Assembly: GCF_008033135.1 (NCBI RefSeq)
Contig: NZ_CP041335.1
Location: forward strand, 1,367,925-1,431,924
DNA from: Chitinolyticbacter meiyuanensis
GTDB lineage: Bacteria; Pseudomonadota; Gammaproteobacteria; Burkholderiales; Chitinibacteraceae
Direction of reading: 5' to 3'
DNA: 64,000 bases
Shown here: positions 1 through 64,000 of the stretch, one piece after another
Layout of the letters: each line of letters opens with the position of its first letter
How positions within the stretch are numbered: the first letter of the stretch is position 1
Program-made: the position numbers and the translations under genes
Notes under the pieces: generated by a model
Told to the model about the DNA's origin: nothing
What the model saw: the letters and a program-made list of their open reading frames with translations, nothing else
Databases searched by the model: none

Positions 1-495
1 CACTGGTATCTGACTGCGGCAGAGCAGGGCTACGCGCTGGCCCAGTACAGCCTGGGACAGATCTACATCAATGCCCGAGGTGTGCCACGCGACTTCGCCG
101 AGGCTGCGCGTTGGCATCGCAAAGCTGCGGAACAGGGCAATGCCGCCGCGCAAATTGCCATCGGACGCCAGTATGCATATGGCTGGGGCGTGAGACATAA
201 CGGGAAAACGGCTCGGAACTGGTTCATCACTGCAGCGCAGCAGAAGCCTAAGCAGGCGTACGAAGAGCTGGCCACCTTGTACGAGCGGGGGAATGTCGTG
301 CCGAAGAATCTGGTGGTGGCCTACGCGCTACACAGCATCGTCGCAGAGGGTGGGGATGAACTTGCGAGAGACGCCATGAATGGCATCGAGCCTGCTTTGG
401 ACGAGAAGGCGTTTCATGCTGCGAAGCAGATGGCAGCAAGGCTGATCGAGAACCCCTCCTTCTTGCAAACCGAGCTGGAAGGAGTTGTCGAATAA
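1..495 (+). CDS. Sel1/TPR-like repeat protein, 5' end outside window
   Basis: Frame is open from base 1. Repeated 'AAEQGNAAAQ..LG..Y..G.GV..' Sel1-type motifs. Confidence 0.7.
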   Translation, partial: HWYLTAAEQGYALAQYSLGQIYINARGVPRDFAEAARWHRKAAEQGNAAAQIAIGRQYAYGWGVRHNGKTARNWFITAAQQKPKQAYEELATLYERGNVVPKNLVVAYALHSIVAEGGDELARDAMNGIEPALDEKAFHAAKQMAARLIENPSFLQTELEGVVE

Positions 496-623
496 GCGCC
501 GTTCACAAATCGCGGTGTAATGGCGCTGGCAAGGCTGTACGCAACGTCCAAAGGGGATCAATCGGCCCCCTTTGGCCACAATCTGGCCGTGGGCTGGACG
601 GCCTCATCGGCTTGCCTGCCGCA

Positions 624-4249
<3,626 letters not shown>

Positions 4250-4265
4250 GCGAGCGTTGATGCAA

Positions 4266-4296
4266 TAAAAAACCGGCCCAGAGGCCGGTTTTTTAT
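4266..4296. terminator. bidirectional rho-independent terminator between argS and the cysB-like gene
   Basis: ACCGGCC-caga-GGCCGGT stem flanked by an A-run and a T-run. Confidence 0.8.
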
Positions 4297-4312
4297 TGGT
4301 GCCGCAGAAGGC

Positions 4313-5260
4313 CTATTCGTCGTCTGCGTCGCTCGGCTCGCACAGCAGATTGTCGCGGATCACGTCGCGCGTGAGGTGCGGGGCGAACAGCTCGATGAAA
4401 TCGAAGGCGTAGCCGCGCAGATAGGCATCCTTGCGCACACCGATGTGGGTGGTCGATTTCTCGAACAGGTGGCCTGCGTCGATGCAGACCAGATCGCGGT
4501 CGTGATCGGGCTCGTAGGCCATGGCGGCGATCAGGCCGATGCCAAGGCCGAGCCGCACGTAAGTCTTGATCACGTCGGTATCGATGGCAGTGAGCACCAC
4601 GTTGGGCGTGAGCGCCAAGCGCTCGAAGGCCTGGTTGATCTTGCTGCGGCCGGTGAAGGCAAAGTCGTAGGTGATCAGCGGGTAGGCGGCGATGTCGGCC
4701 AGCGTGAGCGTGCGGCCAAGCGCCGCCAGCGGATGCGCATTGGGCACGACCACGCTGCGGTTCCAGTCGTAGCAGTCGAGCATGGCGAGCTCGGGGTAGT
4801 GATCGATGCCCTCGGTAGCGACGGCGAGATCCGCTTCGCCATCGACGACCATCTCGCTGATCTGCGTCGGGCTGCCCTGCTTGATCGAGAGCCGCACCTT
4901 GGGATAACGCTCGAGGAAGGCCTTCACGGTGGCGGGCAATGCGTAGCGGGCCTGGGTGTGGGTGGTGGCGATGGTCAAACTGCCTCCTTCCACGTTGACG
5001 AATTCTTCGCCGATGCGCTTGAGGTTCTGCGCCTGCAACAGGATGCGCTCGGAAATCTTCAGGATCTCGCGGCCCGGCGCGGTCACGTCGACCACGCGCT
5101 TGCCGTTGCGGATGAAGATCTGCACGCCGAGCTCGTCTTCCAGCAGGCGGATCTGCTTGGAAATCCCCGGCTGCGAGGTATGCAGTTTTTCTGCCGCTTC
5201 CGAGACATTCAGCCCCTGGCGCGCCACTTCGACCAGATAGCGCAGTTGCTGCAGCTTCAT
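4313..5260 (-). CDS. cysB: LysR-family transcriptional regulator, CysB-like
   Basis: N-terminus 'MKLQQLRYLVEVARQGLNVSEAAEKLHTSQPGISKQIRLLEDELG' closely resembles CysB. Divergent from cysH and a sulfite exporter. Confidence 0.8.
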   Translation of the reverse strand: MKLQQLRYLVEVARQGLNVSEAAEKLHTSQPGISKQIRLLEDELGVQIFIRNGKRVVDVTAPGREILKISERILLQAQNLKRIGEEFVNVEGGSLTIATTHTQARYALPATVKAFLERYPKVRLSIKQGSPTQISEMVVDGEADLAVATEGIDHYPELAMLDCYDWNRSVVVPNAHPLAALGRTLTLADIAAYPLITYDFAFTGRSKINQAFERLALTPNVVLTAIDTDVIKTYVRLGLGIGLIAAMAYEPDHDRDLVCIDAGHLFEKSTTHIGVRKDAYLRGYAFDFIELFAPHLTRDVIRDNLLCEPSDADDE

Positions 5261-5377
5261 GGCCTTTCCCCCAATTCAATCGTCAAAATAACCTGTGCTT
5301 CTAAAATCGTAACACATCAGTATAAGGACGAATATTCCCGCTGCTATCATCGCCGCTTCATTTAAGATCGGCGCAAC

Positions 5378-6157
5378 ATGGAAATCGGATTCATTGTTGC
5401 CGGCCTCGTGGTCGGCTTTATCGTGGGCATGACCGGTGTCGGCGGCGGGTCGCTGATGACCCCCATTCTGCTGTTCTTCGGGGTTAATCCGGCCACGGCC
5501 GTGGGCACCGATCTGCTGTATGCGTCGATCACCAAGGCGGGTGGGGTCTATGTCCACCAGAAGCAGCGCAATATCGACTGGAAGATCTGTGGCTGGCTGG
5601 CAGCCGGCAGCGTGCCCGCCGCCCTGCTGACCGTGCTGGCGCTGCACGCACTGCGCGCCGATACCGCCGTGGTGAATGCGGTGATCAAGCACTCGCTCGG
5701 CATTGCACTGCTGGTGACGGCAGTTGCCATCGTCTTCAAGCAGCAACTGCTGCGCTTTGCCCAGCACCACATCGGCGTCGGCGAGACGCTGTATGGCGGC
5801 CCACGTCGGCTGTGGGCCACCGTGGCCACCGGCGTGCTGCTCGGCGTGATTGTCACGCTGTCGTCGATCGGCGCCGGTGCCATCGGCACCATCGCGCTGT
5901 TCCTGCTGTTCCCGCTGCTGCCGACCGCGCGCCTCGTCGGCACCGAGATCGCCCATGCCGTGCCGCTGACGCTGGTTGCGGGCCTGGGCCACGCTGGGCT
6001 CGGCAATATCGACTGGCATCTGCTCGCCAACCTGCTGATCGGCTCGCTGCCCGGCATCTACGTGGGCAGCAAGCTTACCGGTCGCATGCCCGATCACATT
6101 CTGCGTCCGGTCCTGGCTGGCATGCTCGCCCTGATCGGTGCGAAACTGGTGTTTTGA
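5378..6157 (+). CDS. TauE/SafE family sulfite/anion exporter
   Basis: 259-aa polytopic membrane protein with the duplicated 'G.GGG..m.P.L' motif of the TauE/SafE family. Confidence 0.75.
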   Translation: MEIGFIVAGLVVGFIVGMTGVGGGSLMTPILLFFGVNPATAVGTDLLYASITKAGGVYVHQKQRNIDWKICGWLAAGSVPAALLTVLALHALRADTAVVNAVIKHSLGIALLVTAVAIVFKQQLLRFAQHHIGVGETLYGGPRRLWATVATGVLLGVIVTLSSIGAGAIGTIALFLLFPLLPTARLVGTEIAHAVPLTLVAGLGHAGLGNIDWHLLANLLIGSLPGIYVGSKLTGRMPDHILRPVLAGMLALIGAKLVF

Positions 6158-6181
6158 TCGCGCAGCGGTCTCCTGGAGCAC

Positions 6182-6868
6182 ATGATGGATCTGGAACAGA
6201 AGCTCGCCGAAACGCTGGCGGTGCTGCGACGCGTCGAGGCCGAGTTCAGCCCGGCGGTGTTTGCCAATTCGTTTGGCGCCGAGGACATGGTGATCACCGA
6301 CCTGATCGCCCGGCACCAGCTCAATATCGAGGTGTTCAGCCTCGATACCGGCCGGCTGCCGGCCGAAACCTACGACCTGATGGCCAAGGTGCGCGAAACC
6401 TATCCGGCGGCGCAGGTGGTCACTTTTTTCCCGAGCGCTGCCAGTGTCGAGCGCTACGTGAACCAGAACGGCATCAACGCCTTTTACGAATCGGTCGAAT
6501 TGCGCAAGGAATGCTGCCGCATTCGCAAGCTCGAACCGCTGGCCCGCGCGCTCGAAGGCAAGAAGGCCTGGATCACCGGCCTGCGTCGCGAGCAGTCGCC
6601 GACGCGCACCGACATGGCGCACCAGGAATGGGACGATGGCAACGGCCTTGCCAAGTTCAACCCCTTGCTGGAGTGGACCGAGAAGGACGTCTGGGCCTAC
6701 ATCAAGGGCAACGACGTGCCGTACAACAAGCTGCACGACCAGTTCTACCCGTCGATTGGCTGCGCACCCTGTACCCGGTCCGTCGCGATGGGCGAGGATG
6801 TTCGCGCCGGACGCTGGTGGTGGGAGAACCCCGAGTTCAAGGAGTGCGGGCTGCACGCCAAGCATTGA
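6182..6868 (+). CDS. cysH: phosphoadenosine phosphosulfate (or APS) reductase
   Basis: 228 aa. PAPS-reductase fold motifs and the C-terminal 'ECGLH' redox cysteine. Confidence 0.88.
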   Translation: MMDLEQKLAETLAVLRRVEAEFSPAVFANSFGAEDMVITDLIARHQLNIEVFSLDTGRLPAETYDLMAKVRETYPAAQVVTFFPSAASVERYVNQNGINAFYESVELRKECCRIRKLEPLARALEGKKAWITGLRREQSPTRTDMAHQEWDDGNGLAKFNPLLEWTEKDVWAYIKGNDVPYNKLHDQFYPSIGCAPCTRSVAMGEDVRAGRWWWENPEFKECGLHAKH

Positions 6869-6984
6869 ACCGCCCGGCAAAGCGAGCCGCCCCGAAGAGG
6901 GCGGCTTTTTTACGCACATGTTCTTTCGGGTGATATGCCGCTGACTTATATTCATGTCACTGCTGACATGAAAGGGAGCAAACC

Positions 6985-8214
6985 ATGAGTCGTGCCATAC
7001 GTACCGTGCTGTTGTTGTTTGCCCTGTGCCTGGGCATGCCCTGGGCACAGGCGGACGACGCCAAACCGTTCAAGCCCGAGCAGCTGGAACAGCTCGCCGC
7101 GCCGATCGCCCTGTATCCGGATGCCCTGGTGGCGCAGATCATGATGGCCGCGACCTACCCGCTGGAGGTGGTCGAGGCGGCGCGCTGGTCCAAGGCCAAC
7201 CCCAACGTCAAGGACAAGGCGCTGGAAGACGCGATGACCAAGCAAAGCTGGGACGCCAGCGTGAAATCGCTGGCTGCCTTCCCGCAAGTGCTGCAGATGA
7301 TGAACGACAAGCTCGACTGGACGCAGCAGCTGGGCGATGCGGTGCTGGCACAGCAGAAGGAGGTGATGGATGCGGTGCAGCGCTTGCGCGCCAAGGCACA
7401 GGCCGAAGGCAACCTGAAATCCGGCAAGGAGCAGAAGGTCACCACCGAGGCATCCTCCTCCGGCACCACAGTGATCAAGATCGAGCCGACGCAACCCGAG
7501 GTGGTCTATGTGCCCACCTACAATCCCACCGTGGTCTATGGGGCCTGGCCGTATCCGGCCTACACGCCGTATTACTGGTATCCGCCGGGCTACACCGCTG
7601 CTGCGAGCTTCTTTTCCTTCACGGTCGGCGTGGCCATTGGCTCGGCGCTGTGGGGCAACTGCAACTGGGGTGGCGGCGACATCGATATCGACGTGAACCG
7701 CTACAACAACTTCAACCGCACCAACATCAGCAACCGCGAGTGGAATCACGACAGCACGCACCGCAAGGGTGTGCAGTACCGCGATAACGCCACCCAGCAG
7801 AAGTTCAACCGCAGCGGCAAGCAGGGTGCGGACAGCCGTGAACAATTCCGCGGCCGGGCCGATGCCGAGCGCAAGAACCTGAATCAGGTCGATCGCGATG
7901 CCGTCGATCGCACCACTGCGCAGAGCCGCGAACGGGATCGCGCGCAAGGCGGTGATCGGGCACAGAGTGGTCAACGCCCGCAGAACCGTGATGGGCATAC
8001 CCGTGATGTCCAGTCGCGCGATACCCAGTCGCGAGATCGCCAGAGCGGTGCTGCATCGACCAATCGTGCCCCGCAGCGTGACCAGGCCTTCCAAGGCTCC
8101 GACCGGGGCGCCGATGCGACCCGTGCCGCCAGCAACCGTGGCCAGGCCAGCCGTTCCACCGCACAACGCCCCACCCGCTCCACCGGCGGTGGCGGCCGCG
8201 GCGGCCGTCGCTAA
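6985..8214 (+). CDS. DUF3300-family secreted protein with a low-complexity R/D/Q/S-rich C-terminus
   Basis: Signal peptide 'MSRAIRTVLLLFALCLGMPWAQA'. Conserved 'LAAPIALYPDALVAQIMMAATYPLEVVEAARW' DUF3300 core. Confidence 0.7.
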   Translation: MSRAIRTVLLLFALCLGMPWAQADDAKPFKPEQLEQLAAPIALYPDALVAQIMMAATYPLEVVEAARWSKANPNVKDKALEDAMTKQSWDASVKSLAAFPQVLQMMNDKLDWTQQLGDAVLAQQKEVMDAVQRLRAKAQAEGNLKSGKEQKVTTEASSSGTTVIKIEPTQPEVVYVPTYNPTVVYGAWPYPAYTPYYWYPPGYTAAASFFSFTVGVAIGSALWGNCNWGGGDIDIDVNRYNNFNRTNISNREWNHDSTHRKGVQYRDNATQQKFNRSGKQGADSREQFRGRADAERKNLNQVDRDAVDRTTAQSRERDRAQGGDRAQSGQRPQNRDGHTRDVQSRDTQSRDRQSGAASTNRAPQRDQAFQGSDRGADATRAASNRGQASRSTAQRPTRSTGGGGRGGRR

Positions 8215-8225
8215 GGAGGACCACC

Positions 8226-9173
8226 ATGACCCATACCATTCAAAACCTGCTGCCACGCGCCCTGACCGCCCTGACTCTGCTGCTGTCGCTGGCAGTGCCA
8301 CAGGCCCATGCTGCTGAGCGCCATTTCGCCACACCCGAGGAAGCAGTGGCCGCACTGCAAGCAGCACTGGAGCAGCATGACGAGAACGCACTGCTGGCAT
8401 TGTTCGGCGACGAGGCGCATACGCTGTTGGATTCCGGCGACGCTGTGGCTGATCAACAGGCGCGCGAGCGCTTCCTGACTGCGTTGAAGGCGGGGCAGAA
8501 GTTGAGCGAAACGGGGCCGGGCGCTCGCGTGCTGGAAGTGGGGGAGGACGGCTGGCCGTTCCCGATTCCGCTGAAGAACGCCTTCGGCACTTGGGCCTTC
8601 GATACTCCGGCTGGCGCTGAGGAGCTGATCAATCGCCGTATCGGTTTCAACGAGCTGTCGGCCATCCAGGTCAGCCTCGCGCTCGTTGATGCACAGCGCG
8701 AGTACTATCAGCGCAACCCGGACAATGCGAAGCTGCTGCACTACGCCCGTCGCATCGTCAGCAGCCCGGGCAAGCGGGATGGCCTTTATTGGTCGGACGC
8801 GGTGAAGGCGCCGGATGGGCAACCCAGCCCCTTGGGCGAGCTGGTGGCCGACGCGTTCCGCGAAGGCTATCGCAAGCGTGGCGAGGTGGCGACGCCGTAT
8901 CACGGCTACTACTATCGCTTGCTGACCCGCCAGGGCCCGGCAGCAGAGGGCGGCGCCTATGACTACGTCGCTAAGGGTTATCTGCTCGGTGGCTTCGCCG
9001 TGGTCGCCTGGCCGGCGGAATACGCGGTATCCGGGGTGAAGACCTTCATCGTCAACCACGAGGGCGTGGTGTACGAGCGTGACCTGGGCGAGCGTACGGC
9101 CGAGCTCGCACCTGCGCTGAATGCCTTCAATCCGGACGAAGGCTGGAGCCAGGCCGACGACACCTTGCATTGA
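8226..9173 (+). CDS. DUF2950-family secreted protein
   Basis: Signal peptide, then 'HFATPEEAVAALQAALEQHDENALLALFGDEA', a typical DUF2950 start. Follows the DUF3300 gene by 11 bp. Confidence 0.7.
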   Translation: MTHTIQNLLPRALTALTLLLSLAVPQAHAAERHFATPEEAVAALQAALEQHDENALLALFGDEAHTLLDSGDAVADQQARERFLTALKAGQKLSETGPGARVLEVGEDGWPFPIPLKNAFGTWAFDTPAGAEELINRRIGFNELSAIQVSLALVDAQREYYQRNPDNAKLLHYARRIVSSPGKRDGLYWSDAVKAPDGQPSPLGELVADAFREGYRKRGEVATPYHGYYYRLLTRQGPAAEGGAYDYVAKGYLLGGFAVVAWPAEYAVSGVKTFIVNHEGVVYERDLGERTAELAPALNAFNPDEGWSQADDTLH

Positions 9174-9258
9174 GCTACGGCCGCCTGCGGGATTTCCGCA
9201 GCGGCTCGGTTGCATCCGCTGCGGTTAGCATGGGGCATCGCCCTTGTCCGGTTGCCCC

Positions 9259-10498
9259 ATGCTGACCCGCTCCCACGCCCTTGCGCTCGACGCCCATGAT
9301 GAACTCGCGTCGCTGCGCAACGCCTTCGATCTCCCCCCTGGCATCTATCTCGATGGGAACTCGCTCGGCGCACTGCCGCATGCGGCCAAGGCACGGATCG
9401 CCGCGCTGATCGAGCACGAATGGGGGCAAGGGCTGATCGCCAGCTGGAACGCGGCCGGTTGGTACGCTGCGCCACGCCGCATTGGCGACCGGTTGGCACC
9501 GTGGATCGGCGCTGCGCCCGGTGAAGTGGTGGTCACCGATTCGATCTCGGTCAACCTGTTCAAGCTGCTGTCCGCTGCGCTCACGCTGCAACGCGAGCGC
9601 ACGCCGCGACGCCGGGTGATCGTGTCCGAGCGCAGCAACTTCCCCACCGATCTTTATATCGTGCAGGGCCTGATCGCCCAGCTCGATGCAGGTTACACGC
9701 TACGCCTGGTCGACGATGCGGCTGACCTGGCGAAGGCCATCGACGACGACGTCGCCGTCGTGTTGCTCACCCACGTCAACTATCGTACTGGTGCCATGCA
9801 CGATATGGCCGGCCTGACTATCCAATGCCACGCCCAGGGCGCGCTGGTGATCTGGGATCTGGCGCATTCGGCCGGGGCGGTGCCGGTCGATCTCAACGGC
9901 TGTGGAGCCGATTTCGCCGTCGGCTGCAGCTACAAATACCTGAATGCAGGCCCCGGCGCGCCGGCTTTCCTCTGGGTGCCCAAGCGGCACCAGCACCTGC
10001 CGCAGCCCTTGTCCGGCTGGTGGGGGCATGCCGATCCATTCGCGATGGCGCCACAATTTCAGGCGGCCGATGGTATTGCCCGCTTTCTCTCCGGCACGCC
10101 GTCGCCATTGGGCTCTGCGTTGCTGGGTGTTTCGCTGGATGTGTTCGAACACACCACCATGGCCATCTTGCGCGCCAAGTCGCTGGCGCTGACCGATCTC
10201 TTCATCGCGCTGGTCGAGGCGCAATGCCCGGCGCTGCAGCTGGTCACGCCGCGCGAGCACGCGGCGCGGGGCAGCCAGGTCAGCCTCTACCATGAACAGG
10301 GCTATGCCATGGTTCCAGGCACTGATCGCGCGCGGCATCGTCGGCGACTATCGCGAACCGGGCATCCTGCGCTTCGGCTTCACCCCGCTCTATACCCGCT
10401 TCGTCGACGTGTGGGATGCCGCCGCGGCGTTGACCGACGTGCTGGCGAGCCGGGCATGGGATAATCCGGCCTTCATGCAACGCGCCACGGTCACCTGA
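9259..10498 (+). pseudogene. kynU: kynureninase interrupted by a +1 frameshift near 10311-10316
   Basis: Main frame matches kynureninase to '...[10 protein letters not shown]', then runs into nonsense '[11 protein letters not shown]'. The conserved C-terminus '[34 protein letters not shown]' continues in the +1 frame (track ORF 10292..10498). Removing one base in 'atggttccaggc' restores a single frame. Confidence 0.8.
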
Positions 10499-11475
10499 TG
10501 ACTCATCCCTATGCCGCGCTCACGCCCGATTGCGTGCTCGATGCCCTCGATTGCATCGGCTATCGCACCAGCGGCAGCCAGTTCCCCCTCAACAGCTATG
10601 AGAACCGTGTCTACCAGGTTGGCATCGACGACGAGCCGCCAGTCATTGCCAAGTTCTATCGCCCGGGGCGCTGGAGCGAGGCGCAGATCCTCGAAGAACA
10701 TGCATTCGCCGCCGAACTGGTGGCACACGAGATTCCGGTGGTCGCGCCGCTGGCACAGGATGGCCGCACGTTGTTCGCGCATCAGGGTTTTTTGTTCGCG
10801 GTGTTTCCCCGCCGCGGCGGGCGGGCGCCGGAGCTCGACCAGCCGGACACGCTGGAATGGCTCGGCCGCTTTCTTGGCCGCATCCATGCCGTCGGCGCGG
10901 TACGGCCGTTTGCCGAACGCCCAGCGCTGACACCGCAGACCTTCGGCGCGGCGCCACGCGATCTATTGCTCGCCGGCAGCTTCGTGCCGGATGACCTGCT
11001 GCCGGCCTATCGCAGCGTGGTCGATCAGGCGCTGCAGGGGGTGGCGTATTGCTACGAGCGCGCCGGCACGGTGCCCGCGATCCGGCTGCATGGCGACGTG
11101 CACGGCGGCAACATGCTGTGGACGCCCGATGGCCCGCATTTCGTCGACCTGGATGATGCCCGCATGGGCCCGGCGGTGCAGGACTTGTGGATGCTGCTAT
11201 CCGGTGAGCGCGAGGACCGGGTGCGGCAACTGGCTGATGTGCTGGCGGGCTACGAGGATTTCTGCGAGTTCGATCCGCGCGAGCTTTACCTGATCGAAGC
11301 ACTGCGCACATTGCGGCTGATCCACTACGCCGGCTGGCTGGCCCAGCGCTGGGACGATCCGGCGTTCCCGCACGCCTTCCCCTGGTTCAACACCCAGCGC
11401 TATTGGCAGGATCACATCCTGGCGCTGCGCGAGCAGGTGGCAGCGATGGACGAGCCGCCACTGTGGCCGGTGTGA
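10498..11475 (+). CDS. srkA: stress response serine/threonine kinase SrkA (YihE/RdoA family)
   Basis: 325 aa. 'NSYENRVYQV' N-terminus and an APH-like kinase core; 'HGDVHGGNMLW' and 'FVDLDDARMGP' match the YihE family. Confidence 0.85.
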   Translation: MTHPYAALTPDCVLDALDCIGYRTSGSQFPLNSYENRVYQVGIDDEPPVIAKFYRPGRWSEAQILEEHAFAAELVAHEIPVVAPLAQDGRTLFAHQGFLFAVFPRRGGRAPELDQPDTLEWLGRFLGRIHAVGAVRPFAERPALTPQTFGAAPRDLLLAGSFVPDDLLPAYRSVVDQALQGVAYCYERAGTVPAIRLHGDVHGGNMLWTPDGPHFVDLDDARMGPAVQDLWMLLSGEREDRVRQLADVLAGYEDFCEFDPRELYLIEALRTLRLIHYAGWLAQRWDDPAFPHAFPWFNTQRYWQDHILALREQVAAMDEPPLWPV

Positions 11476-11485
11476 GCGCGCGGGC

Positions 11486-13705
11486 CTAGTGCCGCTGGCG
11501 CGCCGCCAGCCACTCCGTCAGTTCGTTCAGCGGCATCGGCTTGGCGTAGAAATAGCCCTGCGCCTCACCGCAGCCCAGTGCACGCAGGAAGCCCGCCTGT
11601 TCCGGCGTCTCGACGCCTTCGGCCACGATGCCGAGTCCCAGCTTCTTGGCCAGCGTGACAATGGTTTCGGCAAAGAGGCCGCCCTTGCCGTCGCGGATCT
11701 CGTCGACGAAGGCGCGGTCGATCTTCAGCCGGTCGATTGGCAGTGCGCGCAGCTGCGCCAGCGACGAGTAGCCGGTGCCGAAGTCGTCGATGGCGATGCT
11801 GATGCCGAGCATGCGCAGGCTTTCCAGCGCGGCCACCACCGTCTTCGGCTCATCCATGGCGATGCTCTCGGTGATCTCCAGCTCCAGCGCCGAGGGCGGC
11901 ACACGGCGGCTGCCGAGCAGGCTCGCCACGCGTTCGGTGAGATCGCCGGCGCGGAACTGCGGCATCGACACGTTCACGGCAATGCGCACCGGACGGTCCT
12001 GCACGGCGGCGAGCGCCAGATAGGCAGAACAGGCCTCGTGCAGCACCCAATCGCCGATTTCGACGATCAGGCCGGAGTATTCGGCCAGCGGGATGAACAC
12101 CGACGGTGGCTGGACGAAGCCGTTCTCGCCCGGCCAGCGCAGCAGCGCCTCGACACCGATCACCGCGCCGCTCTGGATTTCCACCTGCGGCTGGTACCAG
12201 ACGACGAGGCGTCCGGCATGGAAATCGTGCTTCAGCTGGCGGATCAGGTCGAGCCGCCAACGGGTGTGCTCCTCCATCTCGCTGCTGAAGTGGTCGAAAT
12301 CGCTGGAGACATGCTTCTTCGCCCGGTTGAGCGCGATGCTGGCACGCTTGAGCAGCATGAAGCCGGAGCCGCCGCCCTCGCGCAGCCGGCAGTAGCCGAG
12401 CTTGACCGAAACCGGTAGCAGGTGCTCGCCGACCTCGAACGGGATGTGGAACAGCGTCAGCAACTGCTGCGGCTGCAACTGGTCGGTCGGGCCAAGCACG
12501 CCGAACACATCGGCGCCGATGCGTGCCAGCCGGCAGGCCGGTGACAGGTTGGTCTCCAGCCGGGTGGCGACGGCCACCAAGAGTTCGTTGCCAACGTCAT
12601 GGCCTAGACCGTCGTTGATGTCGGCGAAGTGATCGATGTCGATCAGCAGCGCCACCTGGTCGCCGTTCCCATCACGCAATGCCTGTTCGAGCTGGACGAT
12701 GAAGCGCGACCGGTTGGACAGATGCGTGAGCGCATCGTGATAGGCGGCGAAATTCAGTTTCTCGACGTAATTGAGGTTGGAGAAACAGGCCGAGATATTG
12801 GCGGCGAACACCTCCACCAGCTGGCGATCGGCGTCGGACAGCGGCTGGCGGGTTTCGAGGAACACGGCACCTTCCTGCTCGGCGCCGCGCAGATAGAGCG
12901 TGGTGTGGTCGTCGGCGAACTGGTGCACACCGAACTGGATGGTCTGCTCGATGGCCTGCCGGACCCGGGCGTCATCCAGCGATTCGAGCGGGGCGGCGAT
13001 CAAGGGCGCAAGCCGCCCGGCTGCGCCGACGATGTAGAGTCGCTCGCGTTCCGAATCGTCGAACGGCGAGCCGCGCTGCGCGCAGACGATGCCGTCGAGC
13101 GGCAGCTTCAAGAGCGCGGTGAGCTGGGTCAGCACGCCTTCGGCGAACTGGGTCAGCGCGTGCTGTTCCATCAGGTCCGCCACCGCGCGCACGATCAGCT
13201 CCAGGCCGCGCCGGTTCTCGGCGATGGTGCGGATCTGGTCGTAGCTGCGCAGCGCCGCGGTGATGGCGGTGATCAGCCGGGTGTGGGTGAGCTCGGCCTT
13301 GGTGCGATAGTCGTTGATGTCGTAGTTGTTGAAGACGGTGAGCTCGGGCGCGTAGCCCGGTTGCCCGGTGCGCAGGATGATGCGGCACTCGGTGAGCTTG
13401 AGCACGTCGCGGATGTAGCCGACCAGGGTGAGGCCGGCATCGCCGGTTTCCATCACCACATCAAGCAGGATCACCGCGAAGTCTTGCCGCTGCGCGAGCA
13501 CTGTGCGGGCCTCGGCAGCGGAGCGGGCATGCACCAGCTCGAGCTCGCGGCCGAGGATGAGGTGATGCGACAAGGCGAAGCGGGTCGCGGCGTGGACTTC
13601 GTCGTCATCGTCGATCACCAGCACGGCCCAGCGCTCGTGCGGCACATGCGGTCTGGCGCCGTCTTCGGCGATCAGCTGCAGGTCATCGTCAGGATGATGG
13701 CTCAT
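11486..13705 (-). CDS. response regulator with REC, DUF3369-like, GGDEF and EAL domains
   Basis: REC ('VLVIDDDDEVH...LLDVVMETGDAG'), degenerate GGDEF region, and EAL ('EALLRW', 'EITESIAMDEP', 'DDFGTGYSSL'). Confidence 0.85.
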   Translation of the reverse strand: MSHHPDDDLQLIAEDGARPHVPHERWAVLVIDDDDEVHAATRFALSHHLILGRELELVHARSAAEARTVLAQRQDFAVILLDVVMETGDAGLTLVGYIRDVLKLTECRIILRTGQPGYAPELTVFNNYDINDYRTKAELTHTRLITAITAALRSYDQIRTIAENRRGLELIVRAVADLMEQHALTQFAEGVLTQLTALLKLPLDGIVCAQRGSPFDDSERERLYIVGAAGRLAPLIAAPLESLDDARVRQAIEQTIQFGVHQFADDHTTLYLRGAEQEGAVFLETRQPLSDADRQLVEVFAANISACFSNLNYVEKLNFAAYHDALTHLSNRSRFIVQLEQALRDGNGDQVALLIDIDHFADINDGLGHDVGNELLVAVATRLETNLSPACRLARIGADVFGVLGPTDQLQPQQLLTLFHIPFEVGEHLLPVSVKLGYCRLREGGGSGFMLLKRASIALNRAKKHVSSDFDHFSSEMEEHTRWRLDLIRQLKHDFHAGRLVVWYQPQVEIQSGAVIGVEALLRWPGENGFVQPPSVFIPLAEYSGLIVEIGDWVLHEACSAYLALAAVQDRPVRIAVNVSMPQFRAGDLTERVASLLGSRRVPPSALELEITESIAMDEPKTVVAALESLRMLGISIAIDDFGTGYSSLAQLRALPIDRLKIDRAFVDEIRDGKGGLFAETIVTLAKKLGLGIVAEGVETPEQAGFLRALGCGEAQGYFYAKPMPLNELTEWLAARQRH

Positions 13706-16304
13706 GGTCTTCCTGCGGTTGCGGAGCAGTCAACGGCAGCAGCACGGTGAAGCGGGCGCCACCGCCTGGCGCGTCGTCCAGGGCCAGCTTGCCGCCCAGT
13801 ACGCCATATATCAGGTTGTAGACGATATAGAGGCCGAGGCCGCTACCGCCCTGGCCGAGCCGGGTGGTGAAGAACGGGTCGAACACCCGCCGGCGCAGTG
13901 TTTCCGGAATGCCGCAGCCGTTGTCCTGATAAACCAACTGCACCGTGCGTTCGTCGGCCAACGCTGCACTGATGCGGATATGGCCGGGCCTCTCGGCCGA
14001 GAGGCCGTGCGCCAGCGAGTTGGTCACGAGGTTGGTCAGCACCTGTTCCAGCGGGCCGGGATAGCTCTCCAGCTGCACGCCGGGTGGCAGCGCCACGTCG
14101 ACCTGGTGCGGGGTGTGCTTGAACTGCGGGCGCAGCGTGGACATCACTTCGTCGACAGTCTGCTTGAGGTCGAACACCCGGCGGCGCGTACTGGCGGTAT
14201 CGACCGCCACCTGCTTGAAGTTGCTGATCAGCTCGCTGGCGCGCTGTGCACTTTTCTCGATCAGCAGTGCCGCCTCGGTGCTGGTCTCGATAAAGGCTTC
14301 CAGTTCCGAGCGCTTGAGCCGGTTTTCGTGCAGCAGCGTGCGGAACTCGGCGACCTTTTGCTTGAGCGTGGACGAGACAGTGACCGTATTGCCGAGCGGC
14401 GTGTTCAGCTCGTGGGCGATGCCGGCGACCAAATTGCCGAGCGAGGCGAGCTTTTCGGATTGCACCAGCTGGGCCATTGCCTGCTTGAGCTCGATATTGG
14501 CCGCCGACAGCTCGCCGGTGCGTTCTTGCACCAGGTCTTCCAGCCGGTCGCGCGTCTGGCGCAGCTCGTCTTCGTACTGCTTGCGCACGGTGATGTCGAC
14601 ATCCATGCAGACATAGGTCGGCGCGCCATTGGGCCGGGTGATCTGGAACTGCGTCGACAGCGTCCAGGCGGTGCTGCCGTCGCGCCGCGTCACCGGCCAT
14701 TCGGTCGGCTCAGTGGCCTCGCCGGTGTTGGCGATATGGTGCAGCACGCCGAGGAAGTTGTGATGGTCCACTTCGCTGAACATGAACTCCGAGGCCAGCC
14801 GGCCGACTGCCTCGTGCTCATGCCAACCGAACAGCTTCTCACTGGCGCGATTCCAGAACAGCACACGGCCTTCGGCATCGTAGCCCTGGATTGCCACGTT
14901 GGGAGTGTTGTCGACGATGGCGCGCAGCGTGGCGCTGGCCTCGGCCTGGGCGGCCTCGGCGGCCTTCTTTTCGCCGATGTCGAGCAGCACGCCGTCGATC
15001 ACCCGCTCGGTCCCCAGATGGATGCTGCGGCCCCGCTCGTATACCCAGCGTACCTCACCGTCGGGCGGCAACAACCGGTACTCGATCTCGTAGGTTTCCT
15101 CGCTGACGAGGGCATGGCGGATCTCATGCGCCACCAGCTGGCGATCAGCTGGATGGATCAGGTCGGCGAAGGTGAGGTCACGATTGTGGATCAGCGCATC
15201 GGGCGGCAGGCCGGTCAGCGAGGTGATGGCGGGGCTCAGGTAGAGCATGGTCCATTGTGCGTCCGCCCGGCAACGGAACACGGCGCCGGGCAATTGGTCG
15301 ACCAGCGTGCGGTAATGCCATTCGCTTTCCTCGAGCTGGCCGCGTGCCAGCTCCAGTGCCAGCTCACGGCGTTGGCTGCGCGCGTAGAGCTCGAGCAGCA
15401 CCAGCGTGCCCACGCCCAGCAGCAGGATGGTCAGCAGCCCGCCCCAGCGCACTGCATTGGCAAGCCAGTGGCCGTAGTCCTCGCCACCGAGCCCGCCGGC
15501 CGTGACGTCGCCCAGCCAGCGCCAGCGACTGTTGCTGCGCATGGTTTCCTGGTTGATGGTGAACAGCGTGCCCGGCGCCGCCCGTGCCTCACCGATCACG
15601 AACACGGGTGTGCGGCTGTCGCTGGCGACGGCCAGCCGCAGCTGCAGCCCAAAGCGGGGCAGGGCGGCAGCCAGGTCGTCGAAATCCACCCGGGTGAACA
15701 CCAGCGCGCGCCGGCCCTGGCGCGCCAGTGGGTAGGCGTAATAGGCCCAGGTCTCGCCACCGGCGGCCTGGACCACAGGGCCGAGCAGCACCTGCACGTT
15801 GCCGACCTGCGCTTGCGGCAGCAACCCGGTCAGCGCGGCATCGCGCGTGAGGTCCGCGCCGATCGGCGCATTGATGCCACGGGCGTTGTAGCGCAGCCGC
15901 AGCACCCCATGGGCATCCTCCTCGGCGTAGGCCAGGCCCACGGCACGGCCGCCTTCGGCTGCGGCCTGCAATACCGTGGCCGCGCGCGCGTATTCCTGTG
16001 CGGAAACGTCGTCGGAGGCGAGAAACAGTGCCGCCACGCCGCGCAGCGCCTGCTGGCGGACATCCAGCCAATGGTTGACCAAGGTGATGTTGCGCTGCAG
16101 ATCCTGCTCGGCACGAATGCGCAGGCTGTCACGGGCGTGATGCTCGAGCCGGCTTGCCAGCATGAAATCCAGCGCGATCACGCTCAGCGCCAAGGCGATG
16201 ACGGCAAGGCGCAGCAGGTGGTGGAGGCGGGGGCGCATCGGCATGACGGGCGAATCGCTCGGCGGGTTCCTACCTTGATAAGCCATTGGCCGTTCCCGCG
16301 CCAC
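13689..16304 (-). CDS. sensor histidine kinase with periplasmic CHASE-like domain and two PAS domains
   Basis: N-terminal TM, sensor domain and TM, then PAS repeats, HisKA ('IAHELNTPL') and HATPase ('GLGLYIV'). Overlaps the downstream response-regulator start by 17 bp. Exact start uncertain. Confidence 0.8.
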   Translation of the reverse strand: MARERPMAYQGRNPPSDSPVMPMRPRLHHLLRLAVIALALSVIALDFMLASRLEHHARDSLRIRAEQDLQRNITLVNHWLDVRQQALRGVAALFLASDDVSAQEYARAATVLQAAAEGGRAVGLAYAEEDAHGVLRLRYNARGINAPIGADLTRDAALTGLLPQAQVGNVQVLLGPVVQAAGGETWAYYAYPLARQGRRALVFTRVDFDDLAAALPRFGLQLRLAVASDSRTPVFVIGEARAAPGTLFTINQETMRSNSRWRWLGDVTAGGLGGEDYGHWLANAVRWGGLLTILLLGVGTLVLLELYARSQRRELALELARGQLEESEWHYRTLVDQLPGAVFRCRADAQWTMLYLSPAITSLTGLPPDALIHNRDLTFADLIHPADRQLVAHEIRHALVSEETYEIEYRLLPPDGEVRWVYERGRSIHLGTERVIDGVLLDIGEKKAAEAAQAEASATLRAIVDNTPNVAIQGYDAEGRVLFWNRASEKLFGWHEHEAVGRLASEFMFSEVDHHNFLGVLHHIANTGEATEPTEWPVTRRDGSTAWTLSTQFQITRPNGAPTYVCMDVDITVRKQYEDELRQTRDRLEDLVQERTGELSAANIELKQAMAQLVQSEKLASLGNLVAGIAHELNTPLGNTVTVSSTLKQKVAEFRTLLHENRLKRSELEAFIETSTEAALLIEKSAQRASELISNFKQVAVDTASTRRRVFDLKQTVDEVMSTLRPQFKHTPHQVDVALPPGVQLESYPGPLEQVLTNLVTNSLAHGLSAERPGHIRISAALADERTVQLVYQDNGCGIPETLRRRVFDPFFTTRLGQGGSGLGLYIVYNLIYGVLGGKLALDDAPGGGARFTVLLPLTAPQPQEDHEPSS

Positions 16305-16319
16305 GCGGCAACGGTAGGC

Positions 16320-17234
16320 TTATGGATTTTGCTGCTGTGGCGGGGTCGAGCGCTTGGTGAGTTCTGCCTCGAGCAGCAGCAGGTCGCGCCAGGCGCGGGC
16401 CTTGTCAGGCAGGTTGCGCAGCAGATAGGCCGGGTGATAGCCGACCACCACCGGGATGCCGTCGACTTCATGCACCTTGCCACGCAACGCGCCGACCGGT
16501 GCCTCGGTCTGCAGCAGCGTCTGGATGGCGAAGCGGCCGACGGCGAAGATCAACCGGGGCTGGACCAGCGCGATCTGGCGGGCAAGGAACGGCGCGCATT
16601 GCAGCACCTCCTCGGCCTGCGGGTTGCGGTTGCCCGGTGGGCGGCATTTGAGCACGTTGGCGATGAACACGCGTTCGCCGCGCTTCTCGCCGATGGCGGC
16701 GAGCATGTTGTCGAGCAGCTTGCCGGCGGCGCCGACAAAGGGCTCACCCAGGCGATCCTCCTCGGCACCCGGCGCTTCGCCCACCACCAAGAGCTCGGCC
16801 TGCGGGTTGCCGACGCCGAACACGGTCTGCGTACGGGTCTGGCACAGGCCACAGGCGGTACAGCTGGAGACTTCAGCCTGCAAGGCCTGCCAATCGAGCT
16901 GCGCAATGCGCATGGCGCGCTCGCCTTCTCCGACCGACAGCTTGGCATGCTGCACCGGTGCACCAGCCCGCTGTGCAGCCGACGGCACAGGTGTGGTCGC
17001 GGCGACAGGGGCAGGCACGGGCATGCGTGGCGCTGTCGGGGCTTCCGCCACCAATGCGGCACGCGCCTGCGCGGCACTAGTGGTCGCAGCCACAACGGGC
17101 GGGGAGGAGGTGGCGGATGTCGCGGCCTGCGGGGGGGGCGGAGCAGCTTCGACCGGGGCTGTCGAGATCAGCCTGGGGCGCACCCACAACGGCGTGAGCC
17201 CGAGTTCGGCGAGCACCAGGTCGCGGCGGCTCAT
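16320..17234 (-). CDS. uracil-DNA glycosylase family 4 with a ~130-aa Ala/Pro/Thr-rich N-terminal extension
   Basis: Fe-S cysteines 'CTACGLCQ', '[27 protein letters not shown]' and 'HPAYLLR' family-4 motifs. Start taken at 'MSRRDLV', which overlaps the rimI stop by 4 bp. Confidence 0.8.
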
Positions 17235-17698
17235 GCGAAGTGGCCTGCCAGCGTGAAGGCGTAGAGCCGCGCATCCTCGCGACCGCCACCCGGCTGCGGA
17301 TAGTAGTTGCGGCGCACGCCGGTCTCGCAACCACCGGCCGCCTCGTACAGCGCCTGCGCACGACCGTTGCCGGCGCGTACTTCAAGGAACAGGCTGGCGG
17401 TGCCGGCCTGTGACAGCTGCCGGAATATCTCGCCCAGCAGCGCCTTGCCGAGGCCTTGGCCCTGGCGGGCCGGATCGACGGCAATGGCAAGCAGCTCGGC
17501 TTCGTCCAGCACCCGGCTGGCGACGGCGAAGCCGATCAACTGCTCGCCATCGAACAGGCCCAGGCAGAGGTGCTGCGCCAGCGAATCACGCCAATTATCC
17601 GGATGCCACGAGTGGCTGTTGGTCGCCGCGTCGAGCAGCAGCAGTGCCGGCAGATCGCCGGCCCCGAGCACGCGGTAGTCCAACACCGGGCTGCTCAT
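17231..17698 (-). CDS. rimI: ribosomal-protein-alanine N-acetyltransferase
   Basis: GNAT fold with '[11 protein letters not shown]' acetyl-CoA motif. Classic tsaB-rimI linkage. Confidence 0.85.
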
Positions 17699-18375
17699 GC
17701 CTTGGCGCGCTCGTGCGTTTTCAGCGCGACCTTGTCGCGCAGATAGGTGAGCGGTGCATCCTCTGGCGCCAGCGCTTCGCCGCGGGCAAACACCGGCAAG
17801 GCCAGTGCCAGCAGATGGCGGGCGTGCGGGAATGGTTCGGGCCGCACGCCAGCGAGCGTATCGCCCAGCCGGGCGGCCAATGCGTCGCCATAGGCGCCGA
17901 AGCCGCTGCCCACACCGATCCAGTCCTGGCTGTCGGGCACGGCTACCGTATCGGGGTCGCAGACGACCGGGGCGATCGCTTCGCGCCAGCCTTCGCCGTC
18001 ACGCTGGTAGGCGGCGGCGTAGACCTGGTTCATCCGTGCATCGAGACAGGTGTAGACACGTTCGGCACCACAGCCTTCGGCCAGTGCCAGCAAGGTGGAT
18101 ACGCCGACCAGCTTGATGCCGAGGCCAAAGGCCAGTCCCTGGGCGATGCCGCAACCGATGCGCAGCCCGGTGAAGGAGCCCGGGCCCATGCCGTAGACGA
18201 TGCCTTCGAGATCGGCGCGGCCGATGCCGCCATCGGCGAGCAACGCTTCGATCTCCGGCAGCGTGCGTTCTGCGTGCTTCTGCCCAACCAGCCAATCGCG
18301 CGCTAGCACGCCGGCGGGCGTCGTCACGGCCAGCGAGAGGTGTTCGGTAGTGGTGTCGAGCGCAAGATAGGGCAT
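17695..18375 (-). CDS. tsaB: tRNA threonylcarbamoyladenosine biosynthesis protein TsaB
   Basis: 'MPYLALDTTTEHLSLAV' and 'GPGSFTGLRIG' motifs. Start taken at the internal M of the track ORF. Confidence 0.85.
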   Translation of the reverse strand: MPYLALDTTTEHLSLAVTTPAGVLARDWLVGQKHAERTLPEIEALLADGGIGRADLEGIVYGMGPGSFTGLRIGCGIAQGLAFGLGIKLVGVSTLLALAEGCGAERVYTCLDARMNQVYAAAYQRDGEGWREAIAPVVCDPDTVAVPDSQDWIGVGSGFGAYGDALAARLGDTLAGVRPEPFPHARHLLALALPVFARGEALAPEDAPLTYLRDKVALKTHERAKA

Positions 18376-18493
18376 GGAACGCGGGGCGGTGAAAACTCGC
18401 GCCGATTCTATCACGCGAGCTGGTTGGCGCCCCGGTGTTGCGGCAAGCGCGCGCCGTGTAGGGCACGAATCGACCCTGCCTCAAGTGCGAGCT

Positions 18494-20299
18494 ATGATGG
18501 GTCGCATGCTGCGCCTTGTGCCCATCCTGTTGCTGCTGAGCCTGTCGTTGTCGCCCGCTGCCCGGGCGGCACACGCTTTTGCGCTGGGTTATGCGCCCAA
18601 ATACCCCTCGGGATTCGCCCATTTCGACTATGTGAACCCGGATGCGCCCAAGGGCGGCGCCTTGACGTTACCCAACCCGGACCGACGCACCAGTTTCGAC
18701 AGCTTCAACCCCTTCCTGCTGAAGGGCACGTCGGCGGCGGGCCTGGGCAATCTGATGTTCGAAACCTTGCTGATCGGCAGCGACGATGAGCCTGCCACCA
18801 GCTATGGTCTGCTGGCCGAGGATGTCGACGTGGCGCCGGATGGGCTATCCGTCACCTTCAGGCTGCATGCCAAGGCGCGCTTCAACGACGGCAGCCCGGT
18901 GACAGCGGCCGACGTGAAGTACAGCTTCGATATCCTGAACAGTAAGCTGGTCTCGCCGCAGTTTCCGGCGCAATTGGTGGATGTGAAGAGCGCCCAGATA
19001 CTCAATGCGCGCGCCATCCGCTATGTATTCCGCCGCAAGAACCCCGAGTTGCCTATCGTGCTGGGCGGTTTGCCGGTGTTTTCCAAACGCTGGGGCGGGG
19101 GCAAGCTGTTTGACAAGATCGCGCTGGACAAGCCGATCACCAGCGGCCCGTATTTGATCGAGCAGTACCAGAATGGGCGCCAGCTCACCTATCGGCGCAA
19201 CCCGGACTACTGGGGCAAGGATTTGCCGACCCGCCGCGGTATGTTCAATTTCGACCGCATCACCTACCGCTATTACAAGGATGAGGTGGCGCGGCTGGAG
19301 GCGTTCAAGGCCGGTGAATTCGACTTCATCGTCGAATACAGCGCCAAGAACTGGGTGCGTCAGTACATCGGCGGCAAGTTCGCCACCGGCGAGCTCGTCA
19401 AGCGCGCCTTCCGCCACCACAACACGGCCGGCATGCAGGGCTTCATCCTCAATACCCGCAAGCCGCAGTTCGCCGATCTGCGGGTGCGACGAGCATTGGC
19501 GCTGGCACTCGACTTCGAGTGGATGAACCGGCAGTTCTTCTACAACCAGTACACCCGGCTCGACAGCTTCTGGTCCAACGGCGAGCTGGCTGCGCGTGGC
19601 CTGCCGGATACGGACGAACTCAAGCTGCTCAATCCGCTCAGGCGCAAGCTTGATCCGGCTGTGTTCGGCCCGGCACCGCAGCCGGCCACAACCACGCCGC
19701 CGGACAGCCTGCGCGACAACCTGCGCCAGGCCCGTGCGCTGTTTGCCGAAGCGGGCTGGACCTACCGCGACGGCGCCTTGCGCAATCAAAAGGGTCAGCC
19801 ATTCGAATTCGAGTTCCTCGACGATTCCGGCCCCATGCTGCGGGTGTTCCTCGCCTACGCGCGCAATCTGGAGAAGCTCGGCATCCAGGCACGGCCGCGC
19901 CAAGTGGACTACGCGCTGTACCAGCGCCGCATGGACAGCTTTGATTTCGATATGACCACGCTGCGCTTCCCCGACAGCCAGAGTCCGGGCAACGAGCTGT
20001 ACGACTATTACGGCAGCAAGGCGGCGACGACCAAGGGCAGCGGCAACTTCACCGGTGTGCGCGATCCGGCGGTGGATACGCTGATCGACGACGTGATTGC
20101 AAGCGAGACCCGGGCGCAGCGCATCACCGCCGTGCATGCGCTCGACCGGGTGTTGCGCCACGGCGCCTACGTGATCCCGCAGTGGTTCAGCGCCGAGCAC
20201 CGGGTTGCCTATACCCGGCGTATGTCGCCGCCAGCGCAATTGCCGCTGTATTACTCGCCCGAATCATGGATGGTGGCGACATGGTGGCTGCAGCGATGA
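18494..20299 (+). CDS. yejA: ABC transporter substrate-binding protein, YejA-like (family 5, peptide/microcin C type)
   Basis: Signal peptide 'MMGRMLRLVPILLLLSLSLSPAARA' and a ~600-aa SBP5 body. Followed by yejB and yejE homologs. Confidence 0.8.
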   Translation: MMGRMLRLVPILLLLSLSLSPAARAAHAFALGYAPKYPSGFAHFDYVNPDAPKGGALTLPNPDRRTSFDSFNPFLLKGTSAAGLGNLMFETLLIGSDDEPATSYGLLAEDVDVAPDGLSVTFRLHAKARFNDGSPVTAADVKYSFDILNSKLVSPQFPAQLVDVKSAQILNARAIRYVFRRKNPELPIVLGGLPVFSKRWGGGKLFDKIALDKPITSGPYLIEQYQNGRQLTYRRNPDYWGKDLPTRRGMFNFDRITYRYYKDEVARLEAFKAGEFDFIVEYSAKNWVRQYIGGKFATGELVKRAFRHHNTAGMQGFILNTRKPQFADLRVRRALALALDFEWMNRQFFYNQYTRLDSFWSNGELAARGLPDTDELKLLNPLRRKLDPAVFGPAPQPATTTPPDSLRDNLRQARALFAEAGWTYRDGALRNQKGQPFEFEFLDDSGPMLRVFLAYARNLEKLGIQARPRQVDYALYQRRMDSFDFDMTTLRFPDSQSPGNELYDYYGSKAATTKGSGNFTGVRDPAVDTLIDDVIASETRAQRITAVHALDRVLRHGAYVIPQWFSAEHRVAYTRRMSPPAQLPLYYSPESWMVATWWLQR

Positions 20300-20336
20300 A
20301 GCCGCGGCGCATCCACCGGCAAGGTAGGGACTGACC

Positions 20337-21398
20337 ATGTTCCACTACATCCTCAAGCGCCTGGCGCTGATGATTCCCACGCTGTTCGGCGTGATGCTGA
20401 TGTCGTTCGCCGTGGTGCAGTTCGTGCCCGGCGGGCCGGTAGAGCAACTGGTGTACGAGATGAAGGCCCACGGCGCAGGCGGCGGCGAAGCGTCGGGCGG
20501 TGGCCGTTCCAGCAGTCTCTACCAAGGCCAGCGTGGGCTGGACGAGGAGCAATTGGCTGAGATCCGCAAGATGTACGGCTTCGACAAACCGGCGATCGAG
20601 CGCTTCTGGGAGCTGGTCAAGCGCTGTGCCACCTTCGACCTGGGCGAAAGCTACTACCACCACGAAAGCGTATGGTCGCTGATGGTCTCTAAGCTGCCGG
20701 TGTCGGTCTCGCTCGGGTTGTGGACCTTCTTCCTCACTTATCTGATCTCGGTGCCGCTCGGCGTGGCCAAGGCAATGCGCAATGGCAGCCGCTTCGATTT
20801 CGTCACCACGGTGATGTTGATGGTGGGCTATGCGATTCCCGGCTTCGTCCTGGGCGTGGTGCTGCTGGTGCTGTTCGGCGGCGGCAGCTTCTGGCAGCTG
20901 TTTCCCTTGCGCGGCCTCACCTCAGACGACTGGGAGCAGCTCTCCTTCCTGGGCAAGGTCACCGACTACCTGTGGCACCTGGTGCTGCCCGTCACTGCCA
21001 TGGTGCTGGGCAGCTTCGCCACGGTGGCCATGCTGACCAAGAACAGCATGCTGGAAGAGATCCGCAAGCAATACGTGCTCACCGCTCGGGCCAAGGGGCT
21101 GGGCGAGCGGCAGATCCTGTACCGGCACGTGTTCCGCAACGCAGTGATTCCCATCGTCACCGGCTTCCCGGCCGCCTTCATCGGCGCCTTCTTCACTGGC
21201 AGCCTGCTGATCGAGACGCTGTTCTCGCTCGATGGTCTGGGCCTGTTGTCGTACGAATCGGTGGTGCGGCGCGATTACCCGGTAGTACTCGGCTCGCTCT
21301 ATCTGTTCGCGCTGCTGGGGCTGTTTACCCGGCTGGTGTCCGACCTGTGCTACGTGCTGGTCGATCCGCGCCTGCGCTTCGAGGGGGCTGGCCGATGA
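20337..21398 (+). CDS. yejB: ABC transporter permease YejB-like
   Basis: 'MFHYILKRLALMIPTLFGVMLMSFAVVQFVPGGPVEQ' N-terminus typical of YejB/OppB-type permeases. Confidence 0.85.
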   Translation: MFHYILKRLALMIPTLFGVMLMSFAVVQFVPGGPVEQLVYEMKAHGAGGGEASGGGRSSSLYQGQRGLDEEQLAEIRKMYGFDKPAIERFWELVKRCATFDLGESYYHHESVWSLMVSKLPVSVSLGLWTFFLTYLISVPLGVAKAMRNGSRFDFVTTVMLMVGYAIPGFVLGVVLLVLFGGGSFWQLFPLRGLTSDDWEQLSFLGKVTDYLWHLVLPVTAMVLGSFATVAMLTKNSMLEEIRKQYVLTARAKGLGERQILYRHVFRNAVIPIVTGFPAAFIGAFFTGSLLIETLFSLDGLGLLSYESVVRRDYPVVLGSLYLFALLGLFTRLVSDLCYVLVDPRLRFEGAGR

Positions 21399-22423
21399 GC
21401 AGCAATCCGCAAGGGCCGTGGCGGCGTGCCTGGGCGCGCTTCAAGCGCCAGCGGCTGGGTTACTACAGCCTGATCGTGTTCCTGGTGATGCTGGTGCTGA
21501 GCGGCGTGGCCGAACTGATTTCCAGCGACAAGCCCATCGTGGTGCGCTATCAGGGTCAGCTTTACTTCCCGCTGATCCATGATTATCCGGAAACCACGTT
21601 CGGTGGTGATTTCCCGACCCCGGCCGATTACCACGACCCTTACGTGCTGACGCGCATTACACAGGGAGGCAACTGGGCGTTGTTCACGCCCAACCGCTAT
21701 GGTCCGAACACGCTCAACTACTTTGCCAGCCAGCCCAATCCGGCGCCGCCCTCGCGTGAGAACTGGCTGGGTACCGACGAGAAAGGGCGCGATGTGCTGG
21801 CGCGGTTGATCTACGGCTTTAGAGTGTCGGCGCTGTTTGGCCTCGCGCTGACCTTCGTCGGCACGCTGCTCGGTATCTTCTTCGGCGCGCTGCAGGGCTA
21901 TTTCGCCGGCAAGGTCGATCTCGTCGGCCAGCGCCTGATTGAGGTGTGGGGCGCGTTGCCCGAGCTGTACCTGTTGCTGATCATCGTGTCGATGTTCGAG
22001 CCCAGCGTGTGGATCCTGTTCGTAGTGCTGTCGGTGTTTGGCTGGATGGGCTTATCCGACTATGTGCGCGCCGAGTTCCTGCGCAATCGCAACCTGGAAT
22101 ACGTGACTGCTGCACGCGCGATGGGTCTGTCGGACTGGCAGATCATCCACCGCCATCTCTTGCCCAATTCGCTGACCTCGGTGATCGCCTTCCTGCCATT
22201 CCGCAAGTCGGCCGCCGTGCTGGCGCTGACCGCGTTCGATTTCCTCGGCCTTGGCGTGCCGCCATCGACAGCGTCGCTCGGAGAACTGCTGGCGCAGGGC
22301 AAGGCCAACCTCGATGCGTGGTGGATCTCGCTGTCGACCTTTGCCGTGCTGGTGACCTTGCTGATGCTGCTGGTCTTCATCGGCGAAGCCGCCCGCGCGG
22401 CGCTGGACCCGCGCGCCGATTGA
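21395..22423 (+). CDS. yejE: ABC transporter permease YejE-like
   Basis: Start 'MSSNPQGPWRRAWARFKRQRLGYYSLIVF' overlaps the yejB stop as ATGA. OppC-type EAA loop present. Confidence 0.85.
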   Translation: MSSNPQGPWRRAWARFKRQRLGYYSLIVFLVMLVLSGVAELISSDKPIVVRYQGQLYFPLIHDYPETTFGGDFPTPADYHDPYVLTRITQGGNWALFTPNRYGPNTLNYFASQPNPAPPSRENWLGTDEKGRDVLARLIYGFRVSALFGLALTFVGTLLGIFFGALQGYFAGKVDLVGQRLIEVWGALPELYLLLIIVSMFEPSVWILFVVLSVFGWMGLSDYVRAEFLRNRNLEYVTAARAMGLSDWQIIHRHLLPNSLTSVIAFLPFRKSAAVLALTAFDFLGLGVPPSTASLGELLAQGKANLDAWWISLSTFAVLVTLLMLLVFIGEAARAALDPRAD

Positions 22424-22426
22424 ACG

Positions 22427-23188
22427 CTACTGCAGCTGGTGGCGTGCCTTGAACGCCTGCTCCATCCGCTGCAGATCGCCACTGGCTTTCAACGCGGCCA
22501 TGCCGGCATCGAAGCGGGTGCGTAGTCGTTCGGCTTCCGGATGTTTGAGCGAGAAGCCGAGAAAGAAGCGGGCACGGTTGACCTGGCCCACGCGCTTGAT
22601 CTTGCCGCGAAAGGCCGGCTCCTGCCGGATCAGGAGCTGCGCTGGCGTGGCGTTGAGCAACGCGTAATCGACCCGGCCGCTCAGCAGCTTGCGCAACTGC
22701 GCCTCGTCGCTGGGCGAGTTGTCCTTGAGGATGCCGGCATCGTTCATGATCACCGATGGGTAGGTGTAGCCATTGGTCAGCGCCACGGTCTTGCCGACGA
22801 GATCGCTGCTGCCAAGGTTCTGCCCGCGGCTGTCTGCCCGCGCATAGATGGCGAGATCTTCCTCGATCAGCGGCGTGCGGGGCCAGAGGAAGCGGTCGCG
22901 GTTATAGCCGGTGATCTCGATGTTGAAGCAGGCCACGCTGGCGCCCTGTTCCACCTCGCGCAGGCAGCGGGCAAAGGGCACCACGTTGTAGTGCACGGTG
23001 ATGCCTTGGCTGGCGAACGCTGCGCGCACGAGCTCGGTGGCGTAGCCCTGCGCCTGGTTGCGCGCGCCGCGCCAGGAAAAAGGCTTCCAGTCGTCCTCGG
23101 CATTGATGGTGATGGTTTCGGCACTGGCGAGCACACTGGTCAGCAACAGCGCGCCGCAGGCGATCCATCTCGTCAGGCCGTCCACCAT
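22427..23188 (-). CDS. periplasmic solute-binding protein, family 3 (amino-acid ABC type)
   Basis: Signal peptide 'MVDGLTRWIACGALLLTSVLASA' and an SBP_bac_3-like body. Convergent with yejE at a 3-bp gap. Confidence 0.65.
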   Translation of the reverse strand: MVDGLTRWIACGALLLTSVLASAETITINAEDDWKPFSWRGARNQAQGYATELVRAAFASQGITVHYNVVPFARCLREVEQGASVACFNIEITGYNRDRFLWPRTPLIEEDLAIYARADSRGQNLGSSDLVGKTVALTNGYTYPSVIMNDAGILKDNSPSDEAQLRKLLSGRVDYALLNATPAQLLIRQEPAFRGKIKRVGQVNRARFFLGFSLKHPEAERLRTRFDAGMAALKASGDLQRMEQAFKARHQLQ

Positions 23189-23290
23189 CGTGCTCCCTCG
23201 CGTCGCCACCGGAGAGGTCCGGTACTGGTACAACCTTACAACATATGGCCACGAGGTCGAAACCGGACAGCCCGGCGGCGCGCCGGCCGT

Positions 23291-23617
23291 TTAGAGGAAG
23301 AACGGCACGAAAATCATCACCAGGCAGGCGATCCAGGCGTAGCCCAACCCGCGTGTGAAATGGCACCAGTAGCGGTGTCGCGCACTCGGCAGCTCGGCGA
23401 TGTAGGCCGAGCGCAGCAGCGGTGGCATCACCGTGATCGCGCGAAATTCCTGGCCGATGTTGCTGTCCATGGCGCCGAGGATGTTGTCGACCAGTTGTGG
23501 GTAGTGGCGTTGGAACACGTCGTAAAGCCGCACGCATAGATATAGGTAAGCGATCGAACCCAGCAGTGTGCCGAGGATGCAATAGCCGACCACGTATTCG
23601 ACTAGGAACTCACGCAT
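23291..23617 (-). CDS. small hypothetical membrane protein (108 aa)
   Basis: Two predicted TM segments and high GC3 codon bias. Overlaps the upstream ORF by 8 bp. Confidence 0.4.
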   Translation of the reverse strand: MREFLVEYVVGYCILGTLLGSIAYLYLCVRLYDVFQRHYPQLVDNILGAMDSNIGQEFRAITVMPPLLRSAYIAELPSARHRYWCHFTRGLGYAWIACLVMIFVPFFL

Positions 23618-24023
23618 GTGCTGCCTCCTCGGCGGCTGGCATCACGGTATCGCCGATGTGGCGCGCCATATAGAGATAAAGCGCGACATACCAAGCCATG
23701 CCGAACAGCGTGAACATCGCGTCGGAACCGCGCTCTGCAGCGGGATGGATGGCTGCGAGCAGCGCAAAAAGTACGACGATGGCCACGATGCCGATCACCA
23801 GCACCATGATGAAATGCAGCATGGCGACGAAACCGATGCTCAGGTACTTGGCGAGAAACTGGGTGCCTTGTTTGCCACCGTTGGCGTTGAAGCACCACCA
23901 GGTGCCCCAGATCGGAATGGCGATATTGGTGGCGCTGTTCAGGTAGCGCCAGAAACCGCTGGTGTCATCGGGGGAATAGCCGATCAGCTCGACCGCCGCA
24001 GCGTTGAGCGCGACGAATATCAA
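23610..24023 (-). CDS. hypothetical Trp-rich membrane protein (137 aa, TTG start)
   Basis: Strong GC3 coding bias. The first in-frame start is TTG, immediately after a TAG. TM segments present. Confidence 0.4.
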   Translation of the reverse strand: MIFVALNAAAVELIGYSPDDTSGFWRYLNSATNIAIPIWGTWWCFNANGGKQGTQFLAKYLSIGFVAMLHFIMVLVIGIVAIVVLFALLAAIHPAAERGSDAMFTLFGMAWYVALYLYMARHIGDTVMPAAEEAAHA

Positions 24024-24134
24024 CTAAATAGAGAAACTGCTGGTACTCGGAAAGACCATGTGTACGCAGGTGCTGCTTCAGCGGTTGGAGTCGCCAGAAA
24101 TACATGGGGTGCCTCGTTGGGTCGGATGGCGTTG

Positions 24135-24725
24135 TCAGCCGCGTGCGCGTTCGAGCAACAGCAACATGGTCAGCGCCAGCGTGATGGCGCGTTCGGGCTC
24201 GTCGCCCAGTGGAACGTGGCGCTCCAGCACGTAGCGGCCTTCGAAGAAGGCGGCTTCCTTGCGCAGGCTCATCAGCACACGGCCGGTGTGGTCGCGCACG
24301 TCATACTGCGGATGCAGGAAGTACCCCGACAGCATCCCGACTACCGGAATCTCCTCGACGAGACCGTTGGCAAAGCGCACCCAAGGGTTGGCCTCGCTGA
24401 CCTCCAGCGTGCCGAGCCCCGGCAGCTCGATCTCGTAGCTGGCGCGCCACAGCGAGCGCATGCCGCGCCGGCGCAGCTGCGCCAACCGGCTGCCCGCCTG
24501 ATCGGAGACGCTATAGCTTGCCGAGAAATCGATGATGCGATCGGCATCGATGCGATAGAGCGGCCGGGTCTGTGCCTCGTCGGCAAACAGCGTGACCGAT
24601 TCCTTGAACTTGAACAGCTTTTGCTTGGCATGAAACAGCAGCGTGCCATCGGCATCGCGGGCGGACAGCTGCTGGGCGATCGCGAGAATCTTGAACGAAA
24701 ACTCGACGGGAAAGCGGGTGGGCAT
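24135..24725 (-). CDS. LURP-one-related / YxjI-family protein (tubby C-terminal-like, scramblase-like fold)
   Basis: 'FKILAIAQQL...LLFHAKQKLFKFKESVTLFADE' resembles B. subtilis YxjI ('KQKLFSWGDSFTIYDE'). C-terminal hydrophobic tail. 5 bp downstream of the giant ATPase gene. Confidence 0.6.
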   Translation of the reverse strand: MPTRFPVEFSFKILAIAQQLSARDADGTLLFHAKQKLFKFKESVTLFADEAQTRPLYRIDADRIIDFSASYSVSDQAGSRLAQLRRRGMRSLWRASYEIELPGLGTLEVSEANPWVRFANGLVEEIPVVGMLSGYFLHPQYDVRDHTGRVLMSLRKEAAFFEGRYVLERHVPLGDEPERAITLALTMLLLLERARG

Positions 24726-24730
24726 GGCTG

Positions 24731-27700
24731 TTACTCCGTGGTGTCGGCCTTGGCCGGCTTTCTGGTGGCGCGATTGAGCGTCGCATCCATGGTCTTGATC
24801 TGTTCGCCGATCAGTTTGACCTTGTCCCAGATGTCATGGTCGAGTCGGATCTTGTGCTGCATGGCGCTGATCACGGGGATCAAGGCGTTTTCATAGGCAT
24901 GACCCAGCGCCTGCAGCACTGACAGCAGCTCCGGCTGTGGCGGCACGGTGATCTGCGGCTGGCTGTCGCGCAGCGCCTGCTCCAGCGCAACGAGCCCGTC
25001 GCGCCAAGTGCGGGCCAGCAGCTTGCTGCTGGTTTCGCCGGTGGCCAAGTGCTTTTCGATCTGGCCGATGGCGGCGGCGATCTGCTGGCCGCTGTCCTGG
25101 TTGGCGAGCCGCGCGCTGATGTCGCCGAGCGCGCTGACGATATGCGAGACCTGCTGCGCCAGCTTGGTGGCACCGTCGGCGTCCGAGCCGCCCATGCGCT
25201 TGTGGTGCAGGAAATCGCGCTTGATCTGCGCCCAGCGCTCGGCCTCTTGAGCGGTGAGGACGCCTTGCAGCTCGGCCAGCTTCAACAGGTTTTCCTCGGC
25301 GCCGTGGGTGAGTGTCTGTGCTTCGCCGAGGTAGTGATCGCGCACCATGGCGGCAAGCTCGGTCTCGTTCATGATGGCGGAGACCTTGATCGCCAGCTTG
25401 GCCATGTTGCGATAGCTGCCCTGCAGCTTGAATGGTGGCTCCACACGGTAGGCATCGGCTTGCGCCGCCGAGGCGATATAGGCGGCGTTCACCTTCATCA
25501 GCACTTCGCGCACGGCGAACAATTTTTGCAGCACCGCCACGATCTCGCCCGCTTCGGCCGCGCTGTAGCCGTGCTTGAAGTCGGTGAGCGGCACGGCGTC
25601 GCCGCTGGCCTGGCGCAGGAACAGCTGGATGTCGGCCGGATCGCGGTGTGACAGCGGCGCAAGCACCGGATTGGCGGTGAGGCTGTTCTCGATGTACGAC
25701 AGCGCGAACAGTGCTTCCTTGCCGGAGAGCACATCGCCCAGGTTGTAGATGTCGGCGCGGTTGGCCAGCATGTCTGGGATACGGAAGGCTTCGCCAGTCT
25801 CGGTATACGGGTTGCCGGCCATCACCACGCAGAAGCGTTTGCCGCGCAGATCATAGCTCTTGGCTTCACCTTTCCAGATGCCCTCAATGCGACGGGTGCC
25901 GTCACACAGCGCGATGAAACGCTGCAGGAATTCGGGCGAGGTGTGCTGGATGTCGTCGACGTACAGCATCACGTTGTTGCCCATTGCCAGGCCAAAGTTC
26001 AGCCGCTCCAGCTCTTGGCGCGCCGCGCTGCTGTCGGCCTGGGCCGGATCGAGCGAGGTGACCTTATGGCCGAGTGCCGGGCCGTTCACGCGTACGAACA
26101 CCAGACCCAGCCGGTTGGCCACGTACTCCATCAGCGTGGTCTTGCCGTAACCCGGTGGCGAAATCAGCAGCAAGAGGCCCATCAGGTCGCCACGCCGCGA
26201 TTCGCCAGCGGTGCCGATCTGCTTGGCGAGATTGTCGCCGATCAGCGAGAGGTAGACCTCGTCGATCAGCCGGTTGCGCACGAAGCCTGAGAGCGGCTTG
26301 GCCTGATATTGCTCCAGCCGTAGCGTCCGGCGGGTGCTGTCGACGATGTCCTGACGCAGCGCCTGCAGCGTGGTGAAGGCGGGTACCACGGTGGCGTCGT
26401 AATCGGTCAGCCGCGCGCGGAATTCGTTGAGATCGAGCGCGAGCCCGCCATTGACGACGCGCGGATGCGCGCCGACGAGGCCGTCCACGGTGCCGGTCAG
26501 CGCCACGCTGAGCCGGTTGCGCGGCAGCTCCGTCAGCAGCAGCGCCGCGGCTTCCGGTGCGTAGCCCACGGGCAGGCCGTGGCTGCTCGCCAGCGCTTCG
26601 CACCAGTGCAGCGCCAGCGCCCAGCGCTCATGCAGGCTGCCGGTCTGCAGCCCGTCGCGCAGCACGCCGATCACGCCGCGCCGCTCCAGCTCGGTTTGCA
26701 GTGTGGACACCAAGTGCTGGGCATCGCCGCTGGCGAGCCATTCGGCGCTGCCACTGGTCAACTCGGCAATCAGGTAGTCGACCAACTGCTCGCGCGTTGC
26801 CGGCTCGAGCGTGAAGCCTTCACGCGCGCAGAACGCGTCGAGCTGGCCGGCAAGGTTGTCCACCAGTGCCTGCAACGCCTTGCCTTCACCGAACTCGGCA
26901 CGGATGCGGTGCGCGTTGTCGGCACGGGTACGCCAGCCCGCCTTGTCGTTCTCCCAGATGCCATGCGCCCAGAACAGCGCGGCAAGGCCACGCGGTAGCG
27001 GGCCGAAACGCAGCAGCCCGGCTTCGCGATCCATCGGTAGCAAGGCGGCGAGCAGGGCGGCAGCGTCCACATCGTGTACGCCCTTCTGGTAGCCCTCGTG
27101 ATAGCGGGTTGCAGCGAAGTCACGCACCAGCGGCGTGAGCCCGGTGTCCGACAATCGCGCCGCTTCCAGCGCGGCGGCATCGAGCTCGCCCGCATGCATG
27201 GCGGCGAGCATGCGCCAGGCCAGGTATTCGGCGCGGTAGACCAGGTCGTTCTCCGACACCAGCTGCTGCGGCCAATAGGGCCGGAGTGCCAGCAGGCGTT
27301 CGTCGGCGAGCGGTTCGAAGTAGTCGGTGCCGGTCAGGTGCAGCGCCAGCGCATCGTCGCGATGCACCAGCGTCAGATCGAACGGTTGGGTGGTAACGGC
27401 AAAGGTGTGGCGACCCAGGCGGATGCCGTCGGCGCTGAACAGCTCGCCCTTGTCGCGCTGAATGCGCACCGCGTTGTCGCGCAGCGAGGTGAGCCGGCCT
27501 TCCAGCGTATCGGCTTGCACCGTGTCGTTCAGTCGGCGCAGATCGCCGATCAGGCCGCGCAGCTTGTGCACCATCGGATCGGCGGCGAAGTAGCTGTGCA
27601 GCTCCTCGGGCGAGCTGAAGCGCGAAAGCCGCTTCTCGATGCTCTCGACGATGCGGCGGGCGGCGGCGGCCAGCGATTGGGCGCGTTGCTGGCGGGCATC

Positions 27701-29992
27701 GAGCAGCGTCTGCCGCCGGCTGGCGAAAGCGTCGTAGACGGCATCGCGCTTGGCGACGATGTCGGCGAGGAAGGTGTCCTGACCGCCGAAGCGGGTTTCC
27801 AGCTCTTCCAGCTGGGTCAACAGCTGCGTGAGCGCTTCGTCGCAGCGTTCCGGGCTGTCGGCCAGGTCGAGTGCGTTGGCTACGCTCTGGCCGAACAGCT
27901 TGAACTGCGCGCCAAATTCGGCACTGGCCTCGCGTACTGCGAGCTGGTCGCGCTGGGCCCGGGCGCGGGCGCGCACCTGGTTGAGTCGGGCATAGACCTC
28001 GCCGATATCATCGAGGATGCGGGTGCGCACGGTGGCATCGCCGCTGTCCAGTCCGGCCAACAGCTCGGTCAGCAGGTCGAGACCGCTGGCGGTGCCGTCG
28101 AGCGCGGTCAGTTGCGGCGTCAGCGCGGCCACGGTCGGGATGCCCGGCAGGGCCGTGGCGATCGCATCAAGCTCGCCGTGGTAGCCGGCGAAGGCCTGTG
28201 GCGCGCCGAGAAAGCGCACCGTCTCGTCGGACAGCCGCTTCTGTTCGGCGGCAAGGCCAGCGTCGATGGCCTGCAGCCGTGCCGCATCGATATAGCGCTG
28301 CTCGGAGAGGCCCAGCAGCTCGCCGCGCACGGCGCGCAAGCGGGCCAGTGCATCGACGAACTGCTGCGGCGCCTTCCAGATGGTGGCGGCGATGTCGGTG
28401 AGCAGCGCCTTGTTCTGCGCTTCCATCTTTGCCAGCGCGGTATCGGCAGCGTGGCGGATGGCGGTGACCTTGTCGAACTCGTCGAGCGTCAGCCGCGCGG
28501 TGTCGGCGATGGTCTTGAGCGCGCCGCCGAGCTGGCCGGCTTCGGCCTCGTCCAGCCAGAAGTAGCCATCCTGCAGCCGGGTGATGGCGCGGATCAGGTC
28601 CTCGTAGTGCAGCCGGCTCGGGCTCTGTTCGCGCGTGGCGCGGGCGATGGCATAGAGCTCGGACAGTCCACGCACCAGCTCCGGATTGCCGATACGGCCG
28701 AAGAAGCCGGGTGGTGGCGCCTTGGCGGCGTATTCGTCGCTGCAGAATGGTGTGGTCCACAGCTGCATCGCGTGATTGCGTGTCGCTTCCTCGCCTTCGG
28801 CGTTGAACAGCAGCACGCGGCCATCGTCGAAGCGGGCGTAGCCGTTGCTGAACAGCGGTGAGGACAGTGCCTTGTCGATCAGGTTGTAGGCCAGCAGCGC
28901 ATAGCGGCCGGCCTCGGCATCGTGGAACACGTACAGCACATCCTCGCCATTGGGCGAGCGCAGCATGCGCTTGAACCGCAGGCCGGTGACATCCTCGGTG
29001 AAGGTCTTGTATTCGCCGCTCTGCAGGTAGCAGCCACCGGGAAAGACGATGCCGTGATCCTCGGGCAACTGCACGCAGGAATCGCCGATGCCATCGATGC
29101 GTGTCACCGCCTGGGTACGGGTGTTGAACACCAAGTAGCGATACGCCGTTTCGCGATAGGGCAGGATCTTGAGCAGGATCAGCGCGCCCAGTCGGGCGTA
29201 GCTGATCTCGGCGTCGGTCAGCGACTGGCTGGCATCGTCCACCGGCTCGCTGTAGATGCCACGGCCGACATCGGTGTTGTTCTCGACCTTGATCGTCAGG
29301 TCGCCGTTGATGGTTTCGACGAACAGCGCATCAAGGATGTTGATATGCGGATGCTTGCCGTTGACATGCTGCTCGCGGCCGGTGGCGATCCATTCGAAAT
29401 CGTGCGACGGCGGCGGTGCGATATCCCGCTCGCCCCGGTTGTCGATGTATTGGGTGACGGCCCCATCGCGCCCAAGCTGCCAGCGGAACACCCGCAGGTC
29501 GCTGGCGCGGGCGCCGATCTGGAACGCGGCGAGCAGCTTGTCGCCAGTGACACGCAGCTGGCGCAGGCTGGCGTGCTTGTAATAGGCGTAGAGCTCGCGG
29601 AAGTCGGCAGCGAAGCGTGGGTCATCGAGAAAGGTGCCAGCCGTGGCGACGGCTTCCAGCTCGACCGCATCGTCATTGCCGGCAAGCCGGTACAGGCTGA
29701 ACACATCGTCGACGCGCGTTTCCTGGCGCAGGCCGATATAGACGTTGTAACCGAACAGCAGCAGCTCTCCGACCCGCACGATGTCGCGCGCTACGCAATT
29801 GTTCTCGGTGCGGGCACGGGTGCGTGCCAGCAGGCGCAGGTCGGCCCGGCCGAAGGCGGCGAGCCGCGCCTCGTTCAGCGTGCCGGCTGCGCCCAGCAGT
29901 ACCTCACCCTGCTGGGACAGGCGCTGCTTCAGCAACTCGTAGCCGCCGCTGGCGGCGATGTCCTGGTCGATTTCCGGAAAGGTGCTCATCAA
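24731..29992 (-). CDS. giant (1753 aa) alpha-helical protein with a single MoxR/dynein-like AAA+ module; families of this kind are sometimes annotated 'DNA repair ATPase'
   Basis: Walker A 'LLLISPPGYGKTTLMEY' encoded near 26150-26180. 'CVVMAGNPYTE...RADIYNLGDV' sensor/Arg-finger-like region. Long coiled-coil-like regions on either side. Confidence 0.6.
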   Translation of the reverse strand: MMSTFPEIDQDIAASGGYELLKQRLSQQGEVLLGAAGTLNEARLAAFGRADLRLLARTRARTENNCVARDIVRVGELLLFGYNVYIGLRQETRVDDVFSLYRLAGNDDAVELEAVATAGTFLDDPRFAADFRELYAYYKHASLRQLRVTGDKLLAAFQIGARASDLRVFRWQLGRDGAVTQYIDNRGERDIAPPPSHDFEWIATGREQHVNGKHPHINILDALFVETINGDLTIKVENNTDVGRGIYSEPVDDASQSLTDAEISYARLGALILLKILPYRETAYRYLVFNTRTQAVTRIDGIGDSCVQLPEDHGIVFPGGCYLQSGEYKTFTEDVTGLRFKRMLRSPNGEDVLYVFHDAEAGRYALLAYNLIDKALSSPLFSNGYARFDDGRVLLFNAEGEEATRNHAMQLWTTPFCSDEYAAKAPPPGFFGRIGNPELVRGLSELYAIARATREQSPSRLHYEDLIRAITRLQDGYFWLDEAEAGQLGGALKTIADTARLTLDEFDKVTAIRHAADTALAKMEAQNKALLTDIAATIWKAPQQFVDALARLRAVRGELLGLSEQRYIDAARLQAIDAGLAAEQKRLSDETVRFLGAPQAFAGYHGELDAIATALPGIPTVAALTPQLTALDGTASGLDLLTELLAGLDSGDATVRTRILDDIGEVYARLNQVRARARAQRDQLAVREASAEFGAQFKLFGQSVANALDLADSPERCDEALTQLLTQLEELETRFGGQDTFLADIVAKRDAVYDAFASRRQTLLDARQQRAQSLAAAARRIVESIEKRLSRFSSPEELHSYFAADPMVHKLRGLIGDLRRLNDTVQADTLEGRLTSLRDNAVRIQRDKGELFSADGIRLGRHTFAVTTQPFDLTLVHRDDALALHLTGTDYFEPLADERLLALRPYWPQQLVSENDLVYRAEYLAWRMLAAMHAGELDAAALEAARLSDTGLTPLVRDFAATRYHEGYQKGVHDVDAAALLAALLPMDREAGLLRFGPLPRGLAALFWAHGIWENDKAGWRTRADNAHRIRAEFGEGKALQALVDNLAGQLDAFCAREGFTLEPATREQLVDYLIAELTSGSAEWLASGDAQHLVSTLQTELERRGVIGVLRDGLQTGSLHERWALALHWCEALASSHGLPVGYAPEAAALLLTELPRNRLSVALTGTVDGLVGAHPRVVNGGLALDLNEFRARLTDYDATVVPAFTTLQALRQDIVDSTRRTLRLEQYQAKPLSGFVRNRLIDEVYLSLIGDNLAKQIGTAGESRRGDLMGLLLLISPPGYGKTTLMEYVANRLGLVFVRVNGPALGHKVTSLDPAQADSSAARQELERLNFGLAMGNNVMLYVDDIQHTSPEFLQRFIALCDGTRRIEGIWKGEAKSYDLRGKRFCVVMAGNPYTETGEAFRIPDMLANRADIYNLGDVLSGKEALFALSYIENSLTANPVLAPLSHRDPADIQLFLRQASGDAVPLTDFKHGYSAAEAGEIVAVLQKLFAVREVLMKVNAAYIASAAQADAYRVEPPFKLQGSYRNMAKLAIKVSAIMNETELAAMVRDHYLGEAQTLTHGAEENLLKLAELQGVLTAQEAERWAQIKRDFLHHKRMGGSDADGATKLAQQVSHIVSALGDISARLANQDSGQQIAAAIGQIEKHLATGETSSKLLARTWRDGLVALEQALRDSQPQITVPPQPELLSVLQALGHAYENALIPVISAMQHKIRLDHDIWDKVKLIGEQIKTMDATLNRATRKPAKADTTE

Positions 29993-30033
29993 CGATGGCC
30001 TTGTAGACGGGGCAGGGTGGGCAGGTGGCTGGA

Positions 30034-30582
30034 TCAGCCCAGCGTGGAATCGCTTGCCTGCAGGTAGGCCAGCAGCACAGCGCGCAGCGGGTGGCCGGCC
30101 AGCCAGGCGCGCACGCGCTGCGCCTCGGCGTAGTCGGCCTCACCCAGTCGGGCGCGCCAGGTGGCATCGAGCCGTTCGCGCGATTCGGTTTCACGTACCT
30201 CGCGCTGGCCGCGATCGCTGAGGATATGCAGCAGCGAGTGCGTCAAACCCTGGGCGCGCAGCGCCGGCCATTCCTCGCCATCGAGCCAGACCTTGCGGCA
30301 GGCGCTGCAGCGATCGAGCCTGAACTTGAGGTGCCCGGCAACACGGTACTTCTGCAGCAGCTGTGCGCAGTCTGGGCAGCGCAGCGCGCGCGGCGAGGTC
30401 TCCTCCAGCAGCTCGGCAGTGGCCGCCAGCGCCTCGGTAGCCTGCTGCGGCGCTTGTGCCACCCAGCGGCGATAGTCGTCGAGCGCGAGCCAGGTGCCTT
30501 GGCAGGTGGGGCATTGCTCGGCCATCAGGCCGGGCTCCAGCGATTCACGGCGGGTTTCGGTGTTGCAGCTGAGGCAATACAT
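30034..30582 (-). CDS. double zinc-ribbon protein (YdjG-like)
   Basis: Two CxxC...CxxC ribbons ('CLSCN...CPTCQGTWL' and 'CPDC...CSACRKVWLD'). Start lies 9 bp after the upstream ORF stop. Confidence 0.6.
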   Translation of the reverse strand: MYCLSCNTETRRESLEPGLMAEQCPTCQGTWLALDDYRRWVAQAPQQATEALAATAELLEETSPRALRCPDCAQLLQKYRVAGHLKFRLDRCSACRKVWLDGEEWPALRAQGLTHSLLHILSDRGQREVRETESRERLDATWRARLGEADYAEAQRVRAWLAGHPLRAVLLAYLQASDSTLG

Positions 30583-30591
30583 GGGTATGTC

Positions 30592-30909
30592 CTACCAGTA
30601 GACGAAGAAGTAGAGCAACAAGGCAGTGGCATTGCCGAGCATGGTGTAGCGCAGCAGGCGTACTCGCCGAAACAGGCGCCGCTCCAGTTCCGGAATCCGG
30701 CTCCAATCGGGATTGCTATCGGCGAACTCGTTGACGAGGCTCATGCTTTTGGCGATACCGCAGGCGGGATCAAAGTCAGCAGGCGGTGCCTTGTCATCTG
30801 CACTGAGCAGGTCCGGGCAACGGTGCAGGATCACCCGGTAAGCGCGGTTGCACTGATCCGAGTACAGGGCGAACAGCAGGAACAGGAGCGTGAACAGGGC
30901 AAGACCCAC
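30592..30909 (-). CDS. small two-TM membrane protein (GTG start preferred)
   Basis: The track ORF runs 60 bp into the flotillin gene. A GTG at 30909 preceded by GGAGAAG gives a ~105-aa protein with N- and C-terminal TM helices. Confidence 0.4.
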   Translation of the reverse strand: MGLALFTLLFLLFALYSDQCNRAYRVILHRCPDLLSADDKAPPADFDPACGIAKSMSLVNEFADSNPDWSRIPELERRLFRRVRLLRYTMLGNATALLLYFFVYW

Positions 30910-30964
30910 GGCGCTTCTCCGGTGATACCTGAGGCGGGGCACGCCATGGGCGGCCCCGCGTTGC

Positions 30965-33037
30965 TTATTTGCGACCCAGCGAGCCGAGCAGCTTGCCGAG
31001 TGCCTCCTGTGTTTCCGCGTTGCCATCCTTCATCACCCGATGCAGCAGTGCGGCGGCGGACAGGTTCTGCAGCTCGTCGGCGGACTGGCCGAGGCCGCCG
31101 AGCAATTTGCCGGCGTCGTCGATCAGGTTGCGCTCGCCGGCGCGATGCGGTGCGGTGGCGAGCTGCAGCGTTTCGCTCTTGCCGATGGCGCCGTCGATGG
31201 CCTTGCCGATGCCCAGCGCATTGACGAAGCGCTGGAAGTAGTCGCCCTCGCCGCCGACGATGTCGATACGCGCGTTGCCCAGCGCCTTGCCCAGCACCTC
31301 GGCCTGTTCCCGGGCAATGCTGGTGTTGGCGTCGATGGCCTTGAGCGTCTGCACATGGGCGTTGTCGAGGCGCATGCGGAATTCCTCGTGGGCACGGGTG
31401 TCCTCGCTCATTGCCTTCATTGCTTCGAACTTCGAATGCAAGCCCTTGGCTTCGGCGGCGAACTTGGCTTCGATCGCGTGCGCGTCGGCCGTCTTGACCG
31501 TGACGTCGGCGAGGCCCAGCTTCTCGCGGCCCGACGCTTCGGCTTCCAGCTTGAGGCGCAGCGCCTCGGCCTCCGCTTCGCCCATGCGGCTGACCGCGTC
31601 GGCGTCGGCCATCTTCACCTTGGCGGCGATCATGCCGTCCTTCTCCTTGGCATCGGCCGTTACCAGCATCACCTTGGCGTCCGCCAGGCCCGGGGCGGCG
31701 GACAATGCCTCGACGCCCTCAGCTTCACGCTTCTTGGCCTCGGCCTCCTTCTCGGCGACCTTGAGCTTGGCGTCGGCCAGCGTGGTTTCCTCGACGGCCT
31801 TGTGCTTGGCGCGGCGCTCCTCGGCTTCGGCGGCCTTCACTTCCAGCACCAGCTTTTCCTCGGCCTTGGCTTCGGCCGCAATCACCGTGGCCTTGCGGGT
31901 GCGATCGGCCTCGGCGACCACGCGCAGCTCCTTGATCGCCTCTTCCTGCTCGGCCACCGTGCGTTCCACCACGATGCGCTCACGGATCACGTCGGCGATG
32001 GCCTTCTTCTCGATCTCGATCGCCTTGTCGGCCTCGATGCCCTGCAGTGCCACTTCGCGCTCGCGGTCGACCACTTCCAGGTCGCGGGCACGGGTGACCT
32101 TTTCCTCTTCGATGGCGACGGCGCGCTTGCGGTTGTTCTCCGCCACTTCCTTCTCGCGCTGCATGTTCTCCTGCTGCACGGCGATCAGCTGCTCGGCCTG
32201 GATGCGCGCAACCTCGGCCTTGGCGTGTTCCTCGGCGGAGACGCGGTCGGCCTCGGCCTGCTCGCGGGCCCGTACGCTGGCAATCTCGCGCTGCTGGCGC
32301 GCCTCGGCGTCGGCCTGCTGGCGCTGCAGCTCGAGGATGGTCTCGGCGGTTTCGACATCCTTCTTCTTGATCTGCATTTCCTCGTTGCGCTGCAGTTCAT
32401 TGGTGGTGACGTGCTGCACCGCGGTGAGCTCAGTGATCTTGCGGATGCCCTGCGCGTCAAGGATGTTGTTGCGGTCGAGCTTGTCCATCGGTGTCTGCTC
32501 GAGGTAATCGATGGCCGCGTCTTCCAGCACGTAGCCGGAGAGGTTGTCACCGATCTGGCGGATGATCTCGTCGCGGAACTTGTCGCGCGCCATGTAGAGA
32601 TCCTCGAAATCCATCGCCTTGCCGACGGTCTTCAGCGCCTCGGCGAACTTGGCGGCGAACAGCTCTTCCAGCGTGTCCTGGCTGGAGGCACGCTCACAAC
32701 CGACGGTCTGCGCCACGCGCAGCACATCCTCGGCTGTCTTGTTCACGTGGACGAAGAAGGTCACTTCGATGTCGGCGCGGATGTTGTCACGACAGATCAG
32801 GCCGGCGTTGCCCGAGCGCTTGATGACGATGGTCTTGAGCGAGATGTCCATCAGCTCCATCTTGTGGATCACCGGGTAGACCATGCGACCGGTGAAGGTG
32901 ACTTCCGGCTCGCTGCGCAGCGTGTTCACGATCATGCCGCGGCCCTGTTCGACCTTGTGATAGAACTTCACGAACAACAGGAATGCGCTGAAGACGAAGA
33001 AGGCGATGATGGCAATCGCCGTGATGATGGCGGTCAT
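30965..33037 (-). CDS. yqiK: flotillin-family (SPFH/band 7) protein, YqiK-like
   Basis: N-terminal TM, then SPFH domain ('MVYPVIHKMELMDISLKTIVIKR') and a long A/E/K-rich coiled-coil tail. Confidence 0.85.
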   Translation of the reverse strand: MTAIITAIAIIAFFVFSAFLLFVKFYHKVEQGRGMIVNTLRSEPEVTFTGRMVYPVIHKMELMDISLKTIVIKRSGNAGLICRDNIRADIEVTFFVHVNKTAEDVLRVAQTVGCERASSQDTLEELFAAKFAEALKTVGKAMDFEDLYMARDKFRDEIIRQIGDNLSGYVLEDAAIDYLEQTPMDKLDRNNILDAQGIRKITELTAVQHVTTNELQRNEEMQIKKKDVETAETILELQRQQADAEARQQREIASVRAREQAEADRVSAEEHAKAEVARIQAEQLIAVQQENMQREKEVAENNRKRAVAIEEEKVTRARDLEVVDREREVALQGIEADKAIEIEKKAIADVIRERIVVERTVAEQEEAIKELRVVAEADRTRKATVIAAEAKAEEKLVLEVKAAEAEERRAKHKAVEETTLADAKLKVAEKEAEAKKREAEGVEALSAAPGLADAKVMLVTADAKEKDGMIAAKVKMADADAVSRMGEAEAEALRLKLEAEASGREKLGLADVTVKTADAHAIEAKFAAEAKGLHSKFEAMKAMSEDTRAHEEFRMRLDNAHVQTLKAIDANTSIAREQAEVLGKALGNARIDIVGGEGDYFQRFVNALGIGKAIDGAIGKSETLQLATAPHRAGERNLIDDAGKLLGGLGQSADELQNLSAAALLHRVMKDGNAETQEALGKLLGSLGRK

Positions 33038-33118
33038 GGTTGCTCCCTGATGAGAAGGCGATACGTCGCTGCGGGCCCGCGCGGGGCGGGTCTGTTGTAC
33101 GGGGTTGAAATTGCGGGA

Positions 33119-33733
33119 TCAGCTGTCGTCGAGTGCGGCGATGGTGTAGCTGCCGCTGGCCGCGTCGTAGTCGACGATGACGGCGCGCGTACCGCGGGTG
33201 AGGGTGTTGGGGGTGCTGGCGCGGACCCGCAGGTTGATGCTGGCGCCGGCTCCTGCCACCTCGGCCTGGCCGAAGCGCTCGGTCACTTTCAGCGTCAGTA
33301 CCTTGCACGCGCTGCCGACCAGTGCCGGATTGCGGATGGCGTTGTGGCTGACGAACAAGCCGCGCATCGGCCGCAGCACGGCGGCGGTGACCGGCAGGGC
33401 CACCGCGAAGCTGAGCAGCAGCAATGCTGCGCCGGCCAGGTAGTGCAGCCAGCCGGGCAGCCAGCCCACCAGATATTGATCGGCAAGGCAGGACACCAGC
33501 CATCCGGTTAGCGTGATCAGGCTGATGACGATGGAGAACGGCACGCCGCCCAAGCCCAGCGCCATCAGCTTGCCGGAAAGGTCGCCAAAGTCGCCGGCTT
33601 CCCCATCGACATCGAGCGCATCGATATCGACGAAACCGACCATGGCCGCGATCCAGTACAGCAGCACCACACCTAGCAACACCGTCCAGATGGCGGTGGG
33701 GAAGCGGCTGATGGTGTCGAGGAAACTGCTCAT
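33119..33733 (-). CDS. yqiJ: NfeD-like / YqiJ-family (DUF1449) membrane protein with C-terminal OB-fold
   Basis: Multi-TM N-terminus and a soluble C-terminal beta-rich domain. Sits upstream of flotillin, as in E. coli yqiJK. Confidence 0.7.
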   Translation of the reverse strand: MSSFLDTISRFPTAIWTVLLGVVLLYWIAAMVGFVDIDALDVDGEAGDFGDLSGKLMALGLGGVPFSIVISLITLTGWLVSCLADQYLVGWLPGWLHYLAGAALLLLSFAVALPVTAAVLRPMRGLFVSHNAIRNPALVGSACKVLTLKVTERFGQAEVAGAGASINLRVRASTPNTLTRGTRAVIVDYDAASGSYTIAALDDS

Positions 33734-34320
33734 GGCGTGGCTCCTTCTATTTGCCCGGCGCGGATCAGCCGTGGCGTACCTAGGTGCGACAGATAGAGCG
33801 TGCCGCGCAGGCCGCGCTGCGCATCGATTACGTCAACTTGCCAGCCGCTGTACCAGACATGGCGCAACGTATCTGGCTGCAGCACGAAAGCCGGGCCGCC
33901 GATCTGCTCCGGCGTGGCGTAGAGCGCTACCTTGTTGTTGCGCCCGATGGCGATCACGGTGTGCGCATACACCTGCCGTTGCGGCACGGCAGCGACCATG
34001 CCGGTCGGCGCCCAGAACGTGGCCGGCAGTTGCGCCACCGGCACATCCGCGAGGCTGACGCCAGAAAACGTAGGGTGCGTGTCGTCGGCGCTACCGAGCG
34101 AATAGCTGGCGACTGTTCCGGATTGGGTACCCGCCGGTTGCTGCAGTCGCGGCCACTGGTTGTAGGCCACCAATGCCAGCAGACCGGTGATGCCAGTGAG
34201 CACAAGCAGCGTGCGAGCGCGACGGCGCAATACCGGCAATCGATGGAGCCAGTCGGTAAACCAGGCGCTGCCCATGGCCAAGCCGGGGGGCAGCATGTCG
34301 CGTGATTCGCGTTGAGTCAT
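33730..34320 (-). CDS. membrane-anchored periplasmic protein, hypothetical
   Basis: Single N-terminal TM 'LLVLTGITGLLALVAY', then a ~150-aa soluble domain. Stop overlaps the yqiJ start as ATGA. Confidence 0.45.
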   Translation of the reverse strand: MTQRESRDMLPPGLAMGSAWFTDWLHRLPVLRRRARTLLVLTGITGLLALVAYNQWPRLQQPAGTQSGTVASYSLGSADDTHPTFSGVSLADVPVAQLPATFWAPTGMVAAVPQRQVYAHTVIAIGRNNKVALYATPEQIGGPAFVLQPDTLRHVWYSGWQVDVIDAQRGLRGTLYLSHLGTPRLIRAGQIEGATP

Positions 34321-34344
34321 CGGTGGGCCTTCGGGTTGATGAGG

Positions 34345-34680
34345 TCAGGTGTGCGGTGCTTGTTGTCGGGCGAATACCAGCAGTTCGCCCTGCACCCGCT
34401 CCTTGATTTCCAGCCGTTGTTCCGGGGCGAGCCCGAAGCGCGCGGCGAGTGCGATGTAATCGTCGTCCGACAGCGTGACGGTGAGCCTGGGGCGCTTGGG
34501 GCGGCTGGTGACCGGCAGGTCGAGCACCTTGCGGATCTGGTCCGAGTTGCTGAGGTTGTGCTCGAAGGCGGCGCGGCGCACGGCCTGCATCACTTCCTCT
34601 TCCACGTCGAAGGCCACCTGCACCGCGCGGATGGCGGGCGCCGAGCTCTCCCAGCGCGGTGGCAGCCTTTTGTTGCTCAT
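34345..34680 (-). CDS. small protein with two tandem ribbon-helix-helix-like repeats, putative DNA-binding
   Basis: 'IRAVQVAFDVEEEVMQAVRRAAFEHNLSNSDQIRKVL' and 'RLTVTLSDDDYIALAARFGL' each fit a beta-strand plus helix RHH pattern. Overlaps the PspA stop by 4 bp. Confidence 0.4.
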   Translation of the reverse strand: MSNKRLPPRWESSAPAIRAVQVAFDVEEEVMQAVRRAAFEHNLSNSDQIRKVLDLPVTSRPKRPRLTVTLSDDDYIALAARFGLAPEQRLEIKERVQGELLVFARQQAPHT

Positions 34681-35390
34681 TCGGCTTGCTCGCCGTGGCC
34701 GGCTTCACGTCGCGCCTTGAGGCGGGCGAGCACGGCCTCCTTGCGGTTGGCGTTGTCACCGATGCCGGCCGCGGCCAGTTTCTGTTCCAGCGCCTTGTTG
34801 CCGAACTCGGCATCGAGCTCCTCGGCGGCCTTCATCCGGTCCGCCATCTGCGTATGCCGCTCCTTGATCCGTTCCAGTGATTCGCGGGCATTGCCGAGCT
34901 TGGAGGCGCCGCTGCCCATGCTTTGCGAGATCGATTCGGTGGCGCGGTAGACGCTTTCGGTGGTCTTGGCGACGGCGAGTTCGCGCTCGTGCTCGCGCAC
35001 CCGGGTCTCGGCCTGCCGGATCAGATCCTTCAGGTTGGCAATGTGGCCGGCGAATTCACGTTGTGCCTGCTGCTGGGCGGCGCGCTCTGCCTCCAGCTCG
35101 GCAATGCGGCTGGCAACATCGACGGCGAGGTTTTCCTCGGCCTTGTCGAGCGCGGCCAGCGCGTGTTCCTCAAAGCGGGCGATCTCCTTGTCGAGTCGCT
35201 CGATCTCGCGGCCGGCGGCTTTTTCCTGCGCCATGACCAGCGTCAGGTCCTGCTTGGCGCGCACCAGCGCGGCCTTCGATTCGTGGATTTCCTGCTCGTA
35301 GATGCGGGTGGCATTGGCGTCCACCACACTCTCGCCGATTTCGCGTGCGCTGCCCTTGAGGGCGGTCAGGATCTTGCTGAAGACGGACAT
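34677..35390 (-). CDS. PspA/IM30-family protein (YjfJ-like)
   Basis: 'MSVFSKILTALKGSAREIGESVVDANATRIYEQEIHESKAAL' aligns with the PspA N-terminus. Coiled coil throughout. Confidence 0.85.
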   Translation of the reverse strand: MSVFSKILTALKGSAREIGESVVDANATRIYEQEIHESKAALVRAKQDLTLVMAQEKAAGREIERLDKEIARFEEHALAALDKAEENLAVDVASRIAELEAERAAQQQAQREFAGHIANLKDLIRQAETRVREHERELAVAKTTESVYRATESISQSMGSGASKLGNARESLERIKERHTQMADRMKAAEELDAEFGNKALEQKLAAAGIGDNANRKEAVLARLKARREAGHGEQAE

Positions 35391-35407
35391 GTTGGGCTCC
35401 TAGTCGA

Positions 35408-35821
35408 TCAGTGCAGGTAGTCGGCCATGGCTTCGAGGGCATCGACTGCGTTGTCGCTCAGCGCCAGCAGATCCTGGGCGAGATCGTCGGCACCGGCATC
35501 GCGGGCCAGTGCGCCGTACAGCAGGTACTTGTCGCCGATGCGGCCGAACGAGGACAGTGGAATGGCCACATTGAGGTCGAGCATGGCTTCGAGCAGGGCG
35601 GTACGGCGGGCTGGGGCAATGTCGTGCTCGGTCCAAAGGTAACAGATGCACAACAGCTGGCTGTCAGCTTCCGTGATGAAGATCGGCAGCTCTTCCCGGC
35701 CGCTGACCGCGACCTTGTACACCACGACCTCGCCAGGAATGCGCTCGACGTCAAATGCGCCCAGCTGGCTGGCAAGTCGTTGTCCTGCCTCGGAAATGCG
35801 CTGTTGCAATGCGTGGTCCAT
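35408..35821 (-). CDS. DUF2170-family protein (YjfI-like)
   Basis: Start at 'MDHALQQRI' with a GAGGAG RBS. Paired with the PspA homolog, as in E. coli yjfIJ. Confidence 0.7.
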   Translation of the reverse strand: MDHALQQRISEAGQRLASQLGAFDVERIPGEVVVYKVAVSGREELPIFITEADSQLLCICYLWTEHDIAPARRTALLEAMLDLNVAIPLSSFGRIGDKYLLYGALARDAGADDLAQDLLALSDNAVDALEAMADYLH

Positions 35822-35847
35822 GGCGACTCCTCGTGATGGATGCATTC

Positions 35848-35890
35848 AACATAATCGGCTTGACATATGATGTCAAGACATTTTATGTCT
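35848..35890 (-). promoter_or_regulatory. sigma70-like promoter (TTGACA-17-TATGTT) for the yjfI/pspA-like operon, overlapped by two GACAT-N3-ATGTC palindromes
   Basis: Minus-strand -35 at 35876..35871, -10 at 35853..35848. Palindromes at 35859-35877 (CTTGACATatgATGTCAAG) and 35876-35890 (AGACATtttATGTCT). Confidence 0.55.
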
Positions 35891-36056
35891 TGGTGGTGCG
35901 TGAAACCCGACACGGTGACAGCCTGCGTAGACTGGCTTGCGCTAGGTTGATGTGTAAGTTTTTAAGAGAGTAGCTTGCGTCAGGCTGCGATGGTGCAGCC
36001 TGTCTTTCGGTCGATGCAAGCAGCGTGACGGAGACGGGTGTGGTTGCAACAGGCGG

Positions 36057-36830
36057 TCAACGGCGGCGCGAGCGGAAGTAGCTGTGATTCGCGTAAAAGC
36101 TGGCGTCTTGCTGCGGCCACCAGCCCGGGATGCCGAGGTAGGGCAGCGGCGGCAATTGGCGCGGTGTGGTCAGCCAGCCCGCGGAGAGGGATGTGCAAAC
36201 CTGGCTATCCAGCTGTGCCATGCGCGCAGCCAGCGGCAAGGCGAAGAAGGCAGGCTCGACCTGCACCGGCCAGCATTTGCCGGTGAGGCCGGTGAATGGC
36301 GCCAACAGGTTCTCGAAGGTGGCGTGGCCGAATACCAGTGCATCGATATGGCGACCCCAGTCGTCACGGCGGTCGACGAACAGTGTGGACCATTCATGCC
36401 CGACCAGCAGCTCCAGCAGGGCCGGATCGCTGTAGGGCACGATCAGCCCGCATTCGTCGAACAGCGTGGCGGCATCGCGCACCGGCCCACGCGGCCCTTG
36501 GCCGGTATCCGGCAGCAGTCGATAGTGCAACGCATTGAGCGCGGCCTTGCTGCGGGGGTAGCTGTGCCAGACCAGCGCGTTGAAGCAGTCGTGCCAATCA
36601 TCGCGCGTAGCAATGCGGCCCAGCTCGTAGATCTCCGCCTCGTAGTAACGACTGAGGCTGGATGGATCGACGCACTGCAGTGGCAGGCCGGACTGGGTGT
36701 GGACCGGTGGCAGGCGTTGCCAGTCGGCGAGCGCTGGCACGCGTGGCAGCTGCGCCGTGAGCGGCGCGAGCAAAGCAAAGGCCGGATGCGCCAGCGCATC
36801 CGGCCAGTGTTGCCCTGCGATTCCCGGCAT
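36057..36830 (-). CDS. DUF3025-family protein
   Basis: 257 aa. 'WHDCFNALVWHSYPRSKAALNALHY' conserved DUF3025 block. Confidence 0.65.
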   Translation of the reverse strand: MPGIAGQHWPDALAHPAFALLAPLTAQLPRVPALADWQRLPPVHTQSGLPLQCVDPSSLSRYYEAEIYELGRIATRDDWHDCFNALVWHSYPRSKAALNALHYRLLPDTGQGPRGPVRDAATLFDECGLIVPYSDPALLELLVGHEWSTLFVDRRDDWGRHIDALVFGHATFENLLAPFTGLTGKCWPVQVEPAFFALPLAARMAQLDSQVCTSLSAGWLTTPRQLPPLPYLGIPGWWPQQDASFYANHSYFRSRRR

Positions 36831-37307
36831 TTACAGCTTGCCGAGTTCCAGCCGGCCCTCGCCAAGTACCGGGGCGCCAGCGTTGGCGTCATCGAGCGCC
36901 TTTACGGTCAGGAAATAGGCCTTGCCCGGGGTGCAGGGCGGCAGGTAGTTGCCGTCGCCGCCTTGCGGGCCGGAAACCAGCGAAAAGCCACCGGGCAGCT
37001 TGCCCTGCGCCTGCACGCTGGGTACCTGCGCGCTGGCGACGCCCTTGTTCACCGCGAACAGCAGCTTGCCATTGCTGCCTCCGCCGCGCTCGTTGAATTC
37101 CAGCAGGATGGCACCGGTGCCGGGGGGCAGGTCGAACACATTGAGGGCCGGCGTCGAGCCTTGGCCGCCGAGCTTGGCGCATTGCTGGCCGGGTGGCACG
37201 GCCACGCCGTTCCAGGCCGGGTTGGCGAAGCGCACCGTCAGTCTGGGGCCGGCCAGGGCGGGCAGCGCGGTGAGGGCGAGCAGGGCACAGAGCAGAGGGC
37301 GTTTCAT
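36831..37307 (-). CDS. secreted hypothetical protein
   Basis: Signal peptide 'MKRPLLCALLALTALPALA'; Gly-rich beta-type body. Directly abuts the DUF3025 start. Confidence 0.45.
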   Translation of the reverse strand: MKRPLLCALLALTALPALAGPRLTVRFANPAWNGVAVPPGQQCAKLGGQGSTPALNVFDLPPGTGAILLEFNERGGGSNGKLLFAVNKGVASAQVPSVQAQGKLPGGFSLVSGPQGGDGNYLPPCTPGKAYFLTVKALDDANAGAPVLGEGRLELGKL

Positions 37308-37430
37308 GGTCCGTTCATTCCATATGACGACAGGGGCATACCCTTTACGCGAATTGTAACGGATATGCCCCTGCCGTAACGGTGATCGGGTCAACAGCGT
37401 TGACGACTCACCGTGTGAAAACGCACGCGA

Positions 37431-37931
37431 TCAGGAGAGCGCGGCGAGCGCGGTGCCGTAATTCGGCTCGTTCTTGATCTCGGCGACAAGTTCGCTGTGC
37501 AGCACCTTGTCGTTCTCGTCGAGCACCACCACGGCACGAGCAGCCACGCCGGTGAGCGGACCCGAGGCGATATCGACGCCGTAATCGTTCAGAAACTGGC
37601 GACCGCGCATGGTCGACAGCGTCACCACGTTGGCGAGGCCTTCCGCGCCGCAGAAGCGGTTCTGGGCGAACGGCAGGTCGGCCGAGATGCACAGCACCAC
37701 GGTGTTGCTGAGCTGGCTGGCGGCTTCGTTGAAGCGGCGCACCGAGGTGGCGCAGGTGGGGGTGTCGATGCTCGGGAAAATATTCAGTACCTTGCGCTTG
37801 CCAGCAAAGCTGGCAAGGGTGACATCGGCGAGGTCCTTGCCGACCAGGGCGAAGGGTTTGCCGGTGTCGCCGGCCTTGGGGAACTGGCCATTGACCGTGA
37901 CGGCGTTGCCGCCGAGGGTGACTTCAGACAT
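37431..37931 (-). CDS. tpx: thiol peroxidase
   Basis: '[12 protein letters not shown]' peroxidatic cysteine and the resolving Cys in 'NRFCGAEG'. Confidence 0.9.
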
Positions 37932-38021
37932 CGTTTTCTCCAGTGGGCTTGAAACGGGGGTGAACAAAAGGCCCTGCCTCCAGATGGGGGCAAGGCCCAT
38001 GATGACAAGCGGGAATGACGA

Positions 38022-38558
38022 TCAGGCTTCGGTCTCTTCCTCGACCACCGGTTCGGGTGGGAACAGCGCCTGCAGCATCAGGTCGTAAAGCGGTTCGCTG
38101 TTGATGTCCGCAACCAGTTCCGCATAGCGCACGTTGTCGTCGGTATCGAGCGCGATCAGCGCGGTGGCCATCAGTCCGGACAGCGGCACGTCGGTGATCA
38201 TCACGCCGTAGTCCTTGTGGAAATCCCGGCCACGCAGCGTGGAGAGCAGCTGCAGCCGGTGCAACCCTTCCTGTTGCGCCACGCGCGCCAATGCATACGG
38301 CGTATCGACCGACACCACCAGCACCACGGTGTTGTCGAGCTGTGCTGCGACGGCATCAAGCCGCTTGGCGATGGCAAGGCCGATCGCGGCATCGATGCTG
38401 GGCACCACCGCGATCACCTTGCGTCGGCCCCAGAACTTGGAAAGCGGTACGTCCTGCAGTTGCATGTCGACCAGCATGAAGCTGTGCGCGGTTTCGCCGA
38501 CATGCGGGAAACGACCGCCGACGCTGATCGGGGTACCGTTGAGCATCACGGTGGCCAT
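38022..38558 (-). CDS. Tpx-like paralog lacking both catalytic cysteines
   Basis: Colinear with Tpx, but 'VVPSIDAAIGLA' replaces '[10 protein letters not shown]' and 'ARVAQQEG' replaces 'NRFCGAEG'. Start ATG at 38558 inside the longer track ORF. Confidence 0.65.
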   Translation of the reverse strand: MATVMLNGTPISVGGRFPHVGETAHSFMLVDMQLQDVPLSKFWGRRKVIAVVPSIDAAIGLAIAKRLDAVAAQLDNTVVLVVSVDTPYALARVAQQEGLHRLQLLSTLRGRDFHKDYGVMITDVPLSGLMATALIALDTDDNVRYAELVADINSEPLYDLMLQALFPPEPVVEEETEA

Positions 38559-38626
38559 GCTGTGGTCCTCGTTGTCCGGTTGACGTTCCAGTATCGCCAG
38601 CACCCCCGTCGAATACAAGGCGGGGC

Positions 38627-39739
38627 TTACGGGTAGAACCAGTAGATGGTGTAGCCGGTGGACGACAGGTCGCCTACATCGATCTGCAGCATGGCATGCA
38701 GCTCGTCGTTCGAGCCCAGCTCGCCGCGGCCCTTCTCGCTGTTCACGAGGTATTCGGCGGGCGGAAAGCGCTTCTTGGCGACCACTTCCTCGCGGGCATT
38801 GGTCAGCGTCAGCTCCAGTGTCGGCAGTGCCTGGGCATACGGCGCCAGATTGCGCACCGAGGCCGACAGCTGGATCAAGTTGTTGTGATCGGGCAGGTAG
38901 GTCAGCTCGGAATAGTCCGAGCGCAACAGCTCGGCATTGCGTGGCAACGGCATGGCGCAGCCCAGCTGGGCGCAGGCGGCGACCAGTGGCGGACGCAGCC
39001 AGGGGAAATCGGTGGCCAGCTGGTTGCGGAAATAGAGGCCGGCCTGGGCGATCAGGGCCAGGGTCAGCAACAGGCACAGCGGGATGGCCAGCCAGCGCCA
39101 GCGTGATGGCGGCTCGGGGGGCGTGAGCAGCGCCTCGTCTTCCAGCGAGCGGATCGGCCGATACACCGAGTTGAGCGTGAGCGGTGATTCCTTCAGTGCT
39201 GCCTTCAGCGCTTCCTGGTCGCGTGGATCGGCTTTGGGCTTCTCGCTGATCGGCGATGGCACCGGCACCGGTATCGGGGCGGGTACGGCTTCGGTGCGCG
39301 CTTCCTCCTGTTCGCTGGCCGCTTGCGCGGCCACGGCCTTGGCAGCCAGTCGAGCTTTGCGGGCAGCAATCACCATCTCGGCGACGCTGGGCTCCGGTGC
39401 CTGTGCGCCTTCGGCTGGCGCATGGGCTACCGCAGCAGGTTCGTCGGCCACTGGTGGCTCGACAGGTGCCGGCGCGGGTGGGGTGGATGCGATCGGTTCG
39501 GGCAGCGCTATGGGCGGTGCAGGGACAGCGGCAGGCGTCGCAACGGGGGCGGGCGCTGGCTCGACGGCCACCTGCTGCGGGACCGGCTCTGGCTCGGCCA
39601 GCGTTTCCTCCAGGCAGGCGCGGGCGTTGAACACGAAGCTGCACTTGCCGCAACGCACCTTGCCGCCGTGGGCAGCGAGCTGGGACTCGCTCACCTTGAA
39701 GGCGGTCTGGCAGTTGGGGCAGCGCGTCACATGGTTCAT
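38627..39739 (-). CDS. DUF3426-family protein with N-terminal zinc ribbon, Pro/Ala-rich linker, one TM and a C-terminal domain
   Basis: 'MNHVTRCPNCQTAFKV...KVRCGKCSFVFNA' MJ0042-type ribbon, and a C-terminal DUF3426-like domain after the TM 'WLAIPLCLLLTLALIAQAGL'. Confidence 0.65.
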   Translation of the reverse strand: MNHVTRCPNCQTAFKVSESQLAAHGGKVRCGKCSFVFNARACLEETLAEPEPVPQQVAVEPAPAPVATPAAVPAPPIALPEPIASTPPAPAPVEPPVADEPAAVAHAPAEGAQAPEPSVAEMVIAARKARLAAKAVAAQAASEQEEARTEAVPAPIPVPVPSPISEKPKADPRDQEALKAALKESPLTLNSVYRPIRSLEDEALLTPPEPPSRWRWLAIPLCLLLTLALIAQAGLYFRNQLATDFPWLRPPLVAACAQLGCAMPLPRNAELLRSDYSELTYLPDHNNLIQLSASVRNLAPYAQALPTLELTLTNAREEVVAKKRFPPAEYLVNSEKGRGELGSNDELHAMLQIDVGDLSSTGYTIYWFYP

Positions 39740-39808
39740 GGGGCTCGATTGTAGCGGCCTTGCGGGCCAGCGCAATCGTCGCGGCGTAGAAAACGCGTCG
39801 CTGTGGTA

Positions 39809-40696
39809 TCAGCGCTTGCTGCCGGACAGGCAGACCCAGCCTTCCTCGATCACCGGCGGGTTCAAGTCGAACCAGGCGGCGTAGATCGCGGTGACGTCAT
39901 CGGCCTGCTCGGCGAGGATGCCCGAGAGCGCAATGCGTCCACCGGCGCGCACCCGGCTCGCCAGCATCGGTGCCAGTGCCTTCAGCGGGTTGGTGAGGAT
40001 GTTGGCGATCACCACGTCGTATTCGCCCTCAGGCGCCTCATCCGGCAGGAAGAAGGCGATGTCGACGCCATTTTGCTCGGCGTTCTGCCTGCTGGCGATC
40101 ATCGCTTGCGGATCGATGTCGACGCCATGGGTCTGACCGGCGCCGACTTTCTTCGCCGCGATGGCGAGAATGCCGGAGCCGCAGCCGTAGTCGAGTACGG
40201 TCTCGTTCGCCTGGATATGCGCATCCAGCCAGCGCAGGCACAGCCGGGTGGTCGGATGGCTGCCGGTGCCGAAGGCGAGGCCTGGATCGAGCGCAATGTT
40301 GATCGCATCGGCGTCAGGTGCCTCGTGCCAGGTCGGGGTGATCCACAGCCGAGCGGAAATCGGGATGGGATCGAACTGCGACTGGGTCAGCCGTACCCAG
40401 TCCTGATCCTCGACCGACACGGTCTCGAACGCCGGCGGCGCAATGCCAAGCTGATTGGCCGCCGCTGTCACCGTCAGTGCCGGGTCCATCTCGTCGCCCA
40501 GGTGGGCGACCACCACGCTGTGGTCCCACATCTGATCCACGGGTTCGCCCGGCTCGCCGAAGATCGGTTTTTCCTCGTCGGTGCCGGCCGCGGCGTCCTC
40601 GATGCTGACCGACAACGCGCCCAGGTCGAACAATGCGTCGGACAGCGCCTCGGCATGCTTGGAATCGGTGGTAATGCGCAGTTCGGTCCAGGGCAT
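39809..40696 (-). CDS. prmA: ribosomal protein L11 methyltransferase
   Basis: 'MPWTELRITT' N-terminus and 'DYGCGSGILAIAA' SAM motif. Confidence 0.9.
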   Translation of the reverse strand: MPWTELRITTDSKHAEALSDALFDLGALSVSIEDAAAGTDEEKPIFGEPGEPVDQMWDHSVVVAHLGDEMDPALTVTAAANQLGIAPPAFETVSVEDQDWVRLTQSQFDPIPISARLWITPTWHEAPDADAINIALDPGLAFGTGSHPTTRLCLRWLDAHIQANETVLDYGCGSGILAIAAKKVGAGQTHGVDIDPQAMIASRQNAEQNGVDIAFFLPDEAPEGEYDVVIANILTNPLKALAPMLASRVRAGGRIALSGILAEQADDVTAIYAAWFDLNPPVIEEGWVCLSGSKR

Positions 40697-40771
40697 GGCA
40701 ATACTCGAAAACGGGAGGGTAGAAACGCAGAGTGAGGCTTGCGCCTCACTCTGTCACCTGATTGGATGGAC

Positions 40772-42136
40772 TCAGTTGCCTTCCAGGATGGCCCGGATCG
40801 CCGGCATCTGGTGTTCCAGGTAGTGGATGCTGGTACCGCCCTTGGCGAACTCGGCATCCAGCAGCAGCTGCTGGTGCAGCGGGATGTTGGTGTGGATGCC
40901 CTGCACCACCATTTCCGACAGCGCGATGCGCATCCGGGCCATGGCCTGGGCGCGGGTGTCGCCGTAGGTGATGATCTTGCCGATCATGCTGTCGTAGTTG
41001 GGCGGCACGAAATAGCCCTGGTAGACGTGCGAATCGACGCGCACGCCCGGGCCGCCCGGCGTATGCCAAGTGGTGATGCGGCCAGGGCTGGGCACGAACT
41101 TGAGCGGGTCTTCGGCGTTGATCCGGCACTCGATGGCGTGGCCCTTCAGCTTCACGTCCTTCTGCGTAAATTGCAGCGGCAGGCCGGCGGCGATGCGGAT
41201 CTGCTCCTGCACGATATCGATGCCGGTGATCAGCTCGGTGACCGGATGCTCGACCTGCACGCGGGTGTTCATTTCAATGAAATAGAACTCGCCGTTCTCG
41301 TACAGGAATTCGAAGGTGCCGGCACCGCGGTAGCCGATCTCGCGGCAGGCCTTGGCGCAGGCTTCGCCGATCTTCTTGCGCTGTGCATCGGTAATGCCGG
41401 GTGCCGGCGCTTCCTCGATCACCTTCTGGTGGCGGCGCTGCATCGAGCAGTCGCGTTCGCCCAGGTAGATGGCGTTGCCATGCTCGTCGGCCAGGATCTG
41501 GATTTCGACGTGGCGCGGGGTCTGCAGGAATTTCTCCATGTAGACCACCGGGTTGCCGAAGGCGGTTTGCGCCTCGCTCTGTGTCATCTCGACCGAGCGC
41601 AGCAGCTCTTCCTCGGCGTGCACTACACGCATGCCGCGACCGCCGCCGCCGCCGGCGGCCTTGATGATGACCGGGTAGCCCACCTTCTTGCCGAGCGCGA
41701 TGATTTCCTTCGGGTCTTCCGGCATGGCGCCGTCCGAACCCGGCACGCAGGGCACGCCGGCCTTCTTCATCGCATCCTTGGCCGATACCTTGTCGCCCAT
41801 CAGGCGGATCGATTCCGGGCGCGGGCCGATGAAGACGAAGCCCGATTCCTCGACGCGTTGCGCGAAATCGGCATTTTCCGAAAGAAAGCCGTAGCCGGGG
41901 TGGATGGCCTGGGCACCGGTGACCTCGGCAGCCGAGATGATGGCGGCCATGTTGAGGTAGCTCTGCGGCGACGGGTTGGGGCCGATGCAGACCGATTCGT
42001 CGGCGAGCTTCACATACTTGGCTTCGCGGTCGATCTCGGAATGGACGACCACGGTCTTGATGCCCATCTCGCGGCAGGCGCGCAGCACCCGCAGCGCGAT
42101 TTCGCCGCGGTTGGCGATAAGGACTTTTTCAAACAT
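40772..42136 (-). CDS. accC: acetyl-CoA carboxylase biotin carboxylase subunit
   Basis: '[26 protein letters not shown]' and an ATP-grasp core. Confidence 0.95.
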
Positions 42137-42266
42137 CTGGTTTTCCCGGGAAGAGGGAAGAGGGAAGTGGGAAAGGGGCTGGACGGACAGCCGGCGGGCG
42201 TTCGATCACGCCTGCCCGCGGTGGTTCCACTTCCCCGATACCCTGGGCTTCATCCTCTCCGAAGGA

Positions 42267-42722
42267 TTAGCCAATCACGAACAGCGGCTCGCCGTATTCG
42301 ACCGGCTGGCCGTTCTCGACCAGGATGGCCTTGATCACGCCGGCGTGATCCGCTTCGATCTCGTTGAGGAGCTTCATCGCCTCGATGATGCACAGCGTAT
42401 CGCCGACGTTCACCGACTGGCCGACTTCGGCGAAGGCCTTGGCGCCCGGCGAAGCCGAGCGGTAGAAGGTGCCGACCATCGGCGACTTCACGACAAAGCC
42501 TTCCGGCAGGCCGCTGGCGGCAGGCGCGGCTTCGGCTGCAGCGGCCACGGGCGCGGCAGCGGGGGCTGCCTGGTATTGCACCGGTGCCTGCGCGTAAACC
42601 GGCGCGGCGTTCTGATTGACGCGGGTGATGCGAACCTTTTCCTCGCCCTCGGTCACTTCGAGCTCGGCGATGCCGGACTCTTCGACGAGGTCGATCAGTT
42701 TTTTCAGTTTGCGCAGATCCAT
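42267..42722 (-). CDS. accB: acetyl-CoA carboxylase biotin carboxyl carrier protein
   Basis: '[17 protein letters not shown]' biotinyl-lysine motif. Confidence 0.93.
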
Positions 42723-42761
42723 ACGGCAACCCTTCTTAGATGTATATGGAATTGCGTCCGT

Positions 42762-43220
42762 TCAGGACGCTTGTGGTATCGGATACTCGAGCGCGAAGGC
42801 GAGGGCATATTCATAGCCCTTGGCACCCAGCCCGCAGATCACGCCCACGGCGAGATCGGAGAAGAACGAGTGGTGACGGAATGCCTCGCGGGCATGCACG
42901 TTCGACAGGTGCACCTCGACAAACGGCTTCTTCACCCCCGAGATCGCATCGCGCAGCGCAACGCTGGTATGCGTGAACGCGGCCGGATTGATCACGATCA
43001 CATCGGTGCCGTCATTCAGCGTGGCGTGGATGCGCTCGATCAATTCGTATTCGCGGTTCGACTGGAAGGTGTCGACCTTTGCGCCGGCAGCCTGGCCTTG
43101 AGCGACCAGTCGGGCATTGATCGTGGCGAGTGTGTCCGCGCCATAATGCTGCGGTTCACGTACGCCCAGAAGGTTGAGATTGGGACCGTGCAATACCAGT
43201 ACCTTGCGGTCGTTGGGCAT
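42762..43220 (-). CDS. aroQ: type II 3-dehydroquinate dehydratase
   Basis: '[17 protein letters not shown]' and 'AFTHTS' motifs. Start at the internal ATG 43220. Confidence 0.9.
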
Positions 43221-43440
43221 GGCCACCTCGTGTTGTTCTGTACTCCTGAGATGGGGCGGAGTTTGCCGAGCCGATTTCGCGTTGTCCAGCCATTTCGACG
43301 AAATTCCCAGCAAATTGCAGTCAAAACACTCGTTTGATTTTGCGATATGGCCAGCGTTGGTGCGGGCTGCCGACAGGTTATGCTGTTACAATTCGCCCCC
43401 TGTTTACGGCTGATCGGCACGCTGCCGGCTCTCTTTTTCG

Positions 43441-44481
43441 ATGCAAGTTTCCGATTTCGACTACCACCTGCCCGAACACCTGATCGCGCAGTTTCCTCCC
43501 ACTGAACGCGGCGCCAGTCGGTTGCTGCATGTCGATGGGACGCAGCTGGATGACGGCTGGTTCCGCGAGTTGCCTCGCTTGTTGCGCGCCGGCGATGTGC
43601 TGGTGTTCAACGACACCAAGGTGATCAAGGCCCGACTGTTCGGCCACAAGGCCTCGGGTGGGGCGATCGAGGCGCTTGTCGAGCGCGTGCTCGATACCCG
43701 CTGCGCGCTCGCGCATGTGCGGGCCTCCAAGGCGCCCAAGCCGGGAGCGACGCTGTTGTTCGACGGTGGTTTTGCAGCGGAGATGGTCGAGCGGCGCGGT
43801 GATCTGTTTTTGCTGAAGTTCGCCGGCGATGTCAGCGTGCTCGACATGCTCGACGCCGCCGGGCGGCTGCCGCTACCGCCCTACATCACGCACACGCCGG
43901 ATGATGAGGACGCGCGTCGTTACCAGACCGTGTACGCGCGCGATCCCGGCGCCGTTGCCGCACCCACTGCCGGCCTGCATTTCACTGATGCGCTGCTTGA
44001 GCAGTTGCGTGCCATGGGCGTATCGACGCATTTCCTCACGCTGCATGTCGGTGCCGGCACTTTCCAGCCGGTACGGGTCGACAATATTGCCGACCACACC
44101 ATGCACCATGAACGCTACGCCATTCCGTCGTCGACCATCGAGGCGATCCGGGCGGCCAAGGCGAGCGGCGGCCGGGTGATCGCGGTGGGCACCACCAGCC
44201 TGCGCGCGCTGGAGGCCGCCTCGCAGCACGGCCTGCTGGCCGAACCGGAAGGTGATACCGATATCTTCATCACGCCGGGCTACCAGTTCCGCGTGGTCGA
44301 CCGGCTGATCACCAATTTCCACCTGCCGAAGTCGACGCTGTTGATGCTGGTGTCGGCCTTTGCCGGCTTCGAGACGATGAAGGCTGCGTATGCGCATGCC
44401 GTCGCCGCCGAATACCGCTTCTTCAGCTATGGCGATGCCATGCTGCTGGAGCGTGCCGCAGGCGCTGGGCAGCCGGGCTGA
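43441..44481 (+). CDS. queA: S-adenosylmethionine:tRNA ribosyltransferase-isomerase
   Basis: '[19 protein letters not shown]' N-terminus, 346 aa. Confidence 0.93.
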
Positions 44482-44577
44482 ACGCGCGTTTGCCCTGGAT
44501 CAAGCCGCTGTCATTTACCGACGGCAAGCCTGGCTGAGAGGTGCAGAATCGGCCTGTTTCCATCGTGGCGATGGTCG

Positions 44578-44880
44578 ATGCGCATCTTGCTGTGTTGCCT
44601 GATCTGGACGCTTGCCGTGCTGGCTTGGCCTGCGGGCGCACGGGTCGTTGCATGTCACGAATCGGCGCAAACGGTCGTTGCCGCGCCTGCCCATGCGCCT
44701 GTGCACAATGTCGATTGCAAGGCCGCCACGCGTTGTTGCTTGGCACCAGTGCCGCTTGCTGCGTTGCCCGTGCTTATCGTGCCAGCAGGTTTTTCGGCGG
44801 TGCGCCTTACCCATGAGCCGGCTGGCCGCACGCTGGAGCCGGTCGCGCCGCCGCTACCACCGCCGCGCTTGCTCGCCTGA
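44578..44880 (+). CDS. small Cys-containing secreted hypothetical protein
   Basis: Signal peptide 'MRILLCCLIWTLAVLAWPAGA'; Pro-rich tail. Confidence 0.35.
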   Translation: MRILLCCLIWTLAVLAWPAGARVVACHESAQTVVAAPAHAPVHNVDCKAATRCCLAPVPLAALPVLIVPAGFSAVRLTHEPAGRTLEPVAPPLPPPRLLA

Positions 44881-44951
44881 TTGTGTTTGCCCGCCGCCTG
44901 CCGCGGCGGATTGCGCCGCATGGCGCTCACGATCATTGCGAGACTTGAATC

Positions 44952-45446
44952 ATGGACATGACGCATTACATGGCGCTGCTGGCCGCCAACCAGCCGTGGA
45001 ACCTACTGATCTTTATGGCGGTGCCGGTGATCCTGGCTGAAACCGTGGCGATCACGGAACTCTTCATCCTGCTGCGACGCCAGATGGCGGGTACGCTGCG
45101 CCGCATCAACCGCGCTGCCAGCATCGCCGCCGGCGTGTATTTCAGCGGGGTATTCGTGTACCTGCTGTTCACCGCAGTGATCCCGCTGACACGCGACGGG
45201 TTGTGGCGCGGACCGGCGGACTGGATTGCGGTGGGGTTCTACCTGGCCGGCGTGATCCCGCTCGGTGGCTTGGCCTTGCTGGATCTGGGCTTGATCTATC
45301 GCCAGGCCGATGCCGAGCGGCGCATGGCGGTGCATGCCGCGCTGGTGGCGGTGTTCCTGGTGGTGGCCCATGTCGCGATGGTATTCGGCATGCTCGATCC
45401 CACCGTGCTTGGCGCGCCGTCGCTCGCCATGCACGCCGGGCACTGA
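44952..45446 (+). CDS. hypothetical polytopic membrane protein (164 aa)
   Basis: Four or five predicted TM helices; good codon bias. Confidence 0.45.
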   Translation: MDMTHYMALLAANQPWNLLIFMAVPVILAETVAITELFILLRRQMAGTLRRINRAASIAAGVYFSGVFVYLLFTAVIPLTRDGLWRGPADWIAVGFYLAGVIPLGGLALLDLGLIYRQADAERRMAVHAALVAVFLVVAHVAMVFGMLDPTVLGAPSLAMHAGH

Positions 45447-45477
45447 GACCCGGCGGTGATGTGTTGGCGGGCCTGGC

Positions 45478-46071
45478 TCAGTACGGGTTCTGACCAACGT
45501 AGTTGCCCGCGGGGAGGTAGTTGCAGACCCAGACCTCCCCCTGGGCGCAGCGGGCGCGGCCGCAGCCGACGGCTGTCGTGGTCTTCCAGACGATTTGCGT
45601 GTAGTGTCCGCACGCCTTGCCGGCCGCACAGCTCTTGGTGGCGAAGTCGTAATCGGCTTTCTCGCCGGACCAGGAGGCAATGACGTCGGTAGCGCTCCAG
45701 CGGTAGCCGCTGTAGGCCGACGAGACCCATCCGGCGAACAGGTTTTCGCCGGTGGTCGTGCCACCCAGCTGGCGTTCGCTGCCGCTGCGGTGCGTCAGGC
45801 CGCAGTTGTTGTCGTTGGCCAGATGATTGGCCCAGGTCTGGGCGAAGGCCGCGAGCTCGTTCGACCAGGTGAGGTCGGGCAGCCCGGCATGCTCGGCACG
45901 ACGCACGCTGTTGTGCTGATCGAGCAGGTTGCTGGCGAGCGTATCCACCGGCGTGGGCGTCGGTGCAGTGGCGACTGGCGTGGGTGTCGGCGTGGCCGCG
46001 GTGTCCTCACCGCCGCCCCCACCGCCGCAGGCGGTGAGGAACAGGCACAGCAGCATGCTAGGCAAACGCAT
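45478..46071 (-). CDS. CAP/SCP/PR-1 domain lipoprotein
   Basis: Lipobox 'LFLTAC', Gly/Thr/Pro linker, and CAP motifs 'HNSVRR' and 'GHYTQIVWKTTTAVGCG'. Confidence 0.7.
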   Translation of the reverse strand: MRLPSMLLCLFLTACGGGGGGEDTAATPTPTPVATAPTPTPVDTLASNLLDQHNSVRRAEHAGLPDLTWSNELAAFAQTWANHLANDNNCGLTHRSGSERQLGGTTTGENLFAGWVSSAYSGYRWSATDVIASWSGEKADYDFATKSCAAGKACGHYTQIVWKTTTAVGCGRARCAQGEVWVCNYLPAGNYVGQNPY

Positions 46072-46202
46072 TGGTTGATCCTTTGGGGGAGAAACCACAG
46101 GTTTTCAAAGCCGCACAGGGTGCGGCAAGCGTGGATTGCCTCAGTGGCGATCTGCGTGGTGTGAATGGCGCCGGACTGTTTTCCGGTGGCGACATGGAGT
46201 GA

Positions 46203-47336
<1,134 letters not shown>

Positions 47337-47491
47337 TGCGACGATAGGCAGTCAGTTTCAAGCTGACTGGCATGACAGTGGGAACCGAATGCGGGTATTA
47401 GCGGTCGGTGTGCGGGTGGATTTAGCCACCCGCGCGGGCTAGAATGTCCCGCTTTGTTCAGACCCTCATAGACAATAAAAGGTAGTTCCGA

Positions 47492-47821
47492 ATGTTCCTC
47501 ATCGAACCTGCATACGCTCAGGCGGCGCCCGCTGGCGCGGAAATGGGCTTCATGTCCTTCCTGCCGATGATCGTGATCTTCGTGCTGTTCTGGTTCCTGA
47601 TGATCCGGCCGCAGCAAAAGCGCATGAAGGAAATGAAGGCGATGATCGACGCGCTGCAAAAGGGCGACGAAGTCGTGACCAATGGCGGCGTGCTTGGCAA
47701 GGTGGCCAAGGCTGGCGATCAGTTCCTGACGCTGGAAATCGCCGATGGCGTCGAAATTGTCGTGCAGCGTTCCGCAGTCTCCCAGCGCCTGGAAAAAGGC
47801 ACCATCAAGAACAACAAATAA
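47492..47821 (+). CDS. yajC: preprotein translocase subunit YajC
   Basis: 109 aa, single TM. Upstream of secDF. Confidence 0.9.
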   Translation: MFLIEPAYAQAAPAGAEMGFMSFLPMIVIFVLFWFLMIRPQQKRMKEMKAMIDALQKGDEVVTNGGVLGKVAKAGDQFLTLEIADGVEIVVQRSAVSQRLEKGTIKNNK

Positions 47822-47867
47822 CGATGGAAAGGCGGTATGACCGCCTTTCTTTCATGGATGCCCCACC

Positions 47868-49730
47868 ATGAACCGCTACCCGTTCTGGAAATACCTGCTG
47901 ATCGCCGTTTCGCTGATCGCAGCCTTGCTCTACACCCTGCCCAACTTCTTCGGCGAAAGCCCGGCCGTGCAGATTTCGCCGGCCCGCTCGACCGCCAAGG
48001 TCGATCAATCCACGCATGAGAAGGTGATGGCCGCGCTCAAGGGCGCAGGTATCACGCCGGATGAGGATATCCCGGACGTCGCTTCCTTCAAGCTGCGCTT
48101 TCGCGATGCCGAAACCCAGCTCAAGGCCAAGGATGTGATCCAGACTGCGCTCGGCGATGACTACATCGTCGCGCTCAACCTGCTGCCGCAAACGCCGTCC
48201 TGGCTGGCCAGCATCGGTGGCAAGCCGATGTTCCTGGGCCTTGACCTGCGCGGTGGCGTGCATTTCCTGCTGGAAGTGGACATGAAGGCTGCGGTCGACA
48301 AGCAGCTGGAAAAGGTCGCCGGCGATATCCGCCGTGAACTGAAGGACCAGAAGATTCGCTACGGCCGTGTGACCCGCGAACGCGACAGTGTTTCGGTCGG
48401 CTTGCGCGACGAGGACACGCTGGCCAAGGCTGCCGGCGCCGTGCGCCGTGTGCTGCCCGACCTCAAGATCGAGGAAAGCCGCAACCCGGGCGACTATCGC
48501 CTGACGGTGCGCTTCTCGCCCGAGGCACAGGCCAAGCTGCAGAACGATGCAGTGGCGCAGAACATCACCACGCTGCACAACCGGGTGAACGAGCTTGGCG
48601 TGGCTGAACCCATCATCCAGCAGCAGGGCCAGGGCCGGATCGTGGTGCAGCTGCCGGGCGTGCAGGACACCGCCAAGGCCAAGGACATTCTCGGCCGTAC
48701 CGCCACGCTGCAGATCCGCATGGTCGAGGACGACCAGCAGAAGCTGGCCGATGCCATGGCCGGCAAAGTGGCACCGGGGCTGGAACTGGTGCCAGTGGCT
48801 GGCGTACGTGCCGGTCAGCCGGGAGCCGAACTGCTGAAGACCGAGGTTGAACTCACCGGTGACAACATCACCAAGGCCGAGCCGACCTACGACCAGAACA
48901 ACAACCCGGTGATCGGCCTCGGCCTCGACTCCACTGGCGCTTCGATCTTCCGCGCGCTGACCCGCGAGAACATCGGCAAGCGCATGGCCATCGTGCTGGT
49001 CGAGAAGGGCAAGGGCCAGGTCATCACCGCGCCGCGCATCAATGCCGAGCTCGGTGGCAGCTTCGTGATCGAAGGCGGCGGCATGACCGTGCAGGAAGCG
49101 AATGACATCTCGCTACTGGTGCGTGCAGGCTCGCTGGCCGCGCCGATGAACATCGTCGAGGAACGCACCATCGGCCCGTCGCTCGGCAAGGAGAACATCG
49201 AGAAGGGCTTCCACTCGACCCTGTGGGGCTTCATCGCCATCGCCATCTTCATGATCCTGTACTACCGCATCTTCGGCGTGGTGTCGGCGATCGCGCTGTC
49301 GGCCAACGTGCTGTTCCTGCTGGCGCTGCTGTCGGCCATCGGTATCACGCTCACGCTGCCGGGCATTGCCGCCATCGCGCTGGCGCTGGGGATGGCGATC
49401 GACTCCAACGTGCTGATCAACGAGCGGATCCGTGAGGAACTACGTAATGGCATGAGTCCGCAGATGGCGATCCAGAACGGTTACGGCCACGCCTGGGCGA
49501 CCATCCTGGATTCCAACATCACCACGCTGATCGCTGGTATCGCGCTGTTCATCTTCGGCTCGGGCGCGGTACGTGGCTTTGCCGTGGTGCACTGCCTGGG
49601 CATCCTCACCTCAATGTTCAGCGCGGTGATGGTGTCGCGCGCGATGATCAACCTGATTTACGGCTACCGCCGCCGCCTGACCGGTCTGTCGATCGGCCAG
49701 GTGTGGGTGCCGCAACAAAAGCAAGCATAA
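47868..49730 (+). CDS. secD: protein translocase subunit SecD
   Basis: 620 aa; conserved SecD periplasmic and TM domains. Confidence 0.95.
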   Translation: MNRYPFWKYLLIAVSLIAALLYTLPNFFGESPAVQISPARSTAKVDQSTHEKVMAALKGAGITPDEDIPDVASFKLRFRDAETQLKAKDVIQTALGDDYIVALNLLPQTPSWLASIGGKPMFLGLDLRGGVHFLLEVDMKAAVDKQLEKVAGDIRRELKDQKIRYGRVTRERDSVSVGLRDEDTLAKAAGAVRRVLPDLKIEESRNPGDYRLTVRFSPEAQAKLQNDAVAQNITTLHNRVNELGVAEPIIQQQGQGRIVVQLPGVQDTAKAKDILGRTATLQIRMVEDDQQKLADAMAGKVAPGLELVPVAGVRAGQPGAELLKTEVELTGDNITKAEPTYDQNNNPVIGLGLDSTGASIFRALTRENIGKRMAIVLVEKGKGQVITAPRINAELGGSFVIEGGGMTVQEANDISLLVRAGSLAAPMNIVEERTIGPSLGKENIEKGFHSTLWGFIAIAIFMILYYRIFGVVSAIALSANVLFLLALLSAIGITLTLPGIAAIALALGMAIDSNVLINERIREELRNGMSPQMAIQNGYGHAWATILDSNITTLIAGIALFIFGSGAVRGFAVVHCLGILTSMFSAVMVSRAMINLIYGYRRRLTGLSIGQVWVPQQKQA

Positions 49731-49743
49731 AAGGGGCGCCGAC

Positions 49744-50679
49744 ATGGAGTTCTTCCGCATCAAGCAGGACATCCCGTTCATGAGCTACGGCAAGCTCACG
49801 ACGGCGATCTCGTTGCTCACCTTCATCGCTGCCGTGTTCTTCCTGATGACCAAGAGCCTCAACTTCGGCGTCGAGTTCACCGGTGGCACGGTGCTGGAGC
49901 TGCGTTACGCGCAGCCTGCCGATCTGAACCAGGTACGCAGCGCCGTCGACAACCTGAAGTACGGCGAATCGCAGGTGCAGGCGCTCGGCACCACGCGCGA
50001 CGTGATGGTCCGGTTGCCCAACATCAAGACCAAGTCCAGCGCTCAGCTGTCGAACGAAGTGCTGACCGTGCTCAAGCAGCAGCGCAGCGACGTCGAGCTG
50101 CGCAAGGTCGAATTCATCGGCCCGTCGGTGGGCGAGGAGCTGGTCAGCCATGGCCTGCTGGCACTGGCGCTGGTGTGCGTCGGCATCATCGCCTACCTCG
50201 CCATCCGCTTCGAATGGCGCTTCGCGGTCTCCGCCGTGATTGCCAACATGCACGATGTGGTGATCATCCTGGGCTGCTTTGCGCTGTTCCAGTGGGAATT
50301 CTCGCTGACCGTGCTCGCCGGTATCCTCGCCGTGCTCGGCTATTCGGTGAACGAATCGGTGGTGGTGTTCGACCGGATCCGCGAAAATTTCCGCAAGCCC
50401 AATCTGCGCGGCAAGACCGTGCCGCAGGTGATCGACAATGCGATCACCGCGACGATGAGCCGGACCATCATCACCCACGGCTCGACCGAGGCGATGGTGC
50501 TGTCGATGCTGCTGTTCGGCGGCCCGGCACTGCATGGTTTCGCCATGGCACTGACCATCGGCATCGTGTTCGGCATCTATTCGTCGGTGCTGGTCGCGTC
50601 GCCCTTGCTGCTGATGTTCGGCGTCACCCGCGAGAACATGGTGAAGCCGGTGACGGTGAAGGAAGAAGCCGTCGTCTGA
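49744..50679 (+). CDS. secF: protein translocase subunit SecF
   Basis: 311 aa, 14 bp after secD. Confidence 0.95.
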   Translation: MEFFRIKQDIPFMSYGKLTTAISLLTFIAAVFFLMTKSLNFGVEFTGGTVLELRYAQPADLNQVRSAVDNLKYGESQVQALGTTRDVMVRLPNIKTKSSAQLSNEVLTVLKQQRSDVELRKVEFIGPSVGEELVSHGLLALALVCVGIIAYLAIRFEWRFAVSAVIANMHDVVIILGCFALFQWEFSLTVLAGILAVLGYSVNESVVVFDRIRENFRKPNLRGKTVPQVIDNAITATMSRTIITHGSTEAMVLSMLLFGGPALHGFAMALTIGIVFGIYSSVLVASPLLLMFGVTRENMVKPVTVKEEAVV

Positions 50680-50706
50680 TCGCCCGGTGGGCGGTCAATC
50701 CGGCAG

Positions 50707-50732
50707 ACCGGCGGCTGAGCCGCCGGTTTTTG
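50707..50732 (+). terminator. rho-independent terminator after secF
   Basis: ACCGGCGGC-tga-GCCGCCGGT followed by TTTTTG. Confidence 0.7.
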
Positions 50733-50795
50733 CTTGTGTCTGACCGTCATCGCCAACCATTAAGCTGCAACCTCCACTGCACCTGAGCCCAAGCC

Positions 50796-51437
50796 ATGGA
50801 TTTCAACCCGATTGATCTGTTCCTGCATCTCGACACCTACCTGGAAACCTTCGTGCGCGAGTACGGGGTCTGGGCCTATGCCGTGCTGTTCGCCGTGATC
50901 TTCTGTGAGACCGGCCTGGTGGTGATGCCGCTGCTGCCCGGTGATTCGCTGCTGTTCGTGGCCGGCATGCTGGCGGGGGGCGGGCTCTTCAACGTACACC
51001 TGCTGTGCCTGTTGCTGTTCATCGCTGCCGTCGCCGGGGATGCGCTCAACTACACGATTGGCCGCTATTTCGGCCACAAGCTGTTCGCCAATCCGAATTC
51101 CAAGGTGTTCCGCCGCGACCATCTGGAAAAGACCCATGCCTTCTACGAGAAGCATGGCGGCAAGACCATCATCATTGCCCGCTTCGTGCCCATCGTGCGC
51201 ACCTTCGCGCCCTTCGTTGCCGGCATGGCCGAGATGAGCTACGCCAAGTTCTTCACTTTCAACGTGGTCGGCGCCTTCGTCTGGGTGTATTCGCTGACCT
51301 TCGCCGGCTACCTGCTCGGTGGCATTTCCTTCATCAAGGACAACCTGACGCTGATCATCCTCGGCATCATCTTTGTCTCCATCCTGCCGGGCCTGATCGA
51401 AGTGGCACGCCACAAGCTGCGCCGCGCTCCGGCCTGA
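50796..51437 (+). CDS. DedA-family (SNARE-associated) membrane protein
   Basis: '[16 protein letters not shown]' and 'GRYFGHKLF' DedA motifs. Confidence 0.85.
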
Positions 51438-51452
51438 GTCCTGTTCCGCTGC

Positions 51453-52352
51453 ATGTCCGAATCGTTCTATACCGACAAGGCCGCGATGCGTGCGGCCTTC
51501 GACAAAGCGGCTACCGGCTACGATGCCGCAGCCGTGCTGCAACGCGAGGTGGCCGATCGCATGGCCGAGCGCCTCGACTACATCAAGCTGGTGCCAGGCC
51601 GGGTACTCGATGCCGGCTGTGGCACGGGGTATGCCAGCCCCATGCTGCGCGCCCGCTACCCGGAAGCCCAGCTCGTCGAACTCGACCTCGCGCCCGGCAT
51701 GCTGCAGGTGGCGCGGCAGAAAGGGCAGGGCGGCATGTTGCAGCGCTGGTTGCACCTGTTCGAGCGCAATCGCGTGCTGCAGGTGTGTGGCGACGTCGAG
51801 CGCCTGCCGATGGCCAATGCCTCGGTCGAGCTGATCTGGTCCAATCTCACGCTGCAATGGTGCAACACGCCCGATGCTGCGTTTGCCGAATTCTTCCGCG
51901 TGCTGAAGCCGGGCGGCCTATTGATGTTCTCGACGCTGGGCCCGGACACGCTGAAGGAATTGCGCACCGCGTTCGACGGCATCGACGGCCATAGCCACGT
52001 GAACCGCTTCATCGACATGCACGACTTGGGCGATGCGCTGGTGAAGGCCGGCATGGCCACGCCGGTGATGGATATGGAACAGATCACGCTGACCTATCCC
52101 GATGCCAAGGCGGTGATGCGCGACCTCAAATCGATCGGTGCGCATAACGTTACCGAGGGCCGTGGCCGTGGCCTGATGGGCAAGGCGGCCTGGCAACAGG
52201 TGGTGGCGCAATACGAGCGCTTCCGCCACGCCGGTGAGCTGCCGTGCAGCTATGAAGTGGTCTACGGCCATGCCTGGAAGCCCGAGCCACGCCCCGGCCA
52301 ACTGGCCGATGGCAGCCAGGTGATCGAATTCAGGCCGCGCCCGCGCGGCTGA
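51453..52352 (+). CDS. bioC: malonyl-[ACP] O-methyltransferase
   Basis: 'VLDAGCGTGY' SAM motif and 'VELIWSNLTLQWCN' BioC signature. bioD follows. Confidence 0.8.
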   Translation: MSESFYTDKAAMRAAFDKAATGYDAAAVLQREVADRMAERLDYIKLVPGRVLDAGCGTGYASPMLRARYPEAQLVELDLAPGMLQVARQKGQGGMLQRWLHLFERNRVLQVCGDVERLPMANASVELIWSNLTLQWCNTPDAAFAEFFRVLKPGGLLMFSTLGPDTLKELRTAFDGIDGHSHVNRFIDMHDLGDALVKAGMATPVMDMEQITLTYPDAKAVMRDLKSIGAHNVTEGRGRGLMGKAAWQQVVAQYERFRHAGELPCSYEVVYGHAWKPEPRPGQLADGSQVIEFRPRPRG

Positions 52353-52575
52353 GGCGAGGGCCGGTGTTGAACGTCACATCCAACTTCGACAACGCGCGCC
52401 ACGCGGTGGGGTTCGTGTGTTTCGATGCGACCATCGCCGAGTCGCCGACGCTGCCCGATGTGGACGCAGCGTGCTGCGCTGCTTCCATAAGTGGGCGTGT
52501 CTTGGCATCGCACTGCGAATCCGGCCGCAGCGACGATTTCACCCGCCCGGCGCTGAGCATCCATTCGGTGCGCGC

Positions 52576-53253
52576 GTGAGTATCCGCTACTTCATCACTG
52601 GCACCGACACTGAAGTCGGCAAGACTGTGGTCACCTGCCAGTTGCTGCGGGCCTTTGCCGCGCACAGCTTGCGGACAGTGGCGATGAAGCCGGTGGCCTC
52701 CGGTTGCGAGCTGGTTGCTGGCGATCTGGTCAATGCCGATGTGGTGGCGCATGCCGCTGCCGGCAACGTCGACGCGCCGCTGGCCTGGCGCAGCCCCTAT
52801 CGCTTCGCCCCGCCGATCTCGCCGCACTTGGCGGCGCGCGAGGCCGGTGTCACTGTCAGCCTCGATCACCTGGCCGATTGCGCGGATCGGCTCGGATGCC
52901 TGGCCGACGTAGTACTGGTCGAAGGGGCCGGGGGCTGGTATGCGCCACTGACCGAACATGAGACGATGGCGGACCTCGCGGTGCACCTTGCCGCACCGGT
53001 CATCCTGGTGGTGGGGATGCGGCTTGGCTGCATCAACCACGCTTTGCTGACAGCGGAGTCGATCGCCGCACGAGGTGTGCGGCTGGCCGGCTGGATCGCC
53101 AATGCGGTCGATCCCGGCATGGCGCGATATGCTGACAACGTGGCAGCGCTGCAACAGCGCATCACCGCACCGCTGCTGGCCGAGGTGGGCCACTCGTCAG
53201 ATGCAGAACGGGGCAGCCTTCCGTCGCCTGCCGTGGTAACCTTGCTGCCCTGA
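52576..53253 (+). CDS. bioD: ATP-dependent dethiobiotin synthetase (GTG start)
   Basis: '(V)SIRYFITGTDTEVGKT' canonical BioD N-terminus. Only GTG is available at this position; the track ORF extension upstream is non-homologous. Confidence 0.85.
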   Translation: MSIRYFITGTDTEVGKTVVTCQLLRAFAAHSLRTVAMKPVASGCELVAGDLVNADVVAHAAAGNVDAPLAWRSPYRFAPPISPHLAAREAGVTVSLDHLADCADRLGCLADVVLVEGAGGWYAPLTEHETMADLAVHLAAPVILVVGMRLGCINHALLTAESIAARGVRLAGWIANAVDPGMARYADNVAALQQRITAPLLAEVGHSSDAERGSLPSPAVVTLLP

Positions 53254-53329
53254 ATGCTTGCGTCAGCTAAGTGCCGGGCGCACACTTGCCGATAATAGAT
53301 ATCAGTCATCGCTTATAGAGCATGCAACC

Positions 53330-53908
53330 ATGATTGTCCGTTTGTTGCGCCTGCTGGTGTTGGTGGCCGCCATCGTGGCGCTGGCCGCCTGCTCGCGCCC
53401 GCCGTTCAAGGGCAGCGACCTGACCGGCGCCAATTTCGGCGGTGATTTCCAGCTGGTCGACCATACCGGCAAGGCCCGGCTGCTTTCCGACTACCGCGGC
53501 AAGGTGATTGCGCTGTTCTTCGGCTACACCCATTGCCCGGATGTCTGCCCCACCACCATGGCCGAGTTGTCGGCTGCGATGAAGCAGCTCGGCGACAAGG
53601 CTGGCGAGGTGCAGGTGCTGTTCGTTTCGGTCGATCCCAAGCGGGATACGCCGGCGCTGCTTTCGCAGTACGTGCCCGCCTTCAACAAGCGCTTCGTCGG
53701 CCTGACCGGTACCGAGGCGCAGGTCAGCGCAGTGGCCAAACAGTACAAGGTGGTTTACCAACGTCAGGATCAAGCTGACAGCTATACGGTCGACCATACT
53801 GCAGGCACCTATCTGCTCGATCGCAAGGGGCGGCTGCGCGTGCTGGAGAACTACGGCGCCGGCCCGGACGTGCTGGCCCATGATCTGGCGTTGCTGGTCG
53901 AGGAATGA
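53330..53908 (+). CDS. SCO1/SenC-family copper chaperone / thiol-disulfide protein
   Basis: 'FFGYTHCPDVCPTT' CxxxC motif. Single N-terminal TM/lipoprotein-like anchor. Confidence 0.85.
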   Translation: MIVRLLRLLVLVAAIVALAACSRPPFKGSDLTGANFGGDFQLVDHTGKARLLSDYRGKVIALFFGYTHCPDVCPTTMAELSAAMKQLGDKAGEVQVLFVSVDPKRDTPALLSQYVPAFNKRFVGLTGTEAQVSAVAKQYKVVYQRQDQADSYTVDHTAGTYLLDRKGRLRVLENYGAGPDVLAHDLALLVEE

Positions 53909-54669
53909 GACCGACCATGGAAGACGAACGCACTCTCGCACAGTTGCCGGACGATCCCGATCTCGAACGGTACCGCATGGTGAATCCGCTCGAGATCGGT
54001 GCCGTGTTGCGGCAGCTGCTGTCCCGCGGCGACTTTGTCACCGTGCATTTCGGTCGCGGCCAGATGATGATCACCCGCATCCTGCAGGTGGACGTCGCCT
54101 CGCGCAGCTTCTGTTTCGACTGGGCCGGGCAGGAAGAGTTGAATCGAGCGTTGCTCGCTTCCGAGCGCAATATCTGCGTGGCGGCGCCCGATGGCGTGCG
54201 CGTGCAGTTCGTGCTGCCCCGGCCGCGCGAGGCGAGGGTGGATGGCCGCCCGGCGTTTATCGTTGCCTTCCCGCCGGATCTCATCAAGCTGCAGCGCCGC
54301 GAGTTCTTTCGCATCGAAACGCCGCTGGCCCATCCCTTTGTCTGCCGCTTCGGCCTCGCCGAAGGCGCGCGGATGACATTGTCGCTGCATGATCTGTCGC
54401 TTGGCGGCATCGGGCTGTGGGCGACGCAGGATGATGCGCAACGGCTGGAGCGCGGCCTGCTGCTCCACGATGCGGTGATCGAGCTCGGTGCGGCAGGCAC
54501 CGTGCAGACCGACCTCGAAATCCGCTCGCTGCGCCCGATGACCTCGCGCACCGGCGAGGTTCGCATCCATGTCGGTTGCCGCTTCCTCAACCTGACCCGT
54601 GGTGCCGAGGCGAGCGTGCAACGGTTGATGGCGCAGCTGGAGCGCGAGCGCAAGGCGCTCACCGGCTAG
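53905..54669 (+). CDS. ycgR: flagellar brake / YcgR-like PilZ-domain c-di-GMP receptor
   Basis: YcgR N-domain, then PilZ motifs 'RREFFR' and 'DLSLGGIG'. The alternative start 53917 cannot be excluded. Confidence 0.75.
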   Translation: MRPTMEDERTLAQLPDDPDLERYRMVNPLEIGAVLRQLLSRGDFVTVHFGRGQMMITRILQVDVASRSFCFDWAGQEELNRALLASERNICVAAPDGVRVQFVLPRPREARVDGRPAFIVAFPPDLIKLQRREFFRIETPLAHPFVCRFGLAEGARMTLSLHDLSLGGIGLWATQDDAQRLERGLLLHDAVIELGAAGTVQTDLEIRSLRPMTSRTGEVRIHVGCRFLNLTRGAEASVQRLMAQLERERKALTG

Positions 54670-54680
54670 GATGCCCATGC

Positions 54681-54712
54681 AAAAAGCCGCTCCATCGAGC
54701 GGCTTTTTTTTT
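54681..54712. terminator. bidirectional rho-independent terminator between ycgR and the adh gene
   Basis: GCCGCTC-catc-GAGCGGC flanked by AAAAA and T9. Confidence 0.85.
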
Positions 54713-54720
54713 GCGGCTCG

Positions 54721-55746
54721 CTATTGCAGGTCCAGCACCACCCGGCCCAGCAACTCACCGCGTTCCATCTTGGCGAACACGTCGTTGATGTCGGCCAGCT
54801 TGGCGAGCGTGTAGTGCGCCTTCACCTTGCCGGCGGCGGCGAACGCCAGGGCTTCCTTCAGATCCTGGCGGGTGCCGACGATGGAGCCGCGGATGGTCTT
54901 GCGGGCGAGCACGATGTCGAAGATCGGTGTCTTGAAATCTCCCGGTGGCAAGCCGACCAGCGACATGGTGCCGCCACGGCGCAGTAGCGCGATGCCCTGG
55001 TCGAACGCGGCGGGCGATACGGCGGTGACCAGCACGCCATGCACGCCGCCGACATCGCGTTGCACTTCGGCCGCGACATCGCCCTGCGTGTAGTCGTAGG
55101 CAAGATCGGCGCCTAGCTCCTTGGCCAGTTGCAGCTTGTCGGCGCCACGATCGATCGCGATCACGTTGAAGCCCATGGCTTTGGCATACTGCACGGCCAC
55201 ATGGCCCAGGCCACCAACGCCGGAAATAGCCACCCACTGACCTGGTCGGGCATCAGTTTCGATCAAGCCCTTGTAGGTAGTGACACCGGCGCACAGGATG
55301 GGCGCCGCATCGAACGGATCGAGCCCCTTGGGGATGACGCCCACGTAATCGGCCGCCGCCAGGCTGTATTGCGAGAAGCCGCCGTTCACCGAATAGCCGG
55401 TGTTGTGCTGTTCGGCGCAGAGCGTTTCCCAGCCGGTGGTGCAGGGCGTGCAGTGCCCGCATGCGTCATGCAGCCATGGCACGCCGACAATGTCGCCGAC
55501 CTTGATGCGGCTGACGCCAGCGCCGAGCTTCACCACTTCGCCTACGCCCTCGTGGCCCGGGATGAATGGTGGCGCTGGTTTCACCGGCCAATCGCCGTGC
55601 GCCGCGTGCAGATCGGTGTGGCAGACGCCGCAGGCGATGTTGCGGATCAGAACCTGGCCGGGGCCAGGATCGGGGATGTTTACCTGGGTGACGTCGAGCG
55701 GTTGCTTGAATTCGCGCACCAGCGCGGCGAGGGAGGCAGTGGACAT
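54721..55746 (-). CDS. zinc-dependent alcohol dehydrogenase (AdhP-like)
   Basis: 'CGVCHTDLH', 'GHEGVG' and 'GVGGLGH' motifs. Start ATG 55746 with an AAGGAG RBS. Confidence 0.88.
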   Translation of the reverse strand: MSTASLAALVREFKQPLDVTQVNIPDPGPGQVLIRNIACGVCHTDLHAAHGDWPVKPAPPFIPGHEGVGEVVKLGAGVSRIKVGDIVGVPWLHDACGHCTPCTTGWETLCAEQHNTGYSVNGGFSQYSLAAADYVGVIPKGLDPFDAAPILCAGVTTYKGLIETDARPGQWVAISGVGGLGHVAVQYAKAMGFNVIAIDRGADKLQLAKELGADLAYDYTQGDVAAEVQRDVGGVHGVLVTAVSPAAFDQGIALLRRGGTMSLVGLPPGDFKTPIFDIVLARKTIRGSIVGTRQDLKEALAFAAAGKVKAHYTLAKLADINDVFAKMERGELLGRVVLDLQ

Positions 55747-55847
55747 GACAGGCTCCTTGGAATCCGCCGTGGCTTGTCGGCACACGACGGCTGGACTGGT
55801 CGAAGCGCCGGGATCACCGGCTTGCCCGATCAGTCTAGTCGCTGGAC

Positions 55848-56774
55848 CTATCTTTTCCTTTGATTTGCCGCAAGCTCGGCGTGTGCGGCAAAAAAGTCGT
55901 CGACCGTGGCGTAGCGCAGCCGCATGCCTAGCTCGACCTTGAGCCGATGGTTGATCATCCGCCGCGATTCGTTCAGATACGACAACATGGCCGGACTGAG
56001 CCGCGTTTGCGCCTCGCTGCGGCTGACGCGCGGTGGCCGCGCCAGCCCGGCTGCATCGGCCACCCGGTCGAACCAGTCGGCCATTGGCTGCGGTGCGTCG
56101 TCGCTGGCGTGGTAGCACCGCAACGGGCGGGCGCGGAACAGCGCCAGGCTGACAATGCGGGCGAGGTCATCGGCGTGGATGTGGTTGCTGTAGCTGTCCT
56201 CGGCGGCATGCAGCACCACGTCGCCGCGCGCCACGCGATCCACCGGCAGCCGGTTGGTGGCATAAATGCCCGGTGCGCGTAATAGGCCGAGCTCCACATG
56301 CCGACGGCGGGCCCATCGTCGCAGTTGCTGTTCCGCGTCCAGCCGGCGCCAAGCCCTGTCGTTGTTGGGGCGGGCCGGCCGGGTTTCAGGTAGCCACGCA
56401 CCGGCGCAGTCGCCATAGATGCCGCTGGTGCCGATGTAGACGGCGCGGCGGGGTGCTAGAATCGGGCCATTGCCGCGCGGGCGCGCTAGTGCTGCCAGCA
56501 GCCGGCGGGTTCGGCGGTCGGTTCGGCCGGTCGCTGCAGGCGGCGCGCTGTGGATCAGCGCATTGGCGATGCCGGCCAGTCGAGCCAGGCTGGCGCGCCG
56601 GTCGAGATCGGCCGGAACTGGTACCACGCCGAGCGCGCGCAGGCGCGCTGCTGCTTCGGCGGTACGCGCGGTGGCGTAGAGCCGGAAGCGCCGTTCCAGC
56701 CAGGGCAGCGCGCGTTCGAGCACATCGCCACAGCCGATCAGCAACAGGCGTCGCGCAGCCCTTCGTTTTTGCAT
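55848..56774 (-). CDS. NAD-dependent epimerase/dehydratase-family (SDR) protein
   Basis: 'LLLIGCGDVLERAL' Rossmann start and atypical SDR features. Arg-rich. Confidence 0.6.
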   Translation of the reverse strand: MQKRRAARRLLLIGCGDVLERALPWLERRFRLYATARTAEAAARLRALGVVPVPADLDRRASLARLAGIANALIHSAPPAATGRTDRRTRRLLAALARPRGNGPILAPRRAVYIGTSGIYGDCAGAWLPETRPARPNNDRAWRRLDAEQQLRRWARRRHVELGLLRAPGIYATNRLPVDRVARGDVVLHAAEDSYSNHIHADDLARIVSLALFRARPLRCYHASDDAPQPMADWFDRVADAAGLARPPRVSRSEAQTRLSPAMLSYLNESRRMINHRLKVELGMRLRYATVDDFFAAHAELAANQRKR

Positions 56775-56794
56775 TGCAATCCTAAGATTCCAGA

Positions 56795-57823
56795 ATGACC
56801 AAGCAACTTACCATCCAGCCCTCGGGCCAGCAAATCACCGCGGACGACGACGAAACCATCCTCGCCGCGGCCCTGCGCGCCGGTTTCAACATGCCCTACG
56901 GCTGCAAGAACGGCGCCTGTGGTGCTTGCAAGGGGCAGGTGCTGTCGGGCGAAGTCATGCATGGCGACCACGCGGAATCCGCGTTGTCGCACACCGAGAT
57001 GAGCCGGGGCGTGGCGCTGTTTTGCTGTGCCAAGCCGGTGGGCGACGTGGTGATCGAATGCAAGGAAATCTCGGCGACCAAGGATATCCAGATCAAGACG
57101 CTGCCGTGCCGGGTGGAGGCCATCGATAAGGTCTCGCACGATGTGGCGGTGCTCAAGCTCAAGTTGCCCACCACCGAGCGGCTGCAGTTCCTCGCCGGCC
57201 AGTACATCGATATCCATGCCAAGGGCGGCAAGAAGCGCAGCTTCTCGATCGCTAACGCGCCGCACGAGGACGATCACATCCAGCTACACATCCGCCATGT
57301 GCCGGGCGGCGAGTTCTCCGAATACGTATGGAGCACCATGCAGTTGAAGGAGATCTTCCGCTTCACCGGGCCGCTGGGGTCGTTCTTCCTGCGCGAGGAC
57401 AGCGACAAGCCCATCCTGTTCATTGCCACCGGCACCGGCTTTGCGCCGATCAAGGGCATGCTGCAGTACGCCTTCCAGAAGGGCATCGAGCGCGAGATGG
57501 TGCTGTACTGGGGGGCTCGCACGCTGGCCGATCTCTATATGCCGGAGCTGCCCAGCGAATGGCAGCAGCAGCATCCCAACTTCACCTTCATCCCGGTGCT
57601 GTCCGAACCCAAGCCCGAGGACAACTGGCCGGGCCGGATCGGCTTCGTGCACGAAGCGGCGCTGGAGGATTTCGGCAGCCTCGCCGGTTACCAGGTCTAT
57701 GCCTGTGGCGCGCCGGTGATGGTGGAGGCCGCGTACAAGCACTTCGTAGCGCGCAAGCTGCCCGAGGACGAGTTCTTCTCGGACGCCTTCTTCACCACCA
57801 AAGACCTCGCGACCAAGTTGTGA
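56795..57823 (+). CDS. 2Fe-2S ferredoxin / FAD / NAD(P)-binding oxidoreductase (CDP-6-deoxy-delta-3,4-glucoseen reductase-like)
   Basis: 'CKNGACGACKGQVLSG...LFCCA' plant-type ferredoxin cysteines, then 'RSFSIAN' FAD and 'ATGTGFAP' NAD motifs. Confidence 0.8.
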   Translation: MTKQLTIQPSGQQITADDDETILAAALRAGFNMPYGCKNGACGACKGQVLSGEVMHGDHAESALSHTEMSRGVALFCCAKPVGDVVIECKEISATKDIQIKTLPCRVEAIDKVSHDVAVLKLKLPTTERLQFLAGQYIDIHAKGGKKRSFSIANAPHEDDHIQLHIRHVPGGEFSEYVWSTMQLKEIFRFTGPLGSFFLREDSDKPILFIATGTGFAPIKGMLQYAFQKGIEREMVLYWGARTLADLYMPELPSEWQQQHPNFTFIPVLSEPKPEDNWPGRIGFVHEAALEDFGSLAGYQVYACGAPVMVEAAYKHFVARKLPEDEFFSDAFFTTKDLATKL

Positions 57824-57829
57824 GCGGCG

Positions 57830-58519
57830 ATGGCGATGCACATCCTGATCGTCGAAGACGACGCCGACATCGCCGCCAACCTGCATGACTATCTCTCCGC
57901 GCGCGGCCATCAGGTCGACGCCGCGCCCGGTGGACTGGTCGCGCTGCATCTGGCGGCCAGCACGCCGTTCGACGCCATCGTGCTCGATCTCGGCCTGCCG
58001 GGCGTCGATGGCCTGACGGTGGCGCAACGGCTGCGGCAGGATGCGCGCCTCGCCACGCCCATCCTGATGCTGACTGCGCGTGACACGCTCGACGACAAGC
58101 TCGACGGTTTCGCGGCCGGTGCCGACGACTACCTCGTCAAGCCATTCGCGCTCAAGGAAGTGGAAGTGCGGCTGGCCGCGCTGGTGAAACGGGCACAGGG
58201 CCGGGTGGTCGATGGCAGCTTGCATCTGGGAGCGCTCGACTACGATCCGGTCAGCGGCGTCGCCTGCTGGCACGGCGATGAACTCGCGTTGCCTCCCAAG
58301 GCGCTGCAACTGCTGGTGATCTTGCTGGGGCGTCCCGGCCAATTGTTCAGCCGCAGCACGCTGGAACTGGCGATCTGGGGAGAGGAGCAGGAGACCAGCG
58401 ATGCATTGCGCACCCAGCTGTCGGTATTGCGCCGGGCGCTGACGGCGCCAGCATGGGCCTGCCCGCTGATCACCGTGCATGGCCGCGGCTACAAGCTGGT
58501 CGACCCTGATGCGGCCTGA
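57830..58519 (+). CDS. OmpR-family response regulator (PmrA/BasR-like)
   Basis: REC 'ILIVEDDADIAANL...DAIVLDLGLPGVDG' and a winged-helix C-terminus. Confidence 0.85.
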   Translation: MAMHILIVEDDADIAANLHDYLSARGHQVDAAPGGLVALHLAASTPFDAIVLDLGLPGVDGLTVAQRLRQDARLATPILMLTARDTLDDKLDGFAAGADDYLVKPFALKEVEVRLAALVKRAQGRVVDGSLHLGALDYDPVSGVACWHGDELALPPKALQLLVILLGRPGQLFSRSTLELAIWGEEQETSDALRTQLSVLRRALTAPAWACPLITVHGRGYKLVDPDAA

Positions 58520-59780
58520 ACGCCAGACTCGCCGACGCAGCCTGCGCTGGCGACTCGCCCTTGCCTTTGCGCTGCTGACCACGCTGGCGCTGGTGGCGCA
58601 GGCCGTGGCGCTGTTCGTTGCCAGCGAGGAGCAGGAAGAGGATCTGATCGACGAGGTGGTGAACACGGCGCTCGATGGCGTGATCGCCGCCCGGGCGCGG
58701 GGCGAGCAGCCGACGCTGGCGGCCCACCTCACCACCTTCGACGCGCCTGCAGGAGCCTGGCCGCCCGGCCTGCCCGAGCCGCTGCGCGCCTTCCCGGTCG
58801 GCAACCACGAGTGGTACGCCGGCGAGACGGAGTTCCATGTCGGGGTGCGTGATACGGCAGGGCGACGTTTCTACGTGCTGTACGACACGGCGGCGCACGA
58901 AGCCCGGCTGGACATGCTGCTGGTGGCACTGGCAGCCGGCGTGGTGGTGCTGGCGCTGCTTGCGTTGTGGCTGGGCATCTGGCTGTCTGGCGCGCTGCTG
59001 CGGCAACTCGGTGAGTTGGCGCAGCGGGTAACGGCCGATGCGGCAGAGCCATTGGCCCGACCGGATCAGGATCTGGAAGTGGCAAGCCTGGCAATGGCAC
59101 TCGACGAGTATCGGCAGCGCAATGCCGAGTTGATCGCGCGTGAGCGCGAATTCACCGCCAATGTCAGTCATGAACTGCGCACGCCGCTGACCCGGATCCG
59201 GACCGGCGCGGAGCTGCTGGCGGAGCAGGGCGATGCGCGGGCACAGCGGGTGATGTCGGCGGTCGATGAGCTGGAGCGGCGCTTGCGCGGGCTGCTGTTC
59301 CTCGCGCGGGCCGAGGCCGAACCGCGCCCCGAACCGGTGTGGTTGCACACGTTCGTGGCCGAGGTGCTGGCGAACCACGCAAAGCCTGCGGAGGCCAAGG
59401 GCCTGGCATTGCACAATCGGGTTGCCACTGATGTCGTGCTCGAGGCTGATCCGGCACTGCTCGGGTTGGCGCTCGACAACCTGGTCGGCAACGCGGTGCG
59501 CTATACCATGGTGGGTTCGGTCAGCCTCGATTTCGCTGCCGGCTGGTTGAGCGTCACCGATACCGGGATTGGCATTGCCAGCGAACGCCAGCAAGCGGTA
59601 TTCGAGCGCCATGTGCGCCTGACCGATGCGGGCGACGGCATGGGCTTGGGGCTGGCCATCGTGCGGCAAGCGGCTGATCGCTGCGGCTGGGCATGCCGGC
59701 TCGACAGCGCGCCGGGGCAGGGCAGCGTTTTTGCGTTGCGGCTGGCGAGCCTCACGGAATCCTCATACAACCCCGTGTAA
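58509..59780 (+). CDS. sensor histidine kinase (PmrB/BasS-like)
   Basis: Two TM, HAMP, HisKA 'NVSHELRTPL' and HATPase 'GMGLGLAIV'. Overlaps the response-regulator stop by 11 bp. Confidence 0.85.
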   Translation: MRPERQTRRRSLRWRLALAFALLTTLALVAQAVALFVASEEQEEDLIDEVVNTALDGVIAARARGEQPTLAAHLTTFDAPAGAWPPGLPEPLRAFPVGNHEWYAGETEFHVGVRDTAGRRFYVLYDTAAHEARLDMLLVALAAGVVVLALLALWLGIWLSGALLRQLGELAQRVTADAAEPLARPDQDLEVASLAMALDEYRQRNAELIAREREFTANVSHELRTPLTRIRTGAELLAEQGDARAQRVMSAVDELERRLRGLLFLARAEAEPRPEPVWLHTFVAEVLANHAKPAEAKGLALHNRVATDVVLEADPALLGLALDNLVGNAVRYTMVGSVSLDFAAGWLSVTDTGIGIASERQQAVFERHVRLTDAGDGMGLGLAIVRQAADRCGWACRLDSAPGQGSVFALRLASLTESSYNPV

Positions 59781-59799
59781 AGTACGCGGCCCACCTCAC

Positions 59800-60310
59800 T
59801 ATCGTGGCGGCTGTCTTAATCTGGGCGTGCTGCCGGCCTGGCTGGTGTGGCGTGTACCGCTGGCATGGTGCCCGCTGCCCACTGCGCCGGGAGCCTGTCT
59901 TCAAACTGGCGTTGATCTGTGGCTCGCTGTTGCTGATCCTGCTGACCGCGCTGCTCTACTACCAGATCTTTGCCTCGGTGGTACGCAACCATCGCGAGTT
60001 GCGCTGGCTGCTGACGCCGACCAACTATCTCCAGGCGGCCGACAGTTATGTACGCCAGCGTCTGAGGCGACCGCGCCAGCTCGTGCCGATCACGCCCGAT
60101 GCCTGCCGCGCTGCAGTATGAACTACGCATGCGCGCAAATCGCTGACGGTGATCGTGGTGGGCGAGACCGCACGGGCAGATCACTTCGACCTCAATGGCT
60201 ACCCACTCGACACCACGCCGCAGCTGGCGGGCACTGCCGGTCTGATCAATTACGACATCTTCTGGTCCTGCGGTACTGAAATCGCAGTCTCGGTGCGAGC
60301 ATGTTCTTGG
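59800..60310 (+). pseudogene. eptA: remnant of a phosphoethanolamine transferase gene (eptA/pmrC-like)
   Basis: Frame-2 translation 'LLYYQIFASVVRNHRELRWLLTPTNYL...' resembles EptA residues ~150-210. After an in-frame TGA at 60119, 'IVVGETARADHFDLNGY...SCGTEIAVSV' resembles the start of the sulfatase domain. N-terminal TM region and C-terminal ~250 aa are absent. Confidence 0.65.
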
Positions 60311-60603
60311 GGCTGGGGCGGGAGCCTCGGGCGGCTTTGCCTTGCTGGCATTCTATTTCGCGCTGCGCGAGCGCAAACCCCGCTGTGCCTATGCTGCCGG
60401 TGCCGCTGCACTGATGCTGGGTGGGGTCATGGTGGGGGCAGGCCATGCGTGGCGCGCACGTCCTGTCGCATGCGCTGTGGTCTGCCCGGTGGGTCTGGAT
60501 GGTGTTGCTAGGCCTCTACATCGCGTATCCACCACTTGATTATCCATAAATAATGGATTACTAATATTAAAGTGTAGCGCATGCTGCACTCCTTTCGAAT
60601 TCA

Positions 60604-60630
60604 CCCCGCGAGCAGTCGCGGGGTTTTTTT
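60604..60630 (+). terminator. rho-independent terminator
   Basis: CCCCGCGA-gcag-TCGCGGGG followed by T7. Confidence 0.85.
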
Positions 60631-60827
60631 ATGCGCTGCGTCCGTTGACACGGTATGACCCCCTCTCTAAATTGGCATCTCGGTCGCCGTGTGCGGCGAC
60701 CAGAAGAACAAGGCATGCCGTGCCTTGGCCGACCATGTGCGGGCAAAGCGACGGCAAGTGGTATGGGAACAGCTGGCAAGTGGTCTGCCCGGAAAGCGGA
60801 TGGACCCACGAATCGAGGGAGTGCGGC

Positions 60828-61709
60828 ATGAGCAATATCGAATATCTGATCGGCGTGGACGGCGGCGGTACCGGGACCCGGATCTGCATTGCCGATCTAT
60901 CCGGTAAGGAGCTGGTACGCGCCGATGGCGGCGCCTCTGCGCTGGGGCAAGGTATCGACAAGGCGTGGACCAACATCACGCTGGCGATCCGCGCAGGTTT
61001 CGAGAAGCTGGGCGTCGAGCGCCCCGATTTCAGCCGCTGCGCCGCAGGCTTTGGTTTGTCCGGCGTCACCGTGAAGGCTTGGGCGCAGGAGTTCGAGAAC
61101 AAGAATCCGGGCTTTGCTCGCATCGTGGTCGAGACGGATGGTTTTTCCACGCTGCTGGGCGCACACAACGGCGCGCACGGCGGCATCATCGCCATTGGTA
61201 CGGGTTCGATCGGCGAAGCATGGCTGCCGGACGGCAAGCGACTGGAAGTCGGCGGCTGGGGTTTCCCGACCTCGGACGAAGGCTCGGGCGCCTATCTGGG
61301 CCTCAAGGCCATCAACCTGGTGCAGCGTGTGGTTGATGGCCGTGCGCCGCATACCCCGTTCACCCGCAAGCTGACGAGCGTGACCGGTGACAGCCGCGAA
61401 ACCGTGTTCGAGTGGATGGCCGGCATGAAGCAGGGCGAGTGTGCTTCGCTGTCGCCCATCGTCGTCGAGTTCGGCCAGTCGGACGAAACCGCGCGCCATT
61501 TCCTGCACGAAGCCGGGCGCGAGATCGAGATCATCGGCCAAGCACTGCGTGCCGATGCGCCGTCGCTGCCAATCGCCTTGTGTGGCGGCGGGCTGTCGCA
61601 AGCGATCCGGCCTTATATCCCGGCCGCATTCCTTGCATCCACCACGTTGCCGGTCAAGGATTCCTGCGCCGGTGCGCTGATACTGATCCATCGCGCTGTC
61701 TCGGCTTGA
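60828..61709 (+). CDS. BadF/BadG/BcrA/BcrD-type ATPase, N-acetylglucosamine kinase-like
   Basis: 'YLIGVDGGGTGTRICIAD' and 'GTGSIG' ASKHA motifs. Start 'MSNIEY' with a GAGGGA RBS. Confidence 0.75.
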   Translation: MSNIEYLIGVDGGGTGTRICIADLSGKELVRADGGASALGQGIDKAWTNITLAIRAGFEKLGVERPDFSRCAAGFGLSGVTVKAWAQEFENKNPGFARIVVETDGFSTLLGAHNGAHGGIIAIGTGSIGEAWLPDGKRLEVGGWGFPTSDEGSGAYLGLKAINLVQRVVDGRAPHTPFTRKLTSVTGDSRETVFEWMAGMKQGECASLSPIVVEFGQSDETARHFLHEAGREIEIIGQALRADAPSLPIALCGGGLSQAIRPYIPAAFLASTTLPVKDSCAGALILIHRAVSA

Positions 61710-61725
61710 TCGAGAGGAAGCCGCC

Positions 61726-62466
61726 ATGCTGGCCCAGCAGAAACTGCTCGTCCTGAAACCCGACCCGGATAGTGCAACGCCGCTGTACCTGCAACTGGGC
61801 CACAAGCTGGCGGCGGCGATCAATGCCGGATTCTGGAAGGCGGATGAGCCACTGCCTTCCGAACGGACCTTCTGCGAGTTGCTCGGTGTTTCGCGGGTGA
61901 CTGCACGCAAGGCACTCGACCTGCTGTTCGAGCAGGGCATGATCCTGCGTCGCCAGGGCTCGGGGACCTATATCACGCCCAAGCTGGAGCAACCGCTGGA
62001 GCGGCTGACCAACCTGTCCGAGATGCTGAAGCTGCGGGGGTTCACGCCAGGCTCGCGCTGGCTCAAGCGTGAAGTGGCGACGGCATCGAGCGAGGAATTG
62101 CTCAAGCTCAACCTCGCGCCCAACAGCCGTGTCAGCCGCTTGCAACGTGTGCGTCTGGCCAACGACACCGTGATGGCAGTCGAAGAAACCGCGCTACCCT
62201 ATCACTTGGTGCCGGACCCACTGGTGATCGGCGATTCGCTCTATGAATACATGCGCAACGCCAAGCTCACTGTTGTACGCGCGATACAAAATATCGGTGC
62301 AGTCAACGCCAGTCCGGAGCTTGCCGCGCTCGCCGGAATCCCTGTGGGCGAGGCGATGTTGCACCTTGTTCGGGTCGGATATCTGGAAAACGGCCTGGCG
62401 GTTGAACTCACACATTCATGGTTTCGCAGCGATTACTACGATTTCACGGTTGAGTTGCATCGATAA
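61726..62466 (+). CDS. GntR-family (HutC/UTRA subfamily) transcriptional regulator
   Basis: 'LPSERTFCELLGVSRVTARKALDLL' wHTH and a C-terminal UTRA domain. Confidence 0.85.
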   Translation: MLAQQKLLVLKPDPDSATPLYLQLGHKLAAAINAGFWKADEPLPSERTFCELLGVSRVTARKALDLLFEQGMILRRQGSGTYITPKLEQPLERLTNLSEMLKLRGFTPGSRWLKREVATASSEELLKLNLAPNSRVSRLQRVRLANDTVMAVEETALPYHLVPDPLVIGDSLYEYMRNAKLTVVRAIQNIGAVNASPELAALAGIPVGEAMLHLVRVGYLENGLAVELTHSWFRSDYYDFTVELHR

Positions 62467-62503
62467 ATTGCTGTTGTAACTAGGGTTTTTACTTATCCAC
62501 TGC

Positions 62504-62561
62504 GGCGGTTTTGTAGTTGTCCTGCGCTTGTGCGAAAACGGGGCTACAAAACCGCCGTTTT
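62504..62561 (+). promoter_or_regulatory. long hairpin with alternative pairings downstream of the GntR gene (terminator/attenuator-like)
   Basis: 13-bp perfect inverted repeat GGCGGTTTTGTAG (62504-16) / CTACAAAACCGCC (62544-56), followed by GTTTTGG. An overlapping alternative stem AAAACGG / CCGTTTT is possible. Confidence 0.5.
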
Positions 62562-62922
62562 GGTGCGTGCCGCACCAGGATGGATGGGGTGTGTGGTTAT
62601 TGCGTTGCATCATGTTTTGCTTGCGGTATCGGTATTCACCCGTACGGGCAGTTGTTGTAACCTGCTTCGGCGTCGAATTCCGTCGGACAGTCGGCAGAAC
62701 CGTTGACGCGAAACGCGCGACGGCCGGGCGGTCAAGGGGAGCGCCCGGCTCGCCGGCATATCCGACGTGGTAGATAAAGAGGCGATGCGTGGCCATGCCG
62801 CGCGGGAAGTCGTCCAGATTGCGAGAGTGGTTTTCGACTGTTTGACGGTCGTTGTTGCAGCAGGCCCTGCTGGGCAGGGGCGCAACACGACGTTCACAAA
62901 ACAAGGAAATTCTGGAGTCGAT

Positions 62923-64000
62923 ATGAAATTGAAGCCGTTTCTCGCCATCGCCGCTGCGCTGTTCGCAGCATCCACCGCTCATGCTGCTGACAAGGTGAAG
63001 GTGGAGTATTGGTCCAACAGTCTGTCGCCGAAGTTCGACGCTGTGATGAAGGATCTGACCGCCAAGTTCAACAAGTCGCAGACCGGCATCGAAGCAGTCT
63101 GGGTCGATGTGCCTTGGGATGCCTTCCAGGCACGCGTGGTGTCGTCGGTGGCCGCCGGTAACGTGCCGGGCCTCGTGAACCTGCCGAAGCCCTGGATGGA
63201 CCAGTTTGCCCAACAGAAGATCATCCAGCCGATCACCAAGCAGGTGGGCGGCTTCAAGAATGTCTATACCAACGGCGCCCTGAAGGACGTGACCTACGAA
63301 GGCGAGATCTATGGCCTGCCGTGGTATCAGGTCACTGCCGTGCTGTTCTTCAACAAGGAATTGCTCGCCAAGGCCGGCGTGAAGGAAGCGCCGAAGTCGT
63401 TCGACGAGCTGCTGAAGACTGCACGCGTCGTCAAGGAAAAGACCGGCGTGGCCGGTTTCGCGCCGAAGCTGAACGACGGTTTCGCCGGCTGGTTCCTCTA
63501 TGACGGCCTGCCCGTGGTGCAGAACGGCAAGGCCGTGTTCAACAGCCCGGCTCACGTCAAGCTGGTTGAGGAATTCAAGAAGGCCTACGCCGATGGCGTG
63601 ATCCCGAAGGATGCCTTCAAGATGCAATTCGAAGAGCAGATCGCTGCCTTCGGTAGTGCCAAGGTCGCCATGTTCGGCGAAGGTGCGCACGCACTGAAGC
63701 GCACCCAGACTGATTCGCCCAAGGTGTACGCCCAGACTGGCGTGGCTGGTTTCCCGGAAGGCAAGGGCAATACCCCGTTCGGTGGCTTCCTGTTCCTGTG
63801 GTCGGTGCCCAAGGGCTTCAAGAACGTCGATGCAGCTGTGAAGGTCGGTCAATTCATCTCGAACGATGAGTCACAGCTCGCCTTTGCCAAAGCCTCGGCC
63901 ACCTTCCCGTCGACCAACAAGGCGCTGGACGATGCGTTCTTCCAGGCCGGCGCCAAGTCCAAGGATCCGGTGGAGCAGGCGACTGCCGTAGCCGCTTCGG
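62923..64000 (+). CDS. ABC transporter extracellular solute-binding protein, family 1 (sugar type), 3' end outside window
   Basis: Signal peptide 'MKLKPFLAIAAALFAASTAHA' with a GGAG RBS. The frame stays open to the window end. Sits next to the GlcNAc-kinase-like and GntR genes. Confidence 0.75.
   Translation, partial: MKLKPFLAIAAALFAASTAHAADKVKVEYWSNSLSPKFDAVMKDLTAKFNKSQTGIEAVWVDVPWDAFQARVVSSVAAGNVPGLVNLPKPWMDQFAQQKIIQPITKQVGGFKNVYTNGALKDVTYEGEIYGLPWYQVTAVLFFNKELLAKAGVKEAPKSFDELLKTARVVKEKTGVAGFAPKLNDGFAGWFLYDGLPVVQNGKAVFNSPAHVKLVEEFKKAYADGVIPKDAFKMQFEEQIAAFGSAKVAMFGEGAHALKRTQTDSPKVYAQTGVAGFPEGKGNTPFGGFLFLWSVPKGFKNVDAAVKVGQFISNDESQLAFAKASATFPSTNKALDDAFFQAGAKSKDPVEQATAVAAS

What the first reader, a model, noticed from the sequence alone, without database searches (positions are those of the whole stretch)
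59781..60640. Decayed eptA/pmrC-like gene immediately downstream of a PmrAB-like two-component system
Frame-2 translation after the kinase stop gives stretches resembling EptA residues ~150-300: 'YQIFASVVRNHRELRWLLTPTNYL' and 'IVVGETARADHFDLNGYP...SCGTEIAVSV'. There is an in-frame TGA at 60119-60121, no N-terminal TM region, and no C-terminal catalytic half. A strong terminator survives at 60604-60630. This suggests that a PmrAB-controlled lipid A phosphoethanolamine transferase was lost by deletion, with consequences for polymyxin/cationic-peptide resistance and for what the two-component system now regulates.
Basis: partly seen in the sequence, partly recalled or inferred. Interest (0 to 1): 0.55.

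Follow-up and report, generated by a model that had tools for sequence, protein, structure and literature searches.

The report
Decayed eptA–pap2 lipid A genes
The 770 bases after the sensor kinase are the dead, twice-deleted remains of two lipid A modification genes (eptA and its partner phosphatase pap2), an ordinary case of gene decay; the two-component regulator next to them is still kept intact by selection.

Summary
The window comes from Chitinolyticbacter meiyuanensis. Related genomes carry RR–HK–eptA (about 550 aa)–pap2 (about 247 aa) between the same flanking genes. Here only 769 nt lie between the kinase stop and the pap2 stop.

- 59821-60325 matches EptA codons about 142-308 (tblastn E 5e-57).

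The lesions are:
- a clean 432-nt deletion at 59820|59821, which removed the SD, the start codon and TM1-4;
- a +7-nt frameshift at 59875-81;
- TGG→TGA at 60119-21;
- the nucleophile Thr→Ile at 60281-83;
- a 1-nt loss near 60296;
- a deletion of about 1.25 kb that fuses eptA to pap2 near 60325;
- a 2-nt loss at about 60433-46.

A sister strain (98% identical flanks) keeps the 432 nt but shares the TGA, so the nonsense mutation came before the deletion. Between the two strains the remnant differs by about 6%, which looks neutral. The RR and HK show 24 synonymous and 2 non-synonymous codon changes, so the regulator is still functional.

C. albus lost the module independently through a different deletion of about 3.5 kb. 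The surviving terminator belongs to a conserved sRNA-like element.

The parts
57830..58519 (+). OmpR-family response regulator, intact (context; its adjacent target genes have been lost)
   Evidence: Pfam Response_reg E 4e-25 plus Trans_reg_C E 1.5e-12. Best NCBIfam hits are QseB, RppA and PmrA, all below cut-off. Against the sister strain L076 there are 6 synonymous and 1 non-synonymous codon changes.
58509..59780 (+). Sensor histidine kinase, intact (423 aa from Met-11; the 433-aa ORF starts at 58479)
   Evidence: Pfam HisKA plus HATPase_c. 100% identical to P0012 / WP_148714856.1 of C. meiyuanensis. Best NCBIfam hit is PmrB at 120 bits against a cut-off of 314. Against L076 there are 18 synonymous and 1 non-synonymous codon changes.
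59751..59767 (+). Degenerate copy (CTCACGGAATCCTCATA) of the direct-repeat box CTCACAAAANCCTCACA that precedes eptA in every relative sampled with an intact gene. It lies inside the last codons of the HK.
   Evidence: The box was found once per locus, always at the HK-eptA (or HK-pap2) junction, in 10 loci and in none of the 35 other loci held. The window copy is the only match with up to 2 mismatches in 64 kb, and is orthologous in position to the L037 copy.
59781..59820 (+). Surviving 40-nt 5' stub of the HK-eptA spacer. It includes a -10-like TATCGT (59800-59805) at the conserved +49 offset from the box.
   Evidence: Aligns base for base with L076 9273-9312, with 5 of 40 differences. The +49 offset of a TANNNT hexamer is conserved in L037, L039, L040, L041, L002 and L044.
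59820..59821 (.). Junction of deletion 1. Exactly 432 nt were lost: the last 16 nt of the leader with the SD, the start codon and about the first 139 codons (TM1-4).
   Evidence: L076 1-9312 aligns with window 50513-59820, and L076 9745-10248 with window 59821-60332. The 432 nt at L076 9313-9744 are absent from the window.
59821..60325 (+). eptA pseudogene remnant, corresponding to codons about 142-308 of a 552-aa EptA
   Evidence: blastn against L037 7756-8254 gives 70.6% identity. tblastn E 5e-57. 68% aa identity to L037 EptA over 157 residues. Pfam EptA_B_N plus Sulfatase N-terminus.
59875..59881 (+). 7-nt insertion (CTGCCCA) that shifts the frame; specific to the window
   Evidence: Absent from both L076 and L037 in alignment A1. 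tblastn changes frame here.
60119..60121 (+). TGA nonsense codon at a conserved Trp (TGG); shared with the sister strain L076
   Evidence: Alignments. The window and L076 both read ...ATGAACTACGCATGCG, where L037 has TGG.
60206..60208 (+). Leu (CTC) replacing an Arg invariant in six intact orthologues (NGYxR[DEN]T); specific to the window
   Evidence: Alignments. L076 keeps CGC.
60281..60283 (+). Ile (ATC) replacing the catalytic nucleophile Thr of the CGTxT motif (Thr285 of MCR-1, Thr280 of Neisseria EptA, numbering from my own knowledge); specific to the window
   Evidence: Alignments to MCR-1 and 5FGN and to six orthologues, all of which read SCGTETAVS. L076 keeps ACC.
60295..60297 (+). Loss of 1 nt (GTGCCGAGC to GTGCGAGC) that shifts the frame. 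EptA similarity continues as MFLGLGRE in the next frame.
   Evidence: L076 and L037 both have the extra C.
60323..60328 (.). Junction of deletion 2. About 1.25 kb were lost: eptA codons about 309 to the end and pap2 codons 1 to about 172. At most 2-3 nt (GC/GCC) are shared at the junction, which sits in G-rich sequence.
   Evidence: EptA homology ends at window 60325 (L037 8254). PAP2 homology starts at window 60324 (L040 9533), with 1254 nt lying between these points in L040.
60326..60549 (+). pap2 (PAP2-family lipid phosphatase) pseudogene remnant, codons about 173 to the stop. A net 2-nt loss at about 60433-60446 shifts the frame. The original stop TAA is at 60547-60549. The C3-motif remnant MRGAHVLSH is at 60445-60471.
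   Evidence: tblastn with L041 PAP2 gives E 5e-22 in two frames, and with L002 PAP2 E 2e-16. blastn against L040 9533-9910. Compared with the C. albus sequence. No Pfam hit on the remnant itself.
60158..60511 (+). ORF annotated in RefSeq as hypothetical protein WP_373281829.1 (117 aa). It is a chance reading frame that runs from the EptA fragment across the fusion into out-of-frame pap2 sequence.
   Evidence: P0003 sequence and accession. Frame analysis.
60603..60630 (+). Intrinsic terminator, conserved in position. It is the 3' end of a conserved sRNA-like element and the end point for any read-through from the RR-HK genes.
   Evidence: 9-bp stem, 7 G-C pairs, T-run. (z = -3.6). Conserved in C. 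albus, Chitiniphilus eburneus and C. shinanonensis with changed stem sequences.

Best explanation
Positions 59781-60549 are the non-functional wreck of a two-gene lipid A modification module, eptA-pap2. In the ancestor this module sat directly downstream of, and was probably controlled by, the OmpR-type two-component system at 57830-59780.

Shown:
- The ancestral order RR-HK-eptA-pap2 is intact between the same flanking genes in related Chitinibacteraceae.
- The window retains only EptA codons about 142-308 and PAP2 codons about 173 to the end. They are joined by a deletion of about 1.25 kb and preceded by a clean 432-nt deletion that removed the ribosome-binding site, the start codon and TM1-4.
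- The remnant carries a nonsense codon, three frameshifts and a substitution of the catalytic threonine.
- The nonsense codon is shared with a sister strain that lacks the 432-nt deletion. Inactivation by point mutation therefore came first, and at least this deletion followed it (whether the second deletion is shared with the sister strain is unknown).
- Since the two strains split, the remnant has diverged at about the synonymous-site rate of its neighbours. RR and HK have accumulated almost only synonymous changes.

Inferred:
- No product with EptA or PAP2 activity can be made, so this locus no longer adds phosphoethanolamine to lipid A.
- The two-component system still works and must have at least one other target or role.
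- RR-HK transcripts, and any transcription from the decaying eptA promoter stub, run through the remnant to the terminator at 60603-60630.
- That terminator is preserved because it belongs to an independent conserved sRNA-like element and insulates the downstream GlcNAc-kinase gene.
For: - Family identity: Pfam EptA_B_N and Sulfatase hits. PDB hits to MCR-1 and Neisseria EptA.
- Orthology and synteny. The order is ADH, epimerase, Fer2 reductase, RR, HK, EptA, PAP2, BadF/G kinase, GntR in Chitiniphilus. The window has the same flanks.
- Collinearity and deletion boundaries.
- Lesions.
- Shared TGA versus window-specific lesions.
- Rates: the remnant has 29 mismatches plus 9 gap columns in 494 columns. 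HK has 18 synonymous and 1 non-synonymous codon changes; RR has 6 and 1.
- Independent loss in C. albus with different breakpoints (RR codon about 171 joined to pap2 codon about 125), while a MAG 97.5% identical to it keeps RR-HK-eptA intact.
- Operator: the box CTCACRAAANNNTCAC is present in all 10 loci that have an intact eptA (or pap2-eptA) after the HK. It is degenerate in the window and in L076.
Against: - Nothing contradicts the pseudogene reading.
- Expression was not measured, so read-through and promoter activity are inferences.
- The first inactivating event cannot be named with certainty. The window lacks the 5' 139 codons where L076 has further lesions. The L076 contig ends at the point equivalent to window 60332, so it is unknown whether deletion 2 is shared.
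- Some single-base frameshifts could in principle be sequencing errors. The two deletions and the TGA cannot be errors, because the TGA appears in independent assemblies.
- Regulation of eptA-pap2 by this RR is inferred only from conserved linkage and a conserved direct repeat.
Confidence: 0.93

Rival explanations
1. The remnant has been put to a new use. The regulator-dependent promoter stub (box 59751-59767, -10 at 59800-59805) still drives a non-coding transcript across the remnant, or feeds into the downstream sRNA-like element, so the sequence is kept as a regulatory RNA or 3' UTR.
For: - The box and a TANNNT hexamer at the conserved +49 offset survive directly upstream of the deletion junction.
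- There is no terminator between the HK and 60603.
- Both independent deletions (window and C. albus) spared the 3' end of pap2 and everything downstream.
Against: - The remnant diverges from the sister strain at about 6% with indels, as neutral DNA would.
- The 40-nt stub differs at 5 of 40 positions, and L076 has lost the final T of the -10-like hexamer.
- The box deviates from the otherwise strict consensus at 4 positions.
- C. albus removed the whole promoter region.
Confidence: 0.07
2. The annotated 117-aa ORF (60158-60511, WP_373281829.1), or the 142-aa ORF 59693-60121, encodes a real new protein derived from EptA.
For: An ORF of 117-120 aa exists and RefSeq calls it a hypothetical protein. 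Its first about 45 residues are well-conserved EptA sequence.
Against: - It has a GTG start with no evident SD.
- It has no signal peptide or TM segment, although the parent domain is periplasmic.
- It contains only profile positions 3-52 of a 301-position fold, and the nucleophile is mutated.
- The remaining about 70 residues are out-of-frame pap2 sequence.
- The protein cluster has a single member.
- In L076 the reading-frame structure differs: there is no 1-nt loss near 60296, and there are different frameshifts upstream.
Confidence: 0.02
3. The gaps and frameshifts are assembly or sequencing artefacts, and the strain actually has intact genes.
For: Single-base indels in G-runs (about 60296 and about 60433-46) are of the kind long-read assemblies produce.
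Against: - Independent short-read Logan assemblies from two runs (L076, L077) show a pseudogene at the same place. It has the same TGA and many shared substitutions, at 92% identity to the window remnant.
- The 432-nt and the about 1.25-kb deletions are not flanked by repeats that could collapse an assembly.
- The window matches a single 4.33-Mb contig.
Confidence: 0.02

Closest known systems
EptA/PmrC (LptA) and MCR lipid A phosphoethanolamine transferases (Pfam PF08019 + PF00884; NCBIfam NF028537)
   Same: The remnant descends from a gene of this family. It is 68% identical to the intact syntenic orthologue over 157 residues. It aligns to MCR-1 residues 193-325 and Neisseria EptA residues 150-282. 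It keeps the VVGETARAD and SCGT motifs. The intact orthologues score 620-633 bits on NF028537, above the cut-off of 500.
   Different: Only about 30% of the gene is left. There is no start codon, no TM1-4, and none of the catalytic domain beyond about residue 308. It has a stop codon and frameshifts, and the nucleophile Thr is replaced by Ile. It is a pseudogene, not a functional member.
PAP2 lipid phosphatases found next to PEtN transferases, such as pap2 downstream of mcr-1/mcr-2 (NCBIfam NF028536, NF028538). From my own knowledge: the lpxE-eptA pair of Helicobacter pylori.
   Same: In relatives a 245-256-aa PAP2 gene follows eptA (overlapping it in some loci), in the same order as mcr-1-pap2. 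PMC10285318 reports pap2 and dgkA as accessory genes typical of mcr contexts. The window keeps the last third of that gene.
   Different: The orthologues score only 74 and 67 bits on the two NCBIfam models, against cut-offs of 275 and 475, so they are a separate PAP2 lineage. The window copy lacks motifs C1 and C2 and is frameshifted. No biochemical role is known for this lineage.
pmrCAB / basRS-eptA type operons, in which a two-component system is linked to eptA
   Same: An OmpR-family RR and a HisKA kinase are genetically linked to eptA. PmrB is the best NCBIfam hit for the HK, and PmrA is among the top three for the RR. [quoted passage not shown] The candidate operator has the hexamer-N5-hexamer layout of OmpR-family sites.
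   Different: - The gene order is RR-HK-eptA-pap2, not eptA-RR-HK.
- Scores are far below the equivalog cut-offs.
- The repeat is CTCACA-N5-CTCACA, not the CTTAAT-type PmrA box (the latter recalled from my own knowledge).
- Combining a two-component system with pap2 is described as unusual in PMC10285318, which reports a single such gene.
- In the window the effector genes are dead.
Pseudogenisation of accessory envelope-modification genes by a point mutation followed by deletional erosion (general bacterial pseudogene decay)
   Same: The order of events matches: a nonsense mutation first, then frameshifts and deletions. The substitution rate is neutral. Related lineages show independent deletions.
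   Different: Nothing unusual, except that the cognate regulator is demonstrably still under purifying selection.

Membership tests
EptA/MCR phosphoethanolamine transferase (functional member) | Complete N-terminal five-helix membrane domain (PF08019) | tested here: not met
   Only profile positions 86-151 of 152 are matched. Codons 1 to about 139 were removed by the 432-nt deletion.
EptA/MCR phosphoethanolamine transferase (functional member) | Complete periplasmic sulfatase-fold catalytic domain (PF00884, about 300 positions) | tested here: not met
   Only profile positions 3-52 of 301 are matched. Everything after about codon 308 is deleted.
EptA/MCR phosphoethanolamine transferase (functional member) | Catalytic nucleophile threonine in the CGTxT motif | tested here: not met
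   The window reads SCGTEIAVSV, while six orthologues, MCR-1 and 5FGN have Thr. The sister strain still has ACC.
EptA/MCR phosphoethanolamine transferase (functional member) | Uninterrupted reading frame with a start codon | tested here: not met
   There is no start codon. TGA at 60119-21, a +7-nt insertion at 59875-81 and a 1-nt loss near 60296.
EptA/MCR phosphoethanolamine transferase (descent from the family) | Significant sequence similarity plus orthologous genomic position | tested here: met
   tblastn E 5e-57. Identical flanking genes in L037, L039, L040 and L041.
PAP2 phosphatase (PF01569) | Three conserved motifs: C1 (K..RP or HCPWD-type), C2 (P[SG]GH) and C3 (R...H...[DH]) | tested here: not met
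   C1 and the His of C2 lie in the deleted part. Only C3 (MRGAHVLSH) is left, and it is in a different frame from the preceding segment. The remnant gives no Pfam hit.
PAP2 phosphatase (descent from the family) | Similarity to the syntenic pap2 of relatives | tested here: met
   tblastn E 5e-22 (L041) and 2e-16 (L002), split over two frames. blastn to L040 runs through the stop codon into the shared spacer.
PmrA/PmrB (BasR/BasS) two-component system | Equivalog-level similarity to PmrA and PmrB | tested here: not met
   PmrB scores 119.6 bits against a cut-off of 314. PmrA scores 140.3 against 330, and QseB scores higher at 151.
PmrA/PmrB (BasR/BasS) two-component system | Genetic linkage to a lipid A PEtN transferase gene | tested here: met
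   eptA lies directly after the orthologous HK in 10 of 12 relatives' loci inspected: L001, L002, L003, L037, L038, L039, L040, L041, L043 and L044. L004 and L045 lack it. The gene order differs from pmrCAB.
PmrA/PmrB (BasR/BasS) two-component system | PmrA-box operator and Fe3+/acid sensing through periplasmic ExxE motifs | tested here: inconclusive
   Relatives carry CTCACA-N5-CTCACA: the same architecture but a different sequence. A conserved acidic SEE(Q/L)EE(D/E)LIDE stretch follows TM1 in the window HK and in L037, L039, L040 and L041, but what it binds is unknown.

The most novel reading that the evidence does not exclude
The eptA-pap2 module is being discarded repeatedly in the genus Chitinolyticbacter. 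There are two independent losses with different breakpoints, one of them in a lineage 97.5% identical to a genome that still has the module. In C. meiyuanensis the orphaned two-component system stays under strong purifying selection. That implies it has been rewired to, or always had, other targets. The conserved sRNA-like element immediately downstream, whose -35 lies in the pap2 3' end, is one possible target.
Probability: 0.15. Interest if true: 0.5.

Novelty: new member of a known kind. Interest (0 to 1): 0.27.

Why it matters
The finding has three modest consequences.

1. It corrects an annotation. RefSeq WP_373281829.1 is a chance ORF over a fusion of two pseudogenes.

2. It predicts a phenotype. 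Unless a second eptA exists, C. meiyuanensis should lack regulator-induced phosphoethanolamine on lipid A. It should then be more sensitive to polymyxins and other cationic agents than Chitiniphilus or the Chitinolyticbacter MAG lineage.

3. It offers a small natural experiment. The effector genes of a dedicated-looking two-component system have died, yet the regulator shows 24 synonymous against 2 non-synonymous codon changes. The system must therefore do something else. Comparison with C. albus, which lost the regulator too, could show what.

The conserved CTCACA-N5-CTCACA box gives a testable operator for a widespread betaproteobacterial eptA regulator. None of this is surprising to a specialist.

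Tried and rejected
- **First protein search with the remnant.** It returned only short fragments and the local hypothetical protein, so it was of little use for orthology.
- **Exact-product look-ups for the 433-aa HK, P0003 and the GntR protein.** Nothing was found, because gene calls differ. Cluster members had to be used instead.
- **An extra +1 frameshift at about 59812-59823.** I first suspected this lesion, and read 59777-59820 as EptA codons 131-141 (VKYAAHLTIVAAV...). The sister-strain alignment shows that 59781-59820 is spacer and that the deletion junction is at 59820|59821, so both ideas are withdrawn.
- **Microhomology at deletion 2.** I first read a GGGGC..GC microhomology of about 10 nt there. 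With the C. albus and L076 sequences, only 2-3 shared nt can be supported.
- **MAFFT alignment A1.** It misplaces the window's gap. The blastn coordinates and manual inspection were used instead.
- **eptA remnants in L045 and L004.** I tested whether these loci, which have RR-HK without eptA, hide remnants. There were no tblastn hits.
- **Metagenome scan with the conserved 18-mer ATGCTGCACTCCTTTCGA.** The 30 hits all have unrelated flanks, and many look like the reverse complement of a ribosome-binding site plus ATG. They are chance matches.
- **A minus-strand 24-aa ORF with a strong SD at 60579-60505.** Rejected, because its ATG is ATA in Chitiniphilus.
- **Rfam.** Only sub-threshold hits: OmrA-B at 26 bits against a gathering score of 40, and the betaproteobacterial toxic sRNA at 22 against 50. 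No membership is claimed.
- **Second eptA copy.** The window holds none (no other hit better than E 0.08).
- **Literature.** No paper mentions Chitinolyticbacter together with polymyxin.
Full report
**What is in the sequence**

The RR gene (57830-58519) and the HK gene (58479/58509-59780) are intact and have the expected Pfam domains. After the HK stop there is no long ORF until the BadF/BadG-type kinase gene at 60828.

The TGA is at 60119-60121. A strong hairpin with a T-run lies at 60603-60630. Pfam recognises the stitched translation as EptA_B_N (E 2e-12, profile positions 86-151 of 152) followed by the first 50 positions of the Sulfatase domain (E 1.8e-6). The translation aligns to full-length MCR-1 (residues 193-325, E 4e-17) and to Neisseria EptA 5FGN (residues 150-282, E 1.6e-13).

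**Source organism and synteny**

The HK is 100% identical to a protein on a 4,325,960-bp contig of Chitinolyticbacter meiyuanensis (WP_148714856.1). The ORF 60158-60511 is RefSeq hypothetical protein WP_373281829.1.

Orthologous kinases at 54-72% identity were traced to their contigs:
- In Chitiniphilus eburneus (L039) and C. shinanonensis (L040) the order is ADH, epimerase-like gene, Fer2/FAD reductase, RR, HK, EptA (546 aa), PAP2 (245-248 aa), BadF/G kinase, GntR. The window has the same flanks.
- Andreprevotia (L041) and a Chitinolyticbacter sp. MAG (L037, whose contig ends after eptA) show the same core.
- Soil MAGs L002 and L003 have RR-HK-EptA-PAP2.
- Chitinibacter has RR-HK-PAP2-EptA, and Paracidovorax has RR-HK-EptA.
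- Two relatives, L004 and L045, have the RR-HK pair with neither eptA nor any remnant of it.

The intact EptAs pass the NCBIfam model for phosphoethanolamine--lipid A transferase (620-633 bits, cut-off 500). The PAP2 proteins resemble the 'PAP2 lipid A phosphatase' and 'PAP2 near MCR-1' models but fall below their cut-offs.

**Anatomy of the remnant**

At nucleotide level, three stretches are collinear with relatives:
- window 59601-59780 with the end of the L037 HK;
- window 59821-60325 with L037 7756-8254, which is EptA codons 142-308;
- window 60324-60685 with L040 9533-9910, which is PAP2 codon 173 through the stop codon into the shared downstream spacer.

With the intact proteins as queries, tblastn gives E 5e-57 for EptA and E 5e-22 for PAP2. 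The PAP2 match is split over two frames.

The distance between the HK stop and the pap2 stop is 769 nt here, against about 2.45-2.5 kb in relatives. The disabling lesions are these:

| Lesion | Position |
|---|---|
| 432-nt deletion | 59820\|59821 |
| 7-nt insertion | 59875-59881 |
| TGG→TGA | 60119-60121 |
| Arg→Leu at an invariant position | 60206-60208 |
| Nucleophile Thr→Ile | 60281-60283 |
| 1-nt loss | about 60296 |
| Deletion of about 1.25 kb fusing EptA codon about 308-311 to PAP2 codon about 173 | about 60325 |
| Net 2-nt loss in pap2 | about 60433-60446 |

The pap2 His of motif C2 lies in the deleted part. Only the C3 remnant MRGAHVLSH is left.

**Order of events**

The HK cluster contained a Logan assembly protein, which led to two contigs (L076, L077) from a sister strain. 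Its 9.3 kb of flanking sequence are 98.1% identical to the window.

That strain still has the 432 nt missing from the window (L076 9313-9744). This fixes the junction exactly and shows that 59781-59820 is the surviving 5' part of the spacer. Its eptA is nevertheless also dead, with its own frameshifts and a TAG. It shares the TGA at the conserved Trp codon, along with several substitutions. The 7-nt insertion, Thr→Ile, Arg→Leu and the 1-nt loss are specific to the window.

A point mutation (the TGA, or an unseen 5' lesion) therefore inactivated eptA before the two strains split. At least the 432-nt deletion in the window came later. The L076 contig stops in a (GGGGCT)n run at the equivalent of window 60332. 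Whether deletion 2 is shared remains open.

**Rates of change**

Between the window and L076 the remnant shows 29 mismatches and 9 gap columns in 494 columns, about 6%. The spacer stub shows 5 differences in 40 positions. The HK has 18 synonymous and 1 non-synonymous codon changes, and the RR has 6 and 1, similar to or stricter than neighbouring housekeeping genes.

The remnant thus evolves at roughly the synonymous rate of its neighbours, which means neutrally. The two-component system has stayed under strong purifying selection throughout a period in which eptA was already dead. About 730 nt of remnant collected five disabling events, and 1.95 kb of RR-HK collected none.

The comparison with the more distant L037 still shows a third-position excess (0.25/0.19/0.50). 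This fits a loss that happened after the split from that lineage.

**A second, independent loss**

In C. albus (L078) the reductase gene is followed by a 210-aa truncated RR. This is joined directly to pap2 codon about 125, then to the same downstream spacer and the kinase gene. A single deletion of roughly 3.5 kb removed the RR DNA-binding domain, the HK, eptA and half of pap2.

L078 is 97.5% identical over 1.66 kb to the MAG L037, which retains intact RR-HK-eptA. The module has therefore been lost at least twice in this genus, by different routes, and one of these losses is very recent.

**Regulation**

All relatives with an intact eptA (or pap2-eptA) after the HK carry the direct repeat CTCACAAAANCCTCACA, once per locus. 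A TANNNT hexamer sits exactly 49 nt downstream of the first repeat. The pattern CTCACRAAANNNTCAC matched 10 loci, only at this place, and none of the 35 other loci held.

The hexamer-N5-hexamer layout is that of OmpR-family operators, including the PmrA box, but the sequence is different. I treat it as the candidate binding site of this RR.

In Chitinolyticbacter the box lies inside the last HK codons. The window copy (59751-59767, CTCACGGAATCCTCATA) and the L076 copy have drifted from the consensus. The window keeps TATCGT at +49, while L076 has TATCGC. The 432-nt deletion starts 15 nt after that hexamer. I read this as a promoter fossil rather than a retained function, given its rate of change.

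'PmrAB-like' is acceptable as a loose label only. PmrB is the top NCBIfam hit for the HK (120 bits, cut-off 314), and QseB, RppA and PmrA lead for the RR (151-140 bits, cut-offs of 250 or more). PMC10285318 reports that canonical eptA genes sit with two-component systems and mcr genes with pap2 or dgkA. The ancestral locus here combined both contexts, which that paper describes as unusual.

**Why the terminator survives**

The stretch from the pap2 stop to the terminator is conserved in C. albus and both Chitiniphilus species. It contains these elements:
- a -35-like TTGAnn inside the last pap2 codons (60537-60542 in the window);
- a 17-nt gap, then TAMTAAT;
- a 7-bp hairpin, GUGUAGC/GCUGCAC;
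- an invariant single-stranded CUCCUUUCGA;
- a terminator whose stem sequence differs between genera but still pairs.

Rfam gives only sub-threshold hits (OmrA-B at 26 bits against a gathering score of 40). This looks like a small independent sRNA gene. Both independent deletions spared it. The terminator is therefore conserved for its own reasons, and it also ends any read-through from RR-HK.

**Verdict**

This is a well-resolved but ordinary case of gene decay in known families. It is new only as an instance and as an annotation correction. The phenotypic consequences and the present regulon of the two-component system remain untested.

Noticed in passing
window 60537-60631 (also L078 about 9720-9810, L039 9741-9835, L040 9764-9858): Candidate small RNA gene between pap2 and the GlcNAc-kinase gene. 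It has a -35-like TTGATT (60537-42), a 17-nt gap, TACTAAT (60560-66), a 7-bp hairpin (60573-60590), an invariant single-stranded CUCCUUUCGA (anti-SD-like), and the terminator at 60603-60630. It is conserved in C. albus and two Chitiniphilus species, with altered but still pairing terminator stems. It is absent from Andreprevotia, which has a tRNA there. Rfam gives only sub-threshold hits: OmrA-B at 26 bits against 40, and the betaproteobacterial toxic sRNA at 22 against 50.
   Followed up: partly
L037 7249-7264, L039 7279-7294, L040 7301-7316, L041 7305-7320, L002 2356-2371, L044 6276-6291, L043 6326-6341; window 59751-59767: Direct repeat CTCACAAAANCCTCACA with a TANNNT hexamer at a fixed +49 offset, found only between the HK and eptA (or pap2). 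It is a candidate operator and promoter for this widespread betaproteobacterial RR. In Chitinolyticbacter it is embedded in the last HK codons.
   Followed up: partly
L078 8846-10000 (Chitinolyticbacter albus, JANBVF010000027.1): Independent deletion of about 3.5 kb joining RR codon about 171 to pap2 codon about 125. It leaves a 210-aa receiver-only ORF. The MAG L037, 97.5% identical in the shared 1.66 kb, has the intact RR-HK-eptA.
   Followed up: yes
L076 9329-10248 and L077 (Logan SRR25491728, SRR25491737): Sister strain of the window genome with a longer but also dead eptA. The start codon is present, with at least two frameshifts, a TAG, a 12-nt in-frame deletion and the shared TGA. Its HK stops four codons earlier than in the window (ESS* against ESSYNPV*). 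Both contigs end near a (GGGGCT)n run.
   Followed up: yes
window 60158-60511: RefSeq WP_373281829.1 'hypothetical protein' is a chance ORF spanning the eptA/pap2 fusion. The locus would be better annotated as two pseudogene fragments.
   Followed up: yes
window 60750-60792; L039 and L040, 200-260 nt after the pap2 stop: Conserved GGCAAGTGGTATG and AAGTGGTCT motifs upstream of the BadF/G kinase-GntR genes. From my own knowledge they resemble GntR/NagQ-type operators. A promoter-like site lies at 60645-60673. The 13-mer GTGGTCTGCCCGG occurs twice (60477-60489 inside the pap2 remnant and 60780-60792), which is probably chance.
   Followed up: no
L045 6370-6713 (Noviherbaspirillum denitrificans): The orthologous RR-HK pair is followed by a 114-aa hydrophobic ORF with no Pfam hit and no similarity to EptA or PAP2, then a short esterase fragment on the other strand. 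This may be another eroded neighbourhood.
   Followed up: partly
window HK residues about 48-58 (about 58620-58655) and orthologues: A conserved acidic stretch, SEE(Q/L)EE(D/E)LIDE, directly follows the first TM helix of the kinase in the window, L037, L039, L040 and L041. From my own knowledge it is reminiscent of the ExxE metal-binding motifs of PmrB.
   Followed up: no
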